Assembly: GCA_943372705.1 (NCBI GenBank)
Contig: CALRZR010000009.1
Coordinates: forward strand, 2,644-66,643
Direction: 5' to 3'
Origin: Opitutus sp. GAS368
Lineage (GTDB): Bacteria; Verrucomicrobiota; Verrucomicrobiia; Opitutales; Opitutaceae
Length of the DNA stretch: 64,000 nucleotides
The translations under genes and the position numbers were made by a program. Of this stretch, positions 1 to 64,000 are shown piece by piece. The stretch's first letter is position 1. Each line of letters opens with the position of its first letter. The notes under the pieces were generated by a model, which worked only from the letters and a program-made list of their open reading frames with translations, was not told the DNA's origin and made no database searches.

Positions 1-135
1 GCGTTGTTATACAAAGCGCTCACGCGGGGCGCACGCGTGCGAGTGCGGCCTTGCGCGCACGGCGGGCGGACGCAAGGGTGCGGAGGCCGCGTTTTTTCAC
101 GCGGTTGAATCGCGCCCCTTCCCCTCTCTTTCCCC

Positions 136-1287
136 ATGATGAACGCACTCCATCGCCTCGCCCTGCTCGCCGGTCTTACGCTCGCCGTAAGCGGATTTGC
201 CCAAGAAAACGCCGCAAAGAAATCGGCCTCTGCGCCCAAGGCCGCGACCAAAGCCGCGGCCGAGGTTCCGCTCCAATGGCACGACGTGACCACGTGGGGC
301 GTGGAGGGCCGCGCGTGGACGGACACGGAGCGCAAGCGGTGGTTTGACCGCATGCCGGCGGTGGCCGACGGCAAGGTGACGGCGGCGGTGTGGAATCTGA
401 GCCGCGACAGCGCGGGGATGACGGTGCGCTTCAAGACGGACGCAGCGATGATCTGGGCAGACTACACGCTCCTCAAAGAACGGTTGAACGGCGCGAACAT
501 GACACCGATCGGCGCGAGCGGACTCGATCTCTACGCGCGCGATGAAAAAGGAAAATGGCGCTGGGTGGGCGTGACGCGGCCGGACAAGAAGACGGTGAAA
601 CAGGAAATCATTGGCGGTCTCGCGCCGGGGCTGCGCGAATACGCGGTCTATCTGCCGCTCTACAACGGCGTGGAAAATCTGGCGATCGGCGTGCCGCCGG
701 AGGCGAAGTTCGAGACGCTCGCTCCGCGGACAGACAAGCCGATCGTGTTTTACGGCACCTCGATCACGCACGGAGCGAGTGCGTCGCGGCCGGGCATGGT
801 GCATACGGCGATTCTCGGCCGGCGCTTCGACCGCTCGGTGGTGAATCTCGGTTTCTCGGGCAACGGCCGTATGGACGCGGCGGTGGGTGAGCTGCTCGTG
901 AAAATCGACGCGGCGGTCTACGTGATCGACTGTCTGCCAAACATGGACGCGGCGGCGGTGCGCGAGAAATGCATCCCGCTCGTGAAACAACTGCGTGCGG
1001 CGCGTCCGGATACGCCGATCGTGCTCGTGGAGGACCGGCGGAACACGAACTCGTGGATCTTGCCGAAGCGCAACCAGCACCACACCGACAACCACGCGGC
1101 GCTGCGCGAGTGCTTCGACAAATTGAAAGCGGAGGGCGTCAAAGGCCTGTCCTACGTGGCGGGCGACGCGCTGCTGGGCGACGATGCCGAGGGGGCGACG
1201 GACGGCTCGCATCCGAACGATCTCGGATTTGTGCGGCAGGCCGACGTGATGGAGCCGGTGATCCGGGCGGCGCTGAAGGGGCGTTGA
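136..1287 (+). CDS. secreted SGNH/GDSL-family hydrolase (CE2-like acetyl esterase architecture)
   Basis: 383-aa ORF. Signal peptide MMNALHRLALLAGLTLAVSGFA. SGNH blocks FYGTSITHG (nucleophile Ser), GFSGNG and DGSHPND (Asp-x-x-His). A beta-rich N-terminal domain precedes the SGNH fold. Confidence 0.85.
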   Translation: MMNALHRLALLAGLTLAVSGFAQENAAKKSASAPKAATKAAAEVPLQWHDVTTWGVEGRAWTDTERKRWFDRMPAVADGKVTAAVWNLSRDSAGMTVRFKTDAAMIWADYTLLKERLNGANMTPIGASGLDLYARDEKGKWRWVGVTRPDKKTVKQEIIGGLAPGLREYAVYLPLYNGVENLAIGVPPEAKFETLAPRTDKPIVFYGTSITHGASASRPGMVHTAILGRRFDRSVVNLGFSGNGRMDAAVGELLVKIDAAVYVIDCLPNMDAAAVREKCIPLVKQLRAARPDTPIVLVEDRRNTNSWILPKRNQHHTDNHAALRECFDKLKAEGVKGLSYVAGDALLGDDAEGATDGSHPNDLGFVRQADVMEPVIRAALKGR

Positions 1288-1433
1288 GCGGAGTCGCAGA
1301 AGGCGACGCGGCGAGGCAAGGGGGGCCGCGGACGGACGGCCGTGAGCGCGGATGGCGAAGAAAACTATTCGGGGCCGGAAAATTCGACCGATTTCGGGGT
1401 GCAAACCTGAGAAAATTCGCCAGCGTAATTTCC

Positions 1434-1898
1434 GTGCCCCCGACAAAAAAACGCCCCGCGATTCCCCGGCTCGATGGTGGACCGCAGACGATCATCCTCG
1501 TGGAGGAAGTCGCGCGGTCGGTGGATTTTTACGGCGACGTGCTGCGTCTCGAATTGCGGGATGGCGACACGGACCGTTATGCGGAATTTGATACTGGGGA
1601 CGGCGGCGTTTTGCTGCTCGTGAAGCGGGACGGGACGATTGCGCCGATGGCGACGGCTGCGGTGGCGGATTCGCCCAAGGGGCTAACGTTTACCGTGGAG
1701 GACACGGGTTTCGAATCGTGGAAAAAGTGGCTCGCGAAGCGTGGTGTGCCGATCGAGCGCGAGGCGAAACTGATCCACGGCGGGCGGAGTCTGGTGGTGC
1801 GCGACCCGGACAAGCGCAAGGTGGAGTTCAAAACGCCGGCGTCGGTGAAGGCGCCGACGCGGCCGCCGATGCCGATCGAGCGGAAGAAGGAAGAGTAG
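1434..1898 (+). CDS. VOC / glyoxalase-bleomycin-resistance family protein
   Basis: C-terminal part of ORF 969..1898. VOC-like pattern: TIILVEEVARSVDFYGDVLRLEL ... GVLLLVKRD ... GLTFTVED ... GRSLVVRDPDKRKVEF. Start uncertain: in-frame GTG at 1434 or GTG at 1500. The upstream part of the ORF is Arg/Gly-rich junk overlapping the previous gene. Confidence 0.6.
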   Translation: MPPTKKRPAIPRLDGGPQTIILVEEVARSVDFYGDVLRLELRDGDTDRYAEFDTGDGGVLLLVKRDGTIAPMATAAVADSPKGLTFTVEDTGFESWKKWLAKRGVPIEREAKLIHGGRSLVVRDPDKRKVEFKTPASVKAPTRPPMPIERKKEE

Positions 1899-1926
1899 CA
1901 GGGGCGGGGGAGGCGTGCGCAGAAAT

Positions 1927-1953
1927 GCGGTCGCAGGGACGCGACCGCCCACC
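1927..1953 (-). repeat. REP-like hairpin (GTGG-head type)
   Basis: Stem gcggtcgc/gcgaccgc, loop agggac, tail ccacc on + strand (GGTGG head on - strand). Intergenic. Confidence 0.55.
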
Positions 1954-1978
1954 ACAGAGAGACGGGGCGGACAAAACG

Positions 1979-2004
1979 GCGCGTTGGGGTCAACGCGCTC
2001 CACC
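1979..2004 (-). repeat. REP-like hairpin (GTGG-head type, family gcgcgttg-gggt-caacgcgc)
   Basis: 8-bp stem gcgcgttg/caacgcgc, loop gggt, tail tccacc. Near-identical copies at 29814, 45556 and 57961. Confidence 0.7.
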
Positions 2005-2020
2005 TCGAAGGCGGGCGGAG

Positions 2021-2803
2021 TCAGCGGAGCTTTTCGAGAGCGGCGCGGGCGCGGCGGCGGGCTTCGTCGTCGTATTTCTCCTTTTGCGGCAGGGCGAGGG
2101 CTTGCTCGAAGGTTTTTTTCGCGGCGTCACGCTGGCCGTCGGCGAGGAGGGCAAAGCCGAGTTCGACACGGTGCGACGGCAGTTGCGGCGCGAGTTCGGT
2201 GGCGCGCGTGAGCAGGCGCACGGCTTCGGCGGTGGAGGCCTTGGGCAGGCCGCCGTAGATGAGTTTCACAATGAAACGGGTCGCGGCGCCGAGGGTGGCG
2301 ACTTCGTAGTGCCAGCGGCCGAGGACGTGATGGGCGTAGTCGTAGGCGGGATCGAGGGTGAGGGCGCGCTCGGCGTATTCGCGGACATGGCGGGAGTATT
2401 CGATTTTCGTGCGCGTGTCGGAAAGGGCACCCAGTTTGCCGTAGCAGATCGCGAGCGAGAGGACGTTGACGGCGTTTGCGGGATCGAGTGCGACCGAGCG
2501 CTGGGCGAAGGCGAGGGCTTCGGTGCAGAGGCGCTTTTGTTCGGTGGTATCCTTGGTATCGAAGCTGAGGTCGGAGTATTGGCGGGCGATTTTCTGGAGA
2601 ATGAACTGGTCGTTGGGGCGCGCGGCATCGGCCTTGAGGAAGAAGTCGAGGGCGGTCTTGGAATCGAAGCGGGCCTCGGCGGCGAGGGCGTCGCGGAGGA
2701 GCGGGTCGGGGGCGGGAGCGGTGGGCGTGATGGAGTCGGCCGCCGCGAGACGGCAGAGAAGCGCACTGAGGAAGATGACGAGCGAATGACAGAGCGTGCG
2801 CAT
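2021..2803 (-). CDS. secreted TPR-repeat protein
   Basis: 260-aa ORF. Signal peptide MRTLCHSLVIFLSALLCRLAAA, followed by helical 34-residue-type repeats rich in A/L/Y/D. Confidence 0.8.
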   Translation of the reverse strand: MRTLCHSLVIFLSALLCRLAAADSITPTAPAPDPLLRDALAAEARFDSKTALDFFLKADAARPNDQFILQKIARQYSDLSFDTKDTTEQKRLCTEALAFAQRSVALDPANAVNVLSLAICYGKLGALSDTRTKIEYSRHVREYAERALTLDPAYDYAHHVLGRWHYEVATLGAATRFIVKLIYGGLPKASTAEAVRLLTRATELAPQLPSHRVELGFALLADGQRDAAKKTFEQALALPQKEKYDDEARRRARAALEKLR

Positions 2804-2904
2804 CGGAAGTGCTACGGTTGTCGTGAGGGCATGGATGCCGGGGAGCCGGCTGTCATGGGAAAAAGACTTTGCGTGAGAAAAAGCGGGGCATAAATGTCTG
2901 GACG

Positions 2905-3159
2905 ATGAAAGCCGCCGTTGAAACCGAGTTGATGGAAATCAGTCGCAAGCTCTCGCCGAAAAAACGTCGGGAGTGGCTGAACTACGGGCGCAGGCTTTAC
3001 ACGCAGACTGAAAAGAAACCTGCCGCCGTCGAGGAGGACGGTGATGCGGCGTGGGAGCGGATCATCGCCGATCCGAAGCCGCGGCCGAAGTTGCGTGCGT
3101 TCGTCGAGCGTGTGTTGCGCGAAGAAAAAGGCGAACCAATGGATCTGAAGAAACTGTGA
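2905..3159 (+). CDS. putative antitoxin of a type II TA pair
   Basis: ATG at residue 13 of ORF 2869..3159 (MKAAVETELMEISRKLSPKKRREWL...). Small acidic/basic helical protein. Its stop overlaps the GTG start of the downstream RelE/ParE-like gene (GTGA). Region visibly lower in GC. Confidence 0.55.
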   Translation: MKAAVETELMEISRKLSPKKRREWLNYGRRLYTQTEKKPAAVEEDGDAAWERIIADPKPRPKLRAFVERVLREEKGEPMDLKKL

Positions 3160-3416
3160 GGTCGATCACCTCATCCACTTTTTGGAAGCTCTATAGCGGA
3201 CTGCCGGAGGAAGCGCGGGCCCAAGCGAAGAATAGTAACTTGCTGTGGATGGAGAACCCTTTTCATCCCTCGCTCCATTTCAAAACATTGCAGGGCGAGG
3301 GTGCTTTATGTTCGGTGCGCGTTGGCCAGAAATACCGCGCGGTTGGAGTGCGGCAGGGAGATGCAGTCCGTTGGGTGTGGATCGGGACGCACAACGAATT
3401 CGATAAACATTTTTGA
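3156..3416 (+). CDS. RelE/ParE-superfamily toxin
   Basis: In-frame GTG at 3156 of ORF 3051..3416, giving an 86-aa product. The C-terminal pattern LCSVRVGQKYRAVGVRQGDAVRWVWIGTHNEFDKHF is typical of RelE/ParE/HigB-type toxins (xSxRxxxxYRxxxxxxxxxxxxxxIGxHxxYD). Confidence 0.65.
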   Translation: MRSITSSTFWKLYSGLPEEARAQAKNSNLLWMENPFHPSLHFKTLQGEGALCSVRVGQKYRAVGVRQGDAVRWVWIGTHNEFDKHF

Positions 3417-3466
3417 GCGAGTGCACGTGGGCACCCAGAAGCCGCGCTCGGTCGGCGATAACTATT

Positions 3467-4477
3467 CTAGATTTTCCTGAAGAGGTAGTGGCTCACGAGC
3501 CATTCTTCGCCGGCGCGGTAGCCCCAGAGTTCGGCGCAGCTCATGTAGAACACGCGCCAGTAGGCCCACCATTTGGTGGCTTGGTCGGGGCCGTAGGTTT
3601 GCGCGAAGAGCGGCATGATCTCGGCGCGGTGGGCGTCCATGTTTTGGAGCCAGTGCTCGGCAGTCTGTTGGTAGTGGCGGCCGTTTACTTTCCAGTCGGA
3701 GACTATTTTGAGGTCGTCTTGAAATTGGAGGAAGAGGTCGTGGGCGGGGATTTGGCCACCGGTGAAAAAGTAGCGGCTCATCCAGTCGGAGGCGTCGCGG
3801 GCGACGAAGTGGTAACTGAGGCGGTGGTGCGTGAAGATGTGGGTAAAGAGCATCCCGCCGGGTTTGAGCCAGCGTGCGATATTCGCGAAGAGCAGTTGGT
3901 AGTTTTTTAGGTGCTCGAACATCTCGACGGAAACGACGCGGTCGAACTGGGCGGGCGCGGTGTCGAAGACGTTAATGTCGGCGGTGATGATCGTGAGATT
4001 CGTGAGGCCGCGGCGTTTGGCTTCGGCGTCGATGTGCTCTTTTTGGGTGCGGGAATTCGATATCGCGGTGATGCGAGAGCGGGGAAATTTGGCGGCGTTG
4101 TAGAGAGCGAGGGAGCCCCAGCCGCAGCCGAGTTCGAGGATGGATTGGCCGTCGGTGAGTTGGGCGCGCTCGGCGTAGAGGGCGAGCATGGCGTCCTCGG
4201 CTTGGTCGAGGGTTTCGCGGCCAGTCGTGTAGAGGCAGCCGGAGTATTTGAGGTTTTTGCCGAGACAGAGTTGGTAAAAGCGCGTGGGAACTTCGTAGTG
4301 CTGCTCGTTGGCGGCGGCGGTTTGCTCGGCGAGCGGGCGGGCCTTGAGATCGGCGACGTAGGTCTCGCGGTGGTAGACGGCGGACTCGTCGCGGAGGCGT
4401 TGCGCGAGCAGTCGGCGGATGCCGATGCGGAGGAGCCAGTCGGGGAGGAGGTTTTTCTCGAGAAGGGAATCGATCAT
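3467..4477 (-). CDS. cyclopropane-fatty-acyl-phospholipid-synthase-family SAM-dependent methyltransferase (short paralogue)
   Basis: 336-aa ORF. SAM motif I ILELGCGWGSLALY. CFA/mycolic-acid methyltransferase-like C-terminus (HYQQTAEHWLQNM...WRVFYMSCAELW). Confidence 0.9.
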   Translation of the reverse strand: MIDSLLEKNLLPDWLLRIGIRRLLAQRLRDESAVYHRETYVADLKARPLAEQTAAANEQHYEVPTRFYQLCLGKNLKYSGCLYTTGRETLDQAEDAMLALYAERAQLTDGQSILELGCGWGSLALYNAAKFPRSRITAISNSRTQKEHIDAEAKRRGLTNLTIITADINVFDTAPAQFDRVVSVEMFEHLKNYQLLFANIARWLKPGGMLFTHIFTHHRLSYHFVARDASDWMSRYFFTGGQIPAHDLFLQFQDDLKIVSDWKVNGRHYQQTAEHWLQNMDAHRAEIMPLFAQTYGPDQATKWWAYWRVFYMSCAELWGYRAGEEWLVSHYLFRKI

Positions 4478-4495
4478 GAGGCGGATGGCGGGAAA

Positions 4496-4599
4496 TTTTT
4501 CTCTTTCCTCTTTCTCTTAATCTTTATCTCGGGTCGGAGGATCGATGGGAGCGCAGGTAGGGACTGACGAAAGAGAAAGATGAAGAGGAAAGAGAAAGA
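4496..4599. repeat. polypyrimidine/polypurine inverted-repeat element, copy 1
   Basis: Pyrimidine arm 4496-4530 contains the core TTTCTCTTTCCTCTTTCTCTTAATCTTT. GC-rich loop ends in CTGACGAAAGAG. Purine arm 4569-4599 (GAAAGAGAAAGATGAAGAGGAAAGAGAAAGA). Fills the 126-nt gap between two operon genes. Confidence 0.8.
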
Positions 4600-4603
4600 T
4601 ACG

Positions 4604-5401
4604 TTAGCTGGGCGGGAGTTGTTTCGGAAACCACGGGATGAAGGCGCTCGTGGTTTGTTGGTAGCGGCGGTAGGCGTCGCCGCGGGAGCGCAGGCTTTGC
4701 TCTTCGGTGAGCGGGATGCCGGTGACGCGGAGGAGGAGGTAGAGGATGCTCGCGGGGCCGATGATGGCGATCCAGCCATAGGGCGAGCCGAGGGCGAAAA
4801 CAAAGAACGAGACCCAGATGAGCCACTCGAAGAAATAATTGGGGTGGCGGCTGTAGCGCCAGAGGCCGACGGCGCAGACTTGGCCTTTGTTGGCGGGGTT
4901 CTTTTTGAAATGGGCGAGTTGGGCGTCGCCGAGGGCTTCGCCGCTGATGGCGAGGAGCCAGAGGGCGGCGCCGGCGTATTCGAGCGGATGCAGGGCGGGT
5001 GCGGGATTGACGGCGGCGAGGACGAAGGCGGCGCCGAGGAGGACGACCGTGGCGGCCTGAAGTTGAAAGAAGCCGAACATTTTTGGAGCGAAGACGCCGG
5101 CCCAGTCGCGGCGGAGTTGGACGTAGCGGCCGTCTTCGACCGGGTGGTGGCCGATCACGCGGATCGCGAGATGCGTGCCGAGGCGGAGACTCCAGACGAC
5201 GGCGAGGGCGGCGACGAGAGCCCGGCGAACGGGCCAGCCGGGGCCGGCGAGGGCGTAGAACGTTGCGAGCGCGGCGAAGGCGTAGGACCAGGCGACGTCG
5301 ACGATGCCGTAGTTGTCGAGGCGGCGCGCGAGAAAGTAGAGCAGCGCGAAGGCGATGCAGAGGGCGGCGAGAGCGGTGAGAATGAGGGCGAGGGCGGACA
5401 C
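4604..5401 (-). CDS. DUF1295-family membrane protein (steroid-5-alpha-reductase/ICMT-like fold)
   Basis: C-terminal 265 aa of ORF 4604..5770, starting at GTG 5401 (VSALALILTALAAL...). Multi-TM. Signature GLWRYSRHPNYFFEW. The upstream part of the ORF is Ser/Pro junk running through the repeat element. Confidence 0.85.
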   Translation of the reverse strand: MSALALILTALAALCIAFALLYFLARRLDNYGIVDVAWSYAFAALATFYALAGPGWPVRRALVAALAVVWSLRLGTHLAIRVIGHHPVEDGRYVQLRRDWAGVFAPKMFGFFQLQAATVVLLGAAFVLAAVNPAPALHPLEYAGAALWLLAISGEALGDAQLAHFKKNPANKGQVCAVGLWRYSRHPNYFFEWLIWVSFFVFALGSPYGWIAIIGPASILYLLLRVTGIPLTEEQSLRSRGDAYRRYQQTTSAFIPWFPKQLPPS

Positions 5402-5417
5402 GGAGGGCGGGAGTAAA

Positions 5418-5502
5418 TCTTTCTCTTTCCTCTTTCTCTTAATCTTTCTCCGGTTCGGGCACGGCCTGACGAAAGAGCAAGAGAAAGAGGAAAGAGAAAG
5501 AG
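5418..5502. repeat. polypyrimidine/polypurine inverted-repeat element, copy 2
   Basis: Pyrimidine arm 5418-5451 carries the same 28-nt core as copy 1. Loop ends in CTGACGAAAGAG. Purine arm 5471-5502. The arms are complementary over about 22 consecutive bp. Fills the 109-nt gap between DUF1475 and DUF1295 genes. Confidence 0.85.
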
Positions 5503-5510
5503 TCGGGAAC

Positions 5511-5915
5511 TCAGGCGAGGAGGTAGATGGCGATCGAGAGGGCGGTGAGGGAGGCGGGGAGGGCGAGGCGGCCGGGTTGGCTTTGCGTGAAGACGGTGGT
5601 GAGGGCGTCGGGGGCGGTGGCGGAGACGCGGAAGAGTTGGGCGAGCATGTAGAGCGCGATGGCGAGATTACCGAGGGCGATGAGGGAGAAGAACCAGAGG
5701 AGGCGGGCGGCGAGCGTTTGTTCTTTCCATGCGACCCAAACGAAGAAGGCGATGAAGGCCCAATAAGCATCGAAGAGCGTGGCGATCACCCACGGGTCGC
5801 GGAAGGTGGGACTGCGGACGAAGTCGCCGAGGGGTTGGGCGAGGCTCGCCCACGTTGTGACGCCGAGCATCGAGGCGAACACGAGTAGGAAGAGGGCGCG
5901 GAGGAAGAGGATCAT
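5511..5915 (-). CDS. DUF1475-family small membrane protein
   Basis: 134-aa ORF with 4 predicted TM segments. The motif ATLFDAYWAFIAFFVWVAWKE matches my recollection of DUF1475 proteins found in CFA-synthase/DUF1365 clusters. Confidence 0.75.
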   Translation of the reverse strand: MILFLRALFLLVFASMLGVTTWASLAQPLGDFVRSPTFRDPWVIATLFDAYWAFIAFFVWVAWKEQTLAARLLWFFSLIALGNLAIALYMLAQLFRVSATAPDALTTVFTQSQPGRLALPASLTALSIAIYLLA

Positions 5916-5967
5916 TTCGGGTGTGGTGGCGGAGGCGCGGCGTTAAGCCCCTCCCTCATTGGGCGGA

Positions 5968-5992
5968 GGGCGGGTCGGAGACCCTGCCCTAC
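5968..5992 (-). repeat. REP-like hairpin (GTAG-head type)
   Basis: Imperfect stem gggcgggtc/gaccctgccc, tail tac on + strand. Lies immediately downstream of the stop of the CFA synthase gene (5994). Confidence 0.55.
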
Positions 5993-5993
5993 T

Positions 5994-7322
5994 TCAGAAC
6001 GAGAGGTTGTTGGCGCGGGTGTGGAGGGTGTGGACGACGGAGATGTTGCGCATCGCGAAGGCGCTTTCGCAGTAGGCGAGGTAGTAGCTCCATTTGCGGA
6101 TGAAGCGGTCGTCGAAGCCGAGGGCGCGGACTTGTTCGGTGCGGTGGCGGAAGTTGTCGTGCCAGATGCGGAGGGTGCGGGCGTAGTCTTGGCCGAAGTC
6201 GTCGACCTGGTGCAGGACGAAACCGCCGGCGCGGGATAGGAGGTCGTTAACCCGGTTGAGGGAGAGGAGGAGCGAGCCGGGGAAAATGTGCTTCTGGATA
6301 AAATCCACGCCCGTGCGGAATTCGTTGTATCGGGAATCCGGGCACGTGATGAATTGGAGGGCGAGGAGGCCGTCGCGTTTGAGGACACGGTCGAGAACGG
6401 CGGTGAACTCGGGGAGGTAGCGGTGGCCGATGGCTTCCATCATTTCGATGGAGACGATTTTGTCGTAGGTGCCGGTGAGGTCGCGGTAGTCGCGGAGTTG
6501 GACATCGACGCGGTCGGCGAGGCCGGCTGCGGCGATGCGGGCGCGGGCGAGGTCGTATTGTTGTTGGGAGATCGTGACGGTGGTGACGCGGCATCCGTAG
6601 GTCTGCGCGGCGTGGAGGGACCAGCCGCCCCAGCCGGTGCCGATCTCGAGGACGTGGTCGGTGGGAGCGAGGCGAAGGGAGCGGCAGAGGGCGTCGTTTT
6701 TCTCGCGTTGGGCTTCCTCGAGGGGGAGGTGCGGCGCGGTGGCGGGCCACTTCGCGGCGGAATACATCAGCGACGGGTCGAGAAAGAGGGCGAAGAAATC
6801 GTTGGAGAGATCGTAGTGCTCGGAGATGTTGCGCCGAGCGGTCTCGCGGGAATTGGGGCGGAGGAGGTGGCCGACGCGGTTGGTGAAACGGAGGAGGTTG
6901 AGGGCCCAGGATTGGGCGCGCTTTTTGGCGGAGCCGGAGAGGGTGGGAGCGGAGTCGACGTTGAGGAGGAACCACGCGATGACGGCGGCGAGGTGAGGCG
7001 TCTCCCAATCGCCGTCGATGTAAGATTCGGCGAAACCGATGTCGCCGGAGAGGACGCATTTCTTGAAGAAGGCTTCGCGGCGGACGCGGATGTGGGCGGC
7101 GGCGGGGAGAGCGAGCGGGAGGCGGAGCGCGAGCGCGGCGGAGTGGTCGCCGATTTCATGGACGGTGCCGTCGGGGAGCTCCATGCGCAGATGGCCGCGG
7201 GTCATGTCGGCAAAAGCACGGAGGATCGCAGCGCGGTAGAAAGTGGGCTTGGCGTGCGCGGCGGTGCGGTCGGCGAAGTCGGCGGCGGTTGTGGGAGAGG
7301 AGGAGAGAGGCTCGGAACTCAT
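5994..7322 (-). CDS. cyclopropane-fatty-acyl-phospholipid synthase family methyltransferase (long paralogue)
   Basis: ATG at 7322 (residue 29 of ORF 5994..7406, MSSEPLSS...) forms an ATGA overlap with the stop of the upstream DUF1365 gene. SAM motif VLEIGTGWGGWSLHAA. C-terminal RKWSYYLAYCESAF. Confidence 0.9.
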   Translation of the reverse strand: MSSEPLSSSPTTAADFADRTAAHAKPTFYRAAILRAFADMTRGHLRMELPDGTVHEIGDHSAALALRLPLALPAAAHIRVRREAFFKKCVLSGDIGFAESYIDGDWETPHLAAVIAWFLLNVDSAPTLSGSAKKRAQSWALNLLRFTNRVGHLLRPNSRETARRNISEHYDLSNDFFALFLDPSLMYSAAKWPATAPHLPLEEAQREKNDALCRSLRLAPTDHVLEIGTGWGGWSLHAAQTYGCRVTTVTISQQQYDLARARIAAAGLADRVDVQLRDYRDLTGTYDKIVSIEMMEAIGHRYLPEFTAVLDRVLKRDGLLALQFITCPDSRYNEFRTGVDFIQKHIFPGSLLLSLNRVNDLLSRAGGFVLHQVDDFGQDYARTLRIWHDNFRHRTEQVRALGFDDRFIRKWSYYLAYCESAFAMRNISVVHTLHTRANNLSF

Positions 7323-8284
7323 GCGGCGTCGGTGGGCTTGGCGAGTGAAGTATGGGGTCGGTAGAGGGAGCGTTGGTCGGCGGCGCGTGCGGATTTGGCG
7401 AACCACGGAACGCGTTTCAGCCAGAGCACGAAGGCGTGCCAGTGGATGAGGGAAATGATGCGGAGGGTGAGAGCGGGATACTTAAGCGAGAACCACGCCA
7501 AGCGGCCGGGGGTGAGGGCGCGGCGCGGTCCAGCGAGGGTGCTGGTGAGGGTGCGATCGGCGCCGACGTAGTCGTCGATTTGGATCGAGAGGGTTTCGCC
7601 GGGCGTGCGGAGTGTGAAATCGAAGGCAACATCGACGTCGGAGAATGGGGAGACGTAGAAGTGTTTCGGGGTGCGGAGGTGGAATGCCGCTTCGCGGCGA
7701 GCCGAGAGTTGAGAGCTGAGAGCTGAGAGATCGGCAGCCGGAGGAGCTGAGAGATCGGCAGCCGGAGGAGCTGAGGGCTCGGTGATGGAAGCGGCGGGGA
7801 CGCGCGTTTCGGGGCCGAGGACGTAGGGTTTTACTTCTTTGAAGGTGTTGGTGACCTCGGCGAGGGCGGCGAGGGGAGTGCCGTGGCGGTCGTAGCAGAA
7901 ATAGAACGACACCGGGTTGAACAGGTAGCCGAAGATGCGCGGGAGCGTGACGAGGACGACGCGGGCGCCGGTGAGATCGAGAGACGGAGAGGCTGCGGCG
8001 ACGTGGGCGAGGACGCGGGATTTGAGGTTTTCGACCGGGGATTTTCGGATTTCGGGAGCGGAGTGGGCGGGGGCGTTGTGGAGGGGCTCGGAAGTTGGGA
8101 GGTAGTCGTGGTCGCGGAACGAGTAGAGGTTGCGGCGGCCGAAGGAGAAAAGCGGCAGGCGGCGGTGGAGTTCGGGGAGCTCGTCGAGGTCGATCGCAAA
8201 AAGGAAGATCCGGTAAACGAAGCGATGCTGACGCGGCGAAAAGCGCGCGTGCAGCACGGAGCATTCGTAGAGACAGGAGTTCAT
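7319..8284 (-). CDS. DUF1365-family protein
   Basis: 321-aa ORF. N-terminus MNSCLYECSVLHARFSPRQHRFVYRIFLFAIDLDEL is typical of DUF1365. Contains an in-frame low-complexity insert with a 24-nt tandem duplication. Confidence 0.85.
   Translation of the reverse strand: MNSCLYECSVLHARFSPRQHRFVYRIFLFAIDLDELPELHRRLPLFSFGRRNLYSFRDHDYLPTSEPLHNAPAHSAPEIRKSPVENLKSRVLAHVAAASPSLDLTGARVVLVTLPRIFGYLFNPVSFYFCYDRHGTPLAALAEVTNTFKEVKPYVLGPETRVPAASITEPSAPPAADLSAPPAADLSALSSQLSARREAAFHLRTPKHFYVSPFSDVDVAFDFTLRTPGETLSIQIDDYVGADRTLTSTLAGPRRALTPGRLAWFSLKYPALTLRIISLIHWHAFVLWLKRVPWFAKSARAADQRSLYRPHTSLAKPTDAA
7721..7768. repeat. perfect 2 x 24-nt tandem duplication inside the DUF1365 gene
   Basis: agctgagagatcggcagccggagg occurs twice back to back, with partial copies flanking. 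Encodes SAPPAADL SAPPAADL on the - strand. Confidence 0.85.
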
Positions 8285-8435
8285 ACGGAAGGACGGCAGG
8301 TTAAGATGCTCTTGTTACGTCCGGATAGCGAGGGTGGATGCCTTTTCGCGCGGGGCGGCTCGGAGGTGGGGAGGCGGGTGCGACGGAGGGGCGGGCGGGA
8401 GTTTGCCCGCGGGGTGGAGGTGGCGCAGCGAGCAG

Positions 8436-8458
8436 GGGCGGACTGAAGTCCGCCCTAC
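8436..8458 (-). repeat. REP-like hairpin (GTAG-head type, family gggcggac-tgaa-gtccgccc)
   Basis: 8-bp stem, loop tgaa, tail tac. Directly abuts the stop (8460) of the FAD oxidoreductase gene. Identical core at 31379. Confidence 0.7.
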
Positions 8459-8459
8459 T

Positions 8460-9746
8460 TTACGCGGTCCAGGGGTCGCGGCGGAGGAGTTGCTCGCTGA
8501 GGCGGACGGCGCTGAGGAGGCCGTCTTCGTGGAAGCCGTAGCGTTGCCACGCGCCGGCGAAATAGGTGTGCGTGGTGTCGCGGGCGGTGGCGTTGAGCGC
8601 GGGGATTTCGGTCTGCGCGCGGACGGCGCCGAGGCTGAAGAGCGGGTGTTCGTAGTCGATGCGACGGAGGACGCGGGCGGGGTCGATGGACTCGGGGCGG
8701 TTGATGGTGACGAAGTAGTTTTCGCGGTCGGAGACGCCCTGGAGTTTGTTCATCCAGTAGTGAGTGGCGGTGGAGACGGCGCCGGCGGGGTCGTGGTTGA
8801 TTTCGTAGTTCCACGCGGACCAGGCGAGCTTGGTGCGGGGCATGACGGAGGCGTCGGTGTGAAGGGTGGCGACGTTGGGCTGGTAGTGGAACTCGGAGCG
8901 GAGACGGTTTTCGTCGGGCGTGGGGTTGACGAGGAGGCGGAGGGCTTGGTCGCCGTGGCAGGCGAGGATGACGTGGTCGAAGTTTTGCGCTTCGCCGGCG
9001 GAGGTCATCACGGTGACGCCGCGGGGCGTGCGAATGACGCGCGTCGCGGCTTGGCGGAGACGGAGACGGTCGCGGAAGGGGACGGTGATTTTTTCGACGT
9101 AGGTCTTGGCGCCGCCGTCGACGGTCCACCACTGGTGCTGGGTGTTGAGGCCGAGGAAGCCGTGATTTTGGAAGAAGCGGAGGAGCGAGGTGGCGGGAAA
9201 TGCGAGCATGAGCTCGGGCGGGGTGCTCCAGACGGCGGAGCTCATGGGGACCAAGTAAAGGTTGAAAAAATCTTCGCCGTAGCCGCGGCGGCGGACGTAG
9301 TCGCCGAGGGTTTCATTTTGCGTGGCGGGGTTGTCGAGGGCGGCGACCGCCTCGGAGTTGAAGCGGTTGATCGCGGCGAGCATCCGATAAAAACGGGGAC
9401 GGAAGAGATTGCGGCGCTGGGCGAAGAGGTGGTTGAGCGAGGAGCCGGCGAATTCGAGTCCGGTGTCGGCGTGGCGCACGCTGAACGACATGTCGGTTTT
9501 CTTGATCGTGACGGAGAGCTGCGTGAAGAGGCGCGTGAGGTGCGGGTAGGTGACCTTGTTGAACACCATGAAACCAGTGTCGATCGGGACGGAGCGGCCG
9601 GTGCCGGGCTCGGGGGCGGTGACGGTGTTGGTGTGGCCGCCGGCGTAGTCAGCCTGCTCGAAGAGGGTTAGGTCGAAGTGACGGTGGAGGAAGTGGGCGC
9701 AGCCGAGGCCGGCGATGCCGGTGCCGATGATGGCGAGGGAGGACAT
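8460..9746 (-). CDS. NAD(P)/FAD-dependent oxidoreductase (amine-oxidase/phytoene-desaturase-like)
   Basis: 428-aa ORF. N-terminal dinucleotide-binding motif MSSLAIIGTGIAGLGCAH. First gene of the conserved oxidoreductase-DUF1365-CFA cassette. Confidence 0.9.
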   Translation of the reverse strand: MSSLAIIGTGIAGLGCAHFLHRHFDLTLFEQADYAGGHTNTVTAPEPGTGRSVPIDTGFMVFNKVTYPHLTRLFTQLSVTIKKTDMSFSVRHADTGLEFAGSSLNHLFAQRRNLFRPRFYRMLAAINRFNSEAVAALDNPATQNETLGDYVRRRGYGEDFFNLYLVPMSSAVWSTPPELMLAFPATSLLRFFQNHGFLGLNTQHQWWTVDGGAKTYVEKITVPFRDRLRLRQAATRVIRTPRGVTVMTSAGEAQNFDHVILACHGDQALRLLVNPTPDENRLRSEFHYQPNVATLHTDASVMPRTKLAWSAWNYEINHDPAGAVSTATHYWMNKLQGVSDRENYFVTINRPESIDPARVLRRIDYEHPLFSLGAVRAQTEIPALNATARDTTHTYFAGAWQRYGFHEDGLLSAVRLSEQLLRRDPWTA

Positions 9747-9891
9747 GGCGGAAGAAATGACCGAAGGACTAATGACTAATGTCTAATGTCCGAGGAAGGA
9801 GGAGGCGAGTGAAGGACCAAGGCTCAAGGTCCAAGGACCAAGGACGGAGGAGCGTGTTACGGGTGTGGTGGGTGGGTGGACGCGTGGTGGG

Positions 9892-9922
9892 AAATAAAAA
9901 GGGCCGGTCGTTTGACCGGCCC
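9892..9922 (-). terminator. intrinsic terminator downstream of the desaturase gene
   Basis: On the - strand: GGGCCGGTC-AAAC-GACCGGCCC followed by TTTTTATTT, about 28 nt after the stop at 9950. Confidence 0.75.
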
Positions 9923-9949
9923 GGGTGAGGGAGGGGAGCGGGGGGCCGG

Positions 9950-11161
9950 TTAGGCGGTGGGTTTGGACGGGGGCGGAGTTTTCTTCGCCATGTTGTGCGT
10001 CTCCTCGGTCATGTCGCGGTGGATGGCGGGGTCTTCGGCTTTTTTCGGGAGAGTGGTCTGCGCGGCGGCGGCGGTCGCAACGGCGATGGCGGCGGCGGCG
10101 GGGACGACTTTCTTGAGCGAGGAAACTTCGGGGTGGACGAGCGCGGCGCGTTGGGCGGCGGCGATCGAGGCGAGGTGTTCGGCGCGGGTGCCTTCGTCGA
10201 GGATGGATTGGGGCACGGGTTTGAGGCCCCAGATGAAGCCGGTGTAGGAGAGGAGCTTCAGGCCGTAGTAGGTGGGATCGACTTCCCACCAGTAGAAGCC
10301 GTTGCGCGTGGAGGATTGGTAGCGGTGGTGGTTGTTGTGCCAGCCTTCGCCGAGGCAAATGATGGCGAGGATGAAACTGTTGCGGGAATCGTCGGTAGTG
10401 TTGAACCGGCGTTTGCCCATGAGGTGGGCCATGGAATTGATGCAGCCGGTGCCGTGGAAGAGGAACGTGGTGCTGATGAAGAATGCCCAGACGAGCATCT
10501 GCCAACCGTTGGTGCCGAGGGAAGGGGCGAAGCGCTCAAGGAGCCAGCCGGCGCCGAAGGTGGAGAGGGCGAAGAGAATCGGGACAACGAGGTCGAAGCG
10601 GTTGAGCCAGACGAGCTCGGGGAATTTCGCGAGGTCCTTGATCTTGGTGTAGTCGGTGGGGAAATTGCGGCGGCTGGTGATCCAACCGATGTGCGACCAC
10701 CAGAAACCGTGGACGTGGGGGGAGTGGGCGTCCTCGGGTTCGTCGGAGTGGAGGTGGTGGTGGCGGTGATGGTAGGCCCACCAGAGGGAGCCGCGTTGGA
10801 CGGTGGTGCCGGCGCAGAGGGCGAGGACGAATTGGCCGAAGCGGGACGTGGTGTAGGTCTTGTGCGAGAAGTAGCGGTGGTGAATGCCGGTGACGAAAAA
10901 CATGCGCACGAAGTAGAGCGCGACGGCGGTCCAGACGGCGACGGGGCTGACGCCGACCCAAAAGGCGGCGAGACAGCCGGCGTGGAGGAAGACGAAGGGC
11001 ATGACGCGCACCCAATCCACCTTGTCAGGCTCGGCACGCATCTTGTCGGCCCCTTCGGGGCAATAGTCTGAATCGATCCACTGGGTCAGGGCCGTGAGGG
11101 CGCGACGAGAAAACGGGACGGGTGGTTTTTGGGCAGTTTCGGACATGCGTTGAAGGGGCAT
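9950..11161 (-). CDS. acyl-CoA (delta-9-type) fatty acid desaturase
   Basis: 403-aa ORF. Three His boxes: HHRYFSH, HHRHHHLHSD, HNNHHRYQSS. Membrane-spanning N-terminal half, plus an Ala-rich C-terminal extension. Start could be the ATG 15 nt downstream. Confidence 0.9.
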   Translation of the reverse strand: MPLQRMSETAQKPPVPFSRRALTALTQWIDSDYCPEGADKMRAEPDKVDWVRVMPFVFLHAGCLAAFWVGVSPVAVWTAVALYFVRMFFVTGIHHRYFSHKTYTTSRFGQFVLALCAGTTVQRGSLWWAYHHRHHHLHSDEPEDAHSPHVHGFWWSHIGWITSRRNFPTDYTKIKDLAKFPELVWLNRFDLVVPILFALSTFGAGWLLERFAPSLGTNGWQMLVWAFFISTTFLFHGTGCINSMAHLMGKRRFNTTDDSRNSFILAIICLGEGWHNNHHRYQSSTRNGFYWWEVDPTYYGLKLLSYTGFIWGLKPVPQSILDEGTRAEHLASIAAAQRAALVHPEVSSLKKVVPAAAAIAVATAAAAQTTLPKKAEDPAIHRDMTEETHNMAKKTPPPSKPTA

Positions 11162-11578
11162 ACGGGACAGGAAGGCATCGGTGCGCGCAAGCCGGGTTTG
11201 AGGAAAATCCTGCGCAGAATTTGGCCGGAGGTTACGTGTCGGTGACGGGGGCGGATGGCCGTTGACCGCGTGGCACAGGCCCTGCTCTCTGCGCCTGCTT
11301 TCTTAGAACCTCAGACGTTCTTTGAATTTCGTCCGACCCGCCGAGTTTGCGGGCGGATGCTGTCCCTTGCGGTGCCGGGTGCGGGCGAGTTGCACACGGG
11401 TCGCGGTTTTCAGGTTCCCCAAGACCAACTGTTTGGCCGGGCGGTGCGCAAGCGCCGGTCGGTCGAAACCGCCCGAGCGTCCCTTCGTGCCTCACGGTGC
11501 GGTGGGCGCGGAGGCGTTCCCAAACGACAGTGAATAGAGAAAACCAAACTCTCCGTCTTATCCACGGAGTTTAATACC

Positions 11579-11962
11579 ATGAAAGCAGTCAATAAACTCG
11601 CCGTCCTGTTCAGTCTGGTCGCGCTCGGCTCTGTCTCCGCTTCGGCGAAGACGGAAGAGCAGGCCTACCTTGAATCGTGCCGCAAAGATCCGGGAGTGCC
11701 GGTGCCGGTCGCTGTGGTCAAACCCAGCGTCGGTTCCGAATACGCCGGGATGACGGTGCAAATCGAGTTCCTCGTGGACGCGACGGGCAAGCCCGCCGAT
11801 CTCAAGCTGAAGTCCGAAACGGACTACGCATTGTCGGCGGCCGTCACCGACGCGGTGCGGCAGTGGCGGTTTTCCCCGGCGATCAACAACGGTGTGCCGG
11901 TGGCGACGCGAGTGTCGCTGCCGATCCGCATCGTCGATGATTCGGTGGCGGGAACCCGCTGA
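11579..11962 (+). CDS. secreted TonB C-terminal-domain-like protein
   Basis: 127-aa ORF. Signal peptide MKAVNKLAVLFSLVALGSVSASA. TonB_C-like core: PVPVAVVKPSVGSEYAGMTVQIEFLVDATGKPADLKL...DAVRQWRFSPAINNGVPV. Confidence 0.7.
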   Translation: MKAVNKLAVLFSLVALGSVSASAKTEEQAYLESCRKDPGVPVPVAVVKPSVGSEYAGMTVQIEFLVDATGKPADLKLKSETDYALSAAVTDAVRQWRFSPAINNGVPVATRVSLPIRIVDDSVAGTR

Positions 11963-12123
11963 GGCACAGGCCAGCAGGCAGGATGTCGGAAGAGAAAACG
12001 AAAACTAGAATAACCAGGAAACTACCAGGGGCGCTCTCGATCGCGGGGGCGCCCCTGCTTCGTTTTTGGACGGGGCGGGAGAGTGGCGCGGGCGCGGGAA
12101 GGGCGTTGGGGCGTTTGGAAGGA

Positions 12124-12147
12124 CGGCGGTTGAGAAACCGCCGCTCC
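12124..12147 (-). repeat. GC-rich hairpin repeat
   Basis: Stem cggcggt/accgccg, loop tgagaa, tail ctcc. Intergenic. Confidence 0.45.
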
Positions 12148-12176
12148 GTTCGGAAGGGAGCGAGGAGGGCTCGCAA

Positions 12177-12200
12177 CGCGACGGGGGCGTCGCGTCCCCA
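12177..12200 (-). repeat. GC-rich hairpin repeat (family cgcgacg-gggg-cgtcgcg)
   Basis: The 28 nt gcaacgcgacgggggcgtcgcgtcccca (12173-12200) are identical to 29335-29362. Confidence 0.7.
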
Positions 12201-12485
12201 ACCACACTGCATCGGAACAGAAAACGTGGAGAGGTGGCGGGGCGGGCTTACTTTTCGCTGTTGCCGGGCGTGGCGGAGTCGGTCGCCACGAGGGCGGTGA
12301 GGAGGAGCAGGACGATGACGGCGGGCAGCATGGCGAAGTGGTGTCTGAAACTGGGAAACGGAAGAGAGTAGATTGTTTCCGGGAAAAGGGAATACGCGGG
12401 TTTGCGTATTTTTTTGGCAGCGGTGGCGGTCGAGGTGGGCGTGTGGGTGGCGAGGGTCGCGTGGAGGGCGGTTCCGGTGGTTTGT

Positions 12486-12573
12486 GTCGCCCCTTCAGGG
12501 CTCAGATGAATACTTGAACGAGATTCCCGGGGCGTTGCCCCGGGCTTCCTTGTTTTCGCCCCTATGGGGCTCC
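12486..12573 (+). repeat. three-hairpin structured repeat, copy 1
   Basis: Three hairpins: gccc-cttca-gggc, then cccggggc-gtt-gccccggg, then gcccc-tat-ggggc. Spacing matches the copy at 18046 within 1 nt, while the linkers differ. Confidence 0.75.
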
Positions 12574-12642
12574 CGATGCTCGGGGGCGACTCCCGGAAAC
12601 AACGACGAGGCGGAAACAGCGACGTGACGGGAGCTGCGAGAA

Positions 12643-12686
12643 GCCAACAAAGGACGGCGGCCTGAGGGGCGCCGTCCTTTGTTGGC
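12643..12686 (-). terminator. long perfect hairpin, probable terminator downstream of the DUF4097 gene
   Basis: 17-bp stem gccaacaaaggacggcg / cgccgtcctttgttggc. T-rich tracts (TTTGTTGG) sit at the 3' side on both strands. Located about 25 nt beyond the stop at 12711. Confidence 0.6.
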
Positions 12687-12710
12687 GGAGAGAGGTGCGG
12701 GGGCGCGGTG

Positions 12711-13835
12711 TTATTTCCTCTCTAGCTGACGGAGGGTCACATCGCCGTTCATCGTAGCGACGGTGATTTCGGGGCCGCCGCCGTTGAGGGTGCCGGTGAC
12801 GAGTTTGCCGCCGGTGATGGTGGGGATCGAGAGGTTGGGCATGCGGATGGAGATACCGGCTTCGGCCATGCCCTCGTGGGCGGCGTGGATGGCCTCGCGG
12901 GCGATGACCATGGCTTCGCGGGCGGCTTCGGCGCCGGCGCGCACGCTCTCGCGGACGGCGACGCGGATTTCTTCTTTGTCGGATTCGTCGAGACCGGATT
13001 TGGAAGGTTTGGGGGCGGTGGCGGGTTTCGGCGCAGCCGGGGGACGCGGGGCCTCGGGTGCGACGGCGTCGGCAGACGGAGCGGCGGGAGCGGCCGGTGC
13101 GGGTTTGGACGTGCGGCTGGTGCGGCGCGTGGAGGTGCGCGGGGCGGTCTCGGTTTTGGTGACGAGGACGGTGTCGTCGAAATCAGTGAGGACGGAGCCG
13201 TTTTGCGTGCGGAGGCGGACGTTGGCTTTGGCGTCGGCGGGGAGGCGGAGGACGACTTCGCCGTTGGTGGATTGGAAGCTGAGGGGCTTGGCGTCGTGGA
13301 GTTCGCGGATGCTGGCGCTGATCTCGCCGTTCATGGTTTCGACGACCACGCCTCCGGAGACATCGTCGAGGCGGATCGAGCCGTTCATGCTGCGGACCTC
13401 GATGTCGCCGCCGAGATTGGAGCAGTGGACATCGCCGCCCCAGGCGGTGCTGACGATGACGGTGGTGTTGCGCGGAGCGGTGAGGGTGAAATCACTGCCG
13501 CCGCCCTGGTGGCTGTCGCTCGCGGCATCGAGGGTCACGATGTTGTCTTTCTCGGTGAGGGAGAAACTGGAGGCGGCGGTGAGGACGCGGAGTCCGTCTT
13601 TGCGCACGGCTTTCGAGGTGACGGGTTTGGCGTCGGACTTGACGGTGATCTCAGCGACGTCGGCGCCTTTGACGCGGAGATTGCCGCGGGCGAGCGAGAC
13701 GCGGAGGGTGCCGGGTTTGGCGGGGTCGGAGAACTTTATGGTGGTGGCGTCGTCCGCTCCGCGCGCGGCGGAGAGGAAGAGCATCGTGAGCACACAGGCC
13801 ACGAGGAAGGAGGGAAATAGACGGGCGGCTTTCAT
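12711..13835 (-). CDS. DUF4097-family beta-strand-repeat protein (putative adhesin-like), secreted
   Basis: 374-aa ORF. Signal peptide MKAARLFPSFLVACVLTMLFLSAARG. Repeated G-x-I/V-x-V/L strands (GGDIEVRSMNGSIRLDDVSGGVVVETMNGEISA...). Pro/Ala-rich linker. Lies downstream of the anti-sigma gene. Confidence 0.8.
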   Translation of the reverse strand: MKAARLFPSFLVACVLTMLFLSAARGADDATTIKFSDPAKPGTLRVSLARGNLRVKGADVAEITVKSDAKPVTSKAVRKDGLRVLTAASSFSLTEKDNIVTLDAASDSHQGGGSDFTLTAPRNTTVIVSTAWGGDVHCSNLGGDIEVRSMNGSIRLDDVSGGVVVETMNGEISASIRELHDAKPLSFQSTNGEVVLRLPADAKANVRLRTQNGSVLTDFDDTVLVTKTETAPRTSTRRTSRTSKPAPAAPAAPSADAVAPEAPRPPAAPKPATAPKPSKSGLDESDKEEIRVAVRESVRAGAEAAREAMVIAREAIHAAHEGMAEAGISIRMPNLSIPTITGGKLVTGTLNGGGPEITVATMNGDVTLRQLERK

Positions 13836-13928
13836 GGGCGATTTTTGATTTTAAGTTTTTCGGGAGGACGGTGCGGGGCGTTCGTTCGTGGCTACCGGCC
13901 GGGTTTACTGCGGTTGTGGAAAGGGAGT

Positions 13929-14756
13929 TCAGAGTTGCGCGAGGGCGCGGCGGGCGGCGTCGCGCACGCTGCGGTCAATGGCTTCGTTCTGCGCCATCTT
14001 CTCGAGGGCGGGGGCGGCGGCGCGGTCGTGGGAGGAGGCGACGAAATCGATCATCTCGATTTGCACGAGCGGGTTTTGTTCGCGCGGGAGCGTGGCGAGG
14101 ATGCCGTCGCGCACGGCCTGGTTTTCGGCGTGCGGGTAGAGGGCTTCGAGGGCGCGGAGGCGGACGTTGGCGCTGGGGTCGAAGGCGAGGGCGGCGAGGA
14201 GATCGTTGAGGATTTTTTCGGAGGCGTGTTCGGTGCGGGCGGCGACGAGGACCTCGCGGAGGCGATCGTTGGTGGGGCTGGCCTGCTGCTGCTGGATGAT
14301 CGAAATCGCCATGAGTTTCTTCATGTCGCCGAGCTGTTTTTCGAGCTGGGCGAGCTTGCGGGTGGTGGCGTCCTCGGCAGGCGCGGCGGCGGTGGGGAGC
14401 GTGCGGGCGCCGGCGAAGAAGCCGAGGGCGACGAGGGCGCAGGCGGCGACGGGCGAGAGAATCCAGGTGAGCAGCGAAAAGCGGCGGGTGCGCTGCGAGC
14501 GGGAGGCGGCGGTGTGCACGCTGGCGGCGGAGTTTTTTTCCTCCTCCAGCATCGCGTAGAAATTCTGGCGGAGACGCGGCGAGGGAGCGGGAGTCGGCAT
14601 GGCGTCGAGGGCGGCGAGGGTTTGGCTGAGGGCGGCGAACTCGCGCTGGCAATCGGGACAGCCGGCGAGGTGGGCGCGGGCTTCGGTGTGCGCGGTGGCG
14701 GCGGTGCGACGGTCGAGGAGGGCGGGGAAGGTGTCGCGGGCGGAGGTGCAGTTCAT
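13929..14756 (-). CDS. zinc-finger (HC2/ZAS-type) anti-sigma factor with C-terminal HEAT-like repeats
   Basis: 275-aa ORF. H-x3-C-x2-C motif HLAGCPDCQ. One TM (LLTWILSPVAACALVALGFFAGA). C-terminal helical repeats (NVRLRALEALYPHAENQAVRDGILATL...). Confidence 0.8.
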   Translation of the reverse strand: MNCTSARDTFPALLDRRTAATAHTEARAHLAGCPDCQREFAALSQTLAALDAMPTPAPSPRLRQNFYAMLEEEKNSAASVHTAASRSQRTRRFSLLTWILSPVAACALVALGFFAGARTLPTAAAPAEDATTRKLAQLEKQLGDMKKLMAISIIQQQQASPTNDRLREVLVAARTEHASEKILNDLLAALAFDPSANVRLRALEALYPHAENQAVRDGILATLPREQNPLVQIEMIDFVASSHDRAAAPALEKMAQNEAIDRSVRDAARRALAQL

Positions 14757-14825
14757 GGCGGCGGAGACGAAGAGTAGAGAGTGGAGCGCTGAGAGCGGGG
14801 CGACTCGATCAGCGAGAGGGTGGGG

Positions 14826-15482
14826 TTAGTTCGAGCGCTGTTGTTGGAGGCGGACATAGACGTTGCGCAGTTCGTGGAGGGCGCGGTGGGCGCGGACTTT
14901 GGCGGCGCCGACGGAGCATTCGAGAATGCCGGAGATTTCCGCAAAGGAGAGTTCCTGGAAACGGGAGAGGAGGAGGACTTCGCGGTCGTCGCGGTGGAGG
15001 CGGGCGAGGGCGGTGTGGAGGAGCGCGTGATCGTCGCGCAGGGCGGCGTGGTCGCCGGCGTGGGGAGCGTCGTCGGCGTGGTCCTGGAGATCGGCGGGAT
15101 CAGTGGCGTGCGGGGCGGAGTGGGCTTTGCGGAAGTGGTCGGCGGCGCAGCGACGGGCGAGATGATACATCCAGGCGGAGAAGCTGCCGTCGTCGCGGTA
15201 GGTGTGGCGGTATTTGAGCATCCGCTGAAAAACGGTCTGGGCGATGTCTTCGGCGGCGGCGTGTTGGCCGGTGAGTTTGACCAGAAAACCGAAGAGCGGG
15301 CCGTGGTGGCGCTCGAAGAGTTCGCCGAGCGCGTCGAGTTCGCCGTCGCGGACGGCGAGCATGAGGGCGTGGTCGGAGCGTGGGGCGGTGGCGGTATCCA
15401 CAGGAGAAGCGGCGCGGGCGGGGCGTTCTTCAACCACGGAAGGGCGCGGATGAACACGGATTTCTGGATAGACGGCGATCAC
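14826..15482 (-). CDS. ECF-subfamily RNA polymerase sigma-70 factor
   Basis: 218-aa ORF. Region 2 (LFERHHGPLFGFLVKLTGQHAAAEDIAQTVFQRMLKYRHTY...FSAWMYHLARRCAADHFRK). Region 4 HTH (EVLLLSRFQELSFAEISGILECSVGAAKVRAHRALHELR). The true start may be internal. Confidence 0.85.
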   Translation of the reverse strand: MIAVYPEIRVHPRPSVVEERPARAASPVDTATAPRSDHALMLAVRDGELDALGELFERHHGPLFGFLVKLTGQHAAAEDIAQTVFQRMLKYRHTYRDDGSFSAWMYHLARRCAADHFRKAHSAPHATDPADLQDHADDAPHAGDHAALRDDHALLHTALARLHRDDREVLLLSRFQELSFAEISGILECSVGAAKVRAHRALHELRNVYVRLQQQRSN

Positions 15483-15592
15483 GGTGACGGCGGGACATGG
15501 AGGTGTGTTGCCGAGGAGAACCGGCGGGGGCGGGAATAGTTACAGGAAAATTTGCGTGTGTTCGCGGGTGGGGGAGCCGTAGCTTGGAAAAT

Positions 15593-16552
15593 ATGAAACG
15601 CCGCGATTTTCTCGTCCGCTCTTCTCTGTTGGCGTCCGCCGGTCTGATGACGCGGGTGTCGCTCTCCGCCCAAGCGGCGGCGAAATCGGCGGCGCCGGCC
15701 GCGGAGCGCGCGCCGCTGCCGGGAGCGCCGACGGTGACGCAGTTCAAGGCGCTGCGGCGCGACGTGGGGATCTTCACGGGCCGCGGCGGCAGCATCGGGT
15801 GGCTGGCGAGCAAGGATGCGCTGGTGGCGGTGGACACCCAGTTTCCGGATACAGCGGCGACGTTTGCGACGGGCGTGCCCGGGCGCGGCGCGCGGAAATT
15901 CGACGTGGTGATCAACACGCACCACCATGGCGACCACACCGGCGGTAATCCCGTGCTCAAGCCGATCGCGAAGACGATCGTGGCGCACACGAATGTGCCG
16001 AAGCTGCAATTCGCCGCGGCCGAAAAAGCCAACACGCTCGACAAGCAGGTCTATGCAGACGCGACGTTTCCCGAGGTATGGCGGCGCGAGATCGGCGGCG
16101 AAGTGGTGCTCGCGCAATACCACGGCACCGCGCACACGACGGGCGATGTGATCGTGCTCTTTGAGAAGGCGAACGTCGTGCACATGGGCGACCTGATGTT
16201 CAACCGCATCTACCCGGTGATCGACCGCATCTCGGGCGGGCGCATCAAGGGTTGGATCGCGGTGCTCGAAGAAGCGGCGAAGACCTATCCGGCCGACGCG
16301 ATCTACATCTTTGGCCACGGCAGCGCGAAATTCGGGCCGACGGGCACGCGCGGGGATTTGCTGGTGTTTCGCGACTATTTGAGCGGCTTGCTCGACTACA
16401 CGCAGAAGAAAATCGCGGCAGGCGATACGAAGGAAAAAATCATGGCGTTGGAAAACTTGCCGGGCTTCGCAGATTTCCACTCGCCGCTGCCCAACCGCCT
16501 AAGTGCGAACCTCGCGGTGGCGTTCGATGAGTTGACGGATAAGAAGAGCTGA
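15593..16552 (+). CDS. MBL-fold metallo-hydrolase with Tat signal
   Basis: ATG at residue 33 of ORF 15497..16552. Twin-arginine leader MKRRDFLVRSSLLASAGL. Metal motif NTHHHGDHTGG. Confidence 0.85.
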   Translation: MKRRDFLVRSSLLASAGLMTRVSLSAQAAAKSAAPAAERAPLPGAPTVTQFKALRRDVGIFTGRGGSIGWLASKDALVAVDTQFPDTAATFATGVPGRGARKFDVVINTHHHGDHTGGNPVLKPIAKTIVAHTNVPKLQFAAAEKANTLDKQVYADATFPEVWRREIGGEVVLAQYHGTAHTTGDVIVLFEKANVVHMGDLMFNRIYPVIDRISGGRIKGWIAVLEEAAKTYPADAIYIFGHGSAKFGPTGTRGDLLVFRDYLSGLLDYTQKKIAAGDTKEKIMALENLPGFADFHSPLPNRLSANLAVAFDELTDKKS

Positions 16553-16697
16553 GGGCGAGGGCGGGCGGGGGCGGTGAGAGCGCGCGGGGTCGGCGGTGGG
16601 GGCGTGCGGATCCGAGAACTCCTTCGACATGGGGCGGCGGCGTGGGTTGAATCTGCGGCGTTTTCGGTAGCGGTCAGTTTCACCACGGAGGTTTTTT

Positions 16698-18017
16698 ATG
16701 CACGACCCAGCTCTCTCGCGTCGGGATTTGTTGAAAGGGGCCGCGTCGGCTGCGGCGCTCTTGTCGTGGGCGCCGCGTTTGCGAGCGCAGGCTGAGTCGG
16801 TGCGCACGCCGCGGACGCTCGCGCCGGGGGAAAAACTCAATATCGCGTGCGTGGGCTGCGGGGGAAAGGGCGCGACGGATATTCAGGAGGTGAGCTCGGA
16901 AAACATCGTCGCGCTGTGTGATGTCGATTGGTCGCGCGCGAAACAAGTGACGCAGAAATTTCCCCAGGTGCCCAAGTTTCAGGACTACCGCGTGATGTTG
17001 CGGGAAATGGACGAGCGGATCGATGCGGTCACGGTGACGACGCCCGACCACATGCACTACCCGATCGCGAAAATGGCGATCGAGATGGGAAAACACGTTT
17101 ACGTGCAAAAGCCGCTCACGCACACGGTGTGGGAGGCGCGGCAACTCGCGGAGTTGGCGCGCAAGCACAAGGTCGCGACGCAAATGGGCAATCAAGGGCA
17201 GGCCGACGAAGGCGGGCGGGTGTTGTGCGAATATCTGGCCGCGGGGGCGATTGGACCGGTGCGCGAAGTGCACGTGTGGACGAATCGGCCGATCTGGCCG
17301 CAGGGCGTGGAGCGGCCGAAGGAAAAGCCGCCGGTGCCCGCGACGCTCAATTGGGATCTGTGGCTGGGCGTCGCGCCCGAGCGGCCCTACAGCCCGGTGT
17401 ATCATCCGTTCAAATGGCGCGGGTGGCGCGATTTCGGCACTGGCGCGCTGGGAGATATCGGGTGCCATTCGTTCGCGCCGATCGCGCGGGCGCTGCAGCT
17501 CGGTGCGCCGACAAGCGTGGAGGCGACGAGCAGCCCGGCGCCGAAGGAGACGTATCCCCTGGCCTCGATCGTGCGGTATGAATTTCCCGCGCGCGCGGGG
17601 ATGCCGCCGGTGAAACTCGTGTGGTATGACGGCGGGTTGAAACCCGCGCGTCCGGAAGGGTTGGAAGAGGAGCGCAGTCTCGGTGAGGGCGGGACGATCT
17701 ACATCGGCGACAAAGGGGTGATCTACAATGGTCGGCTGCTCCCGGAGTCCAAGATGCACGAATACCCGCAGCCGCCAAAGACGTTGGCCCGGTCGCCCGG
17801 GCACTACGTGGAGTGGCTGTTGGCGTGCAAAGGCGGTGTGCCGGCCGGGGCGAATTTCGATATTTCCGGACCGCAGGCGGAGACGGTGTTGCTCGGGAAT
17901 GTCGCGCTGCTTACGCAGAAACGGCTGCTGTGGGATGCCGCGAATCTGCGGATCACGAATGAGCCGGCGGCGAATGCGCTGTTGCGTCGCACGTATCGCG
18001 AGGGGTGGGGCGTGTAG
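16698..18017 (+). CDS. Gfo/Idh/MocA-family oxidoreductase with Tat signal
   Basis: 439-aa ORF. Leader MHDPALSRRDLLKGAASAAALL. Rossmann segment LNIACVGCGGKG. Family-typical EKPLTH-like VYVQKPLTH. Confidence 0.85.
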   Translation: MHDPALSRRDLLKGAASAAALLSWAPRLRAQAESVRTPRTLAPGEKLNIACVGCGGKGATDIQEVSSENIVALCDVDWSRAKQVTQKFPQVPKFQDYRVMLREMDERIDAVTVTTPDHMHYPIAKMAIEMGKHVYVQKPLTHTVWEARQLAELARKHKVATQMGNQGQADEGGRVLCEYLAAGAIGPVREVHVWTNRPIWPQGVERPKEKPPVPATLNWDLWLGVAPERPYSPVYHPFKWRGWRDFGTGALGDIGCHSFAPIARALQLGAPTSVEATSSPAPKETYPLASIVRYEFPARAGMPPVKLVWYDGGLKPARPEGLEEERSLGEGGTIYIGDKGVIYNGRLLPESKMHEYPQPPKTLARSPGHYVEWLLACKGGVPAGANFDISGPQAETVLLGNVALLTQKRLLWDAANLRITNEPAANALLRRTYREGWGV

Positions 18018-18045
18018 CCGTAGCGGAAGTGGGTGCGGACGTGGG

Positions 18046-18133
18046 TTTCGCCCTTTCAGGGCTCGGAGATTTTAGGGAAATGTTTCCCCGGGGCGGTGCC
18101 CCGGGCTATCGAATTTCGCCCCGTTGGGGCTCC
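18046..18133 (+). repeat. three-hairpin structured repeat, copy 2
   Basis: Three hairpins: gccct-ttc-agggc, then cccggggc-ggt-gccccggg, then gcccc-gtt-ggggc. Same order and spacing as the copy at 12486. Confidence 0.75.
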
Positions 18134-18264
18134 TCGCGAAAGGTGCGCACGGTTGAAGTGGACAGGGATTAAAAGTGTTCGGTTGGGAAGCGACGGCGGA
18201 CGTTGCGTGGGCGCGAGCGGGAGTGGACACCGGCGTGGACGGACGGACGTCGGTGGGCGTGGAC

Positions 18265-18290
18265 GGACGGCTGCGGAGAGCCGTCCCTAC
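18265..18290 (-). repeat. REP-like hairpin (GTAG-head type)
   Basis: Stem ggacggc/gccgtcc, 8-nt loop, tail ctac. The TAG stop of gene 18287..19594 lies inside the GTAG head. Confidence 0.6.
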
Positions 18291-19594
18291 CGGCTTTCGG
18301 TGAGGGCTTGCTCGAGGCGTTCGGCGATTTGGCCGTGGGTGATTTGCGGCGTGAGCCAGGTGTCGACGCGCGCGGTGAGGTCTGAACCTGCGGGCAGCAA
18401 GATCGCTTTGCCGGCGCGCGTGAAGGGCTCGGGCATCGTGCCGCTGAGAGCGGGCAGGCGGCGCGATTGCAGGCGGACCTCGATGCCGTCGGTGATCATC
18501 ACATCGGAGCGACCGGCGACGATTTCTTGGAAGATGGTGCGGTTATCGGGATGCAGCACAATCGTGGCGCGCTTGAGGTGTTCGCGAGCGAAGCGCTCGT
18601 TGGTGCCGCCGGGGTTGACGATGACGCGCACGCCGGGTTGATCGATTTTCTCGTGCGAGGAGAAGCGGGCGGCATCGGCGCGACGGGCGATCGGCGTTTT
18701 GCCGTCGAAGAGATACGCGGCGGAAAAATCGGCCCGTTGACGGCGTTCCGGAGTGATGCTGATGCCGGAGGCGGCGAGGTCGAAGCGGCGGGCGGCGAGG
18801 TCGGCCATGAGGGTGGGCCACGTGGTGCGCACGAAGACGGCACGCAGGCCCCAGGCCTTGGCGAGGGATTGCGCCAGATCGATGTCGAGGCCGCGGAGGG
18901 AGCCGCCGTGGTCGTCGGAAAAGGGCGCGTAGTCGCCGGTGGTGCCGATGCGGAGGACGCCGGCGCGTTGGAGCGTGGCCCACGTCGGGGCTGCGGTGAT
19001 ACGCAGCGCGCCGAGAGCTTGCGCGAGACTGGCGAGTTGGTCCGGTGTCACGCCGGTGTGGCGGAGCAGGTGGTCGAGGCGCGTGCGCAAGGTGGCGGCG
19101 GGAGTGGCGGCGAGCGCGGGTCCGGCCAAATAGACTGCGGGCAACAACTCGCGGCCGAGGGCATCGAGCTCGGGACGCAGCATGGTGATGAGATCGCGGG
19201 CGGCGGGCGGCTGCTCGGCGGGCGATTGCCAGCGGGCGAAGCGGTATTCTTGCACAGCCCGCGCCATCTGGATCTGCACGGAAAAGAACGCGCGCGCGGC
19301 GTCGTGATCGAGCTGCAGGGCGCGGGCATCGGCGACGGATTGTGCAAGCACGACGCGCTCGCGGGCGGGATCGGCGACCGGTTGTTGTTGCCGGAATTTC
19401 ACGGCGGCGACTTCCGGCATCAGGGCGAGGCGGCGATCGATTAGCGTGATGACACGGTCGACGAGTTCGGCTTCGTTGACGAACTGCGGCGCCGCGGAAA
19501 GGCGGACCGATAGCGCGAACAGTGCGAAGAACAGCCACGAGAGGCGGCGAGTTATTCGGAGCACAGTGGCGGGCGTGGGGCTGGTCATCGTCAT
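18287..19594 (-). CDS. periplasmic chorismate mutase (AroQ-type) fused to a cyclohexadienyl-dehydratase/solute-binding (SBP family 3, PheC-like) domain
   Basis: ATG at residue 28 of ORF 18287..19675. Signal peptide ...WLFFALFALSVRLSAAPQ. CM-like helices (LIDRRLALMPEVAAVKFRQQQPVADPARERVVL...FFSVQIQMARAVQ). SBP_bac_3-like C-terminus (LRIGTTGDYAPFSD...LRGLDIDLAQSLAKAWG...DLAASGISITPERR). Confidence 0.8.
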   Translation of the reverse strand: MTMTSPTPATVLRITRRLSWLFFALFALSVRLSAAPQFVNEAELVDRVITLIDRRLALMPEVAAVKFRQQQPVADPARERVVLAQSVADARALQLDHDAARAFFSVQIQMARAVQEYRFARWQSPAEQPPAARDLITMLRPELDALGRELLPAVYLAGPALAATPAATLRTRLDHLLRHTGVTPDQLASLAQALGALRITAAPTWATLQRAGVLRIGTTGDYAPFSDDHGGSLRGLDIDLAQSLAKAWGLRAVFVRTTWPTLMADLAARRFDLAASGISITPERRQRADFSAAYLFDGKTPIARRADAARFSSHEKIDQPGVRVIVNPGGTNERFAREHLKRATIVLHPDNRTIFQEIVAGRSDVMITDGIEVRLQSRRLPALSGTMPEPFTRAGKAILLPAGSDLTARVDTWLTPQITHGQIAERLEQALTESR

Positions 19595-19805
19595 CGGCCA
19601 AGAGCCATGCCCGCAACCCGTGGCCCTCGGCAAGCGGGGAGTCTGCGACCGTGGCTGTCGCGTATTTGGTGACACTCGAGTGCGGGTGCGTCGGGCGGGG
19701 GGCGAAACCCGGCGATTTCCCGTAGATTCAGGGGGCCGCGGAGGTCGGAACCCGTCGGGTCACAAATTCCGTTTCTTTTCTTCCGCGCGTCGCTTCGCTC
19801 GTGGG

Positions 19806-20696
19806 ATGTCATCCCCGAGATTTCTACTTTACCTTGCGTCGGCCTTGCTTGCTTCAGCGGCGTCGGCTCCTCCGGCGGACCGGGTCTTTGCCGCGGGCTC
19901 GGAGTGGGAAGTCGTCTCGACAGGGCACCGTTTCGCCGAAGGCATGGCGTGGGACGCCGACGGCCATTTCTATTTCACTGATGTGCCCGCCGGCCAGTTG
20001 TTCAAAATCGATCGCAATACTGGCAGCAAGACGCTGGTCGATGGCGCGACGGGGCGCGCCAACGGCATCGCGTTTGGTCCCGACGGGCGACTCTATGGCT
20101 GCGCGAGCGGCGACAACTGCATTTACGCGTGGGATCCGCAATCGTGGCAGAAGGTCAAGGTCACCGAGGGCACCGCGTCGAACGACATTGCGATTCTCCG
20201 CGATGGCACGATTTTCTATACGGAACCCGGCACGAAGCTGGTGTGGCGGCTCGCCGCCCGGACGTTTGCACGGGAGCTCGGTGTCACGTTGGCCTGGGCG
20301 CCGAATGGCATCGCGCTTTCGCCCGACGAGCAGACGTTGCTCGTGGCCGAGTTTAATGCCGACACGATTCACGGGTTTGCCCTCGGCGGCGATGGCAAGA
20401 TCACCGGGGTCGGCCGCGCCGCGTATAAACTGGGTGTGCCGTCAGATGGGATCGGACGGTTGGACGGCATGATGACGCTGCCGGACGGACGCCTGCTCAG
20501 CGGCACCGCGCTGGGCACCCAAATCGCTTCGGCGCTCACGGCCGGAGGCGGCGCGCCGCTCGTGGTCATTGCGTCGCCGCAGGGCCGGCCGCGCAATAAT
20601 TACGTCCGTATCAGCCCGGACCGGACGTGGATCTACACGGCCTACGCCGCGGACATTCTGCGCCGTCGGTTGCGGCCGGATTTCGAGAAACCGTAA
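19806..20696 (+). CDS. SMP-30/gluconolactonase/LRE-family beta-propeller protein, secreted
   Basis: ATG at residue 121 of ORF 19446..20696 (MSSPRFLLYLASALLASAASA). Motifs AEGMAWDADGHFYFTDV, NGIAFGPDGRLY, PNGIALSPDEQTLLVAE. Confidence 0.8.
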   Translation: MSSPRFLLYLASALLASAASAPPADRVFAAGSEWEVVSTGHRFAEGMAWDADGHFYFTDVPAGQLFKIDRNTGSKTLVDGATGRANGIAFGPDGRLYGCASGDNCIYAWDPQSWQKVKVTEGTASNDIAILRDGTIFYTEPGTKLVWRLAARTFARELGVTLAWAPNGIALSPDEQTLLVAEFNADTIHGFALGGDGKITGVGRAAYKLGVPSDGIGRLDGMMTLPDGRLLSGTALGTQIASALTAGGGAPLVVIASPQGRPRNNYVRISPDRTWIYTAYAADILRRRLRPDFEKP

Positions 20697-20822
20697 AGCG
20701 CGGGGCGGAACGATTTAGCTTTGCTGTCTGTGATGTCCGGCGGGGGATGTTCATGACGTGGGGAAATTCCAGGGTGTCTCGCCGTTTATTTTTTTGCTCC
20801 GCCAACGGGCCGGCCCGCGTCC

Positions 20823-22538
20823 TCAACGAGCCCCTTTGACCCTCGCTTGCAAGGCCTCGAAGCGTGTGCGCGCGGCCGCATCGGGCGCGAGGGTTAGGCC
20901 GAGCGTAATCAACCAGCGGGCGGTGTCGGTAAAGCCGTGGCGGACGTTGAGTTCGGCGGTGCGGTAGACGAGCTCGGTGTGACGGGGAAACGTGCGGACG
21001 CCCTCCTCCAGCACGGCAAGTTGGGCGGGCGTGGGCGCGTCGGCGCAGGCCGTCCAAACCTCGGCGATCAACGTGTAGACTTCGGCCAGCGGCGGAGCTT
21101 GCTCGCGCGCCGCCGCCAGGGGCGTGAACACCTCGTCGGCCTGCGCGAGCATGAGCGCGGGCGCGGCGCCGGTGCGGGGGACGCCCAGCGCGGCGAAGCG
21201 CAACCGCGCGAGCTCGAACCATGCCCGCGGTCGCAGGGCGGTGCGGCCCGCGGCGGCGGCTTCCAGGAACTCGCGTGCGGCGGTATCGTTGCCGGCGTCG
21301 ACTTCGCACAGGCCGAGCACCGCGAGCAACCGGGCGTCGCGACTGCCGGCGTCGTAGGCGCGTCGGAGCGTGTTACGCGCCTGCTCGAGGTATTTCGGCA
21401 CGAGTGCCGGGAAGTGAGTTTTCACGTAACCGATCTCAAGCCGCTCCCAGTCGCCCTTGATACGCGCGACGTCCACGTCGTTTGCCGGACGCAAACGGTA
21501 GTCCGGCAAACGCGGGCGTTGCGGTGGACGCAGCGCGAGTTTTTCACGCATGGCTTCCAAGAGATAGGCGGTGAGCTGCTGGTGCGCCGTCGCGAAATCG
21601 ACGCCGAAGCAGGCTTGAAAAAGCGCGTCCGTCACCGGCTCGACCGCGCCGCGCTCCACAAAGGTCACCAGCGCCGCCCGACGGGGCGCGCCGCGGCCGC
21701 CGAGCCCCCAGTGCACAAATAGGGCGGCCTGCGCCTGCCACAGCGACTGCACCTCTCCCGGCGCGGGGACATCCGCGGACGTGTTACCAGAGAAAAATTC
21801 CGCGAGCGGCAGCAACGGGTGGTTCGCTTCCGCGCCGGCTTTCAGCGCCGCGCTCCCCGCCGCCGCCGGCCAGTCCAACGGGTGGAACGTGAGCGCGTCC
21901 TGACTGAACTCGGCTCGCGCAAACAACGTGAGGACGCCACTCACAAACCACGGAGGCAACGCGGGCAGGCGGTTCCGCAGGACATAAGCGACGTAGTCGG
22001 GCGCGAGGGCGACGCGGTTGGCGTTGAACTCTTTTTCACTCACGACGGCGAACAGCGTCCCCGTGTCGCGATCCCACAGACGAAGATTCGGCAGGAACGT
22101 ATAGCGCGGCGGCGGCGGACGGCGGCGCAGGCGACCGTCGTCGAGGGGCTCGACGGGGTCGGCAAGGCGTTCCTGCTCGGCCGAGGTCAAGGCGAGTTGG
22201 GCGACGACTTCCTGAGAGGTCGGGGGCAGTTGCGCACTGTCGACGAACAGCAGGGTTTGCGGCGCGGTGGTTTTCAACTGGAGCGTGGGGGGCAACAGTT
22301 CGCCCAGCAGAACCTGCAGGCGGTGATGGTTTGCGAAGAGATCGCGCGTGAGCCGCTCCGAGCAGGACGACAACACCTCGCAGCCGGCGACCTCCGCGTA
22401 GCGCCACGGCAACGCTCGCGCCTTTTCCGCGACGAGGAAGGGCGGCAGCGCGACGACCTTGCCCTCGGCGGCTCCGGCCGCGAACGCGCCGAGCACGAGC
22501 CCGGCGGCAAGCAAAAGAAGGTGGCGGCATCGGCTCAT
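20823..22538 (-). CDS. secreted hypothetical protein with helical (TPR-like) C-terminal half
   Basis: 571-aa ORF with coding-like composition. Signal peptide MSRCRHLLLLAAGLVLGAFAAGAA. No motif that I recognise. Confidence 0.7.
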   Translation of the reverse strand: MSRCRHLLLLAAGLVLGAFAAGAAEGKVVALPPFLVAEKARALPWRYAEVAGCEVLSSCSERLTRDLFANHHRLQVLLGELLPPTLQLKTTAPQTLLFVDSAQLPPTSQEVVAQLALTSAEQERLADPVEPLDDGRLRRRPPPPRYTFLPNLRLWDRDTGTLFAVVSEKEFNANRVALAPDYVAYVLRNRLPALPPWFVSGVLTLFARAEFSQDALTFHPLDWPAAAGSAALKAGAEANHPLLPLAEFFSGNTSADVPAPGEVQSLWQAQAALFVHWGLGGRGAPRRAALVTFVERGAVEPVTDALFQACFGVDFATAHQQLTAYLLEAMREKLALRPPQRPRLPDYRLRPANDVDVARIKGDWERLEIGYVKTHFPALVPKYLEQARNTLRRAYDAGSRDARLLAVLGLCEVDAGNDTAAREFLEAAAAGRTALRPRAWFELARLRFAALGVPRTGAAPALMLAQADEVFTPLAAAREQAPPLAEVYTLIAEVWTACADAPTPAQLAVLEEGVRTFPRHTELVYRTAELNVRHGFTDTARWLITLGLTLAPDAAARTRFEALQARVKGAR

Positions 22539-22571
22539 GGCAGGAAAATCGGGGGCGAATTCAGGTGGGTT

Positions 22572-23093
22572 TCACTCCAGCGGCTTTGTGAGAAAAATCG
22601 CTTCGCCGGCGCCGGGTTGCAGGGCATAGCGCTGGAAGCCAGCGGACGTGTAAGTGCGGAGGGCGCGGTGGTTTTGGTCGAGGACTTCGAGGGTGAGTTT
22701 ACAACAGCCGAGTTCGCGCGCTTTGGCTTCGACCGCGGCGAGCAGCGCACGACCAAGGCCGCGGCCGCGGTGCGTCGGAACGATGGAGACGTCGTGGAGA
22801 TTCACGAGCGGCTTGGCGGCGAACGTGGAGAAACCCAGAAAACACACGGCTACGCCGACCGGGGCATCGCTGTCGTAGGCGAGAAAGACGAGCGTCGTGG
22901 GATGCTGGCGCAGCCCCGGGATCAGGCGCTCGCGTGCCTCGGCCGAGAGGGGTGCGCCGTCCCCCATGGGGTCGCGCGAGTAGGCGTCGACCATGGCCAG
23001 CACCGCCGCTTGGTGATCGGGTCGATCCAATTCGGCCGGCACGATGCGAATAGCGGAAGGCGCGGGAGGGGTCGTCATGGGGCGACGCAACAC
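22572..23093 (-). CDS. GNAT-family N-acetyltransferase
   Basis: 173-aa ORF. Acetyl-CoA-binding motif VPTHRGRGLGRALLAAVEAKARELGC. Confidence 0.85.
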   Translation of the reverse strand: MLRRPMTTPPAPSAIRIVPAELDRPDHQAAVLAMVDAYSRDPMGDGAPLSAEARERLIPGLRQHPTTLVFLAYDSDAPVGVAVCFLGFSTFAAKPLVNLHDVSIVPTHRGRGLGRALLAAVEAKARELGCCKLTLEVLDQNHRALRTYTSAGFQRYALQPGAGEAIFLTKPLE

Positions 23094-23189
23094 GGGGAGC
23101 CCGGGGGCGTCTATGTCGAACCGCGCGTTGGAGGTGCGGGCGGACGATCGGGCAGGCGAAGCCAGTGGCGTTGCGGCCGGGGCCGCTCG

Positions 23190-23810
23190 TTACGGCGTGC
23201 GCAGGAGGGCGCGGATGGGGGAGCCCTCGGCGCCGGCGATTTTTAAGGGGAGGGCGATGAGGTCGTAGACGCCGGGGGCGGCGGCGCGGAGATCGAGGTT
23301 TTCGAGGATGATGATGTTGACGGCGTCGAGGCGGTGGTGGATCTGCATCGTCGGGTCGTCGATTTGATCGACGGACGGGAGATCCAGGCCGATGAGTCTT
23401 ACGCCCTGTTCGCCGAGCCACGCGGGGACGTCGGGGGCGAGCGTGGGGATGCGCGCGGGGAAGGTGGTTTTGTCGTCGCAGTGATTGGTGCGGATGAGCA
23501 CGCGCGGGGTCGCGCGGCCATCGAGGCCGGCGAAGTGGGCACGGGTGAGGATCATCGTGTCTTGGGCGAGGAAGACGCGGGCGGGGCCGATGAGGATATC
23601 GAGATCGAGCTGGTCGATGGAGAGGCCGGCGTCGTTGTAGTGGAGCGGGGCATCCATGTGCGTGCCGCTGTGGATGCCACTAATGAATTTGCCGACGTTG
23701 GCCGAGGCGCCGGTGCGGATGCGGCAGACGAACTCGAAGTGGAACTGGGTGTCACCGGGCCAGGGCGCGGTGGCGGAGGAGAGCGGGTGGGTGATGTCGA
23801 GGAGGGGCAT
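23190..23810 (-). CDS. kynB: cyclase-family arylformamidase (kynurenine formamidase)
   Basis: 206-aa ORF. Cyclase-family metal motif HSGTHMDAPLH. N-terminus MPLLDITHPL...WPGD. Adjacent to the kynureninase gene. Confidence 0.75.
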   Translation of the reverse strand: MPLLDITHPLSSATAPWPGDTQFHFEFVCRIRTGASANVGKFISGIHSGTHMDAPLHYNDAGLSIDQLDLDILIGPARVFLAQDTMILTRAHFAGLDGRATPRVLIRTNHCDDKTTFPARIPTLAPDVPAWLGEQGVRLIGLDLPSVDQIDDPTMQIHHRLDAVNIIILENLDLRAAAPGVYDLIALPLKIAGAEGSPIRALLRTP

Positions 23811-23861
23811 GGAGAAAAGTTGAGAGCTGAGAGCCCTGATCCGTGGGGGCGAACGTGTGGA

Positions 23862-25232
23862 TCAAGGCACGAGGGCGGGGGCTGAGGGGAAGGATTCGTG
23901 GGCGCGGGTGACGACGAGGTGTTTCAGACGGGCGATGGCCTCGGTGCAATCGGCAAAGGTGGTGTAGAGCGGGGAGGGGGCGAGGCGGATGAGATCGGGG
24001 GCGCGGAAATCGGGGACGACTCCGGCGGCGCGGAGGGCCTGGCAGAGGCGCCAGGCGTCGGGATGAGCGAGGGCGAGGTGGCCGCCGCGGGCGGGGGCGC
24101 CGCGGGGCGTAGCGACGGTGAAGCCGAGCGGCGTAAGGTCGGCATCGATACGGGTGAGGAGGTGGTCTGTGAGCGCGAGGGATTTCGCGCGGAGGGCGCG
24201 GATGCCGCCGGCTGCGGCGATGAGTTCGAGCGAGCCGAGGAGCGGGGCGAGCGACAGCAGGTGCGGCGTGCCAATGTGCAGGCCGGCGGCGCCGGAGGCG
24301 GGTTCGTGCTTTGGCGACATGGCGAAACGGCAGTCGGCGCGGACACCCCACCAACCGGCGAGACCGGGGGCACGCGCGTGGTGGCGGCGGTGGAGAAACA
24401 GGCCGCCGACGGCGCCGGGTCCGGCGTTGAGCCATTTGTAATGGCACCAGAAGGCGAAGTCGGGGCCGTCGTCGCCGCCGAGGGTGTGGGGCACGGCGCC
24501 GATGCTATGGGAGAGATCCCAGCCGATGAGGAGACCGAGGGCGCGGGCTTTGCGCGTGAGGGTGGCGACGTCGAGGAGTTGGCCGCTCGTGAAGACGACG
24601 GAAGGGAGGACGACGAGTTGGACGTCGGGCGCAGCGAAGGCGGCGAGGAGATCGTCGAGGCGGAGCACGTGGCCGTCGCGCGAGGGGACGAGCCGGAGGT
24701 GTTGGGAGGGATCGAGGCCGCGGAGGCGGAGGTGGGACTGGAGCGCGTAGGAATCGGAGGCGAAGTTGAGGGCGTCGCCGAGGATGACGGTGCGCTTCGG
24801 CGGCGGAGGCGCGAGGCGCGCGTGCGTGGGCGCAAGGGCGGGCGTGAAGCGCGCGTCGCCGGAGAAGTGCGGGCCGGTGGGCGAGTAGAGGGTGGCGAGG
24901 AGTTGGTGGAGATTCGCGGTGGTCTGCGCAGTGAGGCAGAGTTCGTCGGGAGAGGCGCCGAGGAGCGGGGCGAGTTTTTCGGCGATGGTCTCGGGGAGCG
25001 TGAGCCATGGCGGCGAGGCGGCGGTCCAGCCATCGATGCCGAGGGTGCGCCATTCTTCGACAACGCGGGTGAGGTGCGCCTCGGCGCGGCGGGAGAGGAG
25101 TCCGAGGGAGTTGCCGTCGAGGTAGATCTTTCCGGGCGGCAGGAAAAATTCAGCGCGGAAGCGCGCGAGCGGATCGGCGGCGTCAAGGGCGGCGGCGCTG
25201 GCGCAGGCGAAGCGGGCGGGTTCGGCAGACAT
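23862..25232 (-). CDS. kynU: kynureninase (PLP-dependent, aminotransferase class V fold)
   Basis: 456-aa ORF. N-terminal pattern FFLPPGKIYLDGNSLGLLSRRAE. The later segment FAFWCHYKWLNAGPGAVGGLF carries the PLP-lysine context (YKWLN). Confidence 0.8.
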   Translation of the reverse strand: MSAEPARFACASAAALDAADPLARFRAEFFLPPGKIYLDGNSLGLLSRRAEAHLTRVVEEWRTLGIDGWTAASPPWLTLPETIAEKLAPLLGASPDELCLTAQTTANLHQLLATLYSPTGPHFSGDARFTPALAPTHARLAPPPPKRTVILGDALNFASDSYALQSHLRLRGLDPSQHLRLVPSRDGHVLRLDDLLAAFAAPDVQLVVLPSVVFTSGQLLDVATLTRKARALGLLIGWDLSHSIGAVPHTLGGDDGPDFAFWCHYKWLNAGPGAVGGLFLHRRHHARAPGLAGWWGVRADCRFAMSPKHEPASGAAGLHIGTPHLLSLAPLLGSLELIAAAGGIRALRAKSLALTDHLLTRIDADLTPLGFTVATPRGAPARGGHLALAHPDAWRLCQALRAAGVVPDFRAPDLIRLAPSPLYTTFADCTEAIARLKHLVVTRAHESFPSAPALVP

Positions 25233-25386
25233 CGGCGACGACGGTCGCGCAAGGGCGGCGGGGAGCGCAAAGGAGAAAACGAAAAACGGGCGATTGTGAC
25301 GAACGGGTCACGGACGCGTGATAATTCCGCGTCGGGTTGAACGCTCGATTGACGCGCGTTTGCGCAAGTCGGCACGTTCGCCGCCC

Positions 25387-28179
25387 ATGAACGCCTTTCG
25401 TCGATTCACCGTCCTGTTTACATTGGTCGCCTGGCTGCTGCCCGCGGGGCAAGCGCAGACACCGGCCACCGGCACCCTGACAGGTCGGGTGACCGATGCG
25501 AAATCGCGGCTCGCGCTGAGCGGGGCGCGCGTGACGGTGAGCGGGACCGGGTTGGAAACCTTTGCGGCGCAGAGCGGCGACTATGCACTGGTCAACGTGC
25601 CGGCCGGGGCGCGCAGTGTCGTGGTGAGTTACGTCGGTTATCCCGATGCGACGCAGTTGGTGACGGTGGCCGCAGGCGGGGTCACCGCGGTGGACATTGC
25701 GGTCGGTGAATCGACGGTGCGCATGGAGAAATTTGTGATCCAAGGGTCGTCGGTGGGGTCGGCCCGTGCGATCAACCAGCAGCGTGCGGCGGATACGCTC
25801 ACAAACATCGTGGCGGCGGACGAGATCGGCCGGTTTCCGGACCAAAATGCGGCGGAGTCGATTCAGCGGATTCCGGGCGTGGCCCTCTACCGTGACCAAG
25901 GCGAGGGTCGCTTCATCGTCGTGCGCGGAATCAAGCCCGACCTGAACACGGTGCAGCTCAACGGAGTCAGTGTGGCCACGCCCGACCGCGGGAACCGCAC
26001 GCTGCCGCTCGACGTGATTCCCTCCGACGCGCTCGGGGCGATCGAAGTGGCGAAGGTGGCGACGCCCGACAAAGAGATGGACGGGCTGGGTGGACGGGTG
26101 GATCTGAAGACGCGCAGCGCATTCGATGTGAAAGAGCGCCAAGTGCTGATTTCGGCGCAGGGCCAGTATAACGACCTGCGTGACCGGCTCAGCAGCAAGT
26201 TCAACGGAACGTATTCGGACACGTTCAACGACGGCCGCATCGGCGTGATTTTTTCGCCGACCTGGCAGGACCGCCGGATGGGCTCGGACAATTTCGAAGT
26301 CGGTGGCGCGTGGACGCTGCGGCCGGTGCCGGGCGCGGCGGGACAGACGGCGTTCTTCAACAACGACATCAATTATCGCGCCTACGATCTGACGCGCACG
26401 CGCTACGGCGCAAACGGGGCGATCGAATTCAAGCCGGACCGCGAGACGTCGTTTTTTGTGCGCGGGCTCTATTCAAACTTCACGGACGCGGAGATCCGGC
26501 AGATCACGACGATTCCCTTTTCGGAGGGCACGCTCACGGCGCTTTCGCCGACGAGCGCCACGGTCACGGGCGTGCGCCGCGAGGCGAAACAGCTCCGCGT
26601 GCGGGCCAAGGAGCAAGAACTCTACAGTCTGAGCGCGGGCGGTGAGACCGCGCGGGGCACCTGGCTGCTCGACGGGCGCGCCGCCTACAGCGAGGGCCGG
26701 GAAGAGCGGCCGGAGAATGTAACGATCTTCCGCAAATCGACGCGCGGCACCGACTGGACCTATTCGTTTGCCAAGGGAATCTACGATCCGGTGGTCACGC
26801 AGACGGCGGGCACTTCGATCAGCGACCCGGCGTCGTTCAACGAATTCAACCGTTTGCGCAGCGCGCCGGCGACGGGCTATGAAAAGGAGTTCAATGTGGG
26901 CGGCAATGCCCGCAACCGTTTCACCCTCGCGGGGACGCTGCCGGCCTATGTGAAGTTCGGCGGGCAGTTTCGCGCGAAGGAAAAGCAACAGGAAGTGGAG
27001 CAGATCAACTACGCGGCTCCGGCGGGCTATACGTTTCAATCCCTCGCGGAACAGCAGTCCTCTTCGGACTACGGCTATCTCACCGGTCCCCGTCTGAGTG
27101 CGGCCAAGTTCACGACGGCCTTTATCGACAACAAGGCAGCCTACGTGGGCACACGCGACGTGGCCACGAGCCTGCAATCCGACTGGACCTCGAACGAAGA
27201 CGTGACGGCCCTCTATGCCATGGGCGGCGTCACGATGGATCGCCTGAATATTCTCACGGGAGCGCGGTTTGAATACACGAAGTTCGAGACGGAAGGCTAC
27301 CAGACCAAGTCTACGGGTGCGGCGATCACGGCGACGCCCGCCTCGCGGAACGCGCGCTTCCGGAATTTTCTCCCCGGTCTCTACCTCACCTACAACGTGT
27401 CCAAGCAGACAGTGCTGCGCGCGGCGTGGAGCAATACGTTTGCCCGCCCACAGTTTTCCGAGAATGCGATGCGGCGCACGGTGAGCGACGACAACCGACT
27501 CGTGACCGAGAGCAATCCCGGCCTCAAGCCGCTCACGTCGATGAACTGGGATGCGTCGGTGGAGCACTACTTCGCTTCGCTCGGCTCCGTATCCGCGTCG
27601 GTGTTTCACAAAGAAATCCGGAATTTCACCTACCAGCGCACGATCCCTGGGGCCGATGCGGCGACCGGCTACGACCTCAGCACGTTTGCGAACGGCGACA
27701 AAGGAGTGATCACCGGACTGGAGTTCGCCTATCAACAGCAGTTCAACTTTCTCCCGGCACCCTTCGATGGGCTCGGTTTCATGGCCAATTACACGATCGC
27801 CGACTCGTCGGCGAAATTTCCCGCCCGGCCCGGTGAGAAACTGCCCTTCATCGGGCAATCGCGGCGCATCGGCAATCTCGCGCTCACGTATGAGAAAAAC
27901 GGTTTCTTTGTGCGCGCCGCGCTGAATTTCCGTTCGCCCCGGTTGCGCGAAGACGAACCGCTCGGCGCGAATCCGGCCGAAGATATCTACGTGGACTACT
28001 TCACGCAGCTGGACCTGACGGGCAGCTACAAGCTGAGCGCCCGCTGGGAAATTTTCGGAGAGATCTTGAATGTGACCAACGAGGCGTTTCGCGTGCATTT
28101 CGCCGAAAGCGCGGGCCGCTTCCGGCAGCTTGAGGAATACGGCCCGAGCGCGAATTTTGGGCTGCGGTGGAAATTGTGA
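25387..28179 (+). CDS. TonB-dependent receptor with N-terminal carboxypeptidase-regulatory-like domain
   Basis: ATG at residue 24 of ORF 25318..28179 (MNAFRRFTVLFTLVAWLLPAGQA). CarbopepD_reg-like GTLTGRVTDAKSRLALSGARVTV. Plug domain (DTLTNIVAADEIGRFPDQNAAESIQRIPGV). C-terminal aromatic residue pattern ...NFGLRWKL. Confidence 0.9.
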   Translation: MNAFRRFTVLFTLVAWLLPAGQAQTPATGTLTGRVTDAKSRLALSGARVTVSGTGLETFAAQSGDYALVNVPAGARSVVVSYVGYPDATQLVTVAAGGVTAVDIAVGESTVRMEKFVIQGSSVGSARAINQQRAADTLTNIVAADEIGRFPDQNAAESIQRIPGVALYRDQGEGRFIVVRGIKPDLNTVQLNGVSVATPDRGNRTLPLDVIPSDALGAIEVAKVATPDKEMDGLGGRVDLKTRSAFDVKERQVLISAQGQYNDLRDRLSSKFNGTYSDTFNDGRIGVIFSPTWQDRRMGSDNFEVGGAWTLRPVPGAAGQTAFFNNDINYRAYDLTRTRYGANGAIEFKPDRETSFFVRGLYSNFTDAEIRQITTIPFSEGTLTALSPTSATVTGVRREAKQLRVRAKEQELYSLSAGGETARGTWLLDGRAAYSEGREERPENVTIFRKSTRGTDWTYSFAKGIYDPVVTQTAGTSISDPASFNEFNRLRSAPATGYEKEFNVGGNARNRFTLAGTLPAYVKFGGQFRAKEKQQEVEQINYAAPAGYTFQSLAEQQSSSDYGYLTGPRLSAAKFTTAFIDNKAAYVGTRDVATSLQSDWTSNEDVTALYAMGGVTMDRLNILTGARFEYTKFETEGYQTKSTGAAITATPASRNARFRNFLPGLYLTYNVSKQTVLRAAWSNTFARPQFSENAMRRTVSDDNRLVTESNPGLKPLTSMNWDASVEHYFASLGSVSASVFHKEIRNFTYQRTIPGADAATGYDLSTFANGDKGVITGLEFAYQQQFNFLPAPFDGLGFMANYTIADSSAKFPARPGEKLPFIGQSRRIGNLALTYEKNGFFVRAALNFRSPRLREDEPLGANPAEDIYVDYFTQLDLTGSYKLSARWEIFGEILNVTNEAFRVHFAESAGRFRQLEEYGPSANFGLRWKL

Positions 28180-28231
28180 GTGCACGGGCGGGGCGGTCGG
28201 CAGCTGGTCGCCCGCCAATCCGAAACGTCCG

Positions 28232-29284
28232 ATGAAGAAATTTCTGCTGATTCCGTTGTGCGCGATGGTGGCCGGTTGCGCGGAGCGGGTGCGGCCCGAT
28301 GCGGACGCGACCAACGCTCCGGTCAAACCGCGGGTCGTGACGGTGGCGCTGGCCCATGACACCGACGATCCGGCGATTTGGATCAATCGCGCCGATCTCG
28401 CGCAGAGCCTCGTGCTTGGCACGGACAAGGACACGGCGGGCGGGCTCTACGCGTTTGACCTGGCGGGGAAAATTGTCGCGCAGACGCCGCCGCTGAAACG
28501 GCCCAACAACGTCGATGTGGTGTCGGGGTTGGTATTGGGCGGGAAGGCGACCGATATCGCGGTGACGACGGAGCGGGAAGAGCGGCGGTTGCGGGTGTTC
28601 CGGCTGCCGGATCTCGCACCGTTGGACAAAGGCGATCTGACGGTGTTCGACGGAGACGCGGCCCGCGCGCCGATGGGCGTCGCGCTGTATCGGCGTCCCG
28701 GTGACGGGGCGGTGTTTGCGATCGTCGGCGGCAAGGGCGGGCCGGCGGAGGGTTATCTGTGGCAATACCGGCTCGAAGACGATGGCGCGGGCAAGGTGAA
28801 ACAGACGAAGGTGCGCGCGTTTGGCGCCTACAGCGGCAAGAAGGAAATCGAGGCCATCGCGGTCGATGCGGAACTCGGCTTCGTTTACTACAGCGACGAG
28901 CAGCACGGCGTGCACAAATACCGCGTCGATCCGGATGCTCCGGACGCCGCGAAGGAACTGGCGCTGTTTGGCACGACGGGATTTGCCAGCGATCACGAGG
29001 GTATTTCGATCTATCCGCAGGCGGGCGGCACGGGCTATATCATCGTGTCGAACCAGCAGGCGGACACGTTTCGGATTTTTCCGCGGGCGGGCACGCCGGG
29101 GAAGGCGCACGACCATCCGCTGCTCAAGAGCGTGCGGCTCTCGACGCGCGAGAGCGACGGCAGCGAGGTGACGCCGGTGGCGTTGCCCGGATTTCCCGGC
29201 GGGTTGTTTGTCGCGATGTCGACGGACCGGACTTTTCAGTTTTACGCGTGGGACGATCTCGCGGCGGCGGCGGGGCTGAAATAA
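28232..29284 (+). CDS. beta-propeller phytase (3-phytase family) lipoprotein
   Basis: ATG at residue 35 of ORF 28130..29284. Lipobox MKKFLLIPLCAMVAGCAE. BPP-like motifs DDPAIWINR, NNVDV, EIEAIAVDAELGFVYYSDE, SDHEGISIY. Confidence 0.8.
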   Translation: MKKFLLIPLCAMVAGCAERVRPDADATNAPVKPRVVTVALAHDTDDPAIWINRADLAQSLVLGTDKDTAGGLYAFDLAGKIVAQTPPLKRPNNVDVVSGLVLGGKATDIAVTTEREERRLRVFRLPDLAPLDKGDLTVFDGDAARAPMGVALYRRPGDGAVFAIVGGKGGPAEGYLWQYRLEDDGAGKVKQTKVRAFGAYSGKKEIEAIAVDAELGFVYYSDEQHGVHKYRVDPDAPDAAKELALFGTTGFASDHEGISIYPQAGGTGYIIVSNQQADTFRIFPRAGTPGKAHDHPLLKSVRLSTRESDGSEVTPVALPGFPGGLFVAMSTDRTFQFYAWDDLAAAAGLK

Positions 29285-29338
29285 GAAGTGGCGGAAGTGG
29301 GCCGGCTGGATGCACGCGAAGCGGAGCACGGCGAGCAA

Positions 29339-29362
29339 CGCGACGGGGGCGTCGCGTCCCCA
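29339..29362 (-). repeat. GC-rich hairpin repeat (family cgcgacg-gggg-cgtcgcg)
   Basis: Lies within a 28-nt identity to 12173-12200. Downstream of the phytase gene. Confidence 0.7.
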
Positions 29363-29513
29363 GCATCGCCGGGGCAAAGCGAAAGACTCTGGGATGCGGT
29401 GACTGGCCGGTGCGGGTGGAGCGGCGATTCGCGGAGGTGTGAACAAGTTTGTGACGGGCGGGGCCGTTGCGTGCTCGCCAAGAACGGCGGGAAACGCCTA
29501 CGGTGCGCGCCTT

Positions 29514-29789
29514 ATGTTCAAAGCCGTTTTCAAGACGCTCGCGCTGCTCGGGCTCCTTTTCATCATGCTCTACGTGGGCATGAACAATACCCACGAAATC
29601 AATTTCCATTTCCCGATCGCGGGGTGGACGGACAAGACGCCGGTGCGGGGGACGGCGGCACTGCTTTATTTCGGGGTGTTTGCGGTCGGCGTGCTTGCGG
29701 GCACGATTCTGCACAGCCTCAGCGGCAGCAGTGGTGGCGGGAGCGAAAAGGGCGGCGGGAAGAAGAGCGGCGGGTCGAAGGATCGCTGA
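29514..29789 (+). CDS. LapA/DUF1049-like small membrane protein
   Basis: ATG at residue 26 of ORF 29439..29789 (MFKAVFKTLALLGLLFIMLYVGMNN...). Two TM segments and a Gly/Ser/Lys-rich tail. Confidence 0.65.
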   Translation: MFKAVFKTLALLGLLFIMLYVGMNNTHEINFHFPIAGWTDKTPVRGTAALLYFGVFAVGVLAGTILHSLSGSSGGGSEKGGGKKSGGSKDR

Positions 29790-29813
29790 GCGGAACGGGA
29801 GGGCGCGAAGAAA

Positions 29814-29839
29814 GCGCGTTGAGGTCAACGCGCTCCACC
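29814..29839 (-). repeat. REP-like hairpin (GTGG-head type)
   Basis: Stem gcgcgttg/caacgcgc, loop aggt, tail tccacc. Lies between convergent genes. Confidence 0.7.
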
Positions 29840-29864
29840 AGCAAGGCGAGCCGGTCGTAATTGT

Positions 29865-30698
29865 TTACCCGAGGCGGGCGAGGACTTCGCGCGTGAGCGC
29901 GGCGAAGGCCTCGGCGCCGGGGGCGGAGGCGTTGTAGAGAGCGATGGGTTTGGCCTCCATCGGGGCTTCGCTGAGGCTGATGTTTTCCGGGATGACTGTC
30001 GGGAAAAAGTGGAGACGGCGAAATTCTTTTTCGGAGGGGAGGCGTTGCATCGTCTCCTGATGGAAATTTACGTGGCCGCGGACGCGGGTGAAGACGACGC
30101 CGAGGCAGCGGATCTTGAATTCGAGTTCTTCCTTCAGGTAGTCGAGGCGGTCGAGGAGGAGGGAGAGACCGACGGAGGAGAGGAAGTCGGGTTGCATCGG
30201 CACGAGGAAAAAGTCGCTCGCGTAGAGCGCGTTTTGCGTGGCGGTCTGGAGATTCGGCGGACAGTCGCAGAGGATGTAGTCGTAGTCCTCGATGACCTTG
30301 GCGAGTTTGCGGGAGAAGAGGCGCTCGCGACCGGGACGGGCGGCGAGATCGAGGTCGAGAAACGTGAGGCGCAGGTGGCTGGGCACGAGGTCGAGACCAG
30401 GGATTTCGGGGACGACGTTGTGCACGATGCAGTCGGCGAGCTTCGCGGGGTCGGCATCGCGTTTGCGGCGGGCGTCGAGCTCGAAGACGTCGGCCATGGT
30501 GCCGTGTTCGTCGGCCCATTTGGTCCACGCGGCCTCGGGCATGAGGCTGAGCGAGGCGTTGGACTGCGGGTCGAGGTCGACGAGGAGGACTTTCTTCTGG
30601 TGATCGCGCGCGAGGTAGGCGGCGAGGTTGACGGCGACGGTGGTTTTACCGACGCCGCCTTTCATATTGAGCAGGGAGATGACGGTGGCTTTGGACAT
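29865..30698 (-). CDS. ParA/MinD-family P-loop ATPase (no adjacent ParB seen)
   Basis: 277-aa ORF. Deviant Walker A NMKGGVGKTT. Walker B LVDLDPQ. Confidence 0.85.
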   Translation of the reverse strand: MSKATVISLLNMKGGVGKTTVAVNLAAYLARDHQKKVLLVDLDPQSNASLSLMPEAAWTKWADEHGTMADVFELDARRKRDADPAKLADCIVHNVVPEIPGLDLVPSHLRLTFLDLDLAARPGRERLFSRKLAKVIEDYDYILCDCPPNLQTATQNALYASDFFLVPMQPDFLSSVGLSLLLDRLDYLKEELEFKIRCLGVVFTRVRGHVNFHQETMQRLPSEKEFRRLHFFPTVIPENISLSEAPMEAKPIALYNASAPGAEAFAALTREVLARLG

Positions 30699-30781
30699 GG
30701 CGGGTGAACGGGGGATGGGGGCGAGCTTGAAGGTTGGACCGAGGAGAGGCGAAACGAGCGAGCGGAAGGTGTGCCGCGGTG

Positions 30782-31549
30782 TTAGGATTTTTGCGCGCGC
30801 CGCAGATTGTCACAAACGATGGCGGCGGCGATGGCGGCGTTGAGGGATTCGGCGCCGCCGAGGCGGGGAATGGTGACGCGGCGGGTGAGGCGGGCGGCGA
30901 CGGCGTGGGAAAGGCCGCGGCCCTCGCTGCCGATGACGACGATGGCGTCGCGCAGGGCGGGGAGCGTATGGACGTCTTCGCCGGCGAGGTCGCAGCCGAG
31001 GATGGGCGCGGTAGTGGTGGCGAGCGCGGTGGCGAGCTCGGCGGTGTGGGCGTGCACGCGGGCGAAGGAGCCCATGCTCGCGTTGATCACTTTCTGGTGA
31101 AAGAGATCGGCGCAATCGGGCGAGAGGACGACGCGGTCGAAGGCGAACCAGTCGGCGAGGCGGAGGAGCGTGCCGACGTTGCCGGGGTCTTGCACGCCAT
31201 CGAGCGCGAGGGTGAGGCCGCGGTCGAGGGCGCCCGGCGCGAGCGGACGACGTGCGATCGGACCGACGGCGAGGACGGCGGACGGCGTAGGGAAATGCGA
31301 GATGCGGGCCATCTCGTCGGGGGTGAGGGCGATCCGGCGCGGCAGGTTTGTCGCGGCGGGTGCGGGTGCGGGCGAGGCGGGCGGACTGAAGTCCGCCCTA
31401 CTGGTCGTGTAGATTTCGGTGAACGCGAAGTTGGCGGCGAGGAGTTCGGCGATGACTTTTTCGCCTTCGACTACGAAGAGGCCGAGGGCTTCGCGGTGCT
31501 TTTTTTCGCGCAGGGAGCGGAGACGGGACAGCTCGGCCTTGGTCAACAT
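30782..31549 (-). CDS. TrmH/SpoU-family RNA 2'-O-methyltransferase
   Basis: 255-aa ORF. SpoU motifs LDGVQDPGNVGTLLR, VVIGSEGRGLS, IPRLGGAESLNAAIAAAI. Carries an in-frame REP copy in the inter-domain linker. Confidence 0.85.
   Translation of the reverse strand: MLTKAELSRLRSLREKKHREALGLFVVEGEKVIAELLAANFAFTEIYTTSRADFSPPASPAPAPAATNLPRRIALTPDEMARISHFPTPSAVLAVGPIARRPLAPGALDRGLTLALDGVQDPGNVGTLLRLADWFAFDRVVLSPDCADLFHQKVINASMGSFARVHAHTAELATALATTTAPILGCDLAGEDVHTLPALRDAIVVIGSEGRGLSHAVAARLTRRVTIPRLGGAESLNAAIAAAIVCDNLRRAQKS
31379..31401 (-). repeat. REP-like hairpin (GTAG-head type) inside a coding sequence
   Basis: gggcggac-tgaa-gtccgccc-tac, identical in core to 8436-8458. Translated in frame as ...SRADFSPP... 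within the TrmH-family gene. Confidence 0.7.
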
Positions 31550-31595
31550 GCGGCGATGCTCGGCGGGGCCGGGCAGGGGCGCAAGCGCGGCGCGG

Positions 31596-33293
31596 TTACT
31601 CGCGTTCGGCGAGGATGCCGACGCCGTCGCCGGTCATGTCGAGGTGGTGCGCCGTCATGATGTAGTCGGCGCGACCGCCGGAAGAGACGAGGAGGCCGAT
31701 TTGAAAATTTTCTTTGGGGAGGAGCCACTTGCGGCGTTGAAAACGGAAGCCGGACTCGAGCCACTTTTCCTGCGGATGGGCGGCGGCGACATCGGCGCGC
31801 ACATGGTTGATCGTAGTAAAAATGTGCCGTGATTTGGCCGATTGGAAAATCACATGAATCTGGCCGGGAGCGGACGGCTGGCCGGCGCGGGCGACCCAAC
31901 CTTCGATGGAAAATTCGTGTTCGTTGACGATGATGCGGTCGACGAAATAGGTGAGATCGGCGGTGGGCTGGGCTTTGGGGAATTTGCGCGGCTGGCAGGC
32001 CAGCGGCATTTGGTAGAGCCCGGCGAGCTCGACCTCGCGAATGAGGTTGGTGGCGTAAGCGGGATCGGGGTGGAGCGTGAAGCGCCCCAGACCGTCGCGA
32101 CCGTGGCGTTGGTAATATTCGGCGGCGTTGTCACGGCAGATGACCCAACTGCGGGCGTCGTGGATGAAGGCGAAATTGGCGACGACGTTGAAGACAATGA
32201 GCGCGGGGAGGAGGCGGAGCAGGAGCCGGTAGGGGCGGGCGGCGTCGGTGTGCGCGGAGAATTGCACAAAGAGCACGAGGGCCCAGGCGAGGGCGCCGAG
32301 CACGTAGTAGCGCGAGTAGACGTGGCCGTGGGTGAGGGCGGCGCGGCCGACGGAAATGAGGCCGAGGGCGCCGATGGCCCAGAGGGCGAGAGGGATCGCG
32401 ATGCGTTCGCGGGCAAAAGCGCCGCGGTAGAGGGTCCAGCCGAGCAGGGCGAGCAGAGCGCCGCCGAGATAGGGCGCGACGGCGGTGGAGCCAAAGGCGA
32501 GCGGTGCACCGAGGAGAATCAGCCAGTAGTGCAGAATGACGACGAGGCCGCCGCCGGTGGCGGTGCCGATGTTGTGGCCGGGGTTGAAGTTGAAACCGAA
32601 AAAGAAAATGGCTGCGGCGAACGCGGCGGCCACGAGCCAGCCGATGAGGCGGGGCCAACGGCGCTCGACGGCGAGCACGAGGGCGCCGACGCCCCACACG
32701 ACGAGTCCGTGGGCGAGCGTAAACGTGGCGAGCAGGGCAAAAAAGATCGCGGTGAGAAAACCTGCGCGGGTGCCGCGCGAGAGGCCGACCACACTGGCGC
32801 CGGCGAGGAGGACGATCTGGAAGTGATCGATCGAGGCGCCGGACCACTGGAAGTTTTCGTAGTGCTCGAGTTGGAAGAGCAAAAAGGCGAGCAGCACGCC
32901 CATGAGCACGCGACGGACGGTCGTGCCGGCGGTGTAGACGAGGAGACCGCAGAGAGCGCAGATGAACAGATTGCCGATGGCACCGATGACGACAAAATTG
33001 ACGGTGCCGGTCGTCCAGTAAGAGGTGGCAAAGAGCAGGCGGCTGGTGAAGGTGCGGTGCTCGTTGCCCAACGCGAAGAGGTGGCCGAGGACTTGGGACC
33101 ACGTGGAATCGCCGTGCAAGCGCAGGAGCAGGAGGAGGGCGGTGTCGAGCTCGTCCCAGTAGGCGACATTGCGGGAAACGAGGAGCGCCCGCGTGAGAAT
33201 GAAGAGGACCGGCAGGAGGGCGACCGCGACGAGCACCCGGACGAGAGTGCGTTCGGAGCGGAAAAACGGAAGCCGGCCGGCGGGAGAAATCAT
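31596..33293 (-). CDS. polytopic membrane protein of unknown function with C-terminal soluble domain
   Basis: 565-aa ORF. About 10-11 hydrophobic segments over the first 400 aa or so, then a roughly 150-aa hydrophilic domain. Coding-like GC3. Confidence 0.75.
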   Translation of the reverse strand: MISPAGRLPFFRSERTLVRVLVAVALLPVLFILTRALLVSRNVAYWDELDTALLLLLRLHGDSTWSQVLGHLFALGNEHRTFTSRLLFATSYWTTGTVNFVVIGAIGNLFICALCGLLVYTAGTTVRRVLMGVLLAFLLFQLEHYENFQWSGASIDHFQIVLLAGASVVGLSRGTRAGFLTAIFFALLATFTLAHGLVVWGVGALVLAVERRWPRLIGWLVAAAFAAAIFFFGFNFNPGHNIGTATGGGLVVILHYWLILLGAPLAFGSTAVAPYLGGALLALLGWTLYRGAFARERIAIPLALWAIGALGLISVGRAALTHGHVYSRYYVLGALAWALVLFVQFSAHTDAARPYRLLLRLLPALIVFNVVANFAFIHDARSWVICRDNAAEYYQRHGRDGLGRFTLHPDPAYATNLIREVELAGLYQMPLACQPRKFPKAQPTADLTYFVDRIIVNEHEFSIEGWVARAGQPSAPGQIHVIFQSAKSRHIFTTINHVRADVAAAHPQEKWLESGFRFQRRKWLLPKENFQIGLLVSSGGRADYIMTAHHLDMTGDGVGILAERE

Positions 33294-33466
33294 GCGTGGG
33301 CGAAACCGAAGAAGAAGGATGAAGCGGAGCGTGGCGAGAGGAACAAGGGCTTATTCGTGACCGAACGGTCAGGTTCTGCTCGGCGGTGCGCCGGGTGCAA
33401 GGGCGGGCAGGGAAAACGGTCAAAGCTTTGGCTTTTCAAGCGGGGCTCGGACCGTAAGGTGGCGCG

Positions 33467-34684
33467 ATGAAGCGCCTGTCCCCCTGCTTGTTGCTCGCAC
33501 TGAGTTTATCGCTGATCGTCGCACCGTTTGCCTTTGCGGCGGGCGCGGCGGCGTCGGCTCCGTCGGACCGCTCGCCGGCGGCACCGATCGCGGCGGCGGT
33601 GACGACGGTCACGGGCATCGCGATCTCGCCGCTGCTCGGCACGGGCGCGTATGGCGCTTACCAATGGATGATGGCGAAAGACGACGCGGCGCGGGCGGCG
33701 CTGCCGTGGTATGCGCAGATCAGTTTCTTCGGTCCGGCGCTGTTGATCGTCGGCGCGTGTGCGGTGAAGGATGCGCTGGGCGCGGCGGTGCCGCCGGGCA
33801 TGAAAAAACCGCTCGATGTGCTGGAGACGATCGAGAACAAGGCGACGGGGCTCGTGGCGGCGGGGGCGGTGGTGCCGTTTACGATGAGTGCGCTCTCGGG
33901 GATGTTACTTGGTGGCAAAGTGGGCTCGACTGAGGCGGCACTATCGGCCGACGGGCTCGCGATGATCCAAGTGGGCGCGATGGATTTTTCGGCGGTGTTG
34001 AACGTGCTGACGGTGCCGTTCGGTTTGGCGGTGTTCGCCGTGGTGTGGATGGCGTCGCACGCGATCAACGTCCTGATCCTCCTCAGTCCGTGGGGCGCGA
34101 TCGATGCGGCACTGAAGGGTATGCGCACGGCGCTGCTGGGACTGCTCACGCTGAGCGCGACGATCAATCCGTGGCTGGGCGCGGTGCTCTCGCTGGTGGT
34201 GATCATCGTGGCGTGGCTGGTGGCGGGCTGGGCGTTTCGCCTGACGGTTTTTGGCTCGGTGTTTTGCTGGGATTTCTTCACGCGGCGGAGCGGACGGTTT
34301 TCGCCGAAGGAGAACGACAACCGGATGTTTGCGGGCGCGGCGCTGCCGGGAGTGCCGCTGCGGACCTACGGGCGGCTCGTGCAACGCACCGAGGGCGGTC
34401 TGGAATTTTTCTACCGTCCGTGGCTGTGGCTGCCGGAGCGCAGAGCGAAGGTCCCGATGTCGAACGCGCAGATTGCGATCGGGCGCGGGTTGTTTTTCTC
34501 GACGGTGACGGTGCAGGATGCGGGCACGTTGTTTTTGCTGCCGCCGCGCTACCGCGGGCATGAGGAAATTCTCGTGCGCGCCTACCAAATGGGCGGCGGG
34601 GTGCGCGAAGCGGGCCTGCGCAAGGCGTGGAGTGTGTTGCGCGAGTTGTTTGGCGGCGGCGCGGCGAAGACGCAGCTCGTCTGA
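33467..34684 (+). CDS. membrane protein of unknown function
   Basis: 405-aa ORF. Signal peptide MKRLSPCLLLALSLSLIVAPFAFA. Several TM segments, then a roughly 130-aa C-terminal soluble region. Confidence 0.7.
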   Translation: MKRLSPCLLLALSLSLIVAPFAFAAGAAASAPSDRSPAAPIAAAVTTVTGIAISPLLGTGAYGAYQWMMAKDDAARAALPWYAQISFFGPALLIVGACAVKDALGAAVPPGMKKPLDVLETIENKATGLVAAGAVVPFTMSALSGMLLGGKVGSTEAALSADGLAMIQVGAMDFSAVLNVLTVPFGLAVFAVVWMASHAINVLILLSPWGAIDAALKGMRTALLGLLTLSATINPWLGAVLSLVVIIVAWLVAGWAFRLTVFGSVFCWDFFTRRSGRFSPKENDNRMFAGAALPGVPLRTYGRLVQRTEGGLEFFYRPWLWLPERRAKVPMSNAQIAIGRGLFFSTVTVQDAGTLFLLPPRYRGHEEILVRAYQMGGGVREAGLRKAWSVLRELFGGGAAKTQLV

Positions 34685-34752
34685 GGGGGTGCGCGGGGCA
34701 GGCGGCGGAATGCGGCTTGCCCGCGGAGGGACTTCGGCGCGACGGTAGGTTC

Positions 34753-35895
34753 ATGAAACCCCTGAAACGTCGGTTCGTGAGCTTGGTGTGCGCGTGGTTG
34801 GCGATCTGGGCGGGCGCGGCGGCATTGCCGGTGCGCGCGGCAGAGGTGGCCGTGAAAAACGGTGAGCGGCGGTTGCTCTATGTTGCGGTGCCGGGCATCC
34901 GGAACTACCTCGAGCGCGGCGGGCACGGCGTGCTGGTGTTCGATATCGACCGCGGGCACACGTTCGTGAAACGCATCCCGGCGCGCGGGCTCAATCCGAC
35001 CGACGGCAAGCCGCTCAACGTCAAGGGTGTGGTGGCGAGTGCCGCGACGGGCCGGCTCTACGTGAGCACGCTGCGGTTCGTGACCTGTTTCGATGTGCTC
35101 ACCGACAAAATCGTGTGGGAGAAATCCTACGAGGGCGGCTGCGACCGCATGGCGCTCTCGCCCGACGGGAAGACGATGTATTTGCCCTCGCTCGAGAAGG
35201 ATCACTGGCACGTCGTCGATGCGCTTAGCGGCGACATCATCAAGCGAATCGACATCAAGGCGGGGGCGCACAACACGCTCTACGGGCCCAACGGCACGCG
35301 GGCCTATCTTGCGGGACTGAAATCGCCGATGCTGCGCGTGGCCGATACGGCGACGCACACGATCGTGAAGGAAGTCGGACCGTTTGGTTCGGCGATCCGG
35401 CCGTTTACGATCAATGGGCGGCAGACGCTCGCGTTTGTGAACGTGAACGGACTGCTCGGTTTCGAAGTGGGCGATCTCGTGACGGGACAGAAATTGCACC
35501 GGGTGGAAGTGGCGGGTTTCAAACCGGGCGTGCCGAAACGCCATGGGTGTCCGAGTCACGGCATCGGCCTCACGCCCGACGAAAAAGAAGTGTGGGTGTG
35601 CGACGCGGCAAACCAGCGGATGCACCTTTTTGACACGACGGTGATGCCGCCGAAACAGGTCGCCAGCATCCTCGTGCGCGACGATCCGGGTTGGATCACG
35701 TTCAGCCTCGATGGAAAGTTTGCGTATCCCTCGACGGGTGAGGTGATCGACGTGGCGACGCGGAAGATCGTGACCACGCTGAGGGACGAAAACGGGACGA
35801 TCGCCGAGAGCGAGAAGATCGTGGAGATCGACTTCGCGGGAGGAAAACCAGTGCGCGCGGGCGATCAGTTCGGCATCGGGCGGGTGCTGCGATAG
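34753..35895 (+). CDS. secreted beta-propeller repeat protein (YncE/YVTN-like)
   Basis: ATG at residue 43 of ORF 34627..35895. Signal peptide MKPLKRRFVSLVCAWLAIWAGAAALPVRA. Repeated blade-like segments (LYVAVPG, LYVSTL, MALSPDGKTMY, GIGLTPDEKEVWV). Confidence 0.75.
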   Translation: MKPLKRRFVSLVCAWLAIWAGAAALPVRAAEVAVKNGERRLLYVAVPGIRNYLERGGHGVLVFDIDRGHTFVKRIPARGLNPTDGKPLNVKGVVASAATGRLYVSTLRFVTCFDVLTDKIVWEKSYEGGCDRMALSPDGKTMYLPSLEKDHWHVVDALSGDIIKRIDIKAGAHNTLYGPNGTRAYLAGLKSPMLRVADTATHTIVKEVGPFGSAIRPFTINGRQTLAFVNVNGLLGFEVGDLVTGQKLHRVEVAGFKPGVPKRHGCPSHGIGLTPDEKEVWVCDAANQRMHLFDTTVMPPKQVASILVRDDPGWITFSLDGKFAYPSTGEVIDVATRKIVTTLRDENGTIAESEKIVEIDFAGGKPVRAGDQFGIGRVLR

Positions 35896-35902
35896 GCGGC
35901 GG

Positions 35903-37090
35903 TCAGGCGACGAGTGCACGCAAACCGTGCACGAGGCGGCCGATGCCCTCGGTGGCGGTGTCGGGGGCGAGGGCGCCGTAGGCGACGCGGAGCGGGCAGC
36001 CGTGCGTGAGGCCGAAGGCGCTGCCGGGGATCACGGCGACGCGGTGTTCGCGCACGAGACGTTCGACGAGGGCGAGCGGCGCGAGGTCTGAGCGCACGCG
36101 GAGAAAAAAGTAGAACGCGCCGTCGGCGGGCGGGATTTCGCAGAGGCCGTCGGCCACGAGCGGAGCGAGCGCGGATTGCACGGTGGTGCGCACGGCGGCG
36201 ATGGCGCGAAGTTTTTCGCGGACGTAGGGCGCGCCGCCACCGACGGAGGGGTCGAGCGCGCCGATGGCGACGTGTTGGGAAATCACGGGCGGACAGATGA
36301 CGACGGTGTCCTGGATCTTGCGCATCGCGGTTTCGAGGGCGGCGGGGTAAACCATCCAGCCGATGCGCCAGCTCGCGAAGCCGTAGGATTTCGAAAGCGA
36401 GAAAAGCGAAATGGTGTGGGCGGCGGCGCCGGGGATCGAAGCGGGGGAGAAGTGGGTGACTCGGTCGTAGGTGAAATATTCGTAGGCCTCGTCGTTAATG
36501 TGAAAAATGCCGTGCTCGGCGCAGAGGGCGTTGACGGCGCGGAGCGTGGCGGCGGGGTAGACGGCGCCGGTGGGATTGTTGGGCGAGACGGTGAGGATCG
36601 CGCGTGTGCGCGGGGTGATCGCGGCGCGCAGGGCGGCGAGGTCGAGCTGGTGATTGGAGTCGGTCGGCACGAGCACGGGACGGCAGTTGGCCATCGTGAC
36701 GGCCATCTCGTGGTTGAAGTAATACGGCGTCGGCAGAATGAACTCGTCGCCGGGATCGGCGATCGCGAGCACAGCGTTGAGGAAGGCTTGGTTGCCGCCG
36801 GCGGTGACCATCGTGCGATTGCCGTGGGCGGCGCCGACGCGCACGCCGTTTTCGGCGGAAAGCTTTTGTTCGAGGGCGTCGACGAGTGCGGGGATGCCGA
36901 CGACGGGTTGGTATTTGTGGTTCGACGGCTCGGCGAGGAAGCGCGCGATCTGCTCCAGCGCGGCGGGCGGCGGGCCGTAGTTCACCACGCCTTGGCCGAG
37001 GGAGATCGTGCCGGGGTGGGTGCGAATGAGGTCGGCTACGACGGGGATGATCGGCGACTGGACGGCCGCGAGGCGGCGGGATTCGGACAT
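35903..37090 (-). CDS. pyridoxal-phosphate-dependent aminotransferase (class I/II)
   Basis: ATG at residue 55 of ORF 35903..37252 (MSESRRLAAVQSPIIPVV...). PLP-lysine context SLSKSYGFASWRIG. Confidence 0.85.
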   Translation of the reverse strand: MSESRRLAAVQSPIIPVVADLIRTHPGTISLGQGVVNYGPPPAALEQIARFLAEPSNHKYQPVVGIPALVDALEQKLSAENGVRVGAAHGNRTMVTAGGNQAFLNAVLAIADPGDEFILPTPYYFNHEMAVTMANCRPVLVPTDSNHQLDLAALRAAITPRTRAILTVSPNNPTGAVYPAATLRAVNALCAEHGIFHINDEAYEYFTYDRVTHFSPASIPGAAAHTISLFSLSKSYGFASWRIGWMVYPAALETAMRKIQDTVVICPPVISQHVAIGALDPSVGGGAPYVREKLRAIAAVRTTVQSALAPLVADGLCEIPPADGAFYFFLRVRSDLAPLALVERLVREHRVAVIPGSAFGLTHGCPLRVAYGALAPDTATEGIGRLVHGLRALVA

Positions 37091-37116
37091 GGAGAGGGAT
37101 TGTGGGGAGAGAGAGA

Positions 37117-37818
37117 CTACTTGGAAAACGTCCGCGGCTTCGAGGTGACGGGTTGCGGGAAGGGCACGCCCCAGAGAGTCGGATGATCTTGCGGGGCGCG
37201 GTCGGCGTCGGGCGCGAGGTGTTTGAAGAAATCGTCGAAGCGCAGGCTGCACTGGAGACGGCGCTGGGTTTTCGAGTCGATCTTCGGATTCACGATGATG
37301 ACAGATTGGGTGAAGGGCGGGGCGTTTTTGATTTTCTGCGCGGCAGCGCGGGCTTCGGCGGGTGAGAGTGATTTGTCTTTGATGACGGCGTCGAGGCGCT
37401 CGAGGTCGGCGAGGGTGACGGGGCCCCAGAGTTTTTCCCAGGTGGCGGGATCGATGCGGGGAGCGATGAGATTAACGAAGTGCTTTTCGTCGCCGTCTTG
37501 TCGCCAGAAACCGACTACGAGAATGAAGGGCTCGGTGATTTTGCGTTGGCGAAGGGCGTCGCCGAGGTCGACGGGCGTGCCGTATTTCGCGGCCTTGGGA
37601 TTCACGGGAATGCCGCCGAAACGTTTGTTGGCGGAGGCGGGGATGTCCCATTTCTGCGTGTAGCGGGAGGGTTGGTAGCCGTCGAAAAACGTGTCGCGCA
37701 CCCACTGTTCAAGGACGAGGCCGTGTTGCTGGACTTCCTGCGCGGAGGCGACGGCGAGCGTCGCGACGAGGATGGCGGCGCGGAGGAATCGCGAGAACGG
37801 GTTTCGACGCAACCTCAT
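37117..37818 (-). CDS. secreted hypothetical protein
   Basis: ATG at 37818 (MRLRRNPFSRFLRAAILVATLAVASAQE...) forms an ATGA overlap with the stop of the upstream gene. 233 aa. The N-terminal 224 aa of ORF 37117..38490 are Arg/Pro-rich shadow sequence. Confidence 0.7.
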   Translation of the reverse strand: MRLRRNPFSRFLRAAILVATLAVASAQEVQQHGLVLEQWVRDTFFDGYQPSRYTQKWDIPASANKRFGGIPVNPKAAKYGTPVDLGDALRQRKITEPFILVVGFWRQDGDEKHFVNLIAPRIDPATWEKLWGPVTLADLERLDAVIKDKSLSPAEARAAAQKIKNAPPFTQSVIIVNPKIDSKTQRRLQCSLRFDDFFKHLAPDADRAPQDHPTLWGVPFPQPVTSKPRTFSK

Positions 37819-38816
37819 GGCCGAAGGGCGAGGAGCGCGCGGGCGTCGGCCTCGGGATCGGCAGACGTGCGGCGGGCGAGCACGTAACGATTGGTGGCGG
37901 ACGTGGTGTCGCCGACGCGAAGGGTTTTCAACGGTCCGACGGTTTCGTGCTCCACGTAGGGGACGGGGTCGGCGTTGCCGTAGAATTCGGCGATGCAGCC
38001 GCCGTCGGGATAGGTCGCGCCGGGGACGCGGTCGGCGGAGATTTTCAGCAGGTGTTTGGAACCCACCCAGACGAGGTCGGTGGCATCGTTGCCGACTTTG
38101 TAGGATTTGGCGGGCAGGCGCACGAGGCGGAGCAGATCGCCGCGGCGTTCGCTCGCGCCCGGCGGGGCAGGCCATTGCGGGGCGAGGCCGGTGGGGAATT
38201 TTGAATCGGTGGGAACCGGAAGAAACGACGCGATGGGTTCGCGGAGTTGGGTGATGATCCAGACGGAGACGTCGAGCGGAGGGCCGGAGATCTTTTCGTA
38301 GGTGGTCGCGATGCGCATCGCGGGCGCGGCGGCGTCGAGCGTGATGCGTCGCACCGTGCGCAGGCCGAAGCGCAGACTGGTAGGCGAGGTGAGCGTGACG
38401 GAACGATCGGCGTTGATGGTCGCGGTGAGCGGGGAGGCGTCGAATACATCGGGTGGCGGCCACTTCCAATCGGACTGGGGCGCAGGCCACGTTTTATCGC
38501 CGCCGAAACTGCCGACCGCGACTTTCCACGGATCGACGGGCATGGGGCGGCCGAGGAGTTTTTCGTTTTCCCAAAACGGGCCGTCGGGTTCGCCGATGAA
38601 GCGGAACTGCATGACGCGGCCGATGGAGGGCACGATGACGACTTCGACGAGGCGATTGCGGAGGACAACGGCATCGGTCCAGCCGTGGTGGGACTGGCCG
38701 GTGAGGGCCGTGACGGGCGCACCCGCGGTGAGCGCTTGGGCGGCGAGGCCGCGGACGGCGACGGTTGGGGCGAGAAGGGTGAACGCCAGCAGCGTGAGCA
38801 GGGGGGGGACGCGCAT
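37815..38816 (-). CDS. secreted beta-sandwich protein, tentatively DUF4380/aldose-epimerase-like
   Basis: ATG at residue 45 of ORF 37815..38948 (MRVPPLLTLLAFTLLAPTVAV...). Family assignment comes from general resemblance only. Confidence 0.65.
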   Translation of the reverse strand: MRVPPLLTLLAFTLLAPTVAVRGLAAQALTAGAPVTALTGQSHHGWTDAVVLRNRLVEVVIVPSIGRVMQFRFIGEPDGPFWENEKLLGRPMPVDPWKVAVGSFGGDKTWPAPQSDWKWPPPDVFDASPLTATINADRSVTLTSPTSLRFGLRTVRRITLDAAAPAMRIATTYEKISGPPLDVSVWIITQLREPIASFLPVPTDSKFPTGLAPQWPAPPGASERRGDLLRLVRLPAKSYKVGNDATDLVWVGSKHLLKISADRVPGATYPDGGCIAEFYGNADPVPYVEHETVGPLKTLRVGDTTSATNRYVLARRTSADPEADARALLALRP

Positions 38817-38983
38817 GGCGGGAGGTTGGGCGGGCGCGGGGGCGGGCACAAGGCCGGGGGCGCGGGGGCGGAAATTTCGCGGACTCGACGTGAGCGGGGG
38901 CGGCGTGCAGTTTCCTGAGCAAGTCAACGGACGCGCAGTCTCCGCCAATCGGCGGTGAGCGCGGACCGGCGATTAACCCCACT

Positions 38984-40321
38984 ATGTCATCCATGAACCG
39001 TCGCCATTTCCTCAAGGCCGCGGCCGTCACCGGAACAGGACTTACGATCCTGCGGAGCGGCACGCTGTTTGGTCAGAATACCCCGAACAAAAAACTCAAC
39101 GTCGCGCTCATCGGTGTGTGGGGGCGCGGACTGGCCCACTACGCGGGCCTTGCGAATGAAAACGTGGTTGCGCTGTGCGATGTGAACGAAGCGCGTTTCC
39201 CGGAAGCGCTGAAGAAATTTCCCGGTGCGAAGACCTACGTCGACTGGAGGAAATGTCTCGAGCAAAAGGACGTCGAGGCTGTGGTCATCTGCACGGCGGA
39301 CCACTCGCACGCGCACGTCGCGATGTGGGCGATGAACCGCGGGATGCACGTCTACTGCGAAAAACCGATCGGCATGAGCGTCGACGAGTGTCGCGTGCTG
39401 CGCGCGAAATATCTCGGGATGAAGAACAAGATCGCGACGCAGGCGGGCACGCAGCGGCACGCGAATCCGAATTTCGCGCGCGTGCGCGAGCTCATCAAGG
39501 ATGGTGCGGTCGGCGATTTGCAGGGCGTGTTTGCCTGGGGTAACCGCAAGCTCCCGCGTCCCGGATATTTGCCGGCCGAGGGCACACCGCCGAAGGACTT
39601 CAATTACGATCTGTGGATCGGGCCGTCGCCGTATCATCCCTACAACCCGGGATATTTTTCCGGCGGGCCCGGGGCGAATTGTCTGCAGTGGAATATGTAT
39701 TGGGACTTCGGCACCGGCCAGGTCGGCGACATGGGGAACCACACGATGGACCTCGCGTGGAATGCGATCGACGCCGGGCACCCGACCTCGATCGAGGCGA
39801 AGGGCGACGCGTTTAATCCCGATGTGACGCCGGTGGAACTCACGGCGCATTTCAACCATCCGGCCAACGACTGGCGCCCGGCGATCCGCGTGAGCTGGTA
39901 TCAGGGCGGGGCGCTGCCGACGCCGCCGAAACCGTGGATCGATCTGAACAAGATCGGGCATGGCGTGATGTTCAAGGGCTCGAAGGGCGTGCTCGTGGCG
40001 GATTTCAACACGCGCATGTTGATCCCGGCGGCCGATTCGTCGGACCTCACCTATTACAAAGTGCGCAAACCGTCCGAGGTGACACCGCCGATGGGCAACT
40101 TCCAGGAGGAGTGGTTCAAAGCGTGTAAGGGAAATCTGAAGACTTCGTGCAACTTCGACTACAACGGACTCATGACCGAGCAGATGGCGCTCGGGCTCGT
40201 CGCGTATCGGGCGGGCAAGAAACTCGAATACGACGGCAAGGCCGGTAAAGTGACGAACAGCCCGGAGGCGAATGCGCTGCTGAAGCGCGAGTATCGCGCG
40301 GGGTGGCCGTTGAACGGCTGA
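38984..40321 (+). CDS. Gfo/Idh/MocA-family oxidoreductase with Tat signal
   Basis: 445-aa ORF. Leader MSSMNRRHFLKAAAVTGTGL. Rossmann LNVALIGVWGRG. VYCEKPIG motif. Confidence 0.85.
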   Translation: MSSMNRRHFLKAAAVTGTGLTILRSGTLFGQNTPNKKLNVALIGVWGRGLAHYAGLANENVVALCDVNEARFPEALKKFPGAKTYVDWRKCLEQKDVEAVVICTADHSHAHVAMWAMNRGMHVYCEKPIGMSVDECRVLRAKYLGMKNKIATQAGTQRHANPNFARVRELIKDGAVGDLQGVFAWGNRKLPRPGYLPAEGTPPKDFNYDLWIGPSPYHPYNPGYFSGGPGANCLQWNMYWDFGTGQVGDMGNHTMDLAWNAIDAGHPTSIEAKGDAFNPDVTPVELTAHFNHPANDWRPAIRVSWYQGGALPTPPKPWIDLNKIGHGVMFKGSKGVLVADFNTRMLIPAADSSDLTYYKVRKPSEVTPPMGNFQEEWFKACKGNLKTSCNFDYNGLMTEQMALGLVAYRAGKKLEYDGKAGKVTNSPEANALLKREYRAGWPLNG

Positions 40322-40355
40322 GTCGATCAGGCGATTGCGCCGGAATTTGAAAACG

Positions 40356-40384
40356 TGGCGGCCGGAAACGGCCGCCATTTTTAT
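40356..40384. terminator. bidirectional intrinsic terminator between convergent genes
   Basis: tggcggccg-gaaa-cggccgcca followed by tttttattt. Overlaps the stop codon of the - strand gene ending at 40381. Confidence 0.7.
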
Positions 40385-42735
40385 TTCCGACCGCGGACGA
40401 GGTAGCCGAGCGGGGCGACGGTTTCGCCGGTGGGCAGAGCGTGAGGGGTGGGACCGAAGTTGACGGTGACGGCGATGCCGTTGGCGTAAGTTGTCTCCTG
40501 CACGTCGCGGTTCGGGGTGAGGAAGCGGTGATCGGTCATCTCGGCGGTGGCGACGTCGCGCACGATCGCGCTCGTGTGGCGGTAGCTTTGGGCGAAGCGC
40601 TCCTTGTGTTCGGTCCAAAATTTCCGGTCGAACATGAACATGGGCGGCACACCGTAGAGGACGTTGAAGAGGTCGCGTTTGTCCCAGAGAGCGGGGAGCT
40701 TGTTGTTGTAGTCGCCCCAATACCAGTAGGAGACGGTGCAGTCGTGGAAGACGAGTTCCCAGAGCGGGAGGCGGTAGGTGTGGCCGAGCTGAAATTTCGC
40801 GACGCGCTCGGGGACGTCGTTCCAGATTTCCTGCATGCGGCGGCCGGCGTCGGGCACGCGGTAGGGCCCGAGGCTCATCATGCCTTCGAAGAAATGGAGA
40901 TAGGGAACGGAGGCGTCGTGGCCGGTCTCGCAGCCGGTGACGAGGCGGTTGTCCTCCGAGACGTAGCGGAGGAGATCCATTTTCGCCTGCTTGCTTTGCG
41001 TGCGCGTCATCGGGTGCGCGGGGTCGTAGCATTCGTTCCACGGGGCGGCGGTGGTGGTGTCGATGAAGCGGCCGAGGTATTGGTGCGTGGCGAGTTCGCC
41101 GGGGATGCGCTCGCGAGCGTAGGCGACGGCTCGGAGATCGCAGATCACGCCGCAGGGAATCATCGCGCCGTCTTTCGCAGTGACGCCCCAGCCGGGCAGG
41201 TGGCGACCGGTGGCGTCGGTGATGATGTCCTTGGGCCAGGCGGCGGTGGTCCAGTCGGGGTGGATCGTGCGGAGCCGCGTGAAATTCGCCGGGTCCATCA
41301 CGTCCTGATAAATATCGTAGCGGCTGGTGAGGACACCGAGCGCGTTCATGGCGGCGATGCCCTCGGGGTTTTGGCGGTTGCTCCAGAGGATGCGTTCGAT
41401 GCCGGCGGCACGCATTTCGCCGAGAATGCCGAGGGCGTCGCGGTCCCACGACCAGACATTCACGGCGCCGAGAAGGCGGTCGACGTGGGGGTTGGCGCGG
41501 CGTTTTTCTTCGAGGGTTTTGAGGAGGCCGAGTTGCTGGGCGTGGGCGCGGTAGCGTTTCGCGATGGCGACGTGGCCGCCGTGTTCGAAAAACGCGTAGC
41601 GCACGCGGCGCTCGTAGCCGAACTGGCCGCGCTGTGCTTCCCAGGCGGGGGAGATGGCGAGTTTTTGGTCGAGACGGTCCACGCGGATGGAGGCATCGTC
41701 GGGAGTTTCGAGGATGGCCATCTGGCCCCGGTCGCCATCGGTGAGGCCCCAGAAGGCCATGCAGATGCCGTGACCGCCGTAGGCGATGAGTCGCATCGAC
41801 GGGATGCTCGGGTCGTCGACGGGGTAGGAAATGCCCTCGTTCATCGGGATGACAAGGTAGTCGCCTTTCTCGCCGGCGAAGGGCTGGGGAAACACGAGGG
41901 TCGACGGCAGCGGACCCTCGGCGGAAAGGGCGACGGTGAACTCGGGGCGGTCGGCGTCGAGTTGGAGACGGGCGGTGAGGTCGAGGCCGGACGCGGCATG
42001 ATAGAGCGCGAGATCGAGGCGGTTGCCGACGACGACGGCGGTCTTGAGGATCGTATCGTGATTCAGGTTGCGCTGCGTCCAACGACGGGACGAGCGGCGG
42101 TCGACGACGTCGAAGGTGCCGTCGGCGGTGTGGAGCGTGATATCGAGCGCGGCGTTCGAGAGGCGCAGGGCGGCCGGGAAATTTTTCGGGCGGAGGGCGA
42201 AGACGTTGGCCTTTTTGACGATGGCGGTGTCGTCGATCCAGGCGACCAGACTGCCGCCGCCGAGGAAGCGCGGCTGGATGGCGGTGACGCCGGGCGGGAT
42301 GACAAAACGGGCAACGAGCTGCTGCCACTCGGGTGTCGTGCGCGTGCTGCGCGAGCCGAAAGACCAACTGATGACTTTGTGATCCGCGCCCCATGTGGAG
42401 GCGGCGAGGAGCAGATTGCCGGTGCCCTCGATTTTGATCCACGCGGTGAGTTCAATGAGATCGCCGGGGACGACGGGGAGGCGCGTGCCGGTTTCGAAAC
42501 TCCAATCGGCGACGCCGGTGTGAACGATTTTCGCAGCGCTCATGCCGGTGTGCGTGTGCTCGCGGCTGAGCTCGGCCTGACCGGTCTGCGGTTCGCGCGT
42601 GAAGAGGGTTTTCCAGCCGGCGAGACCGGCTTCGAAACCGCCGTTGGGGATGGCAAACTCGGCGGCGACGAGAGCGCGGCAGCCGAGGAAAAACACGGCG
42701 GCGCGAAAGAGAGGGCGGAGGCGCGAAGCGTTCAT
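40381..42735 (-). CDS. secreted putative glycoside hydrolase with N-terminal CBM4/9-like beta-sandwich
   Basis: 784-aa ORF. Signal peptide MNASRLRPLFRAAVFFLGCRALVA. NGGFEAGLAGWK motif typical of CBM_4_9-type modules. Large C-terminal catalytic-sized domain; family not recognised. Confidence 0.75.
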   Translation of the reverse strand: MNASRLRPLFRAAVFFLGCRALVAAEFAIPNGGFEAGLAGWKTLFTREPQTGQAELSREHTHTGMSAAKIVHTGVADWSFETGTRLPVVPGDLIELTAWIKIEGTGNLLLAASTWGADHKVISWSFGSRSTRTTPEWQQLVARFVIPPGVTAIQPRFLGGGSLVAWIDDTAIVKKANVFALRPKNFPAALRLSNAALDITLHTADGTFDVVDRRSSRRWTQRNLNHDTILKTAVVVGNRLDLALYHAASGLDLTARLQLDADRPEFTVALSAEGPLPSTLVFPQPFAGEKGDYLVIPMNEGISYPVDDPSIPSMRLIAYGGHGICMAFWGLTDGDRGQMAILETPDDASIRVDRLDQKLAISPAWEAQRGQFGYERRVRYAFFEHGGHVAIAKRYRAHAQQLGLLKTLEEKRRANPHVDRLLGAVNVWSWDRDALGILGEMRAAGIERILWSNRQNPEGIAAMNALGVLTSRYDIYQDVMDPANFTRLRTIHPDWTTAAWPKDIITDATGRHLPGWGVTAKDGAMIPCGVICDLRAVAYARERIPGELATHQYLGRFIDTTTAAPWNECYDPAHPMTRTQSKQAKMDLLRYVSEDNRLVTGCETGHDASVPYLHFFEGMMSLGPYRVPDAGRRMQEIWNDVPERVAKFQLGHTYRLPLWELVFHDCTVSYWYWGDYNNKLPALWDKRDLFNVLYGVPPMFMFDRKFWTEHKERFAQSYRHTSAIVRDVATAEMTDHRFLTPNRDVQETTYANGIAVTVNFGPTPHALPTGETVAPLGYLVRGRK

Positions 42736-42881
42736 CGTGCCACGAAGTTATCGGCAACGGTCGCGGGGCTCAAGGTTGCGAAACGGGGTGGGAGGGGGCA
42801 GCAGCGCGACGCGCCGGGCGGGAACGGCGGACTAATCAGAGCAGGATTGCACCGCGGCGTGTGGCGGTTTCGCTTGGAGCT

Positions 42882-44291
42882 ATGCGCCACCCCTTTGCCC
42901 TCCTGCTGTTAGCGTGTGTGTTGACGGTTGTGTCGTCGGCCCAACCGGCCGCGAAACCCAATATCATCTTCATCCTCGCCGACGATCTCGGCTACGGAGA
43001 GCTCGGTTCCTACGGACAGAAGCAGATCCGCACGCCCAATCTCGACCGCCTGGCGGCGGAGGGCATGCGCTTCACGCAATTCTACGCGGGCAGCACGGTG
43101 TGCGCGCCGTCGCGCAGCGTGTTGATGACAGGCAAACACCTCGGCCACACCACGGTGCGGGGCAACGCGGGCCGGCTCGGCTACGCGGCGCAAACGTTGC
43201 GGCCGGACGACGTGACGGTGGCGCGCGTGCTGCGCGAGAACGGCTACGCGACGGGCCTTATCGGCAAATGGGGCCTCGGAGAGGCCGACTCGGTGGGCGC
43301 GCCGTGGAAGCAGGGTTTCGACTATTTCTTCGGGTTCATCAACCAGACGCACGCGCACAACCACTACCCGGATTTTCTTTGGAGAAATACGGAGATCGTG
43401 AAGCTGCCGAACGACATCACGGCGTCCGGTCAGGCGCCGGGTGCGGGCTATGCGACGAAGCGGATCGCATATGCGAGCGATCTGTTTTTCGAGGACACGC
43501 GGGCGTTTGTGCAGCGCAACCGGGCGCAGCCCTTCTTCCTGTTTCTCGCGCTGACGACGCCGCACGGGAACAACGAACGCTCGCGCGACCTCGGCGAGGG
43601 CAACGAAGTGCCGGACAACAGCGCTTACGCCGACCGTAGTTGGAACGAGTCGCAGAAAAACCATGCGGCGATGATCACGCGGATGGACGACGGCGTCGGC
43701 GACGTGATGAAATTTCTACGCGAGCAGAAACTCGACGAGAATACGCTGGTGATGTTCTCCAGCGACAACGGGCCGCACCGCGAAGGCGGGCCGAACTACG
43801 ATCCGACGTTTTTCACCGCGAGCGGGCCGTTGCGCGGCATCAAGCGCGCGCTCACCGACGGCGGCATCCGGGTGCCGTTTATCGCGCGTTGGCCCGGGAA
43901 AATCAAAGCGGGCAGCGTGTCGACGCACGTCGGCTACTTCGGCGATCTGATGACGACATGGGCCGAAGTCGCGGGCGCGAAGGCGCCCGGCGGGCTCGAC
44001 AGTCTCAGTCTCGTGCCGACCTTGCTCGGCCGCGGGGAGCAGGCGAAACACGAGTATCTCTACTGGGAATTCTACGAGGGTGGCGTGTCGCAGGCGGTGT
44101 TGATCGGCGGACGCTGGAAAGGCATCCGGCTGAAAACGCAGACCGCGCCGATCGTGCTCTATGATTTGGCGGCGGACCTCGGCGAGCAGACCGATGTGGC
44201 GGCGAAACATCCGGAGATCGTAGCACGCGCGGCGGAAATCATGCGCACAGCGCGGCACGACAACGAGCACTGGAAGCTTTCGGGGAAGTGA
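42882..44291 (+). CDS. sulfatase (formylglycine-dependent, arylsulfatase/GalNAc-6-sulfatase-like)
   Basis: ATG at residue 8 of ORF 42861..44291. Signal peptide. NIIFILADDLGYGELG and the FGly motif CAPSRSVLMTGK. Confidence 0.9.
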   Translation: MRHPFALLLLACVLTVVSSAQPAAKPNIIFILADDLGYGELGSYGQKQIRTPNLDRLAAEGMRFTQFYAGSTVCAPSRSVLMTGKHLGHTTVRGNAGRLGYAAQTLRPDDVTVARVLRENGYATGLIGKWGLGEADSVGAPWKQGFDYFFGFINQTHAHNHYPDFLWRNTEIVKLPNDITASGQAPGAGYATKRIAYASDLFFEDTRAFVQRNRAQPFFLFLALTTPHGNNERSRDLGEGNEVPDNSAYADRSWNESQKNHAAMITRMDDGVGDVMKFLREQKLDENTLVMFSSDNGPHREGGPNYDPTFFTASGPLRGIKRALTDGGIRVPFIARWPGKIKAGSVSTHVGYFGDLMTTWAEVAGAKAPGGLDSLSLVPTLLGRGEQAKHEYLYWEFYEGGVSQAVLIGGRWKGIRLKTQTAPIVLYDLAADLGEQTDVAAKHPEIVARAAEIMRTARHDNEHWKLSGK

Positions 44292-44353
44292 ACCGGTAGA
44301 CCGAGTGGCTGCGCTTGCGCGGGGCGCGAGGCGGCGTTCAACTCGGGGTTCCC

Positions 44354-44950
44354 ATGATCGGTCTCCACGAAGGCAAGGGGTCGCCCCTGAAAAAGAAGCA
44401 GGTCGAGCGCGTGTTTGCGCTGCGGATGCACGTGATCGCGTGCCGCCCGGTGATCTGGCGGCGTCTGCTCGTGCGCGAATCGATGTGGCTCTCACGTCTG
44501 CACGACACGATCCAGGTGGCGTTCGACTGGTTCGATTACCAGACGCATGCGTTCAATCTCGACGATTTGCGTTTCGGCAATCCGCTAAAGCGCGAGGAAC
44601 TCACGATCGAGGACGACCGCGATGTGTCGCTCGCCGATCTCGATCTCGAACACCGCGAACGGTTCACCTACGGCTACCATTTCGGCGAGGGCTGGCAGAT
44701 CGAGATCAAGGTCGAAAAGACCGGGGCGGTGGAGAAGGGACTGTTTTATCCGACGTGCATTGGCGGCGAGCGCGCGGGTCCGCCGGAGGATTGCGGCGGG
44801 ATCGAGGCGTTTCACGACATGCTCGCGTGCATCAAGGAACCGGAGACGGAGCTCGGTCGCGAGTGGCTCGAATGGCTGGGGCCCGACTACAATCCCGAGG
44901 CCTGCGATCTGGAGAAGATCAACAAAGCGCTGAAGAAACTCGGAAAGTAA
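44354..44950 (+). CDS. pRiA4b ORF-3-like family protein
   Basis: ATG at residue 14 of ORF 44315..44950. Pattern VFALRMHVIACRPVIWRRLLVRESMWLSRLHDTIQVAFDWFDYQTHAF...CIGGERAGPPEDCGG is characteristic of the PRiA4_ORF3 domain as I remember it. Confidence 0.75.
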   Translation: MIGLHEGKGSPLKKKQVERVFALRMHVIACRPVIWRRLLVRESMWLSRLHDTIQVAFDWFDYQTHAFNLDDLRFGNPLKREELTIEDDRDVSLADLDLEHRERFTYGYHFGEGWQIEIKVEKTGAVEKGLFYPTCIGGERAGPPEDCGGIEAFHDMLACIKEPETELGREWLEWLGPDYNPEACDLEKINKALKKLGK

Positions 44951-45075
44951 CCCGAATGTTTCCGGCGAGCCGTGGGCAGATGGCCCGGGGGCTGCTAGAA
45001 ACGCGGGGTTCTTTGGCGGTTTCGTGGTCAGTCGGGAGGCCGTGGGCGATGGTAGCCGGCCGCCTCCATCTGATC

Positions 45076-45318
45076 ATGAAGCACAATAACCGATACCTTC
45101 AGGTGGTGCAGCCCGGCATGGTGTCCGGAGTGGCGTTTGTGACCGCGTATGAAATCGAAAATTTCCACGCAACCGCGAACGACGATCTCCCGGAACCCGA
45201 ATATGCCGCCGCATCCGTGGAGGAAAAATCCAGTCCGTTGGCACGCGCCACGGAGCGCCTCTCCGGGGTGTTCCGCCGGTTCGTCCCGCACCCGCTGCGG
45301 CGCAAAGCCGTAGCCTAA
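45076..45318 (+). CDS. hypothetical small protein
   Basis: 80-aa ATG-initiated tail of ORF 44305..45318 (MKHNNRYLQVVQPGMVSGVAF...). Lower GC. Followed by a strong intrinsic terminator. No recognisable family. Confidence 0.35.
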   Translation: MKHNNRYLQVVQPGMVSGVAFVTAYEIENFHATANDDLPEPEYAAASVEEKSSPLARATERLSGVFRRFVPHPLRRKAVA

Positions 45319-45332
45319 ACCAGCACACGATT

Positions 45333-45371
45333 CCGGGGCGGAGGAGCGATCCTCCGTCCCGGATTTTTGTT
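45333..45371 (+). terminator. intrinsic terminator
   Basis: 13-bp stem ccggggcggagga / tcctccgtcccgg (one G-U), loop gcga, followed by atttttgtt. Confidence 0.75.
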
Positions 45372-45447
45372 GGTGACGAGTCATACCACCGGCTCGTGAG
45401 ATTTGGACGATTGGGTCGGCGCGGGCGCGAGCATGCGATCCCAGCCA

Positions 45448-45471
45448 CCGCTCGTTAACACGAGCGGCTAC
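45448..45471 (-). repeat. REP-like hairpin (GTAG-head type, ttaaca-loop family)
   Basis: ccgctcg-ttaaca-cgagcgg-ctac. Confidence 0.65.
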
Positions 45472-45555
45472 CCCGAGCCTGCTGAAGTCCCGGCTTCACG
45501 AGCGTTTGGTATGGGGCGGGAGTGACGGGCACCCGGACACAGCTTGCGCGGGGAA

Positions 45556-45582
45556 AACGCGTTGGGGTCAACGCGTTCCACC
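45556..45582 (-). repeat. REP-like hairpin (GTGG-head type)
   Basis: aacgcgttg-gggt-caacgcgtt-ccacc. Confidence 0.7.
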
Positions 45583-45609
45583 TCGGAGATTGGGCGGCGG
45601 ATTTTCCGC

Positions 45610-47091
45610 TCAGTGCGATTCGGCGAAGCTCGTGATCGAGTGCCACTCGAGGACTTCCTGGAGGAGGGCGCTCTCGGTTTTCAGCACGATGCGTTCGAGG
45701 CTGTTCCACGTCTGGCAGAAGGTGACGCGCTTGCGGCTGTCTTCGAGCATGAGCTGCATTTCGCGGAAGCGGGCGACGCGGCGCTGGAGATCGTTGATCG
45801 AGATGAGCGAGATGAACGACGCGGCGATCACCGGCAGCGAAATTGGCAGGAAATAAAACACGGAGGTTTCGAGCCAATGCGGCACTGCGAAGTGCCCGGT
45901 ATGGCAGACGGCGTAAGCGAGCGTGCAGGCCATCGCGAGGAGGGTGGCGACCCAGAAACCCATTTTCAGGCGCTTGAAGAGCGGGAGCGCGCGGGCCTCC
46001 TGGCGGCGGTAGTAGGCGAGCTGGTCGTCGATGCGTTTCTCGAGGTAAATGCGGCGAAAATCGTCCATCGGGACGGGCTGCGCGTTGGCGGAGCGGCTGT
46101 GCAAAATGTGCAACGAGCGCGTGAGGCCGCGCACGCCGGGGAGATCGAGATCTTCGAAGAGCGGGGCGGCGCGCGGGAGTCCCCACGTCGCGAGGGCGGA
46201 GCGGCAAAATTCAGCGGCTAGCCGGCACCGCACCCAACTGTGATGCGAGTGGTGGTGATGGTGGAGCACGAGGGCCACGCCGAGAGCGCCGGCGAGGCAG
46301 AGGAGCTTGATCCAGGGAATCGCCATCAGGTGCAGATCGAACGAGAGCGCGCCGGCGGCGATGAGGGTGGCGACGACGTGCAGCGCGACGGTGAGCACGA
46401 TCAGGCGGCGAAACTGCGGGGCGCCGTGGCTCGCGGCGAAATCGCATTTTTGCTGAAACGCGAAGATGTGGCCGGGGGCTTTGAACGGATTCTCGCCCCA
46501 GCCGGCGGACTTGGCGGGGAGCTGGTTCAGTTTGGCGAGCGTCTGGTCGGTGCGGTCGAGTTTGTCGAAATTATCGCGGCGAACTTCGAGCGTGTGGGCG
46601 TCGATCACGACGACCGGTTTACCGAGCGAACGCGCGTAGCCGACGACATCGGCGGTGCCGCCTTTACCGCGGGCCGGCTGGCCGTCCCAGACGGCGAGGA
46701 GCACGTCGGCGCCGTTGACGGTCTCCATGCCGCAGTCGAGGTAGGCGTCTTCGCGCGTGCCATTTTCGGTGATCACGCGGACGTGCTCGGCGTGGGTGAG
46801 CATCGTCTCGACGGCGTTCCAGTCGGCGGCGGAAAAGTCTTTTTGGAATTCGGCTTTGGGCAGCGGGAGGATCGCGTGCCACGAGAGACCGAGCGCGCGG
46901 GCCTGGGCGACGAACATCTGGTCGCTGCCGTCGGCGACGGAGGAGAGCGCGAGCCACTCGCCCGGGGCTTCGGCGCGGAGCGATTCAAGGGCGGCGGTGA
47001 GGGCGCGCGCGACCCCGGCGGGATCGGCCACGGAACGGTGACCGGAAAATCCGACGACGTGAAACAGCGGCAGTTCGGAGGACTCGCTCAT
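45610..47091 (-). CDS. SLOG (YpsA/DprA-LOG-like) domain protein fused to two successive 2TM modules, the distal one SLATT/DUF4231-like
   Basis: ORF 45610..47154. ATG starts at 47091 or 47106; the listed start at 47154 is TTG. N-terminal Rossmann-like pattern: LFHVVGFSGHR...LSSVADGSDQMFVAQARALG...ILPLP...ADVLLAVWDGQPARGKGGTADVVGYA. TM pair 1 (LIVLTVALHVVATLIAAGALSF / WIKLLCLAGALGVALVL) is followed by WVRCRLAAEFCRS. The segment LAYYRRQEARALPLFKRLKMGF is followed by TM pair 2 and an amphipathic C-terminal helix. Confidence 0.8.
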   Translation of the reverse strand: MSESSELPLFHVVGFSGHRSVADPAGVARALTAALESLRAEAPGEWLALSSVADGSDQMFVAQARALGLSWHAILPLPKAEFQKDFSAADWNAVETMLTHAEHVRVITENGTREDAYLDCGMETVNGADVLLAVWDGQPARGKGGTADVVGYARSLGKPVVVIDAHTLEVRRDNFDKLDRTDQTLAKLNQLPAKSAGWGENPFKAPGHIFAFQQKCDFAASHGAPQFRRLIVLTVALHVVATLIAAGALSFDLHLMAIPWIKLLCLAGALGVALVLHHHHHSHHSWVRCRLAAEFCRSALATWGLPRAAPLFEDLDLPGVRGLTRSLHILHSRSANAQPVPMDDFRRIYLEKRIDDQLAYYRRQEARALPLFKRLKMGFWVATLLAMACTLAYAVCHTGHFAVPHWLETSVFYFLPISLPVIAASFISLISINDLQRRVARFREMQLMLEDSRKRVTFCQTWNSLERIVLKTESALLQEVLEWHSITSFAESH

Positions 47092-47185
47092 GCGGCAGGA
47101 GGTCATCGCACGCCGGCCCGCGCGGTGCGTCAACGGAGAAGCCGACGGAGACAAAAGATCCGCGACAGGCGCAGCGCGGGCGGGG

Positions 47186-47551
47186 TCAGAAATTCGCGGG
47201 CGTCGCGGGAGCTGGTTTGCCTGGCGCGGGGTTGGAGCGTTTGGATGGATCCGAGTAGTTCGGCGACATCGGGAAGAACGGCGCGATGACGTCGATCACG
47301 GGCTTCAGGAACGCGGGTTCGGTGCGCGTGAACGTCCAGTGGAGCGTGAGCATGCCGAAGATCAGGATCAAAATGAAGGCGACGAGACCCGGGTTGATGC
47401 CTTTCAGGAAGCGGTAGAAACTCAGTGTCATCATCACCGCGAAGAAGGCGCAGATGATGGTGAGAAACGCGTGTTCGGCGAGGAGCGGCTGGATGAGTTT
47501 CCAGAACGAATCCCAAGCTTTGGCGAGTGGTGAGAGGTCGACGTCTTTCAA
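47186..47551 (-). CDS. small 2TM membrane protein of unknown function
   Basis: 121-aa ORF with two hydrophobic helices (FLTIICAFFAVMMTLSF, LVAFILILIFGMLTL) and a Pro-rich tail. Lies 32-95 nt upstream of and co-oriented with the SLOG-SLATT gene. Confidence 0.6.
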   Translation of the reverse strand: MKDVDLSPLAKAWDSFWKLIQPLLAEHAFLTIICAFFAVMMTLSFYRFLKGINPGLVAFILILIFGMLTLHWTFTRTEPAFLKPVIDVIAPFFPMSPNYSDPSKRSNPAPGKPAPATPANF

Positions 47552-47778
47552 GGTGGCGGCCGGGAAGGTGTCGCAGACGTGCGGGGGGCGTCAAAAAAGA
47601 ACTTATACGCGGGGGTTGCAGCGAGTGCGTAGAAAACAGTGTGCTTCGGCGTGGGTGGTGCGAGAGTGGAAAACAATCTTGTGACGCAACGGAGGCTGGC
47701 GGTCGGGGGCGGCATGGGCATTGCTCCGTCAGCGCAATCCGGGCTATCCCACCCCTCCCGGAGTCGCTCTTTTGCCAC

Positions 47779-49971
47779 ATGAACGTCCCCGCGCCGTCAT
47801 CGCCTGCGTCTGCCCCTGTGTCGGGGATCGGCGCGACCGACGGTGCGAAACGCTATCGGGTGTTCTTAAGTTACAGCCATGCGGACACAAAGTGGGCGCG
47901 GTGGGTGATGCGGAGGTTGGAAGGCTGGCGGGTGCCGAAACGTCTGCACGGACGGATGGCGCCGATCGGCGAGGTGGGTGCGCGAATTGCGCCGGTGTTT
48001 CGGGATCGCGACGAATTGCCGACGACGAGCGATCTCGGCGAGTCGATCCGGGCGGCGCTGCGGGAGTCGGCGACGCTCGTGGTGATCTGTTCGCCGGCGG
48101 CGGCGAAGTCGCGGTGGGTGCGGGAGGAGATCGTGGCGTTTAAGCGGCTGCACGGCGAGCGGCGGGTGTTTGGGTTTATCGTGAGCGGCGAGCCCAAGGT
48201 GGAGGGGACGGACGAGGATTGTTTTTCACCGGCGTTGCGCGCGGAGATCGGGGCCGACGGCGAGCTGTCGGCGCGGCCGGCGGAGATCGTGGCGGCGGAT
48301 GCGCGGGTAACGGGTGACGGGAAAGAGGTGGCGCTCGTGCGGTTGCTGGCCGGGCTGTTGGGCGTGGGCTTCGACGAATTGCGGCAACGCGAGCAGGCGC
48401 GGCGGCTGCGGCGGATGACGTGGATCGCGGCGGGATCGGCGGTCGGGATGGCGGTGATGTTCGGGCTGGCGGTGGCGGCGTGGCGGGCGCGGAACGATGC
48501 GCAGCGGCGGCAGGCGAACGCGGATGATTTGCTGACGTTCATGCTGGGCGATCTGCGGGACGAGTTGAAGAAAATCGGGCGGCTCAGCGTGCTCGACGCC
48601 GTGGGGGCAAAGGCGATGGCCTATTTCGACTCGCTCGATGTGCGCGACGCGTCGGACACGGCCCTGGCGCGGCAGGCCACGGCGCTTACGCAAATCGGTC
48701 AGAACCGGCTCGACCAGGTGCGGTATGCGGAGGCGTCGGTGGCGTTTGCCACCGCGTATGAGCGCGCCGCGGCGCTGGTGAAGCGCAATCCGGCGAACAA
48801 GGACATGTGGTTTGAACGCGGGCGGGCAGAACACTGGCTGGGCTACACGGATTTGCAGCGGCGGGAGTTGGTGTCGGCAGGCAGGTGGTTCGCAAGATAC
48901 CGGGACACGGCAAGGGGGCTCTGGGAGTTGGACCGCGCGGACGCGCGGAGCCGGCATGAGGTGGCCTACGCGCAGCAGAGTCTGGCGGTATTGAAAGTGG
49001 AATTGGGCGACTACGCCGACGCCCGGGCGAGTTTCGTCGCGGAGCGGGAAATGCTTGAGCGCCTGTCGGCCGCCAAGCCGAGTGATTTGCAGGTGAGGTT
49101 CGAGTTGTCGGTGAATGACTCGTGGCTGGGGGTGACCGCCGAGCGCCGGGGTGAATATGCGGAGGCGGTGGAACATTTTGGCCGGGCGGCCGGCACGATG
49201 GAAGCCGTGATCGCGGAGGAGCCTGGCACGGCGTTTTGGCGATTTGAATGTGCGGACCGCTACTCGCACCAAGGCATTGTGCTCGGTTGCACCGGGCGGC
49301 ATGCGGAATCGCGGCGGGCGTTGCACCGGGCGCAAGAACTGATCGGTCCGTTGGCGGCCAACGATCCGCAGAACCGGAATGCTTCCGCCCGCGTCGCCGC
49401 CGCGGGAATTGTGCAGGCGGCGTCGGCGCTGGCGGAAAGCGATTGGACGGAGGCGGCCCGGCTGTTGGAAGCTTCCCGGCGGCGGTTGGAACCGATCGTG
49501 GCCGATGAGCCCACCTCGCCGACGAACGCCAATTTTCTGGTGCGGGCTTGGCGGATCGAGGCGTTGCTGCGGCTGGCGCAAGGACGGACCGATGCCGGCG
49601 AGGCGGCGGCGCGCGCGATCGTTTTGGTGCAGCCGTTTCTGACGAAGGAAACGGCGGGTGATCGAATTGTGCGGACGGAATCGGCCGAGGCCTATTTGGT
49701 GGCGGGGCTGGTGGCGGACCGGGCCGGGAACGAGGAGGCTGCGCGACAGCACTGGCAGCAATCGCTGGACCTGCTCGACCCGGACTGGCTCAACTCGTGC
49801 CACTGGCGGCTGCTCGATCCTGCCGCGCGGGCCTTGATCCTGCTCAAACGATACGACGAGGGTAGGTCGCTGATCGATCGTCTGAATCGGCTTGGCTACC
49901 GACCGCTGTCGCCGTGGCCGGAACCGGCTGCCCATTTTCCCGCTCCGTCTAACCTAAATCCCCAAAAATAA
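47779..49971 (+). CDS. TIR-domain protein with single TM segment and C-terminal TPR-like solenoid
   Basis: ATG at residue 85 of ORF 47527..49971 (MNVPAPSS...). TIR pattern: YRVFLSYSHADTKWARWVMRRLEG...APVFRDRDELPTTSDLGESIRAALRESATLVVICSPAAAKSRWVREEIVAF. TM segment WIAAGSAVGMAVMFGLAVAAW. About 430 aa of helical repeats. Confidence 0.85.
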   Translation: MNVPAPSSPASAPVSGIGATDGAKRYRVFLSYSHADTKWARWVMRRLEGWRVPKRLHGRMAPIGEVGARIAPVFRDRDELPTTSDLGESIRAALRESATLVVICSPAAAKSRWVREEIVAFKRLHGERRVFGFIVSGEPKVEGTDEDCFSPALRAEIGADGELSARPAEIVAADARVTGDGKEVALVRLLAGLLGVGFDELRQREQARRLRRMTWIAAGSAVGMAVMFGLAVAAWRARNDAQRRQANADDLLTFMLGDLRDELKKIGRLSVLDAVGAKAMAYFDSLDVRDASDTALARQATALTQIGQNRLDQVRYAEASVAFATAYERAAALVKRNPANKDMWFERGRAEHWLGYTDLQRRELVSAGRWFARYRDTARGLWELDRADARSRHEVAYAQQSLAVLKVELGDYADARASFVAEREMLERLSAAKPSDLQVRFELSVNDSWLGVTAERRGEYAEAVEHFGRAAGTMEAVIAEEPGTAFWRFECADRYSHQGIVLGCTGRHAESRRALHRAQELIGPLAANDPQNRNASARVAAAGIVQAASALAESDWTEAARLLEASRRRLEPIVADEPTSPTNANFLVRAWRIEALLRLAQGRTDAGEAAARAIVLVQPFLTKETAGDRIVRTESAEAYLVAGLVADRAGNEEAARQHWQQSLDLLDPDWLNSCHWRLLDPAARALILLKRYDEGRSLIDRLNRLGYRPLSPWPEPAAHFPAPSNLNPQK

Positions 49972-49972
49972 T

Positions 49973-50449
49973 ATGTCCGCCAACGTCAAAAAGACCGCCA
50001 TACTCAATGTCTCCGTTTCGAAATTCCGCCCCGTGGGCGTCGTGCTCACGAGTGCGACACTCGTATTGGAGCCGGGATGCGACAAAAAATATTTCCGGAC
50101 CGACGGCACCAATATTTGGGTCACGATTCCCAAAAAAGCGCCGAAAAATCTGGATATCGAGATCGTCTTCCGGGTCGACGCCATGCTCTACAATTTGGTG
50201 GGAGTGGCGTTCAACAAGACGACCTTCGACCCAAACTCGGAGGGCGACGTGGAGTTCCCCGAAATCACGATCAAACGGAATTCACAGCCGACAATACCGA
50301 TCAATCAAGTGAGCGAGCTGACGGTGAAGGACGCCGATGTCAGCAGCCGGTCCGGCGTGAACTACGATTACTATCTGATGGTCCAACAGGTCTCGGATGG
50401 AGCGATCGGCGTGATCGATCCGCCGATCTCCACGGGCCCGGAACACTGA
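49973..50449 (+). CDS. hypothetical beta-rich protein, translationally coupled to the TIR gene
   Basis: 158-aa ORF starting 1 nt after the TIR gene stop. Visibly A/T-richer than its surroundings. No signal peptide or TM segment. No family recognised. Confidence 0.6.
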   Translation: MSANVKKTAILNVSVSKFRPVGVVLTSATLVLEPGCDKKYFRTDGTNIWVTIPKKAPKNLDIEIVFRVDAMLYNLVGVAFNKTTFDPNSEGDVEFPEITIKRNSQPTIPINQVSELTVKDADVSSRSGVNYDYYLMVQQVSDGAIGVIDPPISTGPEH

Positions 50450-50469
50450 GTGATCACGGTTCGCGTCGA

Positions 50470-50505
50470 CAAAACAGCGCCCGGGCCGGAGCGACGGCCG
50501 GGCGC
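50470..50505 (-). terminator. probable intrinsic terminator of the M16 peptidase operon
   Basis: Stem gcgcccgggccg / cggccgggcgc (one bulge). On the - strand it is followed by TGTTTTGTCG. Lies about 20 nt beyond the stop at 50525. Confidence 0.5.
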
Positions 50506-50524
50506 GACCGGACCGCTGCGAACT

Positions 50525-51883
50525 CTACTTCGCGCCGGGAACGGTGCCGGCTTTGATGAGCACCATCTTTTCGGGGTCGAGGTGCTTCTTGATGGCGCCG
50601 TTGACCTGGTCCTTGGTGAGGGCGTTTACGCGCGACGGATATTGGTCGATGAAGGCGAGCTCGAGGTCGCGGTTCAGCGTGGCGAGGATCGTGCCGGCCA
50701 TTCCGCCGGTGGTGGAGAGGGCGACTTTGTAGGAGCCGGCGAGGCCGGTCTTCTTGCGGGCGAGTTCGTCATCGGTGATGCCTTCGGAATGCCAGGCGGT
50801 GAGCTGGCGTTTGGTGGAGGCGATGCCTTTTTCGAGCATCTCGGGAGCGAAGTTGCCCTGAATGCGCCAATCGCCGTCGACGAACGTATCGCCGCCCACG
50901 TAGGAACCGATGCCGTAGGTGAGACCTTCTTTGTCGCGAACGTTGGCCATGAGGCGGCCGGTGAAACCGCTGCCGAGGGCGGCGGTGCCGACGCGGAGAG
51001 CGAGCGTGTCCGTATCGCCGTAGCGGAGACCGGTGGCCTGACCCCAGATCAAGGAGATGTTGGTCTTCTCGGGCATGAAGACGTTTTGGTCGCGCGCGGC
51101 GTCGACGGAGCCGGGCTTGGCGGGCGCGGGCTTGGGCGCGCGTTGGCCGCCGCTCCAGCCGGCGAAGACTTTCGAGACTTCGGATTTCGCGGCGGCGGGA
51201 TCGATGTCGCCGACGAGGACGAGGCGCAGCGTGGCGGGGCCGTAGTATTTCGCGTGGAAGGCCTTTACCTCATCGAGCGTGATTTTCTCGGCGCTGGCGA
51301 GAATCTCGGCGGAGGGCGCCTGGCGGTTGGGATGGCCGACCGGATACACGGCGCGGGTGAAGCTGTCGTCGGCGCGGAAATCGGTGTCGTCGAGGGCGCG
51401 GCGGTAGTTGCCGGCGAATTGTTTCTTGAGTTTGGCGAATTCCTCGGGGGAAAACGCGGGCGAGCGAAGCTGCTCGGCGATGAGGCCGATGACGAGCGGG
51501 AGATCGGCGCGGAGGCACTTGGCGTTGATATTGAGCGAACTCGGGCCGGTGCTGAACGAGAGCGTGGCGCCGACACTGCCGAGGCGCTGGGCGATCGCGA
51601 ATTTGTCCTGCTTGGTCGTGCCCTTGTCCAACATGCCGCCGGTGAGATCGGCGAGGGCGGGGCTGCCGTCGGGGCTGAGCGAATCGCCGGCGGCGAGGGA
51701 ACCGCGGAGGGTGACGACTTCTTTGACACCGGTCTTGAGGACAACGAGATCGATGCCGCCGACGTTGTCGCGCACGGCGTTTTTGGCGACTTGGGCGTGG
51801 GTGATCGCGGCGGTGAACGCGAGGGCGGCGAAGAGGGCGGAGAGGGAACGACGGAGAGAAGGGGAGAGAGGGAGAGCTTTCAT
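50525..51883 (-). CDS. M16-family (pitrilysin-like) peptidase subunit lacking the zinc motif
   Basis: ATG at residue 19 of ORF 50525..51937 (MKALPLSPSLRRSLSALFAALAFTAAITHA). Peptidase_M16 / M16_C-like organisation without HxxEH. Confidence 0.8.
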   Translation of the reverse strand: MKALPLSPSLRRSLSALFAALAFTAAITHAQVAKNAVRDNVGGIDLVVLKTGVKEVVTLRGSLAAGDSLSPDGSPALADLTGGMLDKGTTKQDKFAIAQRLGSVGATLSFSTGPSSLNINAKCLRADLPLVIGLIAEQLRSPAFSPEEFAKLKKQFAGNYRRALDDTDFRADDSFTRAVYPVGHPNRQAPSAEILASAEKITLDEVKAFHAKYYGPATLRLVLVGDIDPAAAKSEVSKVFAGWSGGQRAPKPAPAKPGSVDAARDQNVFMPEKTNISLIWGQATGLRYGDTDTLALRVGTAALGSGFTGRLMANVRDKEGLTYGIGSYVGGDTFVDGDWRIQGNFAPEMLEKGIASTKRQLTAWHSEGITDDELARKKTGLAGSYKVALSTTGGMAGTILATLNRDLELAFIDQYPSRVNALTKDQVNGAIKKHLDPEKMVLIKAGTVPGAK

Positions 51884-51900
51884 GGGAGAATTTTTTCGTG

Positions 51901-51924
51901 GTAGCCGCGCCGGTGATGGCGCGG
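51901..51924 (+). repeat. REP-like hairpin in the opposite orientation (GTAG head on + strand)
   Basis: gtag-ccgcgcc-ggtgat-ggcgcgg. Forms an inverted pair with the copy at 51926. Confidence 0.55.
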
Positions 51925-51925
51925 T

Positions 51926-51949
51926 CCGCACGCTCACGCGTGCGGCTAC
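51926..51949 (-). repeat. REP-like hairpin (GTAG-head type)
   Basis: ccgcacgc-tcac-gcgtgcgg-ctac. Lies in the 76-nt gap between the two M16 genes. Confidence 0.65.
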
Positions 51950-51959
51950 GGAGAGAGCG

Positions 51960-53375
51960 TTACTTCGCGGCGAGGGGGATGAACCAGCCGGTGACGCTTT
52001 GGTTGATGTCGAGGTATTGCTGGGCGACGCGCTTCACATCGGCGGCGGTGACTTTGGCCATGGCAGCATCGAGCGTGTAGTAGAGCGTCCAATCGCCGGC
52101 GGCGATGTCCTCGTTGAGATTGCCGGCGATGGAGAAGTAACCGTCGCGTTTGTAGGCGGTGGCGGCCTTGATTTTGCCGAGGGCGGTGGCGACTTCGGCG
52201 TCGGTGACGCCGGCGGATTTCACACGGTCGATTTCTTCGAGGAGGAGTTTCTCGACCTGCTCGTGCGTGGCGCCGGGCGCGAGGTTCGCGTAGACGTTGA
52301 GCAGCGACGGGTCGTGGAAGTAGCCGGTGTTGGCGCTGACGTTAAGCGTGAGGTTTTTGTCGGTGAGGGCGCGGTAGAAGCGGCTGGTTTTGCCGGAGGA
52401 AAGGATGCTCGAGAGCACGTTCAGGGCGGGGATATCGGGGTGGCGGGCGGCGGGCGTTTTGTAGGCGATGCCGACGACACCGAGTTCGCCGGCGCGACGG
52501 ACGGTGACGCGGCGCGGGCCGCTCTGCGCGGGCTCTTCGGTGTAAACCTGGGGGATGGGCTTCGGGGCGCGCGGATATTTGCCGTAGTGTTTTTTGACGA
52601 GCGCGAGGCCGGCGGCGGGGTCGAAGTCGCCGATGATCGTGACGGTGGCGTTGTCGGGCCAATAGAAGGTGTCGTAGAACTCGCGGAGCTTTTCGATGGA
52701 GACTTTCTCGATGTCGGAGCGCCAGCCGATGGTGCTGTGGTGGTAGGGGTGGGCTTGGAAGGCAGCGGCGTTCATCTCTTTGTCGAGGGCCTGCTCGGGA
52801 TCGTTTTCGCCGATCTCGAATTCGTTGCGCACGACGGTCATCTCGGGACGGCGGTCGTCCTCGCGGAGCCAGAGGTTGCGCATGCGGTCGGCCTCGATGG
52901 CCATGTAGCCTTCGAGGTGTTCGTTGCCGATCTCGGCATAATAGTTGGTGCGGTCGAGGTAGGTGGTGGCGTTGTAGTTGCCGCCGACGCGTTCGAGGAA
53001 CTGTTTCACGCTGTTACCCTTCTTGTCGTTGAAGGCGTCGGAGCCCTTGAACATGAGATGCTCGAGGAGGTGCGTGGCGCCGGTGGTGCCGGTGACCTCG
53101 TTGCGGGAGCCGACGCGATAGGTGACCATAAACGTCACGACGGGCGCGGAGTGCTCGGGCAGGAGTAGGACGGCGAGGCCGTTCGAATCGAGTTTATATT
53201 CGGTGATGGCGCCGACGGTTTTGACGAAGGAAAAGCCGTCGACCGTGACCCGTTCGGCAGGCTCAGGGCGGGCGGGGGCGGCGGCGCGGAGTGCTGCGAA
53301 CGGCGACGATACGGCGAGCGCGGCAGCGGCGAGGGCGAGGGTGACGAAACGGGGGCGGAGGAGGGAGACGTGCAT
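51960..53375 (-). CDS. M16-family zinc metallopeptidase (active subunit)
   Basis: 471-aa ORF. Signal peptide. Inverted zinc motif HLLEHLMFKG (HxxEH). Confidence 0.9.
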   Translation of the reverse strand: MHVSLLRPRFVTLALAAAALAVSSPFAALRAAAPARPEPAERVTVDGFSFVKTVGAITEYKLDSNGLAVLLLPEHSAPVVTFMVTYRVGSRNEVTGTTGATHLLEHLMFKGSDAFNDKKGNSVKQFLERVGGNYNATTYLDRTNYYAEIGNEHLEGYMAIEADRMRNLWLREDDRRPEMTVVRNEFEIGENDPEQALDKEMNAAAFQAHPYHHSTIGWRSDIEKVSIEKLREFYDTFYWPDNATVTIIGDFDPAAGLALVKKHYGKYPRAPKPIPQVYTEEPAQSGPRRVTVRRAGELGVVGIAYKTPAARHPDIPALNVLSSILSSGKTSRFYRALTDKNLTLNVSANTGYFHDPSLLNVYANLAPGATHEQVEKLLLEEIDRVKSAGVTDAEVATALGKIKAATAYKRDGYFSIAGNLNEDIAAGDWTLYYTLDAAMAKVTAADVKRVAQQYLDINQSVTGWFIPLAAK

Positions 53376-53493
53376 GCGGTTGGGAACTTGAGGCGGGAAG
53401 GTGGAGAGGTTTCGGAAAACGCCAAGCGGTTAGCGACGAATGGTGCGGGGGCGGGATGAGCGGACGGCGGCGCCGTGGGTGTAAGGGCGAGCG

Positions 53494-53519
53494 GCGCGTT
53501 GGGGACAATGCGCCCTACC
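53494..53519 (-). repeat. REP-like hairpin (GTAG-head type)
   Basis: gcgcgttg-ggga-caatgcgc (one G-T pair) followed by cctacc. Confidence 0.55.
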
Positions 53520-53530
53520 TCGGAGCTTGA

Positions 53531-54466
53531 TCAGTCGAAGAACGGGAAGAGGCGCTTGAGGGCGGCGCGGTCGGGCTGGGTGCCGTATTCGCAGATCTCG
53601 AAGGCCTCGGCGTGTTTCACGGTGCCGGCGGCGGGGCCGGGATACCACGTGGCGAGTTCTTTCTGGAAACGGGCGGCGATGGCCTGGAAGCGCCGGTGGA
53701 AATTTTGGCGGACCTGGAGCTGGCGGGCGCGTTGGCCGGCGGCGTCGGCGGGGTAGAGCGACGCGTTGCCGTTGGCGCCGCCCTCGGCGAACTGCGAAAC
53801 CATGACGGCGAGGGCATCGAGTTTCCTTTCGATCACGGGGTCGATGGAGATGACGATGTCGGCGCGGGACGGGGCGGGCTTCAGGAAGCGGTCGGTGTAA
53901 TACATGAAGACGGGATTTTTCGTCATCGCGGGCACATCGGGGCAAAAGAACGGGACGGTGACCATGAAGGCGGCGTCTTGGACGAGGACGCCGGTGTAGC
54001 GGTGGTCGGGATGGTAGTCGTTGGTGCGCGGGCCGAGGACGACGTCGGCGTTCCACTCGCGGATGAGGCGCGTGAGCTTGCGGCGGTTTTCGAGCGTGGG
54101 CTCGAGTTCGCCGTCGTGGTTGTCGAGGACGACGCCTTGGATGCCGAGGAGGCGGTGGGCCTCGTCGACCTCGGCTTTGCGGCGGAGGGCGAGGGGGCCG
54201 CCGGCTTCGCGCCAGTGGCCGATGTCACCATTGGTGACGGAGACGAGGAGCACGTGATGGCCGGCAGCGGCCCAGCGCGCGGCGGTGCCGCCGACTTGGA
54301 GTTCGCAGTCATCGGGGTGCGCGCCGAAAGCGATGATGCGGAGCTTGCCGTCGTTGGCGGGTGGCAGCGTGACGCCGGGGATCGCAGCGCGCAGCAGGGG
54401 TGAGGTGGTGAAGGTGAGGACGAGCGCGAGGAGGGCGAGGAGTTGGCGGGTGGGGTGTGAAATCAT
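53531..54466 (-). CDS. PIG-L/LmbE-family deacetylase, secreted
   Basis: ATG at residue 96 of ORF 53531..54751 (MISHPTRQLLALLALVLTFTTSPLLRA). Motif IIAFGAHPDDCELQVGG. Start coordinate derived from ORF-track arithmetic. Confidence 0.8.
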   Translation of the reverse strand: MISHPTRQLLALLALVLTFTTSPLLRAAIPGVTLPPANDGKLRIIAFGAHPDDCELQVGGTAARWAAAGHHVLLVSVTNGDIGHWREAGGPLALRRKAEVDEAHRLLGIQGVVLDNHDGELEPTLENRRKLTRLIREWNADVVLGPRTNDYHPDHRYTGVLVQDAAFMVTVPFFCPDVPAMTKNPVFMYYTDRFLKPAPSRADIVISIDPVIERKLDALAVMVSQFAEGGANGNASLYPADAAGQRARQLQVRQNFHRRFQAIAARFQKELATWYPGPAAGTVKHAEAFEICEYGTQPDRAALKRLFPFFD

Positions 54467-54708
54467 GGGGAGCGGGGTGTGATGCGCACGGTAGCGGCCG
54501 AGCTGTAAACGCCAAGCGGTTTGGCGTGCATCAAGGGGGCACATCGCCCTTGCGCCGAAGCGGGGGCTTCGTGAGCTTCGCCGCCGCCCCACATGCCCGC
54601 AGTGCCGCCCATTGCCTCTCGCGCTGATGTCTTCCGCTCTCCGTCGACCTCGTTGGTCGAAGCAGAGGGGGTTCGGCAGGGCATTTGCTTGAACGGGAGG
54701 CCCTCCGC

Positions 54709-57700
54709 ATGAGCGAGTCATCGAAAGCCGTTTTTCTGAGCTACGCGTCACAAGACGCAGTGGCGGTGGAGCGCATCGCGGAGGCGTTGCGGGCGAGCGG
54801 GGTCGAGGTGTGGTTCGATAAGGACGAACTCGTGGGCGGCGATGCGTGGGATCAGAAGATCCGGCGGCAGATCAAGGAGTGTGCGCTGTTTGTGCCGGTG
54901 ATTTCGGCGAACACCAATGCGCGGGCCGAGGGGTATTTTCGCTTGGAGTGGAAGCTCGCGGTGGATCGTTCGCACCTGATGGCGGATGATGCGCCGTTTT
55001 TGTTTCCCGTGGTGATCGACGACACGAGCGATGCCGCGGCGCGCGTGCCGGATCGGTTTCGCGAGGTGCAGTGGACGCGGCTGAGTGTGAAGGATACGCC
55101 GACCCATTCGGCAAGCTCAGGGCTGGAGATGCTGGCGGTGCGGGTGGGGAAACTTTTGGTCGGGGGCGGGGACGTTCGTAGCGGAAGCCGTGAGGCTTTC
55201 GGGCGGGGGAATGAAACGCTCACGCGCTCCGCTACAAAACGGGGGCCGGCCTGGTTGCGGAATGTCGCGATGATCGGCGGGCTGGCGATCGGGTTGGTGT
55301 ATGCGGTGCGGCCGATGTTTTTCCCTACGGCGTTGCGCGAAAAGAAGTCGGCGGCGACGGCCACGTCTCTGGTGGCACCGGCCGCGAGCGAGGGCGTCAA
55401 ACTCGCGCAGCGGGCCAAGGCGCTCTACGACAAGGCGGGCTTCGGGCGCGACGACCTCGCGCTGGCGGACGAATTTGCGAAGCGCGCGACGGACGCGGAG
55501 CCGACGGTGGCGTTCGTCTGGGGTGTGCGGGCGCACGTGCAGGCGGCGTATCTGTTTCGCGGTTTCGCGGTGGGCGACGAGTTTGTGCAGCGGGCACGGG
55601 ATGCGCAGTCGTTGGCCAACCGGGCGTTGGCGCTCGACGCGAACGAGGCCGAGGCGCTGCTCGCGCAGGGTCGCGTGGCGACCTATCAGCGCGCGTATGT
55701 GCAGGCGGAAGAGATTCTGGCGCGAGGTGTCGCCGCACATCCCGACGATAACCGCATGCGCCGCGCGCTGGGCGTGCTGCTGCGCTACCAAACGAAACGC
55801 GTCGGCGAGGCGCTGGGTGTGTTGCAGGAGGCGGTGCGGCACGATGCGCGTGATGCGCTGGCGCGCTATGACCTCGCGGCGACGTTGGTGCCGGCCTGGA
55901 ACTTTCCCAAGGCGTGGGAGGAATACGAGGCGGCGATCAAGCTGCAGCCGTTTGGAACCTTGCTGCTGAATCAGGCGACGCTGGCGATTCGGTGGAAGGG
56001 AGACGTGGCTGCGATGCGCGCCGTGCTCAACCGGCTCGCGCCGGGCGATCGCGCGGAGGATCGGGCGGTGCACATTGCGATGCTGTGCGGCGTGCTGGAG
56101 CGCGCGCCCGATGCAACGGTGACGGCCGCGGCAATGACGTCGCGCGATTACCTCGAAGACAGCGGATTTGCCGGTCCCAAGGCGTGGTTTCCCGCGTTGG
56201 CCTATCAGCGGTCCGGCAAGGAAAACCTGGCGCGCGCGCAATGGCAGTTGGCGGAAGTGGTATTGCGGGAGCGCATCCGCTCGGACCCGAAGGCCGGGCG
56301 CTATCGGAGCCAGCTCGCACTCACGCTGGCGTGGCTCGGTCGCACCGAGGAGGCGGCGCGAGAGCTGGCGCCCATCGAAGCCGCGTGGCGCGAGCAGATG
56401 GGGCCCGGAGTGGCCCGCGATCTGGCGCGGCACTACGCGGCGTGCGGCGAGGCGGTGCAGGCCGTGATGTATCTGCGGCAGGCGGTGAACCAAGCCTGGT
56501 TTTATACCGATCAGGACATGCGCTTCGATCCGTTCCTCGACAAGGTGCGCGACACGCCGGAGTTCGCGGCTTTGTTGGCGAACATGCCAAAACAACCGGC
56601 GACGATTGTGCCGGTGCCGTATCAAAGGAAGGCACCGGCGGCGGCCACGGCGGAATCGCGCGAGGCGGAGCAGATCGTGACGCAGGTTTACGCGATGTTG
56701 GCGAAGGTGGGCTATACGCGGGAGAATCTTGCGGTAGCCGAGGAGCAGACGCGGAAGGCCACGGAGCTCGCACCCGGCTCGGCGCGGGCGTGGGCGGCGC
56801 GCGCGCGGGTGCAGGCGGCGTATATCCAGCGGATTTGGGACAACTCGGCCAAGCGGCGACAGGACGCGGAAAATTTTGCCGCGCGGGCGCTGTCGATCGA
56901 TCCCGACGAGGCGGATGCCATGGTCGCGCAGGCATGGGCAGCGGGGCCGCTGAAGAGCGAGGCGCTTTTGCGGCGGGCCATGGAGTTGCGCCCAACCGAG
57001 CCGCTGATCCGGCGGGCGCTGGGCAACGCGTTGCTCAGTCAAGGCCGCGTCGACGAGTCATTGGCGCTGCGCCGGGAAACGGTGCGGTTGTTTCCCGACG
57101 ATGCCCTTTCGCATTACGACCTCGGTTTGTATTACAACAATACCCCGGGGAACGCCGAGCTTGCGCTGGCGAGTATCGAGGCCGCGCTGGCTATCGAGCC
57201 CTTCGCAAGCGCCCTTTTGAACAAAGCGCTGTTGCTGAGTGGCAGTCGCGGTGACTTGCGCGCGGCGCGGCGCGCGATCGAAGCGGTGGAGCCGTCCGAA
57301 CGGGGCGAAGATCGGGCGGTGAGCACGGCGATGTGGCTCGGTCTGCTGGAGGGTGATCCGGAGCGGGTCAGGGCGGCAGCGGCGTGGTCGGCGCGGCCGT
57401 ATTTCGAAGACATTTTTTTCCGCGGGCCGAAAGCCTGGATGCTGGCCCATGCGCAGCGACGCGGCGGGAAAGGAACACTCGCCCGACTCCAGTGGGAGGA
57501 AGCGGAGGCGATTTTGCGGGAACGACTGCGTGAAAAACCGACCGATGTGGCGGAAAGAGGGCGGCTGAGCGTCACGCTCGTGTGGTTGGGTCGAGGAGCG
57601 GAAGCGGCGGCGGAAATTGCGACTCTGGACGGTGCCGCACGCGAAGTGAACGACTGGACGCTCAACGTCCTGGCGGCTCAACTCTACGCCGGGCTGGGCG

Positions 57701-57864
57701 ACGCGGCGAAGGCCGTGCCGTTCCTGCGGAAGGCGCTCAACGTCCGCTACACGCTCACCGATCGCACGCTCCCGCTCGATCCGTGGTGGGACAAGTTGCG
57801 CGGGCAGCCGGAGTTTGAGGCGCTACTCGCGGAGGCGAAAGCGCGGGTGGAGGCGAAGAAGTAG
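54709..57864 (+). CDS. TIR-domain protein with TM segment and two tandem copies of a large TPR-like module
   Basis: ATG at residue 9 of ORF 54685..57864 (the listed start is TTG). TIR pattern: KAVFLSYASQDAVAVERIAEALRASGVEVWFDKDELVGGDAWDQKIRRQIKECALFVPVISANTNARAEGYFRLEWKLA. TM segment VAMIGGLAIGLVYAV. Two paralogous modules of about 400 aa. Confidence 0.85.
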   Translation: MSESSKAVFLSYASQDAVAVERIAEALRASGVEVWFDKDELVGGDAWDQKIRRQIKECALFVPVISANTNARAEGYFRLEWKLAVDRSHLMADDAPFLFPVVIDDTSDAAARVPDRFREVQWTRLSVKDTPTHSASSGLEMLAVRVGKLLVGGGDVRSGSREAFGRGNETLTRSATKRGPAWLRNVAMIGGLAIGLVYAVRPMFFPTALREKKSAATATSLVAPAASEGVKLAQRAKALYDKAGFGRDDLALADEFAKRATDAEPTVAFVWGVRAHVQAAYLFRGFAVGDEFVQRARDAQSLANRALALDANEAEALLAQGRVATYQRAYVQAEEILARGVAAHPDDNRMRRALGVLLRYQTKRVGEALGVLQEAVRHDARDALARYDLAATLVPAWNFPKAWEEYEAAIKLQPFGTLLLNQATLAIRWKGDVAAMRAVLNRLAPGDRAEDRAVHIAMLCGVLERAPDATVTAAAMTSRDYLEDSGFAGPKAWFPALAYQRSGKENLARAQWQLAEVVLRERIRSDPKAGRYRSQLALTLAWLGRTEEAARELAPIEAAWREQMGPGVARDLARHYAACGEAVQAVMYLRQAVNQAWFYTDQDMRFDPFLDKVRDTPEFAALLANMPKQPATIVPVPYQRKAPAAATAESREAEQIVTQVYAMLAKVGYTRENLAVAEEQTRKATELAPGSARAWAARARVQAAYIQRIWDNSAKRRQDAENFAARALSIDPDEADAMVAQAWAAGPLKSEALLRRAMELRPTEPLIRRALGNALLSQGRVDESLALRRETVRLFPDDALSHYDLGLYYNNTPGNAELALASIEAALAIEPFASALLNKALLLSGSRGDLRAARRAIEAVEPSERGEDRAVSTAMWLGLLEGDPERVRAAAAWSARPYFEDIFFRGPKAWMLAHAQRRGGKGTLARLQWEEAEAILRERLREKPTDVAERGRLSVTLVWLGRGAEAAAEIATLDGAAREVNDWTLNVLAAQLYAGLGDAAKAVPFLRKALNVRYTLTDRTLPLDPWWDKLRGQPEFEALLAEAKARVEAKK

Positions 57865-57960
57865 ACGGCGGAAAACGGCTGGCCTCGGCGCGTTGCGGCG
57901 ACGTGCGCGGGGCCGGCGACAGTTGGGTGAAAGCAGCGGTGCTGCGCCAGAGCCAAACCA

Positions 57961-57986
57961 GCGGCTTGAGGTCAAGCCGCTCCACC
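57961..57986 (-). repeat. REP-like hairpin (GTGG-head type)
   Basis: gcggcttg-aggt-caagccgc-tccacc. Same architecture as the 1979 family, with compensatory stem changes. Confidence 0.6.
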
Positions 57987-58000
57987 TTCAGAGAGGACGG

Positions 58001-60094
58001 ATGCGTAAATCATCTGGTTTTATCGTAAGTGTTTTGGCGTTGGCTTGGTCGGCGGGGCTCGCCCAACCCCGTCCGGTGGAACTTGAGGATTTGTTTCGGC
58101 TGAAGCGGGTGGCTGATCCGCAGATTTCGCCGGATGGGAAGCGCGTCGCCTATGTGGTGACCGAGGTATTGAAGGCGGAGAACCGGACGAATGCGGATAT
58201 CTGGATCGTGAACGCGGACCCTTCGGCGGGCTCAGGGCAGGCGGGTGGCGAACCGCGGCGGCTGACGGCGTCGCCGAAACGCGATGCGCATCCGCGGTGG
58301 TCGCCGGACGGAAAGTGGATCGCGTTTGAATCCGCGCGCGACGGCGTGCCGCAGATTTTCCTGCTACCGGTGGACGGCGGCGAGGCGAAGAAGCTCACGA
58401 CGATTTCCACGGGCGCGGGGCAGGCGATTTGGGCGCCGGACGGAAAGTCGCTCGCGTTTGTGTCGGCGGTGTTTCCGGAGTTTTCGGCGAAACCGTATGC
58501 GGAAGCCGACAAGGCCAACAAGGCGAAGCTCGATGCGCGTGAGAACAGCAAGGTGAAGGCGCGGGTGATCGACAAACTGCTCTACCGGCACTGGGACTCG
58601 TGGGTCGACGACCTGCGTCAGCAAATTTTCGTCGTGAAGGTGAAAGCGGACGGCACGGCCGACGGCGAGCCGCGCAATGTGACGCCGGGTGAAAATGACG
58701 CGGTGCCGACTTCGAGCACGTTCAGCGCGGGCGATGAATTTGCGTGGTCGCCGGACGGGACGGAGATCGTGTTTTCCGCGCCGCCGCTGCCGATCCGCGA
58801 GCAGGCGTGGCGCACGAACCACGATGTGTGGTTGGTGAAGCTCGCGACAGGTGAGCGGAAGAATCTCACGGCGGCGAATGCGGCGGCGGATGGTCTGCCA
58901 CGGTTTTCGCCGGACGGAAAAACGCTCGCGTATCGCGCGCAGGCGCGGGCGGGCTTCGAGGCGGACAAGTGGGATTTGTGGTTGCTCGACCGCGCGAGCG
59001 GGCAGCGGCGCAATGTCACGGCCGCGTGGGCGGGCTCGGTGGACAACTATGTGTGGTCCCCGGACGGGCAGACGATTTTCCTCGAAGGACAGGAAAAGGG
59101 GCGCGCGCCGCTGTGGAGTGTGCCGGTGGCGGGCGGCGAGGTGAAACGGCTCTTCGATGACGGCGTGAATCACGAAATTTCCGTGTCGCCGGACGGGCGT
59201 TGGCTGGCGTTCACCGGACAACGGCTAACGATGCCGGGCACGATCACGCGGTTTCGTCTGGGCGAGAAGGCACCGCAGCCGCTGGCGTTGACGAATGCGG
59301 CGGCGCTGTCGCAGGTGAAATTCGGCGCGGTCGATTCCGTGACCGTGAGTGGCGCGGGCGGCACGCCGGTGCAGATGTGGATCGTGAAGCCGCCGCAGTT
59401 TGAGGCGGGCAAAAAATATCCGCTCGTTTTTTGGGTGCACGGCGGGCCGCAGAGTGCGTTTCTCGACTCGTGGTCGGTGCGGTGGAACGCGCAGCTGTGG
59501 GCGGCGCAGGGCTACGTGATTGCGCTGCCGAATCCGCGTGGCTCGACGGGCTTTGGGCAGAAGTTCACCGACGAAATCTCACACGATTGGGGCGGGAAGG
59601 TGTTTGAGGATCTGATGGCGTGTCTCTCGCACTTGGAGAAACAGCCCTACATCGACACGACGCGCATGGCGGCGGCGGGGGCGAGCTACGGCGGCTACAT
59701 GATGAACTGGTTTCAGGGCCACACTGACAAATTCAAGACGCTCGTCACGCACTGCGGCGTCTACGATTTCGTGAGCATGTATGGGACGACGGAGGAGACG
59801 TGGTTCGACGAGTGGGACCACGGGATTCCGTGGGAGAATCCGGACTTCGAAAAATGGTCGCCGCACAAACACGCGGCGAAATTCAAGACGCCGAATTTGA
59901 TCATCCACAACGAACTCGATTTCCGCGTGCCGATTGGGCAGGGGCTGAGTTTGTTTACGACGCTGCAGCGGAAAGGCGTGCCGTCGAAGTTGCTGTATTT
60001 CCCCGATGAAGGTCACTGGGTGCTGAAGCCGCAGAACAGCGAGCTGTGGCACACGTCGGTGTTTGAATGGCTCGCGGGGTATTTGAAGAAGTAG
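58001..60094 (+). CDS. S9-family serine peptidase (prolyl oligopeptidase / acylaminoacyl-peptidase-like) with N-terminal beta-propeller
   Basis: ATG at residue 63 of ORF 57815..60094 (MRKSSGFIVSVLALAWSAGLA). Propeller repeats (ISPDGKRVAY, WSPDGKWIAF, WAPDGKSLAF...). Nucleophile elbow GASYGGYM. Confidence 0.9.
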   Translation: MRKSSGFIVSVLALAWSAGLAQPRPVELEDLFRLKRVADPQISPDGKRVAYVVTEVLKAENRTNADIWIVNADPSAGSGQAGGEPRRLTASPKRDAHPRWSPDGKWIAFESARDGVPQIFLLPVDGGEAKKLTTISTGAGQAIWAPDGKSLAFVSAVFPEFSAKPYAEADKANKAKLDARENSKVKARVIDKLLYRHWDSWVDDLRQQIFVVKVKADGTADGEPRNVTPGENDAVPTSSTFSAGDEFAWSPDGTEIVFSAPPLPIREQAWRTNHDVWLVKLATGERKNLTAANAAADGLPRFSPDGKTLAYRAQARAGFEADKWDLWLLDRASGQRRNVTAAWAGSVDNYVWSPDGQTIFLEGQEKGRAPLWSVPVAGGEVKRLFDDGVNHEISVSPDGRWLAFTGQRLTMPGTITRFRLGEKAPQPLALTNAAALSQVKFGAVDSVTVSGAGGTPVQMWIVKPPQFEAGKKYPLVFWVHGGPQSAFLDSWSVRWNAQLWAAQGYVIALPNPRGSTGFGQKFTDEISHDWGGKVFEDLMACLSHLEKQPYIDTTRMAAAGASYGGYMMNWFQGHTDKFKTLVTHCGVYDFVSMYGTTEETWFDEWDHGIPWENPDFEKWSPHKHAAKFKTPNLIIHNELDFRVPIGQGLSLFTTLQRKGVPSKLLYFPDEGHWVLKPQNSELWHTSVFEWLAGYLKK

Positions 60095-60143
60095 GATGCG
60101 ACCGACGGGGCGAGGAGCGGGTGGCAGGGGGCGAGGCGGGCGA

Positions 60144-60167
60144 CCGCGCGTTAACACGTGCGGCTAC
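60144..60167 (-). repeat. REP-like hairpin (GTAG-head type, ttaaca-loop family)
   Basis: ccgcgcg-ttaaca-cgtgcgg-ctac. 27-nt identity (gaccgcgcgttaacacgtgcggctacg) with 61610-61636. Confidence 0.7.
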
Positions 60168-60258
60168 GGGGTGAGGGCGGATGCAGGTTGAGCAGGGCGG
60201 CTGCCGACTTGCGGTTGGCACTCGGGTGGCTGTAGTCGTTTGCAAACGGCAAATTCCG

Positions 60259-61482
60259 ATGACGATGCATACCGATCTTGTGGGGACGATGGCGGCGCCG
60301 GTGGCGATCTTGCCGGAGGTGAGCCTGCGGGTGGCGATCATCGGGGCGGTCGTGGCGACGTTGCTTTTTGTGACGTTGGTCGTGCTGATTTGGCGGGCGC
60401 GGCAGCGGTTGTTGATGTGGATCGATCGGCGGTCGGTTGAGTGGACCAAGCGGATCACTTCGTGGCGGCTGCGGGTGCTCGGCGTGAAGCAGATCCGAAA
60501 TCTCGCGCGGATTTTTGTGCGGATGGTGAGTGCCGCGCTGCTGCTGGGCGGGGGCGTCGTTTGGCTCGCGTTTGTGCTGGAGCTGTTCACGGCGACGCGG
60601 GAGTGGGGCGACCGGTTGATTGCGGCGATGCTCGACCAGTTTTCCGGGATCGCGTGGGCGGCGCTCGCGGCGCTGCCGGGTATCGGCGTGGTGTTGGTGA
60701 TCTTCTTTTTCACGCGGTTGATCCACGAGTTTTTCAACCACTACTTTCGCTCGATCGAGGAAGGGGAGGTGAAGAGCGAGCTGTTTGACGAAGTGACGGC
60801 GGAGATCACGCGGCGACTGGCGGGCGTGGGGTTGTGGCTGGCGGCGCTCATCGTGGCGTATCCGTATATCCCGGGCAGTGACTCGGCGGCGTTCAAGGGG
60901 GTGTCGTTGCTGGCGGGCCTGATGGTGTCGCTGGGGTCGACGAATCTCATCGGGCAGATGGTGAACGGGCTGATGATCATCTACAGCCACGCGGTGCGGC
61001 CCGGTGATCTGATCGAGACCGGAGACGTGGAGGGCTCGATCGAGAAGCTGGGGCTGTTTTCGTGCAGCATCCGCACGGCGCAGGGGGTGTTGATCGTGGT
61101 GCCGAATTCGACGCTCGCGGCGGGGCTGAAAAACTATTCGCGGTCGCAACCCGGAGCGGCGGCGCAGTTCGTAACAGCCGTGACGATCGGCTACGAGGTG
61201 CCGTGGCGGCAGGTGCGCGAGTTGCTGCTGGCGGCGGCGGCGGATGTGCCCGAGGTGAGGAAGGAGCCGGCGCCGCTCGTGCGGCAGGCGGCGCTGGAGG
61301 ATTTTTACGTGCGCTACGAGCTGGTGTTTGCACCGGCCGATCCGGCGAAGCGGCGGGCGCTGCTCTCGGAGGTGCACGCGGCGATTCTCGACCGCTTCCA
61401 TGCGGCGGGCGTGCAGATCATGTCGCCCAATTACGAAAGCGATCCGGCCGAACCGAAGATTCCTCCGGCGGGGAAGAAGTGA
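60259..61482 (+). CDS. MscS-family mechanosensitive ion channel protein
   Basis: ATG at residue 27 of ORF 60181..61482. Several TM segments, then the MscS beta-domain signature RPGDLIETGDVEGSIEKLGLFSCSIRTAQGVLIVVPNS. Confidence 0.85.
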   Translation: MTMHTDLVGTMAAPVAILPEVSLRVAIIGAVVATLLFVTLVVLIWRARQRLLMWIDRRSVEWTKRITSWRLRVLGVKQIRNLARIFVRMVSAALLLGGGVVWLAFVLELFTATREWGDRLIAAMLDQFSGIAWAALAALPGIGVVLVIFFFTRLIHEFFNHYFRSIEEGEVKSELFDEVTAEITRRLAGVGLWLAALIVAYPYIPGSDSAAFKGVSLLAGLMVSLGSTNLIGQMVNGLMIIYSHAVRPGDLIETGDVEGSIEKLGLFSCSIRTAQGVLIVVPNSTLAAGLKNYSRSQPGAAAQFVTAVTIGYEVPWRQVRELLLAAAADVPEVRKEPAPLVRQAALEDFYVRYELVFAPADPAKRRALLSEVHAAILDRFHAAGVQIMSPNYESDPAEPKIPPAGKK

Positions 61483-61508
61483 GCGTGAGGTAGTCGGGGG
61501 GAGGGAGG

Positions 61509-61532
61509 CCGCACGTTAACACGTGCGGCTAC
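61509..61532 (-). repeat. REP-like hairpin (GTAG-head type, ttaaca-loop family)
   Basis: ccgcacg-ttaaca-cgtgcgg-ctac (perfect palindrome). Confidence 0.7.
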
Positions 61533-61612
61533 GGGGCGCGTGCGGCGACGGAGTGGGTGCGTGGGGAGGGCGAGGGGCCGGGGAGTAGCGGGTGGCGCCG
61601 GGCACGGGCGGA

Positions 61613-61636
61613 CCGCGCGTTAACACGTGCGGCTAC
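61613..61636 (-). repeat. REP-like hairpin (GTAG-head type, ttaaca-loop family)
   Basis: ccgcgcg-ttaaca-cgtgcgg-ctac. Second copy in the same intergenic region. Confidence 0.7.
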
Positions 61637-61651
61637 GAACGGGCGATGGAC

Positions 61652-64000
61652 TCAGAACGTCAGGTCTACGCCGACGGTGGCGCGCCAGCCGGAGTTGCTG
61701 TTGTCTTCCACGTATTGGGGGAAGGACTGGTAGGAGACTTGCGGGCGCGAGGTGAGGTTGATGACACTGGCGTTCAGGCGGATTTTGCGGGTGAGGCGGT
61801 AGCTCGCCTCCACGTCGACCTGTTCACGGGCGGCAAAGGTGTCGTCGACGTAGCGGTTGTCGCCGATGCCGGTGAGATAATCGGAGCGATAGGAGTAGCG
61901 GACGTTGGCTCGGAATTTGCCGATGGCGTAGTCGAGCGACGCGTTGAACATCGTATCCGAAAAACCGAACGTGGGGAGTTTTTCGCCGGCCCGGAGCGCG
62001 CCGTAGTTGGCTTCGCTCTTGCCGAACGTCGCGCTGAGGTTCGCGGTGAGGCCGCGGAGCATGGGCGGCAGGAAGTGAAGCTTCTGCTGGACGATGAGTT
62101 CGAGGCCGTAGTTGGTCGCGCCTTCGGCGTTTTCCCAGCGACGGAGCGTGCGGGTGCCAAGCGGGTTGATGATGGGATCGCCGGTGGCGGGATCGACGTC
62201 GTTGAAGCGCTGGTTGCTGTTGAAATAGAAGCCGCGCATCTTCTTCCAAAAGAAGCCGGCGGAGTAGAGGCCGCCTTTGTCGGTGTAGCGTTCGAGTTGC
62301 ACGTCGACGTTGTGGGAATTGGTGGGGTCGAGGAAGGGGTTGCCGACGGCGATGTTGCCGTTGATGTCCTCGGAGCGACCGAGGGTGAGGCGGCCGAGGG
62401 AAGGGCGGGCGTAGCTGCGGTGGTAGCTTTCGCGGAGGATGAGATTTTTTTGGAGCGCGTGGCGGAAGTGCAGGCCGGGCAGGAGCTCCGTGTAGTGGCG
62501 ACCGGCGTGGCGCGGACGGACGCCGAGGGTGCGGGCATCGACTTCTTTGCGGGTGGATTCCCAGGTGTTGCGTTCGACGCGCACGCCGCCGACGACAGTG
62601 GTGCGGCCATACTGGAGGGTGCCCATGCCGTAGGCGGAGGTCGTGGACTCGGCGGCGTCATAGTCTTCCTCGTTGGAACCTTTCAGGGAATCGTAGGGGA
62701 CGAAGGGGAAGAGCTGGGGGCTGGTCTTGAGGAGGGCGCGGAGTTTGGGCGGCTCGACTTCCATGAACATCTGACGGCCGTTGATCGCGCGATGGCTCGT
62801 CTTCATGACCTGGGCGTAGGGGAACGCGGCGGTGGTGTCGTATTCGAATTGGTTTTGGTTAAACTCGGGGGAGTTCGAGGCGTATTTGAATCCCAACTTG
62901 AGCGCGCCCGCTGCGCGTGCGCCGATGAATTTGCGCTCCCAATCGACTTTGGCGGTGTAGGCGGTCTCCCAGCGCTCCTCGGGCTCGATGCTGAGATCGC
63001 CGCGAGTGACGCCGGAGAGATCGCGGGGATCGAGGCCGTTGACGATCCAGACCTGGGGTTGCAGCGCATTGCGCACGTCGTATTCCCACTGGAAATAGCC
63101 TTTGGCGACGGGGACGTTGCGCACGATAAAATCGGAATCGAGGGTGCGTTGGTAGTGCGTGTGGCGGGCGAAGATGTCGTAGGCGAGGGAAGAGTTGCCG
63201 AACTCGTGGCGGCCGCCGGCGGAGGCGGCAAAGATATCGGTGTAGGCTTCGTTTTCCTCGGCGCTGTAGCGGATCTCGCCGCGCGAGCCATTGGCGCCGG
63301 CGGTGCCGCGGCCGCGACCGGTGGCGAGGAACTCGAAGGTTTTCCGGCCCGTGAGCGTGTCCTGAAAACGGGCGTTGTCGACGTAGGGGCGGCTCAGATA
63401 CCGGGAGGAGTCGACGACGCTGCGGCTGTGCAGTGGTTTGAAATAGAACGTGTGGTCGCGGCCGAGGCGGAAGTCGACGGTGGCGTTGGCGGCGTAGGAC
63501 TGCGTGGCGCGCAGGTTATATTGCACGGTGAGGTTAGGGACGTAGTAGAAGGGAAAGGACGGGAGGTTGTAGGTGGGATTGTTGGCGGGGGTGATGAGGT
63601 TGAAGTCGGTGTCGTTGTTCTCGTAGTAGCGGTTGCTGCGGTATTGGGAGAGGGTGACGCTGACGCCGAGGTTCTTCACTTCGCCGAACACGCCGAGGAG
63701 GTCGCTGTAGGAGGCGCGGAGATTGTGGCCCCATTTTTCCGCGAGGCCGAGGTAGTTGGAGCTGGCGCTGAGGCGCACCTCACGGCCGTCGCGTTGGAAG
63801 GCGGAGCGGGAGACGACGTTGATGATACCGCCGATGGCGTCGCCGTCGCGGTCGGGAGTGGCGGCTTTGATCACCTCGATATTAGCGATACCATCTGCGA
63901 CGAGGTCGCGCGTGCTGAAAGAGCGGGAGCCGAGGCGATTGCCGTCGAGCTGGAACGAATTGAACTCGCTGGCGAGGCCGCGGATGTTGGCCCCTTCGGG
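61652..64000 (-). CDS. TonB-dependent receptor (5' end lies beyond the window)
   Basis: ORF 61652..63874 ends ...WRATVGVDLTF (terminal aromatic residue). The same frame stays open from 63875 to the window edge. It encodes plug-like sequence there (PEGANIRGLASEFNSFQLDGNRLGS...IANIEVIKAATPDRDGDAIGGIINV). Confidence 0.85.
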   Translation of the reverse strand, partial: PEGANIRGLASEFNSFQLDGNRLGSRSFSTRDLVADGIANIEVIKAATPDRDGDAIGGIINVVSRSAFQRDGREVRLSASSNYLGLAEKWGHNLRASYSDLLGVFGEVKNLGVSVTLSQYRSNRYYENNDTDFNLITPANNPTYNLPSFPFYYVPNLTVQYNLRATQSYAANATVDFRLGRDHTFYFKPLHSRSVVDSSRYLSRPYVDNARFQDTLTGRKTFEFLATGRGRGTAGANGSRGEIRYSAEENEAYTDIFAASAGGRHEFGNSSLAYDIFARHTHYQRTLDSDFIVRNVPVAKGYFQWEYDVRNALQPQVWIVNGLDPRDLSGVTRGDLSIEPEERWETAYTAKVDWERKFIGARAAGALKLGFKYASNSPEFNQNQFEYDTTAAFPYAQVMKTSHRAINGRQMFMEVEPPKLRALLKTSPQLFPFVPYDSLKGSNEEDYDAAESTTSAYGMGTLQYGRTTVVGGVRVERNTWESTRKEVDARTLGVRPRHAGRHYTELLPGLHFRHALQKNLILRESYHRSYARPSLGRLTLGRSEDINGNIAVGNPFLDPTNSHNVDVQLERYTDKGGLYSAGFFWKKMRGFYFNSNQRFNDVDPATGDPIINPLGTRTLRRWENAEGATNYGLELIVQQKLHFLPPMLRGLTANLSATFGKSEANYGALRAGEKLPTFGFSDTMFNASLDYAIGKFRANVRYSYRSDYLTGIGDNRYVDDTFAAREQVDVEASYRLTRKIRLNASVINLTSRPQVSYQSFPQYVEDNSNSGWRATVGVDLTF

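Follow-up and report, generated by a model that had tools for sequence, protein, structure and literature searches.

Gene A of the window (the whole 64,000-nt stretch of DNA analysed here) encodes a SLOG-SLATT protein, and the family to which it belongs, taken together with its TIR-(TM)-TPR partners, is on balance best read as a Thoeris-like module of the predicted 'SLOG + 4TM' class. From its modelled structure, A would be a membrane effector made of a cytoplasmic YpsA-like SLOG domain and two SLATT 2TM modules, with four helices in all. Judging from gene neighbourhoods, functional coupling of TIR genes to the SLOG-SLATT family, an idea put forward for this locus in a first-pass annotation of the sequence, is strongly supported at the level of the family; the TIR-to-A link is weaker inside the window than at that level.

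The four ORFs A to D had been placed correctly in that annotation (Table 1): in two other assemblies with identical C and D, independent gene calls gave proteins of 498, 121, 730 and 158 aa in unchanged order, the 498 aa of A corresponding to an alternative start at 47106. The divergent gap between B and C, estimated at about 227 nt, measures exactly that; it lies nearly entirely inside an indel carrying C and D (left edge at ~47559), and a simple scan of it found no sigma-70-like promoter. The A locus is surrounded by sulfatase, peptidase and PIG-L genes; it is not a defence island, and no defence genes were found in the neighbourhood examined.

Table 1. Features of the A locus, with positions in the window
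Feature	Positions	Strand	Description or basis
Gene A	45610-47091	-	ORF, 493 aa; SLOG(YpsA-like)-SLATT_3-SLATT_1, predicted nucleotide-gated 4TM membrane effector
SLOG domain of A (~aa 1-190)	46522-47091	-	AF2 fold and invariant columns
First 2TM module of A (SLATT_3, aa 214-316)	46144-46452	-	TM 230-248 and 258-276
Second 2TM module of A (SLATT_1, aa 349-483)	45643-46047	-	TM 378-396 and 414-432
Gene B	47186-47551	-	ORF, 121 aa, 2TM, no family
B-C divergent intergenic region	47552-47778	no strand	227 nt
Gene C	47779-49971	+	ORF, 730 aa, TIR-TM-TPR-like
TIR domain of C	~47851-48243	+	Pfam TIR_2
Single TM of C	48424-48480	+	hydrophobic helix; remainder helical/TPR-like
Gene D	49973-50449	+	ORF, 158 aa, soluble; start 1 nt past C
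C-D indel relative to L046	47559-50524	no strand	blastn, window against L046
Gene E	54709-57864	+	ATG at 54709; second TIR-TM-TPR protein
TIR domain of E	54721-55083	+	44-72% (mostly 60-70%) identical to A-flanking TIR of other Opitutaceae
TM of E	55264-55320	+	hydrophobic helix
Second indel relative to L046, containing E	54443-58076		blastn, window against L046

The nature of the N-terminal domain of A emerges from its fold. The AlphaFold (AF2) model of this part had a pLDDT of 93.5 (full-length protein: pLDDT 94.8, pTM 0.90), and its best PDB match with Foldseek was Bacillus subtilis YpsA (2nx2, E 8e-7; TM-score 0.63 normalised to the query and 0.72 to the target). After YpsA came ShosA, DprA, LOG-like proteins, the Moco carrier protein, the ThsA SLOG domain with 3'cADPR, and TRPM2/5. 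The ten PDB matches at E <1e-3 were to YpsA, ShosA, DprA, TM1055 and the Moco carrier protein, which we take to be SLOG-type folds; the SLOG domain of ThsA (E 2e-3), LOG and TRPM2/5 matched at weaker E-values, amid unrelated folds. The SLOG/YpsA-type N-terminus recognised by eye in the first pass is thus borne out by structure, and the comparison with ThsA suggested at the time does find the 3'cADPR-bound form, behind YpsA. Profiles were less telling: no Pfam SLOG model scored above threshold on the A N-terminus, and a profile search against PDB sequences returned no match. Among 26 A-family members, the sub-threshold Pfam matches were Nuc_deoxyrib_tr (10), cpYpsA (7), YAcAr (3) and YpsA (1, E 0.13). 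A tblastn search reached plasmid proteins annotated DUF1273 and DUF4231, the DUF1273 match being at 1e-11. The motifs pointed out initially (GF.GHR, S.A.G.D and G.GGT) are invariant columns of the A family, where the invariant residues are G17-H18-R19, S51/A53/G55/D57, W135 and G144-G145(-T146). Save W135, they fall in the loops behind strands E10-17, E45-50 and E130-134 of the model, where Rossmann-type folds usually bind their ligands; the conserved motifs are pocket-like.

A pocket could also be catalytic. The domain might be a LOG- or nucleoside-2-deoxyribosyltransferase-like N-glycosidase making or destroying a signal, or else the TIR proteins might be NAD+-depleting effectors unrelated to A; we hold both to be highly improbable. 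Nuc_deoxyrib_tr, cpYpsA and YAcAr are the sole sub-threshold Pfam matches of the A N-terminus, and its G.GGT.[DE] motif is similar to the PGGxGTxxE motif of LOG proteins. The SLOG superfamily does hold both enzymes and sensors (PMC9503650). However, it is hard to see why an enzyme would be joined to two SLATT pore modules, a ligand-gated effector agrees with Thoeris types I, II and VII, and the variant with an unrelated A is at odds with the tight, side-specific and co-diverging TIR linkage described below.

The remainder of A consists of two TM-helix pairs (230-276 and 378-432) fused to the SLOG domain. With Pfam, the first module matched SLATT_3 just below the cut-off (26.2 against 26.3 bits) and the second matched SLATT_1 just above it (26.9 against 26.3 bits); the NCBIfam models stayed below their cut-offs (SLATT_1, 34.2 against 41, E 2e-8; SLATT_3, 28.5 against 45, E 1.4e-6). 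Most A homologues carry precomputed PF18181 and/or PF18184 matches, and residues R353, R437, E473, E479 and W483 are invariant in the second module. Of the 'SLATT/DUF4231-like' label initially given to that module, the SLATT half agrees with the SLATT_1 match, whose score is right at the cut-off, and the other half needs correction, the Pfam DUF4231 model giving no match. A PADLOC run, also suggested in the first pass, returned no model fitting A, B or D. Relatives of A at 74-98% identity form more than 120 clusters (90% identity), mostly from Opitutaceae, and the family as a whole counts 5485 representatives. Across Opitutaceae, A occupies a single conserved chromosomal site (67-99% identity in genome loci); in Gammaproteobacteria, it comes directly after atpD-atpC.

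C and E are the only two TIR genes of the window, and both are within 8 kb upstream of A. The TIR-TM-TPR architecture assigned to C holds (Pfam TIR_2, 5.7e-13; ThsB_TIR, 3e-7; weak TPR matches), as does the second copy reported at 54709, which is E (TIR_2, 1.7e-20, and TPR matches). Each has one hydrophobic helix, against four in A, two in B and none in D. A single pass with a large TPR part past the TM would, as predicted from sequence, be a receptor-like topology. The catalytic-Glu motif SRWVREE is present in C, and the catalytic-Glu column is conserved in 21 aligned TIR sequences (C, E and 19 partners). PADLOC ThsB matched gene C at E 0.006 and gene E at 3.8e-4, the better matches of both being to TIRs of other contexts; the NCBIfam Thoeris type III model gave E ~0.02 for both, far below cut-off. 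Among A-linked loci, the closest relatives of C are the operonic partners of Gammaproteobacteria. Partner TIR genes are clustered in arrays of one to three (up to 3-4 in L030). Strains differ in whether they carry them, and outside the TIR domain the proteins diverge rapidly or have been exchanged.

Whether TIR genes accompany A homologues elsewhere was a check proposed in the first pass. An A orthologue is present in 35 genome loci, and 27 of them have TIR genes on one particular side of it. In the Opitutaceae-type loci, the 175 kb of sequence upstream of A contain 30 TIR domains, the 165 kb downstream none. The Steroidobacteraceae-type Gammaproteobacteria have none upstream and 11 HMM matches downstream; in four of these loci a TIR gene with the same orientation as A begins ~30 nt behind it. 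Divergence of the partner TIR domain keeps pace with that of A (mean pairwise identities of 63% and 71%, respectively). Starting from the TIR side, a C-type TIR was present in 80 metagenome loci; 21 of them also had an A-family gene, as did 9 of the 19 with informative flanks, in four gene orders. Flank-specific linkage and metagenome co-occurrence support the proposed TIR-to-SLOG/SLATT coupling, and so does a Caballeronia plasmid that has a SLOG-DUF4231 gene followed by TIR and WD40 protein genes. Farther away, a 38%-identical A homologue adjoins a TIR-TM-WD40 gene, with PLD and patatin genes. Neighbours of distant A homologues include PLD, patatin and AAA_15/DUF3226 genes; of three that were sampled, two adjoined a patatin gene and lacked a TIR neighbour, which speaks against a universal TIR link.

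The situation inside the window is different. A and C are divergent with B between them, and they do not form one operon. A somewhat unlikely reading is that their adjacency is incidental: C-D would be an autonomous module inserted between B and the M16 peptidase gene, C would work with D or with another effector, and A would be served by TIR paralogues elsewhere or by none. Several observations point that way. The C-D indel (~3 kb here versus 228 bp in L046, the closest fully syntenic relative) is absent from L046, L011, L044, L001 and L002. No TIR gene was found in the 8-10 kb upstream of the intact A of L046 (93%), L011 (99%), L001 and L002, nor within 5.4 kb upstream of the intact A of L044: A stays intact and strongly conserved without a nearby TIR gene (its protein is 93% identical to that of L046, over a stretch 85% identical in DNA). 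The ten metagenome loci most similar to C had no A-family gene, six of them having a D-like ORF, and the same absence was noted around full-length C orthologues (46-52% identity) of L052 and L055-L058 in 4-8 kb on each side (1.3 kb upstream for L052). As for D, it has no match in Pfam, NCBIfam, PADLOC, PHROGs or PDB, and its GC (0.55) is below that of its neighbours. D-like ORFs are found directly downstream of C orthologues in six loci (L052, L055, L056, L057, L058 and L060), and share with D the C-terminal motif DG.IGVIDP; to judge from this pattern, D regularly accompanies TIR genes of the C subfamily. On the best reading, C-D is a conserved cassette of its own, made of two genes, that landed next to A.

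Gene B is only found in the closest Opitutaceae relatives of the window. It adjoins M16a in L001 and L046, is separated from A by other genes in L001, L002 and L006, and gave family matches below threshold only. It keeps synteny with the M16 peptidase gene in this lineage alone and is no part of the system. The four-gene cassette of the first-pass annotation is not a unit, B being a syntenic neighbour and C-D an indel absent from the closest relatives of A. Because of these two facts, the accompanying caveat that the TIR adjacency could be coincidental was partly right for C. Several observations speak against an incidental adjacency of A and C. The C-type TIR is the subtype found in operon directly after A in Gammaproteobacteria, it adjoins A-family genes in those 9 of 19 informative metagenome loci, and both TIR genes of the window are on the flank that bears TIR genes in other Opitutaceae. 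A chance landing less than 0.5 kb from a nearly single-copy gene is unlikely unless clustering is selected.

A close described counterpart of the A family is the candidate Thoeris effector 'SLOG and 4TM', found beside TIR (bioRxiv 10.64898/2025.12.03.692087, Table S2 and Fig. 1C), with examples from Streptomyces sp. GKU 895 and Ca. Nitrospira nitrosa COMA1 (effector IMG ids 2691454910 and 2862473379); two such systems gave no phage defence in E. coli (same source). The likeness to A, SLOG plus four TM beside TIR, is matched by description only, and like A this candidate is predicted to respond to a TIR-made signal. Its TIR domains have no significant pairwise similarity to C or E and, unlike these, no reported TM-TPR fusion; unlike the A locus, the examples come from operons of two genes in the vicinity of defence islands. 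When the cognate TIR domain of Nitrospira was used as query, only relatives at 55-64% were returned, none with a SLOG-4TM neighbour.

The absence of phage defence in these two systems also fits a reading in which the TIR-SLOG-SLATT mechanism is the same and serves a vertically inherited physiological signalling, such as envelope/extracytoplasmic sensing or NAD-linked stress control of membrane potential, rather than anti-phage abortive infection. Such a role, which we regard as unlikely, would account for the one conserved site of A across Opitutaceae, its place behind atpD-atpC in Gammaproteobacteria, a neighbourhood without defence genes, and partners whose topology recalls receptors; the YpsA clade has non-defence roles, e.g. 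cell-division inhibition in Bacillus (PMC6459960). Against it, defence is the only setting in which TIR-SLOG coupling and SLATT effectors have been characterised to date, distant A homologues keep company with PLD, patatin and AAA_15/DUF3226 genes, and the arrays, strain-variable presence and fast-diverging or swapped non-TIR parts of the TIR genes make up a typical immune-sensor pattern.

Under the favoured Thoeris-like reading, the cycle would begin with activation of a TIR-TM-TPR protein, for which C, E or both are candidates, as are further paralogues in trans. Its cytoplasmic TIR domain would then turn NAD+ into an ADP-ribose-derived nucleotide, which the SLOG domain of A may bind; binding would make the SLATT helices open or oligomerise, and the inner membrane would be permeabilised or depolarised, so that the cell would stop growing or die. 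All of these steps are predicted, as are the choice of the TIR protein that serves A here and phage infection as a possible trigger. A broader and distinctly doubtful proposal joins these elements into a bacterial counterpart of Toll-like receptors, a core-genome module of Opitutaceae and some Gammaproteobacteria with the TIR-TM-TPR proteins as receptors. Their fast-diverging TPR parts could face the periplasm and sense phage adsorption, envelope damage or a competitor; the signal could cross the membrane to the cytoplasmic TIR, the nucleotide then gating a dedicated SLOG-SLATT channel. Interchangeable arrays of receptor paralogues (C-type and E-type) could converge on one effector, A, the pair could be vertically inherited instead of a mobile defence-island gene pair, and D, with its DG.IGVIDP motif, could be a new accessory factor. 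Should the module work as set out in the favoured reading, it would provide a working example of the predicted 'SLOG + 4TM' Thoeris class, which has so far failed in heterologous tests, and would suggest a cause for the failures: a membrane-anchored, receptor-like TIR, whose trigger may be missing in E. coli. It would show that several interchangeable TIR sensors can serve one SLOG-gated membrane effector, and that TIR nucleotide signalling can be inherited stably, as a chromosomal trait, throughout a bacterial family. It would also bear on the origin of TIR receptor architectures (ectodomain, TM helix, cytoplasmic TIR).

The claim in the first-pass annotation that the sensor-effector combination had not been characterised next to a TIR gene has been overtaken by the tested 'SLOG and 4TM' examples and by the validated type VII Thoeris, in which a TIR (ThsB) makes canonical cADPR for the SLATT effector ThsH. 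The pairing of TIR with SLATT and the 'SLOG and 4TM' candidate class are thus already known; what sets the present case apart is a TIR partner that is anchored in the membrane, resembles a receptor and has a rapidly diverging TPR part, together with the family-wide inheritance of the TIR/A pair at a fixed chromosomal site. Like the A locus, type VII associates a TIR gene with a SLATT membrane effector, thought to oligomerise on the TIR product; SLATT had been predicted by the Aravind group to be a membrane effector regulated by ADPr derivatives (PMC9503650). ThsH is annotated SLATT only, with ligand pockets modelled between SLATT protomers, whereas A has a separate N-terminal SLOG and two SLATT modules and fits no PADLOC model. 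In type I, where the TIR signals through 3'cADPR to SLOG, the SLOG domain of ThsA (SIR2-SLOG) is the receptor of a TIR-made cyclic ADPR isomer, and ThsA structures 7uxs, 6lhx and 8btp are among the structural matches of the A N-terminus. There, the output is a SIR2 NADase, as against a membrane module in A, and ThsB is a small soluble TIR protein, unlike the membrane-anchored C and E; type II has a TM effector. In structure, the SLOG of A resembles YpsA (E 8e-7) more than ThsA (E 2e-3, 8-10% sequence identity), and it has its motif layout in common with the YpsA/DUF1273 clade. YpsA is a stand-alone cytosolic protein tied to cell division, whereas the SLOG of A is fused to a membrane module. 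Type III, with several TIR genes and one SLOG effector, resembles the arrays of 1-3 TIR genes beside A, and the TIR of C is weakly similar to TIR4 of the P. aeruginosa type III system (pairwise E 2e-5).

The first-pass annotation had described four genes around a divergent region, and all four were found as open reading frames at its coordinates: A (SLOG-SLATT_3-SLATT_1 protein), B (2TM protein), C (TIR-TM-TPR protein) and D (a small ORF following C). The intergenic region between B and C is of 227 nt; a simple promoter scan found no sigma-70-like site in it. C and D are identical in two other public assemblies, where independent gene calling recovered all four genes, unchanged in length and order, with an M16 peptidase gene next in both. 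The closest genome-record match of A is OZ257259.1, the 8.86-Mb chromosome of an Opitutaceae MAG (99% protein identity). On the other side of A, a strong hairpin (14-bp stem, of which 10 pairs are G-C) with a T-run after it is probably a terminator; it lies between A and a convergent PRiA4_ORF3 gene, the position of which is kept in six of the loci fetched for comparison (L001, L002, L006, L011, L031 and L046), and no link of this gene to the system was seen. The window has a G+C content of ~65% and a strongly positive GC skew on the + strand (positions 1-64000; G 25283 versus C 16399, (G-C)/(G+C) = +0.21), of identical sign in seven genes checked on both strands; this value seems unusually large for a bacterial chromosome.

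Features of the window and of the comparison loci (L handles: genome or metagenome loci)
Feature	Location	Strand	Remarks	Source
PRiA4_ORF3 gene	44315-44950		plasmid pRiA4b ORF-3-like; convergent to A	
Hairpin	45332-45363		probable terminator	
A	45610-47091	-	493 aa; ATG further upstream at 47106 gives 498 aa	ORF list
B	47186-47551	-	121 aa	ORF list
C	47779-49971	+	730 aa	ORF list
D	49973-50449	+	158 aa	ORF list
E	ATG 54709 to 57864	+	second TIR gene	ORF list
Indel 1, window versus L046	47559-50524		holds C-D; replaces 228 bp of L046	
Indel 2, window versus L046	54443-58076		holds E	
atpDC-linked A orthologue and TIR-TPR gene	L025:6037-9470; L032:6011-9474			
Short divergent TIR partner	L006:6746-7879; L031:6766-7959		377-397 aa	
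Distant A-family member and patatin gene	L036:4715-8568; L038:4404-6958; L039:210-2808			
D-like ORFs	L056:9412-9867; L057:5767-6228; L058:10119-10580		also in L060, L055, L052	
TIR_2 + DUF4062 protein	L057:6491-7975; L058:10633-12327		downstream of C-like/D-like pair	
Split C	L051:2325-4516		176-aa TIR ORF and 554-aa ORF	

The SLATT assignment of A was borne out by Pfam, with matches to SLATT_3 (aa 214-316) and SLATT_1 (aa 349-483), both scoring very close to the gathering cut-off; NCBIfam SLATT models matched below cut-off (E-values 1e-6 to 1e-8). Its four hydrophobic helices are grouped as two pairs. For the N-terminus, annotated as SLOG, no curated SLOG profile rose above threshold, with weak matches only to Nuc_deoxyrib_tr, cpYpsA and YAcAr, but the fold sided with the annotation. 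Since a profile search against PDB sequences gave no significant match, a fold comparison was needed. The AlphaFold model of residues 1-205 (pLDDT 93.5) had B. subtilis YpsA (2nx2) as its best PDB match (E 8e-7), followed by ShosA, DprA, a LOG-like protein, the Moco carrier protein, the ThsA SLOG domain with 3'cADPR and TRPM2/5, all of which, YpsA included, we take to be members of the SLOG superfamily. Judged from this predicted fold, which settles the question, the N-terminus of A is a YpsA-like SLOG domain. It is also tied by tblastn to plasmid proteins annotated DUF1273 (YpsA family) and DUF4231. The motifs quoted in the annotation correspond to invariant columns of the family (G17-H18-R19, S51/A53/G55/D57, W135, G144-G145-T146); in the model they sit in loops following three β-strands, which would be the ligand-binding positions of Rossmann-type domains. 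The full-length model (pLDDT 94.8, pTM 0.90) consists of the SLOG head and then a long helical membrane part; the only PDB matches for the latter, ABC-transporter helices with an rmsd >28 Å, were regarded as spurious. The A family comprises 5485 representatives at 50% clustering, most of them of 470-520 aa with the same layout. A second profile protein search recovered the same Opitutaceae clade again. The association of SLOG with SLATT is said to enter the definition of SLATT by Burroughs et al. in 2015.

The co-localisation of A homologues with TIR genes proved to be both frequent and side-specific. With a TIR profile, 27 of the 35 genome loci encoding an A orthologue (57-99% identity) were found to have flanking TIR genes. 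In loci of the Opitutaceae type, 175 kb of sequence upstream of A contained 30 TIR domains and 165 kb of downstream sequence contained none; most of these loci have a divergent TIR-TM-TPR gene (~770 aa) that starts 100-200 bp from A. The polarity is reversed in Gammaproteobacteria of the Steroidobacteraceae type (no TIR upstream of A, 11 matches downstream): in four gammaproteobacterial loci a co-oriented TIR gene begins ~30 nt downstream of A, and two others have convergent arrays. In L025, a locus checked with Pfam, the A orthologue comes right after atpD-atpC (ATP synthase beta and epsilon) and precedes a TIR-TPR gene, a layout matched by L032 (Steroidobacteraceae-type Gammaproteobacteria). 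Among eight loci with full-length partners, i.e. TIR genes flanking A, the partner TIR domain keeps pace with A in its divergence (mean identity 63% versus 71%); beyond the TM helix, divergence is much faster (41%), with outright replacement in some cases. Seen from the TIR side, an A-family gene adjoins a C-type TIR in 21 of 80 metagenome loci (9 of the 19 with enough flank on both sides), the pairs showing four different gene orders. At the family level, the TIR/SLOG-SLATT neighbourhood is clearly beyond chance.

The TIR link of the A family is not universal. More distant arrangements include a Caballeronia plasmid on which genes for SLOG-DUF4231, TIR and WD40 proteins follow one another in that order, and a 38%-identical A homologue (L036) that belongs to an operon (PLD / A-like / patatin) transcribed divergently from a TIR-TM-WD40 gene. 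A patatin phospholipase gene directly follows three distant members (33-38% identity; L036, L038 and L039); in the available sequence of the last two, no TIR gene was found. The gene preceding the A-family member in L036 is PLDc_2, and AAA_15 and DUF3226 genes occur near distant members.

Over its 64 kb the window has only two TIR genes, C and E, which share a layout in which an N-terminal TIR_2 domain is followed by a single TM helix and then by helical/TPR sequence. Both, as well as 19 aligned partner sequences, have the Glu of the W/F-x-x-x-E motif, which lies in SRWVREE in C and in EGYFRLEW in E and corresponds to the catalytic Glu of TIR NADases; in pairwise comparison with published Thoeris TIR domains, divergence was too great for classification. 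The TIR subtype of C is the one operonic with A in Gammaproteobacteria, and that of E, which lies 7.6 kb from A, is the one flanking A in other Opitutaceae (TIR-domain identity 44-72%, mostly 60-70%). Both genes are on the side of A where its TIR partners are usually found, which favours, without proving, selection for clustering.

What the evidence supports best is a Thoeris-like relay from TIR-TM-TPR to SLOG-SLATT. Upon activation of the TIR-TM-TPR protein, its cytoplasmic TIR domain would turn NAD+ into an ADPR-derived nucleotide; binding of this nucleotide by the YpsA-like SLOG domain of A would make the SLATT helices open or oligomerise, compromising the membrane. The TIR feeding A in this genome could be C, E or paralogues acting in trans. 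All these biochemical steps are modelled on precedent: 3'cADPR acts on the SLOG domain in type I Thoeris, His-ADPR acts on a membrane effector in type II, and cADPR acts on a SLATT effector in type VII (TIR + SLATT), validated in a December 2025 preprint (10.64898/2025.12.03.692087); the Aravind group predicted SLATT to be a membrane effector regulated by ADPr derivatives (PMC9503650).

That preprint also lists 'SLOG and 4TM' adjoining TIR among 29 putative types and reports that two examples gave no defence in E. coli, which supersedes the remark in the first-pass annotation that the combination was not known to have been characterised experimentally next to a TIR gene. By its architecture A is a putative member of this class, and the A clade may explain why the predicted class resisted validation. 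PADLOC 2.0 was run and did not recognise A; one A orthologue bears the JGI name 'conflict system pore-forming effector with SLATT domain'. Features that these descriptions do not include are the fusion of TIR to a TM helix plus an extensive TPR part that diverges fast, the arrays of TIR-TM-TPR sensors beside a single effector, and the vertical inheritance of the A-TIR pair across the family. The receptor-like TIR partners add to the significance of the A clade. Their topology also fits a signalling role of the A-TIR module outside defence, an alternative also kept alive by the fixed chromosomal site of A across the whole family, its position after atpDC in Gammaproteobacteria and the absence of defence neighbours (the surroundings of A showed no defence island in Opitutaceae or Gammaproteobacteria).

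The family-level linkage behind the proposed TIR to SLOG-SLATT relay is well supported, but the coupling is weaker in the window, where C-D and E are indels, and support for a specific link of C to A is moderate. The two indels appear in comparison with L046, the closest relative with full synteny (A 93% identical). In L046, L011 (99%), L044, L001 and L002, A is intact and no TIR gene is present in the available upstream 8-10 kb (5.4 kb for L044); the upstream neighbours are B and M16 peptidases in L046 and include pilin-like, ankyrin/cytochrome, AhpC, β-lactamase and histidine-kinase genes in the four others. Nor is there an A-family gene in the ten metagenome loci that resemble C most closely (full-length orthologues, 46-52% identity). 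A special closeness of the window A to gammaproteobacterial A, which would have explained the gamma-type C by joint transfer, was rejected, the Opitutaceae A proteins all being equidistant from the latter (53-64%). Two loci with A 76-77% identical to that of the window (L006 and L031) have divergent partners about half the usual ~770 aa, which may be intermediates towards partner loss in the window's own sub-lineage.

The interpretation given in the first-pass annotation is supported in part; its four-gene cassette is not supported, B belonging to the chromosomal backbone and C-D being conserved separately. B, for which all family matches were sub-threshold, is present in the closest relatives only and was ruled out as a part of the system; it adjoins the M16 peptidase gene M16a in L001 and L046, and other genes stand between B and A in L001, L002 and L006. 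B is a member of a syntenic backbone, M16b-M16a-B, outside the system. D has no hydrophobic helix, and no family was found for it in Pfam, NCBIfam, PADLOC, PHROGs or PDB sequences. In six of the ten metagenome loci closest to C, a D-like ORF of ~150 aa comes directly after the C orthologue, so that C-D is a separate, conserved cassette. D and these ORFs have a common C-terminal motif, DG.IGVIDP, and form an undescribed family of soluble proteins of ~150 aa, always directly after TIR-TM-TPR genes of the C subfamily. In L057 and L058 the C-D cassette is followed by a TIR-DUF4062 protein, giving a cluster of three genes, two of them TIR genes, that lacks an A-family member. In L051, a metagenome assembly with an identical D, C is split into two ORFs, which reflects either a frameshift error or a pseudogene.
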